A stretch of 64,000 nt of DNA from Neocallimastix sp. 'constans'. Lineage: Eukaryota. The notes beneath the pieces were generated by a model. That model searched no databases. It was not told where the DNA came from and saw only the letters and a list, made by a program, of their open reading frames with translations. A program made the translations under genes and the position numbers. The stretch is from positions 248,001-312,000 of the forward strand of contig JBODTK010000117.1 in the NCBI GenBank assembly GCA_050613775.1. The letters run 5' to 3'. Positions 1-64,000 of this stretch are shown piece by piece. Positions within the stretch are counted from its first letter, which is position 1. Every line of letters starts with the position of its first letter.

Positions 1-13776: not shown

Positions 13777-14372
13777 TTATATTTAAAACAATCTTTTTAA
13801 AATAAATAAATAAATAAATAAAGAAGTTATGTTATATAATAAAGATATTAAAATATTTAATATACTAAAAATAATTATTACATATTTATATACATGTAAA
13901 TATCATTCAATAGTCTTTTATAAAAATTTTAATTTTATATTAAAAAAATAATTAAAATATTTAAAAAAAAAAAGAAGAATATTAAAAGCAAAAGTAATAT
14001 TTTTAAAAGTATTATATATATTTATATTTTATAAAGTTTTATATAAATTTACCATATATGTCCTTTTTTTTTTATTTTCTTAAATAATTCTATTAATAAA
14101 ATAATATAAAATAATTGATAATTATTATCTGAAATATTAACAAATATTTTTAGAATTTGATTGAAAGTATTGTCAATATAAAAAAAAAAAAAAAAAAAAA
14201 AAAAAACTTCATACTGGAAAAATACTGGAAATTTTTAGTATTTTAATATTTACTTTTATTTTATTTTATTTTTTTTTTTTTTTAATTTAATAATTTAAAA
14301 TCTAAAAACATAATATATTTAAATTCTTTCATAAAAAATAAAAATAGAAATTAGGAAAAACAAGAATAAAAT

Positions 14373-14376
14373 CTAT

Positions 14377-14459
<83 letters not shown>

Positions 14460-14461
14460 TT
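14373..14461. repeat. (TTTA)n microsatellite
   Basis: Direct reading; about 22 units. Confidence 0.9.
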
Positions 14462-15278
14462 TTTTTTTTTTTTTATTAGATTATCAAATTTTAAATTTTC
14501 ATTTATATTTTGAATATAATAGAATGTAATTTAGATAATTTATTTAGATAATTATTAATTTTAAATTTTAAATTATAAATTATATTTATATTGCAAGTTC
14601 CTAAACAAAATTTTTAATTAAATAAAATTTTTTTTATTTATATATAATATTTTATTAATTTATTTAAATAAAATTGTATAATATTTATTTAATAGTTATT
14701 TTTTTTTTTTTTTTTTTATTTTTTACTTTTTATTATATAGTAATAATTTAGTAAATTATAATAAATGATAATATATATATTAAATTTTAATTTTAATTAC
14801 CATAATTTTTATAATATTTACTTATATCATATAATTAATAATAAAAAAGTCTTTAATAGTTTTTTATAATTATCAATAATCATATTTAATTTTTAGTATT
14901 CTATTTCATAAAACATTTGATTAATTTCAAATAGTAAAAGGACTAAAAATTCGTTTATATCTACATATGATATTTGTGAAAATGTTAGATTTCTTTCAAA
15001 ATGTTGAACTTCGTATTTTTTAATATTTTCATATTAAAAAAATTTTTTACTAGCTTTTGTATTTTAATAAAAAAAATTTTTTTTTTCTTTTTTTTACTGT
15101 ATATTGTACATTACACATTGTATAATAAATATTTTATTATAATATGATGATAATTTGATTATCATTAAATTTTATATATATTTTTCAGAAATATATACAT
15201 AATAATAGAATTTAAATATTAAGTTATTTTATCCATTTAAATTATATATAATTTATTGACAATTTATTTATTTATTGT

Positions 15279-18200
15279 TTAAGGATGAAGTTCATAATTA
15301 ACAGGTACTCCATCAATAACTTTTTCAACTTGATTATCCCAATAACGATATACTGAATTTTCACTGCATAAATTATTTAAAGTATCTAAAGTATTCATAA
15401 TACGATGACATGCAAATGGATGTCCTGTCTTACATTCTATATATTGAATCTCTCCCACTTGAGAATCTAATTTTGGAATTGGATCAGACATAGGAATTAT
15501 ATTAACAAAATTTTTTATTAATTTTTTTAACTGAATATCATATGTTTTATATGAATATCCTAAGCCAGGTGAAGAAAAGGTAATTGCTGGAATATTTAAA
15601 TGGGATGCAATAACACCAGCGACACCTCCTCCTAAAGAATGACCTGTAAGATAAAGTGTATAATTTGTATTCATTTGTAATTCCTTTATATGCTTTTCTA
15701 CATCTATCCAATATAATAGTCTTAGATTAGTGAACTGTTTAACTATGAAATTTACTAATGATGCAATTGTTTCTCTTGGCCAAAAGTTAATAAATGTTCC
15801 GAAATATCCAGAGACTTGTAGTAATGCAGACGCACTCCATATATAGCAGTCTTGGAACATATCCTCCATAGTTAAGGTTCCTCTAATTGCCACTACTAAA
15901 ACATTACTCTCTTTATTAATGAAATCAATATAATGAACACCTGTTGTAGAGTTAAGGTTATTATTATCAACAATAAAGTTATTCATTGAAGATTTTGGTC
16001 TACCAAATTCCCAGGAATGAGTAGCATCTTCAACGTTTCGATAATACGCTGCATAGGATAAAGCACAAAATTCATTAATTGAAATTCCATCAGCTCGCCA
16101 TTGGCATATTGCAGGTTTTTGTTTCGTCAATTCACCTTCATCATCTGTTAAGTCTTCAATAGTATAACTGCTTTTTTTGCCTTTATCAGAGAACTTAATA
16201 CTTACAATAAATGATAAAATAAGAACAAGTGAAAGTACCATTAAAATAATAGCACTATTATGACAAGCACGTGTGTTACGTTTATATTGCATTTCCTTTC
16301 TTATACTTTTTACTACTCTTTCCAATTTATCCCTTGCTTTTATTCTTTTTTTATTAATGCTTTTACACTTAAATGAATTATCTTTTGAAAATCTACTAAG
16401 ATATTGATTATAATTAAAAGAATTATTAACAATAGTATTATTGTTAGTACTATTACTACTAATGCTGTTGTGTATTCTCTCATTTATTTTATTACTTTTA
16501 TCAGTAGAATATTTGCGATATAAAAATGAGAAAGTCTTTCTAGAATTTTTGACAAATAATCCTTTTGTCTTTCCGTAATGTTTATATGAAATTTCAGAAC
16601 GAAGATCTACTTCTGGATTAAAAATATCAAATAATGTCTTTCTTTCGGTTTCTTCATCATCCCAACTGTATCGAGGATCAGGGTGAACAATAAAATTGGC
16701 ATAAGCAATTAAAATAAAAGCCATAGGAATATAATTGTTAATAATAGCAACTCTCATAACAGTTATAAGAATTAATTCCACTACTAATAGAATACTCAAG
16801 AAATACCTTCTTGTTTTCATTGATATAATTTCAGTACTGGCTGGAATTAAAAATACAACATCTTGTAGTAATAAAATAATAACAAATATCATATGTGAAA
16901 TAATATCAATGTAAAGACTCTGTTTTGTTTCATCAGAATCTGAACTTTCTGAATAACGGAAATAATTTAAAACAGCCATAAAACTAATTCCCACTATAAA
17001 TTTAATTAATCTTAATATGAAAATAGTTAAGCAACCTTTCCAAGATGTAAGAATTCCAATGTTCCATGTTAATAGAACTTTATGATGAAAATATGGATTT
17101 TTGGAATTTAATAAATTATAAAAATTAAAATTGTTCTTGCTTTCTTCTTCATTCATACTTAGTAAGGATTCAGTTTGTTCATTGTTGAAATACAAACTAT
17201 TTTGTTGATACGAAATATTATCTATTTGATTATTGTATATAGGTATTTCATTATTACTATTCATTCTAATTGAATTATAATTTATACTATTATCATCATT
17301 ATTATTTAGGCCATCATAATTATTATTGCTTTTTTCATTAATATTATTATTATCATTATCGTTACTATTATTACCATTATCATTTTTATCATTTTCACTA
17401 TTATTACCATTGTTTTCATAAATAATATTTTTCTTCAGAGATAGATAGTTATTCTGATTTTTACTTTTTATAGTTTTGCATCTTAAAGATCCTGATCCTT
17501 CATTTAAATTTAAATTATTAAAATCAAGATAAGTCCCCGCTAAATTCATACTTTTTCTATTATTATTCATAATAATTGTATTTCTTTTATTATTTAAATA
17601 CTGATTATGGGTTGCTTCCATTTTTGCATTTATTTTATCATTATCTTTTGTTTTATTTACTTTTATTTTATTTTCGGAAAGTAAATGTAACTTAACACTC
17701 AATTTTTGGAATATTGTACATATTTTCTTTCTAAAAAGAATTGGTAACATAATTATAAGTAATCCAAAAGAAATACCAACTTTAATTACACTGGGATCAA
17801 AGGATCCAAAAAAAAATGCTGACACTGAAATTTGGGCACACATAATAATTAAAAGTTTTAAGATATAGTCAAAAAGATTACAACCCCCATATAAACCATT
17901 ACTGGTACAATAAACTAGCCTAAGATAACTGGTTTGATTTTCAGCACGTTCATCCAAATCAACATAAAATGGGGCATTATAATAGAACTCGTCTAATCGA
18001 CTGAAAAGTTTGATAAATAGAATTAATCGTGAAAAAGCATTTAATCCTATAATAGATAATGCTCCTCCTCCAACGAAAAGAATACATATAATACCTGTAA
18101 TCTCCCAATAACCAAAAATAAAAGCAACAATTGGAAATGGAAGTAAAATAATAAACATGAATATGCAAAATACTATTAAGTTTAATTTTTCATACCAATC

Positions 18201-18923
18201 TTTGGGATGATCCTTGTATTGTTTTGGCATTGTTATATTTACAATTTTTATAGTTACATAATATCCAAGAATTCTTTTAATAAACAAATCGTTTATTGAA
18301 GATCCAAAATTTGAATTAATAATTGTTTTAATTAACCTTAAATAGGTCTTCCAACATGAATATATAATCGAATATAAAGCATTGAAATAGAAAACAAAAA
18401 ATATCATTTGTATCAGAGAATTAGTATCATCAATTTGAACACAAACATAACCAACATTAATGGTAATACATAGAGAAACTACCGATAGTAATATTATACC
18501 TGCAGTAAAATAAAGAATAAGTAACAATTTCAATAAACCTATTACTACACTATGCCGATGTAAACGTACATCAGGACCACGTGGACCATTTATCACATCT
18601 TCAAAAATACTTGGTTTATAGGTTTTTTGAATTTCATCTGATTGTCTTACAAGTACACTTATTGTTTTATTATTTTTGTTTTTCTTATTATAAGTTTTAC
18701 AATTATTTTTTTCAGTATTTTCACTTTTAATATCACATTTCTCATCATTTTCATTATAATTATTGCAATTATTTTCATTATTATTACTACTGTTTAATTG
18801 CTCTTTATTTTCATATTTGCAATTATCAACTTCGTCATTATTACCATTATGATTATCATCATCATTTATAATATTATTTTCATTTTCATTTATTATAATT
18901 TTTACGTTATTAAGATCACTCAT
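15279..18923 (-). CDS. Multi-pass membrane protein with a C-terminal class-3 lipase (alpha/beta-hydrolase) domain
   Basis: Intronless 1214-aa ORF with about 10 or more hydrophobic segments and Asn-rich loops. The C-terminus has VVAIRGT, the LTGHSLGG nucleophile elbow, FSSPG, DPIP and a candidate His in ACHR. Confidence 0.88.
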   Translation of the reverse strand: MSDLNNVKIIINENENNIINDDDNHNGNNDEVDNCKYENKEQLNSSNNNENNCNNYNENDEKCDIKSENTEKNNCKTYNKKNKNNKTISVLVRQSDEIQKTYKPSIFEDVINGPRGPDVRLHRHSVVIGLLKLLLILYFTAGIILLSVVSLCITINVGYVCVQIDDTNSLIQMIFFVFYFNALYSIIYSCWKTYLRLIKTIINSNFGSSINDLFIKRILGYYVTIKIVNITMPKQYKDHPKDWYEKLNLIVFCIFMFIILLPFPIVAFIFGYWEITGIICILFVGGGALSIIGLNAFSRLILFIKLFSRLDEFYYNAPFYVDLDERAENQTSYLRLVYCTSNGLYGGCNLFDYILKLLIIMCAQISVSAFFFGSFDPSVIKVGISFGLLIIMLPILFRKKICTIFQKLSVKLHLLSENKIKVNKTKDNDKINAKMEATHNQYLNNKRNTIIMNNNRKSMNLAGTYLDFNNLNLNEGSGSLRCKTIKSKNQNNYLSLKKNIIYENNGNNSENDKNDNGNNSNDNDNNNINEKSNNNYDGLNNNDDNSINYNSIRMNSNNEIPIYNNQIDNISYQQNSLYFNNEQTESLLSMNEEESKNNFNFYNLLNSKNPYFHHKVLLTWNIGILTSWKGCLTIFILRLIKFIVGISFMAVLNYFRYSESSDSDETKQSLYIDIISHMIFVIILLLQDVVFLIPASTEIISMKTRRYFLSILLVVELILITVMRVAIINNYIPMAFILIAYANFIVHPDPRYSWDDEETERKTLFDIFNPEVDLRSEISYKHYGKTKGLFVKNSRKTFSFLYRKYSTDKSNKINERIHNSISSNSTNNNTIVNNSFNYNQYLSRFSKDNSFKCKSINKKRIKARDKLERVVKSIRKEMQYKRNTRACHNSAIILMVLSLVLILSFIVSIKFSDKGKKSSYTIEDLTDDEGELTKQKPAICQWRADGISINEFCALSYAAYYRNVEDATHSWEFGRPKSSMNNFIVDNNNLNSTTGVHYIDFINKESNVLVVAIRGTLTMEDMFQDCYIWSASALLQVSGYFGTFINFWPRETIASLVNFIVKQFTNLRLLYWIDVEKHIKELQMNTNYTLYLTGHSLGGGVAGVIASHLNIPAITFSSPGLGYSYKTYDIQLKKLIKNFVNIIPMSDPIPKLDSQVGEIQYIECKTGHPFACHRIMNTLDTLNNLCSENSVYRYWDNQVEKVIDGVPVNYELHP

Positions 18924-20135
18924 ATTTTTTTTTAATTATTATGAATGTACATATATTTTTATATAATTATTTATCTATTAGTTATGAAATATTAACATAC
19001 TTGAAATTATAATTTAAATATGCTATTATCGATTTTAAATTATTTAACTATTAGTTTATTTTATTCAATACTAAATTATAACTCGTCTAATTAAAAACAT
19101 ATTAATAGGACTTCTTTTTTTTTTTTTTTCTTAAAAATAAAAAATTTATGGTATATATATATATATACAATAAATATGAATATTCAATAATTAGTATTAT
19201 TAATGAAATAATTTATTTATAATTATCAATTTCGGATTTATATTTTGAAAAATGTTTTTTTAGGTATATATTTTATAATTTTTTTTTTTTTATTTTTATC
19301 TTTTTTTCTATATTAATATTAAAATATTAATAAATGAATGAATCATTAACATTAATCTGTTAAGTATTTAAAAAAATTAAAAACGATATAAAAAAATCTA
19401 TAATTATTTTTCTCGTATTATTTATTCTTTTTACCTTACATATTTATAAAAAAAAAAAAAAATATTGTAAATAATTAATGTATAAATTTCTACTTTATTA
19501 TTTATTATTAAAATAAATTTTATATTTTTTATTCAAAAAAAACTTTAATTACTTTAATACCTGAAAATCTTTAAATATATATATTAAAGTTTTAATTTTA
19601 GAATTTAATATTCTATAATCTTTTTTTTTTTTTATTAATTTTTTTTTTTTTTTAGAAAACAAAAATTAATATATATATATTTTATTCAATTCAATACTAA
19701 AATTAATTTTTATATAATATAATTAAAACTTAATTTTATATTTTTTAAAATTGATACTTTATCTTAAATAATATAATTATTTCATTAAAACGTTTTTTTT
19801 TTTTACTTCCGAAACTTTAAAATATAATTAATTTTATTATTGTTAAAAATAATAAATAAAAATGAATAGATGTTAATACTCTTATCAAAAACAATGTCAA
19901 TGTCATCATTCATAATCCATGATCAAGTTGTGTTTTTCTTTATCGTCTTTGCCTATGCAAGACTCCATAAAATCTCAAACTGATTGTAACGACTACAATA
20001 TATATATTAAACTATATAAAAATAGATTTTATTTTGTTTTGATATATTTATATATTTTTTATGATCTTTTTTATAAGAAAAAAAGAAAATGAAAATATTA
20101 ATATAAATTATCTAAATTTTATTTTTAACTCTTTT

Positions 20136-20175
<40 letters not shown>

Positions 20176-20396
20176 ATTGATTACAATAAAATTTTAAATA
20201 AGAGATACATTAGAAGAAATTAATAAAAAAAAAGCATAAATTTAAATCTAAGTAATTTATTTATCTTCTACATATTAAAATGAAGGAAGATTTGATCTTT
20301 ATTTATAAATTATTATACGAACGAATATAAATGTATATATAATTAAATGAATATAATATATATATTTAAATATATATAAATTATTATTATATTTTT

Positions 20397-20750
20397 TTAT
20401 TCAACATTAAAATTAACATCTAATTCTCCTCTTTGTTGGATGACTGCAACAATATTTTGATATGAAAATTTTTAATTTATACAATCATTAAGTCCAAAGC
20501 GTTAATTATGTTCTCCTTCAAATTTACCATTGTCCTATCATAATTGAAATATTCTCATTACCAAAGCTTGTCTAGCATAATATTTAACACATTCAGATGT
20601 GCTATTACAATTTTGGGATCCGAATTCTCCATGAATAATAGGTTCATTATTATTAATAAATCCTTCTTTGATACGTTCTAAACAATGATCCAATACTTTC
20701 CCTATTTCAGTGAAATAAGTATTGAATCTTGATCCCGGAGTCTTCTTCAT
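20397..20750 (-). pseudogene. GH5 (GH5_4-like endoglucanase) C-terminal fragment
   Basis: Reads PIIHGEFG (nucleophile motif)...KYYARQA...**DNGKFEGEHN*RFGLND...YQNIVAVIQ. This matches the PVIIGEFG / WDNG.FEG...FG pattern of fungal GH5_4, with the Trp codon mutated to TAG. Confidence 0.7.
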
Positions 20751-20789
20751 CCAAATAATTAAATTAATAAAAACTTTATATAATTTTTA

Positions 20790-21349
20790 AAGTATTTATT
20801 AAGTGTTAAGTAGTAAGTGTTAAGCAATAATAAATTATAGTAATAATTAATAATCTATACAAAAAAATTTTTTTTTTTTTACATTTTTTTAATTATAATT
20901 TAACAATGAAAAATAGAATAATTTGAATATTTAAGATTAATAAAAAAAAAATAAAATTTTTTTTGGGTAAATAATTTAATTATTAAATAAATTAAATATA
21001 TAAATTATAATATATATATATATATATATATTTTTTTTTTATTAATTTTTACGAAAATATATAATATTTATAGTATTTATTAAGTGTTAAGTAGTAAGTG
21101 TTAAGCAATAATAAATTATAGTAATAATTAATGATCTATACAAAAAAATTTTTTTTTTTACATTTTTTTAAGCAATAATAAATTATAGTAATAATTAATG
21201 ATCTATACAAAAAAATTTTTTTTTTTACATTTTTTTAATTATAATTTAACAATGAAAAATAGAATAATTTGAATATTTAAGATTAATAAAAAAAAAATAA
21301 AATTTTTTTTGGGTAAATAATTTAATTATTAAATAAATTAAATATATAA

Positions 21350-21396
<47 letters not shown>

Positions 21397-21410
21397 TTAA
21401 TTTTTACGAA
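20790..21410. repeat. Local tandem duplication (~280-bp unit, two copies plus an internal partial)
   Basis: AGTATTTATTAAGTGTTAAGTAGTAAGTGTTAAGCAAT... occurs at ~20790 and ~21072. AACAATGAAAAATAGAATAATTTG...TTGGGTAAAT occurs at ~20902 and ~21248. Confidence 0.85.
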
Positions 21411-21776
21411 AAAACTTTTAAATAAATAAAATTATAATGTTTAAATACGATTTTATTAAAATGTTTATATATTTAAATTTTTAATTTTATTTTTTGATAA
21501 TTAAACTCTGTTTTTATTTTACATATTTCTTATTTTTTTTAATTATTATATGTTGATAAATATTTTTAATTAAAATTGTCAATTTTTATATACAAAATAT
21601 ATATGTTTCTTTTTATTAGACAATAATTTTTTTTTTTTTTTTAATTTATTTTAGCAAAATTTTAATAATATAAATAAAAATAAATTTATATATATAAATT
21701 TTATATTTTTTTTTTTTTTTAATTTTTTTGAAAAAGTTATTATGAATAAATTACTATTCTTTGTAATTAAATATCT

Positions 21777-23162
21777 CTATATGTCCAATGATGAAATTAA
21801 TTGACAATCACTCTTATTACTGAGTTTTTCATCCATTTTTAATGTAATATTATAATATTTTGCATATTTAAATAACATTTTAATTAATTTAATATTTTTA
21901 TATTTAACTGCAAAATATAAAGGATAATAACCTTCATTATCAACCTCATTTATATTTAAAACAAATTTTTTTTTTTTAGCATATTTCATTAACTGTTTTG
22001 TTGCATGACTATTATTTTTATAAACGGATTGAAGTACTGGATAATTTCCTTGGCTATTTTTTTCATTTATATTTAAAATAATTTGATGGTCATTAGCATA
22101 ACTTATTAACAAATTAATTATATCTGTATTTACTCCATCTACAGTATCCAATGCTTGTAGTAAAGGATAATTACCATTATTATCTTTTTCCTTAATATTT
22201 AAAACAATATTATGACTATTTGAATATTCTAATAATAAATTAACAATTTCTATATTATTATTTGCTATAGCTTGTAATAAACAAAAATTTCCCCTTAGGT
22301 CTTTTTCATTTACATTTAAGATGATATTGTGTCTATTTGCATATTCAATTAATGCTCTAATTATGTTTATATTTCCCCAACTGTTTGTTCTAATTGATTG
22401 TAATAATGGAAAATAGTCGTCTTCATCTTTATCATTTATGGTTAAAACAATTCCATGTTTATCTGCGTAATTCATTAATAATTCTACATTTTCTAAATTA
22501 TTATAATTTATTGCTTGTAATAATGGATAATTGCCATATTTCTCCTTTTCATTAATGTCAATCCTAAATTGTAATTCTCTATTTAATAATAATTGTTTTA
22601 ATTCCTTTGAAGATAATGGATTTCTATTTTTAAATCTTTTAATAAGAAATTCTCTCAAAATAATATTATTAATAAATTCATCTGAAAAATAGTTATTTTG
22701 AAGAATTAATTTTAAAATATCGTTTCGTTCATCTTTAATCAAATTACATATTAATTTACTATTAATTAAACTTCCATTGAAATTATTTTTTATTATAAAT
22801 TTTATGTTTTTTAAATCCAAATAATTATAATCAAGTAAATATTCAATAATATTATAGTAATTATTTTTATCAATATTAATTAACCCATTGATATTCGCCC
22901 CATTCTTTATAAGTAATTTTGCTTTTTTAAATTTATTATATTGAATTGTTTGAAAAAGAGCTTCTATATTTTCTTTATTTTTTTGTCTATTAATTATAAA
23001 TTTAATATATTCAATTGATGAATCATTTTTAATAAAATATAAAAGAATTTTATTAAAATTATCAAAATTTTCAGAAATTATATTATTTTCTTTAAAGTAA
23101 ATACTTAATTCTTTTACCTGTTTATTTTTAATATATTCGATAAGTTCCTCTTCAGTAATCAT
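21777..23162 (-). CDS. Ankyrin-repeat protein
   Basis: 461-aa ORF with ~40-aa repeats INEKD..GNYPLLQAI..NN.EIV.LL.EYA..H.I.L, typical of the expanded ankyrin family in these fungi. Confidence 0.9.
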   Translation of the reverse strand: MITEEELIEYIKNKQVKELSIYFKENNIISENFDNFNKILLYFIKNDSSIEYIKFIINRQKNKENIEALFQTIQYNKFKKAKLLIKNGANINGLINIDKNNYYNIIEYLLDYNYLDLKNIKFIIKNNFNGSLINSKLICNLIKDERNDILKLILQNNYFSDEFINNIILREFLIKRFKNRNPLSSKELKQLLLNRELQFRIDINEKEKYGNYPLLQAINYNNLENVELLMNYADKHGIVLTINDKDEDDYFPLLQSIRTNSWGNINIIRALIEYANRHNIILNVNEKDLRGNFCLLQAIANNNIEIVNLLLEYSNSHNIVLNIKEKDNNGNYPLLQALDTVDGVNTDIINLLISYANDHQIILNINEKNSQGNYPVLQSVYKNNSHATKQLMKYAKKKKFVLNINEVDNEGYYPLYFAVKYKNIKLIKMLFKYAKYYNITLKMDEKLSNKSDCQLISSLDI

Positions 23163-23329
23163 ATTAAAATAAATATATATATATTTTTTTTCTACTTTAA
23201 AAATAATTTATTGAAATCCACAATTTTTTAATTAATAAATTGATTTTAATATTGGTGTATTATATTATTTTAATTGGAATTCTTTATTTGTTCAAATAAA
23301 AAATTATAAATAATATTTTCTATTTCTTC

Positions 23330-23864
23330 TATTTATTATTTTTTATTTATTATTTATTATTTATTATTTAGTATTTATTATTTAGTATTTAGTATTTAGT
23401 ATTTAGTATTTATTATTTATTATAAATTATTTTTTATTTATTATTTATTATTTATTATTTATTATTTATTATTTATTATTTATTATTTATTATTTATTAT
23501 TTATTATTTATTATTTATTATTTATTATTTATTATTTATTATTTATTATTTATTATTTATTATTTATTATTTATTATTTATTATTTATTATTTATTATTT
23601 ATTATTTATTATTTATTATTTATTATTTATTATTTATTATTTATTATTTATTATTTATTATTTATTATTTATTATTTATTATTTATTATTTATTATTTAT
23701 TATTTATTATTTATTATTTATTATTTATTATTTATTATTTATTATTTATTATTTATTATTTATTATTTATTATTTATTATTTATTATTTATTATTTATTA
23801 TTTATTATTTATTATTTATTATTCATTATTTTATTATTTATCATTTATTATTTATTATTTATTA
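23330..23864. repeat. (TTTATTA)n 7-bp tandem repeat
   Basis: About 70 near-perfect units, with a TTTAGTA variant at the start. The same unit recurs at ~45210-45385. Confidence 0.92.
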
Positions 23865-23874
23865 TGATATTAAT

Positions 23875-24631
23875 AAGAATAAAGTTGATGATTTAATTAG
23901 AAATAAGTATGATTTGGAAAAAGAAAATTGGCTTGATATTTCCTAGGAAAGGCTTAAACCTTTAATTAAAGAACATATAAAAATCTCTGTCAGTATAAAT
24001 TGTGATGTTATATTGATGTTGATAATTTAGATAGTTAGCTACAGGAAAAAGTATAAAAAATTTTTGGAAAGACCCTATTACTATATCTGATACCATCAAG
24101 TTTGTAAAATTGGTTAGGAAAAACTTTCCATAAATTAGGTATTTTCATTATCTTAAAGAATGCTTTATTTATGATTAATGAAAGTTTCATATTATTTTGA
24201 TTTTGTTATAAACGAAAACTATTCACAATTTTAGAATGTTAACATTAATTTCTTTAATCAAGATAAAGATATCTTATACAGAAGAATGAGTTTTTGTAAA
24301 TCAAAATTATGTACAAATTTAAATGGTCTTAATATCAGTATGATTGTTAAAAATGATAGATACCTAACTCAATCATACGAAGCTTTTCAATGGAAAAACT
24401 TAGTGTGAATCTAGTTTCAATTCAGGTAGTAAAAAATTCTTTATTCTTCTCAAATTTTTATTAATATATGACATGATGTAAATTATAAAAGTCATTTTTT
24501 TTAAATATAAATATATTAATTACATAAAATATAAAATATATATTAATATAAAAATATTTATATTCATAATATTTAGTTCTTAAGATTCCAACAACAATAA
24601 CAACAACAATAACAACAACAACAGCAGTAAC

Positions 24632-24667
<36 letters not shown>

Positions 24668-25100
24668 TATCAAGGTAGTACAAAAACTCTTCAAGAGTTA
24701 AATATTATAAAGAGTACTCTTTCTACTAACTATACTAAAACTAATAATCATCACTTCTTACAACTGCTACTATAACTAAAATAACACCACTCTGAAATGC
24801 TAATGTTCCAGGGAATTCCAATCATAAAGGAATACTATTAACAATAACGATAGAGACAATAATAATTCTACAGTTGATAATAAAAAAAAATTATTGATAG
24901 ATAGTTAAATTCTGATGATAACAATAATACTAATGTTATAATTATGAGGAGTGTTACTACTACAGATTTAGTTATCGGAGTAGCAGGCGTTGTCTTTTTC
25001 ATTAAATAATTCAAATTATTTCGAAAATGCATAGAGGGCACTTACTCCCAAATAAGCAAATGACCCAACATCATATAAATGTTTCAGTCCAAATCCAACC
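23875..25100 (+). pseudogene. GH114 (endo-alpha-1,4-polygalactosaminidase-like) pseudogene with Thr-rich linker and TM-like tail
   Basis: Frameshifted fragments ENWLDIS*ERLKPLIKEHI...CDVI/DVDNLDS and LGIFIILKNALFMINE/YYFDFVINE match the GH114 WLDI, D.DN.D, GLKN and FDFAINE motifs. A T/N-rich linker and LVIGVAGVVFF follow. Confidence 0.7.
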
Positions 25101-26901
25101 TATGATATCTATAGACTAAATTCTTTTAATCCACCTACTTATGCATATCTCTAATGTAAATAATGATCTCAATAATTATTACAAATATTTATTTTAATTT
25201 CATATATGTGAATATCAAATTTAAATTGATAGTAATATTATTAAATAAAAAAATTATAAATGATATTTTTTTTATTTACATTAGAAAATTAAAAATTCAT
25301 TGGTGTAAAAAGAAAAATCAATAAACATCGAAAATAAATTATATTTTAATTCTTTTATAATAATTCGAGCCTGAATTTGTGATTAGTTAGTGAATAACCA
25401 AGAATAATATATATATATATATATATATCTTCTACTACATCATATATAAAATTTATTTGAAATATAAAATATATAATATATTTAATTTATTATATATATA
25501 TATATATAGATGCATTACGAACTTTAACTTTATTTATTTATTCTTATTTATTCATTTATTGATTACATTAATATTTTTTAATAAAAAATAACATAGAATT
25601 AAAAAAAAAAAATAATATTATTTGTCCAATTTGAAGATAATTTATTTAGAATAGTCATATGAAATAAAAGTAATATTCAAAATAAAGTGTATATATAAAT
25701 TCAGAAAAAAGTTCATATGCAATGAACCTCACATCCAGATTTTAAGATTTCTGTTTTAAGGAATTCTTATTCCGAATTAAGGTTTAAATTGGCAATCTTA
25801 AAGAAAGAAATCGTGGTCTTCTTCTTCTTCAGAGGCCTGCTGGCCTGTCTTACTACATTTTCAATGTTGACGTTGGTCCGTTTGTCCATATACCATCGGA
25901 ATAGCAATCCTTGTCGAATACTAGCCCGAGGTATAATTTCTGTAAAAATGGCGCTTTAGAATAATCACCATAAATGATTTGGTTATTAAGCAAAACATTC
26001 TATTCCTTTTTATAATATAAATCAATAATGTATGCATTTCTACCACCAAGAAGGAAATTATATAGTTATGCATTCATTATTCAGAAAATTACTAATATTA
26101 ACACGATCTGTTCAATACATTATTAGTATAGATACTATTATTTTCACTATCACTAATATTAATATTCCTATTTTACTATTATTAACAATATTATTGCTAT
26201 TGCTGATATTATTAATATTATACACTTCTTTACTACAATCAAAATCAGTACTTGATTCTGTATTTATATTTATATTGTTTACACTAATTTCATAATAAAA
26301 TTATTATAATAATTATTATTAATTTGATTAATTTTTATAATTCAACTCTTTTTACTTCTTAATTCATTAATTTATATTTTTTGCTTTTTATATTTTATAT
26401 ATTTATTTATAAAGATAATAATATAACAAAAATAAAAATGTGACAAAAAAAATAAATTATAATCATTAATTTATCTATATATAAAAAAAAAAAAAAATTT
26501 TATTTTTAAAAAAATAATAATATATTTTTGTACAATTATATTTTTAATAATTGATAATTTTTTTATTGAATAATATTGTTTTTTTTTTTTAATTTTTTTT
26601 TTTGTATTTGTATAATTATATATATTATATTTTTTATTTACATCAAATTTTTTAATCATTGTTATAAATGATTTATTTTATTTGTTTATTAGTCTTCAAA
26701 AAAAATAAAAAATTTTTTTTTGAAAAAATTCTTACTATTTATTTATTTATAATTTTTTGTTTTTTTTGTTTTTTTTTGTTTTTTTTTGTTTTTTTTTGTT
26801 TTTTTTTTTTGTTTTTTTTTTGTTTTATTTTATTTTATCGGTTTGTTTTTATTTTTATTTTTATTTATTATTATATATCGAATAATTATTTTTTATCCTT
26901 T

Positions 26902-31561
<4,660 letters not shown>

Positions 31562-31796
31562 TTTTATTTTAAATTTTACTTCTTCTATTTAATTATTTTT
31601 CTTTTATAAAATTTTATTCATTATTATTCGTGAAAAAAAATTTTTTTTTTGAATCCTTCTTCTCTATCAAAAATAAAATAAAAATAAAAATAAAATTTTA
31701 AAAGAATATTAAAAATGAGGATAAAATATACTTATTTATAGAAAAATGATATAAAAAAAAATTGAATAAGAAAAAAAAAAAATAAAATAATTTTAA

Positions 31797-31890
31797 AAAA
31801 AAATACTAATTATTTTAATTAGAGATTATAAAAAATAACTTTAAAAATAATAAAAGTATAATCTCTAATTAAAATAATTAGTATTTTTTT
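31797..31890. repeat. Perfect ~34-bp inverted repeat upstream of the GH9 fusion gene
   Basis: AAAAAAATACTAATTATTTTAATTAGAGATTATA (31797-31830) pairs with TATAATCTCTAATTAAAATAATTAGTATTTTTTT (31857-31890) across a 26-nt spacer. Confidence 0.85.
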
Positions 31891-34208
31891 CAAACTTTTA
31901 AAATCATAATTATTAAACTTTTTAAAATTTTTAAATAAATTCTTAAATAATTTATATGTGATTTTTATTACATTTTAATTAAATATAATAAACATTGTAA
32001 ATTTTAACATTATTGGTTGAATGAATTAATTTTTCCCTTTTTTTTATATTTATTATAATTTTGATTTTTTTTTTTTTTTTTTTTTTAATTTTCAATTAAT
32101 ATTTAATTTATTATTATTATGGTTAATATTGTTGATGATAATTACTGATTTAATAATATTATATAAATAAAATAATTCATTAATTAAAATTATATAAAAT
32201 GAGTAATAATAAATGTTAATCATACATGATGTGTTGGAACTTTTCCTTAATTTTATTTATATTATTATTTTGGTTATGGTATTTAAATTCTAAATCTATA
32301 AATCTATTTTTTTTTTAGACTAGAAAATGATAAGTAAAGGGAATGAAAAAAACAAAAACTCTTAATTCTTCCAAATCATAAATAGTAATATATTTTTATT
32401 TACTGATATCTATACAGACATTTTTTTATATTTTATATATTTTTTAATTATTTAATGCTCATTTTTTGTTATGTAATAAATAATTCATATTAAAATATTA
32501 AGAGCTCTTTTTTTTTTTTTAATATTTCCCCTAAATAATTACTAAAAATATCTAAAATATTAGGACACTACTATTATTTCCTTAATGAAGCTATTATTTA
32601 AATTTTTATTATATATCAATTATGAAATTAATAATTCTAAAATTTATCCAGAATTATTTTTTAGTATTATAAAGTATATAAATAATAAAAATAGTAATAA
32701 TAATAAATAAATGAGTGATTTACATAGATATTATTAATATTTATCCATTTTTAAGTAATTTAATTTAATAAATCATAATTTCAGGAGTTAAATTATAAAC
32801 ACTGTATGATATATTATTAAATTAACTTTATAATATTATAAACATTAAACTTTATTATTTTTTGTCATTTAATTTAAATGTATATTGAATTTTTATTATT
32901 GACAAAATTAAAAAAAAAAGTAATAATTTTAATATTAATAAAACTTTATTATTATTATTATTTTTTTAATTTATTTTAATTAATATTAAATTATGATGAT
33001 TTAATTACTAATATAATAAAAATTAATTTTTAATTTCAATTTAAATTTATAATGTATAAAATTTGATATGATAATTACAAAATATTTATTATAATGATAA
33101 ATATAATAATATATTGAATAAATATTTTAAATAAATTAAATGGGTTAATGATATACTAATAATAATGATGATTAATATAAATTACATGAAAAAGAAAAAA
33201 TATAGTAACATATCAATTATCTTTTTTTTTTTTTTTGTTTATATAAATTAGATAGGAAAAACTTCTTACCTAACTATTAATAATACACTTTAAAAAATAT
33301 ACATATATAATAATTTAAAAATTTAAATTTAATCATAAAAAACTTTAAAATTTAGTTTTTAATTTATTCAAAAAAAAAAAATAAATATTTTTTATTTAAA
33401 GTATTTTACTATATATATCTATATCTATATATATATAAAAAGATGTAAATATATATATAATAAATTATATAATAAAAATTATTACCGTATTAATTATAAA
33501 AATTACCAAATTTATAAAATATATGTATATATTTTAAGAAATTAGAATTTATTGTACATAAATTAACTTTAATAACAAAATAGAATCTAAAGAAGAAATA
33601 TATAAATATATATAAATAAATATATTATCTATATATAAAGGAAGATTTAATAACTTTTATTATATTATATAAAAAAAATAATTAGAAAAAATTAATTTTT
33701 TTTATTTAAGCCATAACCATATTTTTTTTTTAAATTAAATTTATTAATAAATATTATATATTTTACTCATTATAAATATTTAATATTCTAATATTTAATA
33801 TATAATATATTATCCAATTAAAATTATATACAATTATTTACTCATTAATCATATTATATTATAACATAAAGTTATATATATTAAAAATAAATTTTTAATT
33901 TTTAAAATACTAAAAAAATAAAAATAAACGTTTTAAAAAAAAAATATAAAAAATATACAAATGGTCATTTTTGGATAAAAGAGTATAATCTGTTAGAAAT
34001 TAAGTTTAATATTCTACAATTTTAGTGATAATTTAATATTTTAACAATTTATGAAATAAAGTTTTTTAATAATAAAAATATTTTAATTTAATAAATAAAT
34101 GAATAAAAAATGTAATTTAAATAAAATATATTGATATAAAATATTCAAACCTTAATTAATATAAAATAATTTTTATTATTCAAACATAAATTAATCTCAT
34201 AAATCAAA

Positions 34209-34430
34209 TGGAGTATATTTCTAAAAATTCCATTTCGGAAAATTGCATTTCAAAAAAATTTTTAAAGTTAATAAATAAATAAATTAATAATAAAACAATT
34301 ATATAATATATATTTTATAAATAACTAAATAAATAAAAAATAAATAAATAAAACTATAATAAATAAAAAAATTTAGAAATAAATTTAAAAAAAAAATATA
34401 TATATATATAATAAATTATAAATATTTATA
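34209..34430. mobile_element. Truncated MULE left end related to the 8587 element
   Basis: GGAG...CATTTCGGAAAATTGCATTTC is followed by the subterminal TTAATAAATAAATAAATTAATAATAAAA...AACTAAATAAAT...AAACTATAATAAAT, matching 8700-8810. Confidence 0.65.
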
Positions 34431-34526
34431 ATAATACTGGTTCGATCAGGCTCTATAATCATTTTTCCTCATAAGAGGTTTTTATATAATATAGTGATTA
34501 GAGTTTCAAGTAAGTATGTCCCCCTT

Positions 34527-36107
34527 GGGAGAGTTGCATTTCGCCAAGTGACGTATAAATAAATAAATTCTTTATAATATATTTAATTATAAAGATATAT
34601 TTTAATATTTTGTAAAAAATAATATAATAACAATATTTTAATTAAAAAATATATATTTTTAAAATAATAATACTTTATCATTAAAATATATTTTAATGTT
34701 CTTAAACTAACCTAATCCAATAAATATTAAAAATACTTTAATCATTGTATTTATTCATTTATTCTTTTTTTAAAATATTAAAAAATTATTTTTATATATG
34801 AAAGAATTCATTTGGTCAATTTTCTGTCATTTCTTAATAATATATTATATAATCAATAATTTTAATATTTAAATTAATTAAGCATTTCAACCATAATTCA
34901 ATGAAATCATTTCTAACATTTTCCTTTTTTTATAATAAAATTTCCATATTTTTGTAATATTTAACTAAAGCTTTGATTAATTCAGTTCCTATTAATTTTT
35001 TTTTGTTTTTTATTTTTTAAAATTCCAGCAGTTCTTCTTTCGTAATCAATATAATAGTTGGATTCTTCTTTTTACAATTCCGATAATAATTGAAAAAAAA
35101 AAAAGTTTGTTTTTTTGCAAATAATTTTTTTAAGTATTAATTAAAAGTTTCTGAAACATTATTTGTAATATGCTCAATATTATCATAATAATTCCAATTT
35201 TCAGTTTCATAGCTAATTAAATAGGTTTTTTTTTAACATATTCCAAAAATTCTAAAAATTAAACATAATTATGTTCTTGACACTCACTTTTTATTTTACT
35301 ATAAATATCATATATATATTCAAGATTAATAAAAGGAAAGTTCGAAATATTATTATAATAAATATATAAATCTTTTATTTTTTCGACTTTATTACTACAT
35401 AATTCTTTTTTTTTTTTTTTTAATTTCTAATGCTCTTTTAAAATGCCATATACAATATTTAATATTTGCATTAATAAAAACTTTTTCTGCAGCATTAGAT
35501 ATAGCTTTTTTAAAAATCGCAATGAAATATTTTTGGTGTAATTTCAATACTATTATATTTACTAGAATTTTATTTTATTTCTTCAAATAATATTTCATAA
35601 GTTGTTTGTTTTTTATTTTTTAATATAGAAAAGGCAGTAGTGTATAAACAATTTAATTCTGTAACATAGGTTCTAGTTATGAATACTTGATAACTAAATA
35701 TTGATGCAATACAAAATGTGCAATCAGCAAAATTATGTTTATTTTTAGAAAATAATTCTACTTGGAATGGAGATTGAAAAACAATTAAATCATTATTTTT
35801 TGAATATCATAAAATTTTTATCCCTTTTTATTTTATAATATTTTGATTCATTGGGAATTTCATCAAATGTTGTTATATCAGGAGGTAGCTGTTTTCTTCT
35901 ACTTCTTGTTATTTGGGATTTAATTGAATTATATCCAGGACATATAAGACCCATAACCTTGAGAAATTTCATCATATTTATGTTTTATATTTTCATTAAA
36001 AGGGATTGAACTATTTGAAATTTCATCTTTAATTTTATATTATTTTAATACGCCATATGCTTTCAAAAATTTTGGCGAAATGCAATCTGGCGAAATTCCC
36101 CACTCCC
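34527..36107 (-). mobile_element. Degenerate MULE transposon with transposase remnants
   Basis: GGGAG...CTCCC termini carry GCATTTCGCCA / TGGCGAAATGC TIR motifs. The 9-bp TSD GTCCCCCTT is perfect (34518-34526, 36108-36116). Minus-strand fragments FADCTF, HCDF, KYCIWHFKRALE and TNNVSETFN match the MULE D/D/CxxH/E motifs, with frameshifts. Confidence 0.92.
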
Positions 36108-36479
36108 GTCCCCCTTATATATATATTATTATTAGAATAGATACTGAACTAATTGAGAGGGTTGCGTTTTTTCTGTATAATTAAGAGGGAATCATTAGTA
36201 TTTAGTTATATGATTTCATGTGTCCATGTGGATATATTCTACTAAATTGCAATCTTTCTTATATCTATGCATTTGCAAGGGAACTAGTACGAGTATAGGT
36301 TAGGTTATATTGACCTCGCTTCAAAGGTAAATCACGAACTGGAGAAGCACTCGGAGAAATAGTACAAGAAAAATTCTCAGTAATAATATGCATGTCGGAG
36401 CATCATTGCTGAAGCACTCAGTATGGTTGTTATGTAGGGACAATCCTACCTTTATAAAAAGAAAGTGTGACCACCTCAA

Positions 36480-38040
36480 TATTATATCTATCAATAATTT
36501 TATCAATATAATCTATTTGGTTTATTTTAAAGCCATATTAGTTTTATAGATGTTAATATTAATAATTTTATTTGCTGTTGACTTTTTTGGAATTTTATAT
36601 TTACATTTGAGTTTTTCAATAGTTTGGTTGATCTTATTGTCGTAACCTGTAATTAAAATATTGTCAATATTTAAAGTTAATTAGCTTATTAATTCTTTAT
36701 TTTATTTTATTTTCCAAATAGGCACCTATCAGTTTTAATATTGAATAAAACCAATACTCTTAAAAAATTTTGATATTTCATTAAACCACATACTATCAGT
36801 CTGTTTTAATCCGTTTAAAGCTTTTTCAATAACTAAAAATTTATTTTTCTTTTTTGTAATTATTGTCATCCTCTGGAATTTTGGTGTATATTCCATAGTC
36901 CAGTTTTGCGTTTAAATAAGCTACTTTAATATCTATTTGTTTTAAATTCCAATTTGAATTAGCAGCAACGGCCAACGGTTAATCTAAAACTGTCGCTTGT
37001 ATTGTAGGTGAGTAAATTTCCATGAAGTCCTGTCCAAGAATTTGTTGAAATTCTCTTGTTACATGTCGTGTCTTTTTGATATTATTGTCTTTTGTGGTAA
37101 TAACCCATTTTGTATCTATTATATTTGGGTTAGTTGGAATTTTATCCACTATTTCCATTACTTTGATATTATACATATTGTTCAATTCGTCATTGATGGC
37201 AGTTTTCCATTTTTTGACCTCTCTAGTTCTAAGAGCTTGGTTGATGTTATTTGTGTCTTTCGTTACAATACTTAATATTTTATGTTTTTTATTCTTATTT
37301 TTATTTATAATTTTCATTTTTCTCTGATTTGGTGATTATATAATGGAATCACTGTCGTCATTTTCATTATCATTTATAATATTATTATCAATTGATCTTT
37401 TCCTTTTGTTAATATCTATATTATTAATTTTATTGTATTTTTTTCTTAAATTTGTATTAGTATTGTTATCAGTACTATCATGTATAAGAGTATTGTAATT
37501 ATTTAAAATTCCGAAGATTTCATCATTATTATAGATGACATTATTTTCAATTTTCTAATTTTTATAATTATTTTTCGAGTTATTGTTATTATTGTTAACT
37601 AGGTTGTCAGTATTAGTATTATTATTATTATCATTATTATAATTATTAGTAATATTATTATTGCTATTATTGTTAACTATGTTGTCAGTATTAGTATTAT
37701 TATCATTATCATTATCATAATTATTAGTAATATTATTATTATTATTATTATTATTGTTATTATTATTGTTATTATTATTGTAATTATTATTGTTATTATT
37801 ATTGTTATTATTATTGTTATTATTGTTATTAACTTTTGATGTATTATGTAAATTTTTTATTTCATTTGTTAAGCTAATTCTAGTTCCACTATCTACAATA
37901 CAGTGTGTCATTTTATTTACTTTGTAATTATTGATTGAGACACAGTAACATTTCGAGTATAATAAATATGTGATTTATCATCATTTTCTGAATCATTTGA
38001 TGTGTATTTTTTGTTTTCTTCTTCATTAACTTTACCTGTG
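36480..38040 (-). mobile_element. Ty1/Copia retrotransposon remnant (protease, Asn-rich spacer, RT; integrase not seen)
   Basis: Protease motif CIVDSGT at ~37890. RT motifs WKTAINDELNNM...IIDTKWVITTK...FQQILGQDFMEIYSP and QIDIKVAYLNAKLD, with many stops and frameshifts. Confidence 0.85.
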
Positions 38041-40200
38041 TGATAAAAATGAAACTAAAATTAACTAAAAAAAATTAATAACTAAGATACATTAAGATTA
38101 ATATAAAATGAAAAAAGAAAATCTTAAAAAATTAAAAAAAAAAATTATTAGAAAATAATGATATTTTTGTCTCTTTTTTTTATAAAGATATTATTTTTTA
38201 AAAAGACAAACGTCTTCGTATAATTGTAATTGTTAATAAAATTTTTTATATCTTTTGAATGTTTTGATTTTCTATTCGATTAATATAGCTCTGATTAATG
38301 TAATAATTTTCTTAAAAATAATCATATATAAACTAAAATGAAAAGGTTAATAAAATGTTAGTAGTGAAAGACTATAAAAAGATTCCCATCTGTTAAATAA
38401 AGTCTTAAACACAAGCTTTGGAATAAATCAATCTCCTACATTTTTATTTTATAATAGCCACATGAGTTTAAATAATACTATAGAAAAATACATATACAAA
38501 ATAATGCTAAAGTAAAAAATACAATAGATTTATTACAATGACAACAAGTAGAAACTACATTATATTATTTATTATAAAACATCAATGTTATTATATATCC
38601 AGTTTAAAACAATATAAGACATCAAGTTCACTTTCCATAGTCTTCTTATATTCCAAAATTTCTCTCTTCGTGCTAGAAGCCACTTAAAAAGGATAACCAT
38701 CCATTATCATCAGAATTACATAAAACTGTAATTAGTACATCGATAATGTCACAACCTTTAATCAACCTCGAAAAATAAAAAAGAAAAAGAAATTCGTGAT
38801 AAAGAACGTGCTAGTACTTTTCTATCACCTATGGAAATTGTTTGATATAGATTTATCTAATCGCAGAAAAGAAAAAGAAAAAGGAAAAGGAAAAGAGGTT
38901 AGTGATACAGAACTTGCATCTACTTCCACCTCGCCTATTGAAATTGTTGATATTGATGAAACTGATCATATTATTATTGATAAAGATGAAAATAGTATCC
39001 AAATAAATACATTAAATAAACTCGTTAATGAGAAAATAAAAGTAAAATAAACCTCCTGGGAATGAAATTCCGAGAGTTTCAAGAAAAAATCCAAATGATA
39101 GCTGATCATCTACCTCACGACGTTATTAAAGATTTAAATAACTACTAAATGTAATATTACCTTTGGAGAATTATTGTAAGTATCACCAAAAATCAGATCT
39201 CAGGTTGCAAAAGGTTTAAAGTTAGAAAAAGATTCCATTAAGATAGCCGGTGATTATAATTAATAATCTTTATCACACTTATAAAAGTAAAAGCAAAGAA
39301 CCCAAAGAAGATGATATAGCCATGGTTGACGTTACTGTTGAAGGAGTAAAAGGAAAAGCATTGATTGATTCTTTTAGTAATTTAAATATTATTACTAATC
39401 AATTCCTTAGAAAATAACCTTCTGTATATGAACCTGTTGGAATCAGTCGTGGAAGAATCCGATTAGCAACTATGAATGATAATTACTCGGAAAATTTTTT
39501 AATCAATATTCCTATACAAATTAATAATTTCCAAATGATCGCTGCATGTAGAGTTATAGATAAAGGAGATCCTTTCCTTGATATTCTTATTAACTTGAAA
39601 ACTCAAATGAATCATAAATTGTTTATTCACCCTATTCTTTATAGTCTTTTGCCAATTCAGTAATAATGAATTTGTTGATGAAATTGCTCCTATAAACAAT
39701 CATTATGAAAATGAAGAAAAATTAGTCTGTTTTGAAAAAGCTATTTCTAATGAATCTGTTAAGAAAGAACTTAAGAAAATGGAAGGTCTTCCTCCTCAAG
39801 AATATATTAATATTGAAAATTTTATAAATACTCTTAATAAAAAGTATCGAGATCAAATAATTAAATTTTTAGAAGATAATATAGTTATTATTGCTACCTT
39901 TTCCGAAGAATTAACATCTTCGAACTTATCTCCACATAAAATTCACCTTAAACCTGGTGCTAGGCCAATTAAACAAACATTTTATAGAATCTCAAAACTT
40001 AAAACAGATATTCTTAAAGAAGAACTTACAAAATTAATAAATAAAAGACTTATTGAACCATCATATTCGGAATGGTCTTCGCCTGTTGTTCTTGTTCCTA
40101 AACTAAATGGTAAATGGAGAATGTGTGTTGACTATAGAAAAGTCAATGATGCTACAATAAAAGATTCTTATTCTCTCCCAAATATTGACGAATTATCATT
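38041..40200 (+). mobile_element. Ty3/Gypsy retrotransposon remnant (gag end, protease, 5' RT), truncated
   Basis: ITFGELL*VSPKIR precedes the protease VTVEGVKGKALIDSFSNLNII...CRVIDKGDPFLDILINLKTQ. RT start is PHKIHLKPGARPIKQ..YR...WSSPVVLVPKLNGKWRMCVDYRKVN...LPNIDEL. The left boundary (TGATA at 38041) is tentative. Confidence 0.88.
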
Positions 40201-40994
40201 TTGATAAGATTTTATGTCAATCTTTATTTTCTTTCCATTTCTTAACCTTATTATATCTTCTTTTAATCTAAATAAATTCATCTCAATGTATTCAGAAAGT
40301 GCAAAAAAAAAGTTTCTGTTCTATTCCAATGATTTGAAATCTCTTTCATTTTAATTGCTTTTACAATTGAAAATGGCCTATATACCTTATAAAATTTTTT
40401 TGTTTATTTCATTATATAATCTATAACTGTCATACCATTTTTTCATATTTTTAAAATTCACTTCATTTTCAATTTCATTAATTGATTTTTTATTATTTTT
40501 TTTTTTTTTTTTTGATTTTTTTTTTGTGCTTTTTTTGCTTTTGAATATTATATAATTTTTTATTACTATTTATTTTATTACATATTAAAATATTTTTATG
40601 AATTAGTTCTTCAGTTTGGAGAGATTCTTTACAATCTATTATTTCTTCTATATTCCTCATTTAGTTTCCGGTTTTTATATTTTCTTGTATGAGACTTATT
40701 TAATTTTGTCATTTTCAACCAGTAGTTTTTAACATAATGAAATAAATGTTAAAACGAAATGATGCATTTTTGTTTTTTTTCTTTTTTTGTTTCTTTATTA
40801 TAAAATTTCTATTTAATGCGAATCTATTACATGATTCTATTTTCTAAAATATTATTATTATTTTTTTTTATAAAAAATATATCATAATAATTTAATTAAT
40901 TCATATAATCTACATATTATTATTATTATTATGCTATACCTTTTTACTTCTAAATTTCAATATGTTTTATAAATTTATTATTTTTACATTATAT

Positions 40995-41140
40995 TATTAT
41001 TTCATTATTTCTATTATTATTTCATTATTTCTATTATTATTTCATTATTTCTATTATTATTTCATTATTTCTATTATTATTTCATTATTTCTATTATTAT
41101 TTCATTATTTCTATTATTATTTCATTATTTCTATTATAAT
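40995..41140. repeat. 20-bp minisatellite (TTCATTATTTCTATTATTAT) x~7
   Basis: Direct reading. Confidence 0.9.
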
Positions 41141-41425
41141 TTTAAAATTATATTAACAAAAGCTATTTATATTTATTAATATATTATTATTATTAGTAGT
41201 AGTAGTAGTAAAAATATTAAAAGTATAATAATATTATTAATATATACTAATATAATAATAAATTTAAATATATATATATGTATGTTATTTATTTCAATGT
41301 GATAATATTAATTATATCTGCTTCTAAAAAGTATTTCTTTTTACTTTGAAAATTAGACATAATTATATTAAATTTAATGTATGACAAATATATATATATA
41401 TATTTAAGCTTAATTTCTATGTTTT

Positions 41426-41468
<43 letters not shown>

Positions 41469-41651
41469 AATACATATATATAATTTTTTATATTTAATTA
41501 TTTAATTATTTATAATAAAATTTTATATTATTCTTTTGAAAAGTTCGTTTGTTGAATAGTTAATAAATCATTCTATTTTATTAATAGTTTAAGAGAATAA
41601 TTAATAAATTATTCTATTTAATTAATAGTTAGTAGAATCAATATTTTTATT

Positions 41652-44562
41652 TTAATTGGATGCAGGATTCTTTGTACATATTTCCCAATATTGATCATTT
41701 TTAGAATTATCACAGGTATTCATGTTTAATTTTATACCTTTACTTTCTAATAAACCTAAACCCTTTTTACTATTTAATGGTGACATAATACTTTCTTTAT
41801 TAAAAGAAGTCTTGATATCCTTTATAATGACATTATTATTACATTGTCTCATTACAATAGTACCTCGATTATTGTTGATAACAAATAAACAATATCCTTT
41901 GGACAATGATTTAAAGAAACCATCTCCTGAAATAGGAATTTCCGATTTGACTTTCTTTTCATCACTACAATTACCAATGTATGGTCTGTAAGTAAAGAAT
42001 GATCCAGAAATTAAACATTTGTTTAATTTTTTATTATAAATTCATACAGTATGTGTTTTTAATCTTGTAATCTCATAAGGATTTCTATCCCATACTGACC
42101 ATATTTGCTCATCTGATTTATTATATGTTTTTAAATTGATATTACTACTGCTGTTACTAGCACTCATACATTTTCTATCACCAATATCAATAGAATAAAA
42201 TGTTCCATCTTCTGTGTAGTCTAATGCAGTATTAGAATCACAATCACGAATAGTGGTACGAATTTCCCAGTGTTGAAAATCATTATTTTTATTACAGATA
42301 TTTAATTTAAGATCAGTTGTGGTAGGATCCATAAGATTTATTGAATTTAAACATTTATTTTCACCTAATATTGAAATAATACTTTTTCCATTATAGATAG
42401 AACTAATATCTTTTATAACTGCATTTCCATCACATTTTCCCATAACGATATTACTTTCTTCATCACTATTAATATCATTAACATGTAAACACCATCCTTC
42501 CTTGATATTTGTTAAGAAACCATGGCCAGATACAGGAATTTCCCATTGATGACGATTCCAATTTCTACATTCAAAAGCGGTAGGTCTATCGTTTATATTT
42601 AAACCTACTGATAAACATCTGTTTATTATTTTTGTTATAAATCCAAACTATACGAGTTTTACTGTTTGAAGATCCAGAAGGATTTCTGTTCCATAGAGAC
42701 CATTTTTGTTCTTCTGATTGATTACATACCCTATAATAAACTGAATTATTAGTTTTGGCTGATTTTCCATCTCCAACACTCAAACATTTTTTTTCTACCA
42801 AATTTAGGACTAAAAATTACACCATTTTCACTAAAATATTTAAATGAAATACTATTAGTACATTTATTTATTTCAACTCCTGATTGGATCTACAATATTT
42901 AAGCATCGATTGGTGTTTGGAGCAGATTGTATGATACTTTTATAGTAAGAAGAAATATAACATTAAGATAAATTGTTATCATTACAATCTTTCAAAATTG
43001 GTGATTAATTTATTTTATCTGGTACAAATAAACATTTACCAGAAGATTCATTATAAATCCATTTACGTACGGTATTTGTATTCAAAGTAATCATTTCACA
43101 TTTTTCTTGATATTGGTTATAGTTTTCAGATTTTAAATTGTCAATAATATCATAGGATTTATATTTTTTTGGCAATATTACATACAAATTGGTTCATGTT
43201 TAATAAATTATATAAATTTTGACATTTTCCTGATTTAAATGTATTACAATCATATTTATTTTCATTTTTATTTATTTGACATTCTGAATGTTCTTCTATG
43301 ATGTCGTCACAAATATCTATTGATTTTTCTTTTGTATTGTCACAAAATTTAACAAAATCGATATAATTTTGATATGCATTCTTATAGAATATATTAATAT
43401 CGGTTTTATCCTTTATAATATTTTTGCCATAATGATCTTTAAGAAAATAACAATAGGATAATTTTTTTCTCAATTCATCCGTTTTTTCATTATACAGAGT
43501 GGAACACTTGCTTGATTTTATATTAGAACAACGATTGAAATTTGAACCAAAACTGTAAGAATCATTTAAATTTATATTATAGTTAATTAAACAATCTTTG
43601 TATTCTTTCATTTGGGTAATACGTTCACTTTCTAATTTCTTTTCTCTAACATGACACATTTTTAATGAATTATGATATTTTTTTTCATCAAAATTTTCAA
43701 TAAAATTAAAAGACTTATATTTTTTCGCAATGGTACAAATTGATAAATTATTAATCTTTTTACGGAAATAAACTTTACATTGATTTGATTCTAAAATTTT
43801 ACAGTGATCGATAAATTCAGCATCATTCATATCTGAAGAAATTTCAACATAACAATTTTTATTATCGTTATATTCTTTTTCACAATCTTTGATTGCTTGA
43901 TTTTTAGAAGTACAAGAACCAAATTCACTCTGACATCCATTTTCAACAAGGCATTCCTCCCAAGGGTAGTAATTATAAGTAAGGCATACACCATTCTTTG
44001 TACAACATCCTTCTGAACATGAACCAACCCCTTTTCCACATGATTTTTTATTTTCATTTCGATAGATACTAACTTCTTCATTATTTACTAATCGATTTGG
44101 AGTATCAGATGATCCTAAATTATGGATAACATTTTTCATGGAAGAATCAATTACCATTTTAACTAATTTTTCTTTATTAAATTTTATTCCAGGATTTTCT
44201 GACATAATCGTTGCAGCAATACCAGCTACAATTAGAGTTGAAAATGATTTTCCAGATACATTTATTTTACCTTTAGATGTATCTGCACATGAAACAGTAC
44301 CTGGAGCAAAAATATCCACACAACCTCTAAAATTAGAATAGTCACTTCTATAATAACCATTACCATAAACATCATTTTCAATAGCACCAACTGCAATTGC
44401 TTTTCGATAACCGGAATGACCTCTAAAATTTTCACTCTCTTTACTCGCACAACAATTAAAATTATCATTACCTGCTGAAACAAACATACTAAAACCTTTA
44501 CTTATCACATCATCCAATTTATCATTTGTAGCTTGAGAATATTTATAAAAACCTATAGACAT
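41652..44562 (-). pseudogene. Subtilisin (S8) C-terminal half-CBM18 (hevein)-Cys-rich repeats-multiple ricin-like repeats; frameshifted and 5' truncated
   Basis: Motifs VSAGND, AIAVGA, YSNF.GCVDIFAPG and SGKSFSTLIVAG (degenerate GTSMA.P.VAG), then CGKGVGSCSEGCCTKNGVC...GCQSEFGSC (CBM18). WIYN/KCL/Q.W ricin repeats follow, split across ORFs 43005-43187, 42586-42801, 42042-42443 and 41652-41906. Confidence 0.8.
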
Positions 44563-44631
44563 ACATAAAATATTAAAATAAATAATATGAAAATATTATA
44601 TTACAATTATTATTAGTAAAATCCCAAATAA

Positions 44632-45435
44632 GGACGGTGCCATTTCGGAAAATATGGCTTAAAATATTTTTAAGAAATAAATATATAAATAAATAAAATA
44701 AATAAATAAATAAATAATATTAAATAAAAAAAAAATAAATATGTTAAAAATGTTTTATTATTATTCTTTTATATTTTATCTTAATTTCTATCAATTTTTA
44801 GTTTTAATTTATTATTAAAATTTTAATAAAATAAAAAAACTATATAATATTGATATTGATATTAATAATAAAAAAACTATATAATATTGATATTAATTTT
44901 AATAATAAAAATAACTATATAAAATATTAATATTCTATATATATAATTATTTATTATTCAGAATAAATAATATATAATTTTTAATATAACAGTAATATGA
45001 AGATATGAAGTATATATAAAAATATTTTTTTATTGATTAATATTTGAAATAATTATATTTATTGTGAATAAAAAATTAGTGTTAATTATTCAATTTTTTT
45101 TAATTTGAAAAATAAAATATTTATTATTTATTATTTATTAACTATTAATTATTATTTATAATTTATTATTTATGATTTATTATTCAATTATTCAATTATT
45201 CAATTATTTATTATTTATTATTTATTTATTATTTATTATTTATTATTTATTATTTATTATTTAATATTTATTATTTATTATTTATTATTTATTATTTATT
45301 ATTTATTATTTATTATTTATTATTTATTATTTATTATTTATTATTTATTATTTATTATTTATTATTTATTATTTATTATTTATTTTTTATTTATTTAAAA
45401 TTGCGATATACACAATTGTGAAATGATACACATTC
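44632..45435. mobile_element. MULE-family MITE upstream of the subtilisin remnant
   Basis: Left end GGACGGTGCCATTTCGGAAAA and right end GTGAAATGATACACATTC. Flanks CCCAAATAA / CCTAAATAA match at 8 of 9 positions as a TSD. Interior is AT-rich with a TTTATTA repeat. Confidence 0.6.
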
Positions 45436-45735
45436 CCTAAATAAATCTTTATAAATATAAAAAAAAGTTATTTGGTTAATTCACATCAAGCATTAATTTA
45501 TTTATGGCTAAAAATTTATTGGATGAACCAATAAAAATTGAACTTTAATTTTTTTTTTTGGTTTCATTTTAAATTTATATAAATTAAAATTTAGTTACAT
45601 TTCAATATAAAAATTTTTTTATTGATTTAATATTAAGTTACAAAAAAAAAAAAAAGTTTTATTTTTATTTAGGTTACTAGTTATTTTTATTTAGGTTACT
45701 AGTTTTTTTTTTTTTAATAAAGTAATTATAATAAA

Positions 45736-45775
45736 GTTGCATTTCACCAAATATTAATTAATTAATTAATTAATT

Positions 45776-45828
<53 letters not shown>

Positions 45829-45908
45829 TTTTTTATTTATTTATTATTTATTTATTTGTTGTGTAATAATTTACGTATTACGCCATTTTAGTGAAATGTA
45901 TCACATCC
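45736..45908. mobile_element. Miniature MULE-like element remnant
   Basis: GTTGCATTTCACCAAA and TTTAGTGAAATGTATCACATCC form inverted termini around (TTTA)n. Confidence 0.45.
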
Positions 45909-46525
45909 ATAATAAAAAGGATAAAATTATTTAAAAATATTTTTTTATTATTATTTTCATAACATTTTTTAATTAAAATATTATTTACAAAAATTTTAAT
46001 TAAATGTTATGAAAATAATTACAGTCCATGTGAATTAAAACGTGATTAAATAAATGATATACGGGACTTTTATGTGCAATAATTTATAAGCAGTGGGTTT
46101 TAAATAATGGTAGTTTAGTAAATTTTATTAATAAAATTATATTATTCGTACAATTAAAATAATAATTCTAATTCCTAAAAATTTTACAAGAGAGTTCTCT
46201 ATTTCTAATATAAATAATTTAATTTATAAGAAATAGGTAATATATTAAATACATGTTCTAATATATAGAACTATATAAATTTTATATGAATTAAAGTATT
46301 ATAATTATTATAATTATAATAATACATATTGAAATAAAATAAAATAAAATAATTATTATCAAAAAGATATAAATTTAATATTTAATAATTATTATTAAAT
46401 ATACAAATATGTTACTACACATATTTGTTTTATATCAGAAATGCCCTTGCTAAAAATTAAACTATATATTTTTTTTATAAAAGAAAATATAAGGTTTAAT
46501 TAATATAAATAATAATTTTAAAATT

Positions 46526-47391
46526 TTATTTTCTTTTATATTTATAATTCCTATTTGTCCATTTGGTATCTACGCGATTATTACTATAATTAATAATCTC
46601 CTTTAACGCGATTTCAGGTTTGGGCATCATAATTTTATAAATATTTATTTTATTTTTATCATTATTTTGAATATAAATATATGGAATTTTAATTATTTTT
46701 TTAATTTTATTAATTTTTATTTTCTTATCACTTTCTACATTTATAATATTACTAAAATCAATCGGTGAATTATTATTATTAATTTTTCTTTCTTTTATAT
46801 TAGTAATATTATTAACTGAATAATTTTTTTTTATAAATTGTTCATTTTTATTAGCATTTGAAGTAATTTGAATATTATCTACTTTTGAATTGTTACTATC
46901 AATAATATTTATTTCCGTAACCAAACCAGAAGTTAGAGATTTATTAATTCTATTGATAATGCTATCAACTTTAACAGATTCATTGATATTTATTTCTTCT
47001 TTTACAATTGTATGACTATTTATTTTGTTTCTTATATTTTCAGAATTATTAATAATATTTTTATTTTTACTATTTGAATTAATATTTTCCTTATTATTTA
47101 TTATTACAATACTATTAATCTCAATACTATTATTTTGATTTTTCTTAATATTGGCACTACCTTTAATATTATTTTTATTTTTTTCTTTAGTAATTATAAT
47201 ATTGTTGTTTGTTTTACATTTGCTATTACTATTATTTACTAATTTATTATTTTCTCTGAAATTATCCAATTTTAACGCGTTTAATTTATTTAGTTTCGTG
47301 TTTATTATGTCATCAACCTCGTCATTTTTAGTATTATTAATTTTATTACTATTATTGTTATTATTATTATAAATGTTATTATTATTATAAA

Positions 47392-47425
<34 letters not shown>

Positions 47426-47941
47426 TTCTTCATTTTTATTGATTCTTTTATTTAAAACAGATAATTTTTCAAGTTCAGCTACCACTCTAAATTCAGAAGT
47501 TCCTTGTTTCAAAAGAATTAAATTGTCGCTTGGGTCAATAATAATTCCTAATTCTCTTTGTGTTTTAAAATTCAAACTAATATCATAAAATGGATTTTCT
47601 TTCTCAACTACTCTGAATATTACATTTTTTTGAACACCACCAATAGTTAAATTTAAAATTGTAAGTTTAGTTATTCCAGTAATACTTGAGTCATCAATAC
47701 AATGATTAAGAATATATTTTTCCAGAAAACTACGATTTACCAAATTATTTTTACCGTATCCTTTTAAAATACACCTAGCTTCCTTATTATCAACAAGAGC
47801 TAATATTCCCATTGATTCACCATCTACAAACTCATCTAATTCATCCACGCCATCACTAACTCCAGTTTCAAATTTACCTTTTTGAATTAACAATTTTAAC
47901 AATTGTAATTTTTCTGTTAGGTTATCTTGATTTATATCCAT
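46526..47941 (-). CDS. 471-aa protein: retropepsin-like (Gypsy protease) domain lacking the catalytic Asp, plus an Asn/Lys/Ile-rich tail
   Basis: Uninterrupted ORF. ALVDNKEARCILKGYGKNNLVNRSFL aligns without gaps to VTVEGVKGKALIDSFSNLNIITNQFL of the Gypsy protease in this window (D->K60). FRVVEKENPFYDISLNFKTQRELGIIIDP aligns to CRVIDKGDPFLDILINLKTQMNHKLFIHP. Confidence 0.8.
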
Positions 47942-48542
47942 TTTATTTCTATATCTATTTTTAAAATGTACTATTAATTAATATTATTAAATATACTACT
48001 ATTAAAATACACAATATTTTTATCTTATTATACTTATATATATTGTAATTTTATTCCTAAGTTTTAACACTTTTAAACTATTTATATCTTCCTACTCTTA
48101 TTTTATTTAAAAAAAATATTCCTATTATATAATTTATCTAAATTATTCACTAAAATGCTAATTAAAATAACAATATTTTTACTATTTCACTCTCTAATTA
48201 TTATTATTATCCTACTTAAACTACCTTACTTTTAACACTAACACTATATTAATAAATTATTTATATATATATTTTTATTAGATTTCCGAATATTTAATTA
48301 TTTTAAAACAATTTATTTAAATTATACTAAAATGAATGAAATAACATATATTGTATAATTTTCTCTTCACCAAAGATGAAATAACTATAAATAACCAATA
48401 AAAAAAATTAAAAATCTATATCCTAAACATATATATATATTAATCCTAACTAAAGAGAATTTATGTAAATATATACGGATTTATAATTAATTAACAAAAT
48501 TACTAAACACCACTACTTATAAATTACTTTTTACACAGCACA

Positions 48543-48560
48543 TCCCCGATATCTCCACCA
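48543..48560 (-). promoter_or_regulatory. Primer-binding site, tRNA-Ala-like
   Basis: Minus strand reads TGGTGGAGATATCGGGGA, 5 nt inside the 5' LTR. It is complementary to a tRNA 3' end ...TCCCCG.. ATCTCCACCA typical of tRNA-Ala. Confidence 0.8.
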
Positions 48561-49669
48561 ATTTTTGATATACGGGACTTTTATGTGCAATAATTTATAA
48601 GCAGTGGGTTTTAAATAATGGTAGTTTAGTAAATTTTATTAATAAAATTATATTATTCGTACAATTAAAATAATAATTCTAATTCCTAAAAATTTTACAA
48701 GAGAGTTCTCTATTTCTAATATAAATAATTTAATTTATAAGAAATAGGTAATATATTAAATACATGTTCTAATATATAGAACTATATAAATTTTATATGA
48801 ATTAAAGTATTATAATTATTATAATTATAATAATACATATTGAAATAAAATAAAATAAAATAATTATTATCAAAAAGATATAAATTTAATATTTAATAAT
48901 TATTATTAAATATACAAATATGTTACTACACATATTTGTTTTATATCATAAATTTATGGAGTAAAATATAAATTTATTTATAAATGAATCTATAAAAATA
49001 AAATACAATAAAAAAAAAAAAAATAAAAATTTTTTTAAGTATATTTGTATTTGTATTTGTATATTGTTCAAAATGATTTTATTATTTAGTTGTTATTTAA
49101 AAACAAAAATGTATACTAAAAAATATATATATATATATTTTATATAAATATTATAATTATCATTTTTAAAAATAATACATATTGCTTTTTATTTTCAATT
49201 CATTTTATTTATAAAATAAATAAAATAACAATTTATATACATATGTTACTAATAATAATATTTTTTAAACATAGATTTTAAATACAATTTATTTAAAATC
49301 TAAGTAACGAAAATCTTAAATATTACTAATAAATTTTATTAGTTAGATATTATTTCTTTTTTTTTTTAGAATCTGCAAAATGGTTAATGATGAATATAAG
49401 TCTCATATTTTTTAAAGCGCTTGCCACACTATCTATTTTAAAAGATGTAATTTCTTTGTTTTATTATTTTAGATTTAACTGGTAATCAAGTTACTACACA
49501 TAATATACATTACACAGAAAAAATTTTTTTTCAACTACTGAACATATTTTTATTCTTTATTACATTAAATTTCAATGATTAATTAATTTTTTTTTTTAAA
49601 TTTTATTATATTTTATTTTTACTTAATCTTTTCCATACATTTTATTTTCATCTTTAAATTACTAAATGA

Positions 49670-51750
49670 ACTTCACCTGTAGGGTTGTCTTGCCTGTTTT
49701 TTTAGATACTTCTATCCGACAGAGTAATATTTCTTACTTTATAGTAGTTAATTCTAATTGGAGGTATTGGTCCATTAGTATTCACAATAATGCTAAGAAC
49801 ACAGCGATGTCTAGAACTTCTACTGTAGGGTTGTCTTGCCTGTTTTTTCCTAGGAATATTATTTCTGGCTAAAGTGGTGCCTAATGATTCTCCGTAGGGT
49901 CGTCGTTCAGATTCTAGCTTAGGATAATTTTTGCTGGCCAAAGTTTCCCTTATATAATTTCCGGAGGGTAGTCCTGGTATCCCTGGTTGTCGATAATCCT
50001 CACTGGCAAAATCTTCTCCTAATAAATTTCCGGAGGGTAATCGTAGTAACTTTGAGTGAGGTTGATTTCCACTGGCTGAATTTTGTCCTATAGAATTTCC
50101 GGAGGGTAGTCCTGGTATTCCTGGTTGAGGATATTCCTCACTGTCCAAAGTTTCCCTTATATAATTTCCGGAGGGTAGTTCTGGTATTCTTGGTTAAGAT
50201 AATCCTCCTTGGAAAAATCTTCTCTTAATAAATTTCTGGAGGGTAATCATAGTAATTTTGGGTGAGGTTGATTTCCACCGGCTGAATTTTGTCCTAATGA
50301 ATTTCCGGAGGGTTGCGAGCATCTTGTTATATTAGATTTATAATCTTTTGGTTTAATAAGTAATTCTTATAATTCATTGTTAGATACTTCTATCCAACAG
50401 AGAAATATTTCTTTGCTCTGTAGTAGTTATTTCTAATTGAACTTCTCCTGTAGGGTTGTCTTTTCTGTTATTGCCTATTAAGATTATTTCTGGCTAAAGT
50501 GGTACCTAGTAATTCTCCGTAGGGTCGTCGTTCAGATTCTGGCTTAGGATAATTTTTGTTGGCCAAAGTTTCTCCTATAGAATTTCCGGAGGGTAGTTCT
50601 GGTATTTCTGTTACGGATAATCCTTGGAAAAATCTTCTCTTAATAAATTTCTGGAGGGTAATCATAGTAACTTTAGGTAAGGTTGATTTCCACTGGCTGA
50701 ATTTTGTCCTAATGAATTTCCGGAGGGTTGCGAGCATCTTGTTATTTTAGATTTATAATCTTTTGGTTTAATAAGTAATTCTTATAATTCTTTGTTAGAT
50801 ACTCCTATCCAACAGAGTAATATTTCTTTACTCAATAGTAGTTAATTCTAATTGGAGGTATTGGTCCATTAGTATTCACAATAATGCTAAGAACACAGCG
50901 ATGTCTAGAACTTCTACTGTAGGGTTGTCTTGCCTGTTTTTTCCTAGGAATATTATTTTTGGCTAAAGTGGTGCCTAATGATTCTCCGTAGGGTCGTCGT
51001 TCAGATTCTGGCTTAGGATAATTTTTGCTGGCCAAAGTTTCCCTTACATAATTTCCGGAGGGTAGTTCTGGTATTCTTGGTTAAGGATAATCCTCCTTGG
51101 AAAAATCTTCTCTTAATAAATTTCTGGAGGGTAATCATAGTAACTTTGGGTGAGGTTGATTTCCACTAGCTGAATTTTGTCCTAAAAAATTTCCGGAGGG
51201 TTGCGAGCATCTTGTTTACATTAGATTTATTATTTTTTGGATTAATAATTCTTGTAATTCTTTGTTAGACACTTCAATCCAAAAGAGTAATATTTTTTTA
51301 CTTGCTCTGTAGTAGTTATTTCTAATTGGAGGTATTAGTCCATTAGTATTTACAATAATATTAAGAACACGGTGATGTCTCGAACGTCTACTGTAGGGTT
51401 GTCTTTCCCGTTTTTTCCTAGGAATATTATTTCTGGCTTAAGTGGTGCCTAGTAATTCTCCGTAGGGTCGTCTTTCAGATTCTGGCTTAGGATAATTTTT
51501 GCTGGCCTATATAATTTCCGGAGGGTAGTTCTGGTATTCCTGGTTAAGGATAATCCTCACTGGCAAAATTCCTTCTAATAGAATTTTGGGAGGGTAATCA
51601 TAGTAACTTTGGGTGAGGTTGATTTCCACTGGCTGAATTTTGTCCTATAAAATTTCCGGAGGGTAGTCCTGGTAGTCCTGGTTGAGGATAATCCTCACTG
51701 GCAAAATCTTCTCCTAGAGAATTTCCGAAGGGTTGAGACCATCTAGTTAC
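49670..51750. repeat. GC-richer 69-bp-monomer higher-order tandem array
   Basis: The core (AATTT)CCGGAGGGT or variants (CTGG, CCGT, CTGT) occurs at 49823, 49892, 49961, 50030, 50099, 50168, 50236, 50305; 50586, 50651, 50720; 51055, 51124, 51193; 51518, 51587, 51656, 51725. Distinct monomer types recur in ~420-530-bp blocks. Confidence 0.92.
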
Positions 51751-52108
51751 AATAGATTTATTTCCTTCTGATTTAATAAGTAGTTCTTGTAATCTTTTAT
51801 TAAGTACTAGTCTTTTTAAATTTAATCCTTCATTAACAACGATTGTCATTAGGAAAGTCTTCTTTCTATATTTATCATAAAATTGTATTACCAGTATACA
51901 TTGTTTCGTCACGACTGCTTGAAATGAAAATGGAGGAACATTATTATCTATAATTAGCAATAACTCATTGATTAATAAAAAATATAAAATTTCAACCTAG
52001 TTCATCATATTCAAAAACACCGATAAATCTAATATCAAGAATAATTTTATATTTTTGGAACACTAAGAGATCTAATAATTCTTCTTTCATTGGTTTACAG
52101 GTAATAGG

Positions 52109-52330
<222 letters not shown>

Positions 52331-53116
52331 ACTATTAAAATTAATACTAATATTATTATTTTTATTAATACTTCTATTATTATTTTTATTATTATACCTA
52401 CTATTATTTTAATTACTATAACTATTATTATTTTTATTATTATTAGTTCTTTTTTTAAATATTATTAGTTTTAATTATAATTGTTACTATTTTTAATCTA
52501 AAACCAATATAAATTATATTTTCTTAACACCAATACTTACTATAATAGTAATACTATTAATATATGTATTTTCTTTATATTTTTGTTTGTTTTTTATAAA
52601 TTAAAAAAATTATAAATATAAAAATTAAACATATATAATATTACAAATATAGTAATAAATTATAATATCTTTGACAATACTATATTAAAAAATTTATACG
52701 AACTTTTTTATTTTTTTATTTTTTTATTTTTTTATTTTTTTATTTTTTTATTTCTTATTTTTTACTTTTTTATTTTTTATTTTTTTATTTTTTATTTTTT
52801 TATTTTTTTATTTTGTTGATACTTAAATAAAATATAATATATTTTCTATTAAGATAAATATTTAATAATAAATTATTATATTTTAATTTTATGAAATGTG
52901 AAGTATTATATTAAATAAAAAAAAAAGAAAATAATAATACTATAAGTTATTAATATACTTTATTACAATTTATTTAATATATATAACCGTAGTATTATAT
53001 TTTAAAATGTAATATTCATACATTTGTTTTAAACAGTATAATAGAATTATCATTCATGATTTTTATTGATAATTTTAAAATTTACTATTATAAATAAAAT
53101 ATACTTTATATTTTAT

Positions 53117-53307
53117 TTAATTACTATTATTGACAAAATCAATAAAGACTTGTTCAAGAGAGTATTGGCCAAAGTTATAATGATAAATATAGCCATTTTC
53201 TTTAGCATGCTCTAATAGTGAAAATATATTTGCAATATTTTCAGGTTTAATTTCAACAGTATATTTTTGATATTTAAATGAATTTTCTAAATGGTAAGAA
53301 TTTTCAA

Positions 53308-53340
<33 letters not shown>

Positions 53341-54264
53341 TGCTGCTACCAAAGTTATTAATGTTGTTGTTATTATCTTTATTGCTTGTGTTATTAATAT
53401 TATTGAAATTTAATTTGAAAATATTATATTTCTTAACATATATTTTTTCAAAATCTTCAGGATAATCGGTTAAAACTTCTAAAACATAACGGTTGCTTCG
53501 ATTCATCTTAATACTTCTTGGAGTATCGATACAAACTAAATTTCCTTTAATCAGAATAGCAATACGATCACAAAGAGCTTCAGCTTCTTCCGTAGAATGA
53601 GTAGTAAGGATAGTAGTAGTCTTACGAACTTTTTTTAATTCGTAAATAAGTTTCCACATATATCGGCGAGTAAATGGATCCATACCAGCTGTTGGCTCAT
53701 CAAGAATTAGGTAATTTGGTGATGAGCAAATTGCAATAATTAATGATAGTTTACGTTGAGTACCACCGCTAATTTCTTTTACTCTTTTATTTGTATGATT
53801 TTCAATACCACATGCTTCGATTAAAGCTTTAGTATAATAAGGAATATTTTTAGATGGATAACCACAAATATTGAGATAAAATTGAATTGTTTCTTTAACT
53901 GTTAATAAATTCCAAAGAGAATTATGTTGAGAGCAATAACCCAAAGACAGTTGTGAAAGATCTGTTTTATTTAAATCTTTATGGCCGTAGATTACTTTTC
54001 CATGAGTACGAGAAATATGACCTGTCATCATAGAAATAGTAGTGGTTTTACCAGCTCCGTTTGGACCTAAAAGGCCTAAGCATTGTCCAACATCTACACC
54101 AAAAGTAACATTGTCAACAATACGGTTAATAAATTTCTTTTTTTCTGGAATATAAACAATTCTATTATCCATTTTTGTAAATAGATTTTCTTTCTCACTT
54201 TTTTTTATTTTATTATTGTTCTTTAATTGCTTTTTACAGATCCTATTGCTACTACTACTTCTAC

Positions 54265-54298
<34 letters not shown>

Positions 54299-56409
54299 TT
54301 TATTGTTTTTATTATTATTATTATTATTACTATTATTATTACTTCCATTATAATAATAATTAATATTATCTTTTTTAAAAGATTTACTTCTTTTTTTTAA
54401 TTCTTTATGTGTCAATGAATAATCCTTATTAAGTTCATAAATTTTTAATGCAATATTATTAGTATTAAACCTATTATTTAAATTTTTATTATTACTAAGA
54501 GTTTTGTTTCTTTCCTCATTAGAATCTTCTTCTATGATGCATTGTTGAATTTTTTTGAATTCATTATAAACATCTTTTGGCGCTTTTCTTATATTATTAT
54601 CTTTTTGTATTGTTTCTTGGAGACTGTAGTCATTATTACATTTAAGACGTTTCTTCTGATTTCTTATTAAAATATAAAGTATATATAAATAGATGACAGT
54701 TATGGCTAGAGCTAATATTAAGCAATTTCTTGTATCTTTGCATTGTAATACATCTTTAAGCGAAGGAGTTTTTGAAGAAAAGAATTCCTTAGAAAGTAAT
54801 TTACCCTTTTGTGATCTATTTAAATTATTATTATTAATAATTTTTTGATATATCTCACTATTAATAAAATTTGAAATGGAATTGTTATCAATTGATTTAA
54901 TTTTTACCTTTCTGATAAATGAAGCTAATTCATTATAGTACTTAATAATTGTAGCAGGTGTATATATAATTAAACTAATAAAATACAAAATTTCATTGAA
55001 TAAATTTGGATTTTCATTACTTCTAAATAAGGTATAAATCCCTACGAAAAAAGTGAGAATTGGAAATACTATAATAAAAATGTTGGAACATTTATCATAA
55101 TTTTTGAAAAATTGACTAATAGCATATTGGTGTAATAAACTACTAATAATCCATAGAAAGGTGATAGATATCGAAAATAGGAGAACTTGGATACTAAATA
55201 TACTAATACTATTAAAATAACCAACAACACATATAATAACAACAGGAACTAAAAGACAAATCATATCACTAAGGAAAACTCCGATCCAATAGGTCAATCT
55301 ACTTGTTCCATTTAAATAAAGTTGCCAAGTGATTCCATCTTCCCTTTCTTTAACAGTTAAAGGACCAAAAATTGAAATTGAAAGAGAAACTGAAATAGCA
55401 ATGATCATCGCTAAGATTAAATCATAGTCAGTTTTTCTATTTTCGGGAAATGTATTTATTATTTTTTCTTTATCATCCTCTTCAAAATCAAAATTTACAT
55501 AATTTGGTAATGGATTAAATGACATAGATAATACTTTATCTACATTATTTTGTTTAAGAATGGCATTAGAAATTAAATTAATTGCCATAGGAATGGAATA
55601 AGTATAAAAATTATTATAATAAATGGTAAAATTTAAAGTTTGGTTGGCACTAAGATTGCCAGAAAATCCTCCAATGTATTTTTTCTCGTCTTTTAATTGA
55701 TTAGAATCAATTGTAAGTTGTTCATCATAATTTAATGTGTCCATTTTATATTCATTAAAAATATCTATTTTTTTAATAATATCTAAAGTAATATCATTTG
55801 AAGTATTTATGTTTCTGAACCAATGAATATCTTTATATAATGTGGGTGTTATTTTTATTGGTTTATACGTCCTTTCATTATCATAAAACTTATCTGTATA
55901 TTTATTTATAGAATAGATACAACTAATAATAATACAAATTGGAATCAAGTTATAAAGTGAAATGAAAGTTAAATTTCGAACAAAAACCTTAATACGAATT
56001 TTTGTGATATTTAAAATTTGCCTCCATACGGAAAATTCGTTATTTTCATTTTTTCCAAAGACATGAAATATACTATTTACTAAATTATTTGTATCCTTTA
56101 TGTCTGCTTGATTAAATTTATAATTATCCATATTAATATTAGTTGTATCTTTAATATTTTGAAAGTCATTGTTTTCATTATTTTTTTCTAATTTAATAAA
56201 AAGTTCTTCTAATGTAGGGGCTGTTAATGAAAAATTATTAATGGTATTGTTATCATTTTTTATTAATTCATTAATTGATGAAAAAATATTTTTGAAATAT
56301 TTGGACTGCTTAATAGGTAATAAATAAGTTACAATGAAACTTTTTTGATTTTTAAATGAAGATTTATTACTGTTATTATTACTGTTATTATTATTATTAT
56401 TATCATTAC

Positions 56410-56506
<97 letters not shown>

Positions 56507-59399
56507 ATTATTATTATTATTATTATTATTGATTAAATAATCGCTATTTACAATAAATTTAGTTTTTGAATAGCCAGGACAGTAATAATCAATAACTTTA
56601 TCAATATACAAAGAATCATTGATATCTATTAAATTGATATCTAATGAATAATTCATATTAAAACTATTTTTTAAGAAAATACTAGTACCAAGACAGGTAA
56701 TATTTCCATTTGAAATTATCATTTTTCGATCAGCTAAAAGATCCGCTTCATCCATATAATGCGTAGTAATAAATATTGTACAACCTTTTTTCTTTTTGGA
56801 TAAATACTCACAAATATATTTTCGAGAATATGGATCAAGACCAGTAGTAGGTTCATCTAAAAATATGTATTTAGGTGAACCTAACAATGCTAAGGCAATA
56901 CAAAGTTTTCTTCTTTGACCTCCACTCAAATTTTTAGGGAAATCATTTTTTTTATTCAATAAATCAATTTCTTCCAGTATTTCATCAACCTCAATTTTTA
57001 TACCTCTAACACCTGCAAATAAAAGAACATGTTCACCAACCGTTAAATTATTATTAAAAGTATCAAATTGAGGACAATAACCAAACTGAGTAGTAATTTG
57101 AGTTTTATTTCCACTAATAGGAATATCATTATAATATACATCTCCATAGGTAGAAGATAAACTACCTGTCATTATACTAAGTAAAGTTGTTTTACCAGCA
57201 CCATTATGACCTAAAATTGCAAATATTTCATCGCTATAAGCACTAAAGTTAATGTCTTTCAGAATCTCTAAATATTCACCTTTCCCTTTGAATATTTTTC
57301 CTATATGATTAACCTTTACTGCTTTTTTAAGGTCTTTCGATTCTTTTTCAATAAAAGGATTTTCATTTTCGTTACAATCGTTAATTTCGGAATATTTATC
57401 ATTGGCGATAATTTTTTTCGATGAGAAAATACAAAGTAGATCTGTAATTGGAAAGTGCCATTTTTTATGAAAATTACTACCTTGGGCTAAAATATTATCC
57501 AAATAAATAGCTAATAAGAAATACAAAATTAAAGAAATTACTAAACAGAAAATATATCTTTCAAATATTGAATTATTTAAGATATTTAATAAATTCATTG
57601 GTAATAATTTTTCTTCTAAAAGAATAAAATTATTAATTAGTGTAATGAATGAAATTTGCGGGAATAATATGCAACAAATGCATTTATATAGTGTTCCTTC
57701 TTCTAAAATATTATAAAAAAAATAAATCAAAAAGAATAAAATAATAATTGCACCAATTGTACTAGAAGTTTTTGACTTATTGATTATCGTAGATAGTGTA
57801 AAGGCGATACAGACACAAGATAAACCATAAATGATAATAGTAAATAATAAAATAGACCAAGGGATAAAACTAAATACTTCATAATAAGTCATTATTATTA
57901 CAGAAAAAACGGAACCAACTGATATAATAATACCATAAATAATGATCCATGATAACCAAAAGTTATATTTTTTTAAGCCAATAATAACTAAAGATTCTTT
58001 GATTTTAGATTCTTTTTCAATAACTAAATTATTAAGTAGAGTGCATAAACAAGGAATAAAATAAAATGAGAATAAAAACGCCATGTATTCTTTTAGTTGA
58101 TTATCCTTACTCTTTTTGGAATGTCCAAATGAATCCATATACTTATAATTATATTCTATTTCCTGAATAGGGTTATTATTATTAGTATTATTATTGTTAT
58201 TAAAATTAGAGTTAGAATTTATTAATGTTTTCAAAAGAGCATTATTAGTTAATATTTGAAAATTATAATAATTTTTATTTAAAACCATATGCTCTAACAT
58301 TTCATCTAATTCTGAAACTAAATCTTCACATGAGATATAAAGAGTATATTCTGTAAGAGATTTAAATGAAATACCATAGAAACCATCCAGAGGAGGAAAT
58401 TTAGGGTTTTCATTTTGATTAGGTGATAAATAATAAATTTCTTTGTATTTTTCAAATATTTCCTCTTCACTATCAAATATTTCAATTTTATATTCTTGAG
58501 TTGGTTTTACATAATCTCGTTTGTAATATTTAAACGGTTTAGCCAAAGTAGAAATATTAGAATGTTTTCTTGTATTACTAACTGATACAATTGTAGCATT
58601 CGTGCTATCTGTTTTGGAAGTACTAATATTAATATCTATTTTATTTCCATTATCTATATTAGTTGTAGTATTCATAGAATAATTTTTAGTAGTATTATTT
58701 AAGTTATGATTTATATATTCATGTTTTATATTATCTAAATTATTAATAATGAATTTATTGTTTTCGTTCATTTCGTAATTTCTTTTTGTATTGGAATTTT
58801 CATATTGAGTAAAGTCATCCGTGATTTCCAAATATTTAAATGAACTAAAAAAACTATCTCTCTTAAAATTTTCCAAAAATATATTTTTTTTTTCAATATC
58901 AAAATCATTAGAAAACTTAATACAATATTGATTTCTAATAATCATATTAGATATTCTTGTTGAATTGTTTACAATATAAATTGGAATATTTTTTATATCT
59001 TCATCTTTATATTCAGATATTTCAATATTTGCGTTTTTTACTATATAATATAAAAATTTTTATCAAAAAAATTACAAAATATAGCAAATCAGAATAAATA
59101 AGAAGTAATAAGCAATAATATTATAAATTAATACATATAAGAAGTAATAAGCAATAATATTATAAATTAATACATATAAGAAGTAATAAGCAATAATATT
59201 ATAAAATAGTATACTATTATCAATAATTATTACATTTTTATTTCATTTAATTTTTTTTTTTTTGTAATTTATACTTATATTTACCAGTTAATAAAATAAT
59301 AATTGCCGGGAAAAAAAGTTCAATAATTGTTGAAAATATTCCTCTTTTTTTTAATATAGCATTTCGCCATATTAATGTTTTCAATTGTTGATATACCAT
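53117..59399 (-). CDS. Full-size ABCA-subfamily ABC transporter (TMD-NBD-TMD-NBD); exons 59399-59285 and 59040-53117
   Basis: Exon 1 reads MVYQQLKTLIWRNAILKKRGIFSTIIELFFP (ABCA N-terminus). The GT-AG intron 59284-59041 joins it in frame to the 1942-aa ORF. NBD1 has GHNGAGKT/LSGGQRRKL/LDEPTTG and NBD2 has GPNGAGKT/ISGGTQRKL/LDEPTAG; EKESKIKE motif present. Confidence 0.95.
59101..59205. repeat. 39-bp tandem repeat x~3 inside the ABCA intron
   Basis: AGAAGTAATAAGCAATAATATTATAAA repeats at 59101, 59140 and 59179. Confidence 0.85.
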
Positions 59400-60419
59400 T
59401 AATAACTTATTTTAAAATATTACTATTTTATTAAATAATATTATAAATTTTATTTATACATTAATATATTAGACTGTTTATAATTTTATTTTATTTTTAT
59501 TAATAATTCACTCTTTTATATACTACTTTACTATTTATATTATTTTATTTTATTTTTTTTTTATATTATTTTTGATTATATATAATTTATATTTATTGAT
59601 AATAATATATAATATTTTTTAAATTTTATATTTGTTGATAATAATAATAATAATTATTTTTAAATTATATATATTTAGTGAGAATAATAATAATAATAGT
59701 TATTTTTAAAATTTTATATTTAATCATAATATTAATATTTGTTAATATAAATAATTATTTTTTTTTTTTAAATTTTTTCACAAATTTTTTTATAATAATT
59801 TTTTTTCTTTATAAATAATGATAATGTAATATTTATTATAATATAATATTATAATTTATTTATATAATATTTAGCCGCAGTTATTGTGGATTTAAAATAA
59901 TTTTATTAATTCATTTATTAATATATTAAATATAAAAATATTTAACTATTCAAAAAAAAAAAAAAAAAAAAAAAAAAAACTAAATGAAGTTTTGTACATA
60001 ATTAAGAAGTTTTGTGATATATTTTAATATATATATTTTCAAGTATAAGGCCAATAATACATTTGTGTAACCTTAACAAAATAACTATAAATATTTTATA
60101 ATATAAATCTCTTCTACAATAACTCCTTTTAATAAAAAAGGCGAAATTAGATTTTCATATTTTCTATAAATATAAATAAACGAACCTTTCATACTTTTCA
60201 ACAATATTAATAAAAATATTATTAAAATATATTATGATAATAAGAAAGAATTAGGAAGGTATAGAATTTACTATTTTATAGATTTCAGTTACAGTATATT
60301 TTATTTATAAGGTAATGTATAGAAAATAATTATGGCTGAGATAATTTTCTCGTATAATAAACTTTATTTAATACTATATTATTTTATAAAATAAATTAAA
60401 ATAAACTTTATAAAAATAA

Positions 60420-61660
60420 AAAAAAAAAATTAAAAATACAAAAAATATAGAAATTTAAAATTAAAATAAATTAAAAATACAAAAAATACAAAAAATATAG
60501 AAAATATAGAAAATTAAAATTAAAATAAATTAAAAATACAAAAAATACAAAAAATATAGAAAATATAGAAAATTAAAATTAAAATAAATTAAAAATACAA
60601 AAAAATATCATAAAAATAAAAAAAAATTAAAAATACAAAAAATATAGAAAATATAGAAAATTAAAATTAAAATAAATTAAAAATACAAAAAAATATGGTA
60701 AATTACAAAAAAATATATATATATATATTTATAAAAAAAATTTTTAAATAATTAAAAAAAAATAGAAAATTAAATAAAAAAAAATAATTAAAAAATTAAA
60801 TTTTTTTAAATTTTTTATTTATTAAATTAAATATATACATAAAAAGATAAGTTATATATACTATTTGTACTACTTTTTGCAATATTGTATAATATGATAA
60901 AATATCTTGTCATTATAAATAATATCTTGTCATTAAATAATATCTTGTCATTATAATATTTTATAATGTATAATAAAAAAAAAAAAAAATTCAAAGAAAG
61001 ATATTATATTAAATATCTTGTTGCACCTTTTTATTTTAATAATAAATGAAAATAATATTTGTTCATTTGATATTTTATTTATAATTTTTCATTTTAAAAA
61101 TTTTAATATTAAAAAAGATTTTTACTTATACCTTTTAATTAAAACCTAACATTCTTAGTATATTGAATTTATTTTAACAATAATTTAAATAAAAATATTT
61201 ATATTTATTATTTTACTAGAAATTTTACCATACAATACTTTTTGACAAGTACAATGTTGAAGTAAATATAGTATTATTTAAGATTATAGAAATTATTATA
61301 AAATTTAAAAATTTTTATTTTTATTTTATTTTTATTATTAATTTTTCTTTTTTTATTTTTTTTTTTTTTTTTTTTTTTTTTGATATAAGTTATATTATAA
61401 ATTAAAATAAAATAAAAATATACATTTAAAACTTAAAAAAAGTATTATAAAATTTAAAACCTTTATTATTTATATTATTTTTATAACTTTATATAATTTT
61501 TATAATATAAAATAAAATTAAGTATATTATAAAATAAAATAAAATAAAAATATACATTTAATACTTAAAAAAGTATTATAAAATTTAAAACCTTTATTAT
61601 TAATATTATTTTTATAACTTTATATAATTTTTATAATATAAAATAAAATTAAGTATAAAT
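60420..61660. repeat. A-rich ~59-bp tandem repeats (60420-60700) and a ~131-bp tandem duplication (~61390-61660)
   Basis: AAATTAAAAATACAAAAAATATAGAAAA units repeat. TATACATTTAA.ACTTAAAAAAGTATTATAAAATTTAAAACCTTT occurs twice. Confidence 0.75.
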
Positions 61661-62673
61661 TAAATTAAATTAAACTAAATAATGATATACCATATAAAAG
61701 AGTGAAGTATTAATTAAAATAAGATGAAATAAAATAAATAGTGAGGGTTTATATAAAAGAGTAAAGTTTTAATAAAATACAATGATATAAAATGAAAAAA
61801 AAATAGGTAGTATTATAAAATATTAAAGTATTAATAAAAATAAAATGAAATAAATAAAAATAATTAGTTAAGTACTATGAATTAATATTTTATTCTTTTT
61901 TTTAAAAAAAAAGAGTTTAAATACTTAGGACTTATAAAATAATATTTTTTAATATAGGTTAGGTAGAATATTTTAATATTATATCGGATTTAAATATTAT
62001 TAATTTTTATTCTATAACCTCCTTACCATTACAATTAATGTTCCTATTATAATTAATATTTTTTTAATATTTTAGTTTAATTAATAAATATAAATACTTA
62101 TTTTATTAATATAAATGTTTTTATTAATATTTAATATTTTTTTATATTCTATTGATTAATTTTTTTTTTTATTAAAAAAAAATTAAAATAAAATAAAATT
62201 TTAATCTTAATAAACAATAAATAGTAATAACTATATAAATAAATAATTATTAATTAATATTATGGTATTAAAATATATTAAATGGTTTATTTTTATTAAA
62301 AACAAATAATAATTCAAACAATAATCAAAGCAATTATTACAATTCGTTTTGATAAACCAATATAATTTAATTTTATGATAAAATATTAAATATAAATAGA
62401 CTTCAAAGCGAATAGTAGTTTACCAAAAAATAGAATTATAAAATAGTCTTTTTTTATGGTTTAATTAATTATAATTTTAAAAAATATTTTTTTATTACTA
62501 TTTAAATACTACAATAGTTAATTATTTAATACTTAATATATGCATACAATGTATACATATTAAATTATCTATTAATTTTTTTAATAATTAATGTACATTG
62601 ATATATATTCATAAATTGCATAAAAGGGCAACGAAAATATTTGTTAAATCTTCAAATGATAATTAAGAATTAC

Positions 62674-63114
62674 GTGGGATCGGGCCAATGGTTAACGCTT
62701 GGGGTCAATAGTCCGGAGTTGGATTCCACCTTACCACTCAAAATTAACCCAATTGAATAAGACATCGTCTACACTATGGTCATGCTTCTCAGATGTACAT
62801 ATACATACCTGAAGCGGGGTGATTCTGGGTATTGTAAATCCTCATTAGTTAACGTGTTAGATTAGATTTCCTAATTTGGTAGATACATAATGTTATAGTG
62901 TATGTGGTTGTGGCTTGCCATATCCAACATCACCAAATCTTGTGGTTCCATAATTCGTCACTAAGAGTATCGATGCCGAAAAGGTATGGCATGGGAGCAC
63001 TTTAAGTGGTCATCCTTATACAACCCCGCTATAAAGTTTATCTGATATTAGTTGTCTGTTTTTGCTAGGATAATATGATCAGACTTGCAAGGGAATGTCT
63101 AAAAAAAAAAAAAA
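62674..63114 (+). mobile_element. Probable tRNA-derived SINE (~440 bp)
   Basis: GC-rich island. A tRNA-like head GTGGGA...TACCAC contains an A-box-like TCGGGCCAATGG (62680-62691) and a B-box-like GTTGGATTCC (62718-62727). The body has no ORF and ends in an A14 tail (63101-63114). Confidence 0.6.
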
Positions 63115-63482
63115 TTTCAACTGATAATTATTTTAGATTTGTATAAAAATAATAAAATAAGACTTATACGACTTATACAATAAATAAATTTTTTAATAAA
63201 CAATTTCAAACTTAAATCATTAATGATTTTTATTTGATAAAGTTTTTTAATCATTAACTAAATTTATTTGATAAAATTTTTAAAGTAAAGTGTAGCATTT
63301 ACCAAATATTAAATTTTGTAATAAGCCTTAAATAATAATATTTCAACCTACTTCGTAAAACCATTATTACAAAATTATTATATAATATTACATATCATAT
63401 GTCTTTAATTTTTTCTTATTCTTAATATTTATTATAATATAGTTGTATAAAATATATATATATATATATTAATAAATCATGG

Positions 63483-63655
63483 GAGAAAAATAAAATAAAA
63501 CATTTTGCTTATCTAGGTTCAAAAATATATTGAGAGAAAAATAGAAATAATTCATCACATTAATCTAGGTGCATAAATATATTGAGAGAAAAATAGAAAT
63601 AGTTCATTTTATTAATCTAGGTACAAAAACATATTGAGTGAAAAATAGAAATAGT
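63483..63655. repeat. 52-bp tandem repeat x~3
   Basis: ATCTAGGT occurs at 63511, 63563 and 63615, each followed by ATATTGAG.GAAAAATAGAAATA. Confidence 0.8.
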
Positions 63656-64000
63656 ACACCATCAATAATATATATATCAATTCCTTTACCAGCAGAACTT
63701 GGATAATAATAATTATTATCATATGGATGTGATGAATTTAAAAAATACTTATCTGGGACATTATTAATAATGAACTATTACTAAGACTGAAATCAAATTT
63801 ATTTTCTTGAATACTGACTTCCTTCCATTTAGTTTCTTTTATGATATTCGTTTTTATCATAATATTTGTTAGAATAATGATTTTTAAATATTGTAGATAT
63901 AGTACAAGTAATAATATTTGGTAAATTTTCAATCTCATTAATTATTCTTTCTGGATATAGATAAGCAATAATAACGTAATAGTCTAATATAGGTCATATA
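63655..64000 (-). pseudogene. Subtilisin (S8) pro-region / N-terminal catalytic fragment, frameshifted
   Basis: Reads VIIAYL...IENLPNIITC, WKEVSIQEN and YDNNYYPSSAGKGIDIYIIDG (catalytic Asp motif), then breaks off at the 52-bp repeat. Confidence 0.72.

Follow-up and report, generated by a model that had tools for sequence, protein, structure and literature searches.

The array of 69-bp tandem repeats within a 64,000-nt stretch of DNA from Neocallimastix sp. 'constans' (hereafter, the window) is, with a probability that we put at roughly 0.8, a pseudogene of a small orphan family of Neocallimastix repeat proteins, in which unequal crossing-over probably amplified the higher-order blocks once the gene had died. 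Most likely, we are dealing with an ordinary compound coding minisatellite, pseudogenised and belonging to an orphan family, that likely has no present function. The significance of the locus is modest: it would illustrate how, in a fungal genome of very high AT content, a repeat within a protein can turn into higher-order DNA resembling a satellite, and it adds an orphan family of 23-aa repeats, with no new function or mechanism shown.

The key features of the array are summarized in Table 1. Anchored on a common GAGGG/TAGGG core, 20 monomers can be delineated between positions 49823 and 51724, of which 17 are exactly 69 bp long and the other three measure 68, 65 and 58 bp. The monomers belong to four types, A, B, D and E, with 78-99% identity within a type and 46-74% between types, and form four blocks that lie about 470 bp apart, are 89-94% identical to one another and are separated by linkers, with an additional terminal linker of 146 bp. 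The definition of the monomers with TRF, suggested in the original prediction, yields periods of 69, 138, 206 and 474 bp. The original prediction of mutually homologous but diverged monomers of at least four types, spaced nearly always by exactly 69 bp and arranged in about four higher-order blocks with linkers in between, is borne out in all these respects, as is the description of the array as a GC-richer island, given its GC content of 36% against 14.5% and 7.7% in the two flanks and 19% in the whole window. Genomes of anaerobic fungi are described as AT- and repeat-rich (PMC5622200). The TCCGGA hexamer, originally considered to be a conserved core, is indeed enriched, with 11 occurrences in the array and a single one in the remainder of the window, but is not universal: it is present in 8 of the 20 monomers and at the starts of three linkers, and is absent from the other 12 monomers, including all those of types D and E and three of the five B monomers. 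On the coding strand, the hexamer is simply a pair of Ser-Gly codons. The array occupies 2 kb at a single locus of the window, which contains no second array.

Table 1. Features of the 69-bp repeat locus (positions in the window)
Feature	Positions	Strand	Description
Terminal linker L0 and fifth-block remnant	49658..49822	-	E-monomer end and short-linker junction
Fifth-block remnant	49658..49701		left end of the array
Longest open stretch in the array	49702..50193		ORF of 163 aa; held by block b1
Block b1	49823..50304	-	7 monomers, plus-strand order E, D, A, B, A, A (68 bp), B
Linker L1	50305..50447	-	143 bp; variant of the long linker shorter by 54 bp; decayed coding sequence
Block b2	50448..50719	-	4 monomers: E, D, A (65 bp), B
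Linker L2	50720..50916	-	197 bp; coding-derived; frameshifts common to other linkers
Block b3	50917..51192	-	4 monomers: E, D, A, B
Linker L3	51193..51390	-	198 bp; same two shared frameshifts
Block b4	51391..51724	-	5 monomers: E, D (58 bp), A, B, A
Upstream coding-derived stretch	51725..51996	-	in frame with the monomers
Possible intron	51948..51996		49 nt, GT-AG, CTAAT branch-like motif; predicted in two gene models
Further upstream coding-like piece	51997..52408	-	long AAT (poly-Asn) microsatellite; gene models of the locus begin at 52090

A decayed protein consisting of 23-aa repeats was one of the options put forward in the original prediction, and it is the option favored by the composition of the minus-strand frame that reads LPSGN. 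Over the 17 full-length monomers, the GC content of the three codon positions in this frame is 0.49, 0.48 and 0.24, and position 3 is also the lowest in six host ORFs (GC3 of 0.11-0.19). The LPSGN frame has the best codon-usage score (0.09, compared with 0.0 to -0.39 for the other frames and 0.32 for the host) and accumulates 8 stops in these monomers, the other five frames having 13-50; its antisense mirror displays the same GC pattern but contains a stop in each of the 17 monomers. When the 69 columns were shuffled 2000 times and the best of the six frames was scored, the observed GC contrast was reached in 20 shuffles, the codon score in 26, and stops and codon score jointly in one frame in 3, with the qualification that these p-values rest on about 23 columns and on monomers that are not independent; the low stop count by itself was reached in 987 of the 2000 shuffles and is not significant. 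The signature extends beyond the monomers: the non-repeated segment 51730-51960, which continues the LPSGN frame, contains no stops in 77 codons, with codon-position GC of 0.40, 0.26 and 0.16, and both halves of linker L2 carry an LPSGN-like GC pattern. Taken together, codon-position GC, codon usage, the distribution of stops, the in-frame continuation and the existence of relatives at the protein level suggest that the array most likely derives from a coding sequence composed of minus-strand 23-codon (69-bp) repeats.

This coding sequence carries numerous lesions and appears to diverge neutrally. Stops in the LPSGN frame affect 8 of the 17 full-length monomers, and six of these eight result from only two changes, CGA to TGA in four of the five B monomers (the fifth has CGA, in agreement with the original prediction, in which the four translated monomers were correct as well) and CAA to TAA in two of the five A monomers; the remaining two lie in E monomers. 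Deletions of 1, 4 and 11 bp shorten three monomers. Purifying selection in the LPSGN frame was not detected at any depth, with pN/pS of 1.13 within types and 1.21 between types, and in the comparison between types, position 3 is the least variable. For monomers of the same type, pN/pS falls within the range of neutral simulations in all six frames under both genetic codes that were tried. The differences that separate this locus from other copies are distributed over codon positions as 14/14/11, with nine synonymous, among the 39 that could be placed of 40 listed and 144 in total.

The linkers bear on the order of events. The related proteins P0024, P0005, P0010 and P0027 continue in frame past the motif G(P/Q/K)I(P/T), entering an acidic stretch, whereas all three long linkers change frame, relative to these four proteins, just past G(P/L)IP, and relative to P0024 and P0005, a further change of frame follows within a few codons, at KKY(Y/F)S, in all four linkers. 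Because these frameshifts are common to the linkers, we infer a single inactivation followed by block duplication, so that the higher-order blocks likely multiplied after the gene was lost. The ancestral product, as can be surmised from the fragments, would have been a Pro/Gly/Ser/Asn-rich and likely disordered protein in which a linker alternated with blocks of 23-aa repeats; the gene would have been inactivated once, and slippage or unequal exchange would then have given rise to the present higher-order pattern.

A phmmer (HMMER) search with the 163-aa open stretch as the query against 1.84 billion representative proteins returned 12 proteins, 11 of which are members of the family. Two of these clusters, 91-93% identical to the query, represent the locus itself or its orthologue, and the other nine show 36-63% identity. 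All six named proteins in the family clusters come from Neocallimastix, where copies are scattered across different contigs in two assemblies. The family proteins are 67-270 aa long, none above 270 aa, and the repeat frames are visibly mixed in P0001, P0003, P0007, P0008 and P0030; the Neocallimastix 'hypothetical protein' models of this family look like pseudogene fragments. The relatives share the motif G-N-x-(L/I)-G-x-x-(L/S)-A ... P ... R-L-P-(S/Y) as well as RQPY at the start of the linker. No intact longer member turned up in two dedicated searches, which is weak evidence. Searches of Pfam, PHROGs, NCBIfam and the PDB identified no family at cut-off, and the literature searches found no report of a Neocallimastix minisatellite or a 69-bp repeat, with broader searches likewise turning up nothing on the repeat. 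Structure prediction is uninformative: the AlphaFold model (pLDDT 51, pTM 0.13) is compatible with disorder, and the ESM Atlas gave a model with pLDDT of 0.37, no usable feature match for either query and TM of at most 0.31 by query. A tick protein with 23-aa repeats (P0012, E 9e-6) was rejected as a relative: the monomer profile scores 1.5 bits on it against 4.4 for the best shuffle, and 21 of 200 periodic shuffles equalled or beat it.

Sequencing runs, of which 7 of 20 were examined (X8, X14-X17, X19 and X20), point to additional copies. The isolate run X8 contains the locus at about 100% identity along with other copies at about 82-85%; of the 46 contigs examined in this run, 20 have an identity of at least 99% and 22 fall below 90%, with base differences of about 15-18% in the long divergent pieces. 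Several joints in X8 tie fewer monomers directly to the same upstream segment. These divergent contigs and joints led us to conclude that the genome probably harbors a small number of copies, dispersed and diverged, that differ in their number of monomers; depth does not translate into a copy number here. In X14 and X15, a contig connects the beginning of block b3 with the end of block b2 (51093 to 50621 in X14), a junction that is not found in the window; such a mosaic of blocks is as expected from unequal exchange or conversion.

The closest known parallel appears to come from another fungus, Candida glabrata, where compound minisatellites and megasatellites are described as coding, built from multiples of three and enriched in pseudogenes (Thierry et al. 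2008, PMC2566889), with 12 of 144 minisatellites located in pseudogenes according to the same source (PMC2566889). In common with that system, the array consists of tandem repeats in coding-derived sequence, with a multiple-of-three motif and several motifs per array, and has dispersed paralogues and a pseudogene setting. Unlike in C. glabrata, where the motifs are shuffled and differ in size, those of the present array are homologous to each other, have one length and follow a regular order, and the unit is Pro/Gly/Ser/Asn/Arg-rich, outside any adhesin context. For the SHITT motifs of C. glabrata, purifying selection is reported to persist even in pseudogenes (PMC2919712), whereas the motifs described here evolve neutrally. 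Overall, the array displays several features of a coding minisatellite in a pseudogene, namely a multiple-of-three unit in coding-derived sequence, stops and frameshifts, and neutral divergence. It lacks those of the C. glabrata megasatellites, whose SHITT or SFFIT motifs measure at least 126 bp, belong to genes for cell-wall proteins or adhesins and are subject to purifying selection; no adhesin family was matched by the array.

The MORN repeat is another unit of 23 aa, with a P-x-G-(N/D) turn-like motif and a distinct pattern of aromatic and Gly residues. The 23-residue period and the turn-like motif are found in the LPSGN repeats, but the aromatic and Gly pattern is missing, and there is no Pfam match to MORN for the window or the relatives even at E up to 10.

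The alternative that fares best, and is compatible with the main reading, holds that the family of this same dead coding repeat was not one of host genes but the ORF of a low-copy transposable element, now extinct, which we regard as possible, if tentative. Such an origin would fit the state of the family, in which all 11 clusters are short fragments, several mixing frames, as well as the dispersal of the copies over different contigs of both Neocallimastix assemblies and the abundance of element debris in the neighbourhood. In addition, the repeat part of the metagenome protein P0030 runs directly into a stretch that presumably resembles a Ty3/Gypsy reverse transcriptase (RT) motif; this junction may reflect a nested insertion or hint at the origin of the family. 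However, P0030 has no RT match in Pfam and gave no alignment to the RT-like ORF in the window, and neither terminal repeats nor a transposase, RT or integrase could be linked to the array. The lack of any match at cut-off in Pfam, PHROGs and NCBIfam would also weigh against a transposon ORF, as would the short spliceosomal-type intron placed upstream by two gene models. Furthermore, the repeat that adjoins the array has a summed depth in X14 about 100-fold higher, and no listed contig joins the two.

A bolder extension of the pseudogene reading, to which we give rather little credence, would see in the family the remains of a mobile element, or of a protein class with a new 23-aa repeat, that is undescribed and specific to Neocallimastix. 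The locus would then capture the birth of a higher-order satellite out of a dead protein repeat, while exchange of blocks between strains goes on.

It is considerably less likely that the locus is a living spliced gene for a short protein similar to the gene model P0019 (225 aa), with most of the array serving as an intron. The gene models P0018 and P0019, in two Neocallimastix assemblies, and the candidate intron (Table 1) are consistent with such a gene. Three RNA-type runs also contain exact or near-exact pieces of the array, and contigs from RNA libraries match parts of the locus exactly. However, these pieces are single contigs of 151-176 nt with a depth of 2-4 and show no splice joint, the coverage being too thin to count either way. 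Moreover, the splicing of the repeat part is not the same in the two models, no signal of selection is seen, and the structural models cited above are of low confidence.

Still less probable is a non-coding functional array, be it a centromere-type higher-order repeat (HOR) satellite, a set of phased protein-binding sites or a series of processed RNA units, with an incidental three-base periodicity. HOR satellites of the alpha-satellite type consist of ordered, diverged monomers in near-identical blocks that form long, high-copy, non-coding arrays. The strict 69-bp phase, the ordered, diverged monomer types, the high identity of the blocks and the block mosaics in other runs, which are signs of unequal exchange and turnover, all fit this shape, so that the satellite option of the original prediction holds as far as form is concerned. 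It does not hold in other respects: the array spans only about 2 kb and four blocks, sits at a single locus in the window, includes a non-monomer linker inside the blocks and is coding-derived. More generally, the three-base periodicity and the open frames reach into non-repeated flanks, the hexamer is absent from more than half of the monomers, and the relatives differ in monomer number. The processed non-coding RNA option finds no support: Rfam yielded nothing at E up to 1, and none of the eight folding tests (four types, both strands) gave a signal, the z-scores ranging from -0.23 to +1.03. Nor does the suggestion of an iteron-like array of a viral element: pattern and protein scans of metagenome contigs, viral contigs, GTDB genomes and phages gave no locus.

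Finally, we find it hardly credible that the true frame is the minus-strand YPPEI frame, with TAG and TAA read as Gln, and that the sequence came from a donor that uses a code of the ciliate or recoded-phage type. The pN/pS of YPPEI is the lowest of all frames, at 0.51 within types and 0.64 between types, and TAG or TAA occupies one fixed column in 16 of the 17 monomers, although a loose end in run X20 reads TGG at this column. However, the low within-type value is attributable to base composition, being unexceptional in neutral simulations (reached in 100 of 500 with table 1 and in 46 of 500 with TAA/TAG as Gln, among 12 tests in total), the fixed TAG is a by-product of the conserved (L/I)G in the LPSGN frame, TGA breaks the frame in the linkers and upstream, and the host genes use the standard code.

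The surroundings of the array combine host genes and mobile element remnants. The ORFs of the window, in the standard code, include what we take to be glycoside hydrolases with dockerin-like repeats and an ABC transporter, and Pfam matches identify ankyrin and subtilase domains, a set of genes indicative of an anaerobic gut fungus; a ciliate-type code for the host, considered as a candidate, is ruled out, given that the window ORFs use the standard one. The 936-aa ORF at 26902-29712 is presumably a fusion of a GH9-like C-terminal part, a ricin-type lectin-like region, a GH43-like region and dockerin-like repeats. At 49424-49660, a truncated piece of a very high-copy repeat abuts the array; this repeat is present in all RNA-type runs examined, its summed depth in X14 is in the thousands against 10-30 on the array, and its other copies are preceded by a purine run, which we infer to be similar to the polypurine tract that precedes an LTR. 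At 46055-48950, direct repeats with 382 of 385 bases identical flank a 483-aa Asn-rich ORF (46526-47977, minus strand) with what we take to be a degenerate retropepsin-like stretch (no Pfam match), which makes this segment a likely young non-autonomous LTR element; a third copy of the direct repeat, 90% identical, lies at 11611-11991. The segments 36826-37974 and 39611-40204 are, presumably, decayed Copia-like and Gypsy-like RT fragments, respectively, without confirmation in Pfam. A 67-bp exact tandem duplication is nested within a larger local duplication at 21100-21390, downstream of an ankyrin gene, and a MITE-like element at 8597-10048 has terminal inverted repeats of about 250 bp (81% identity), subterminal units of 15-16 bp and a 7-bp microsatellite core.
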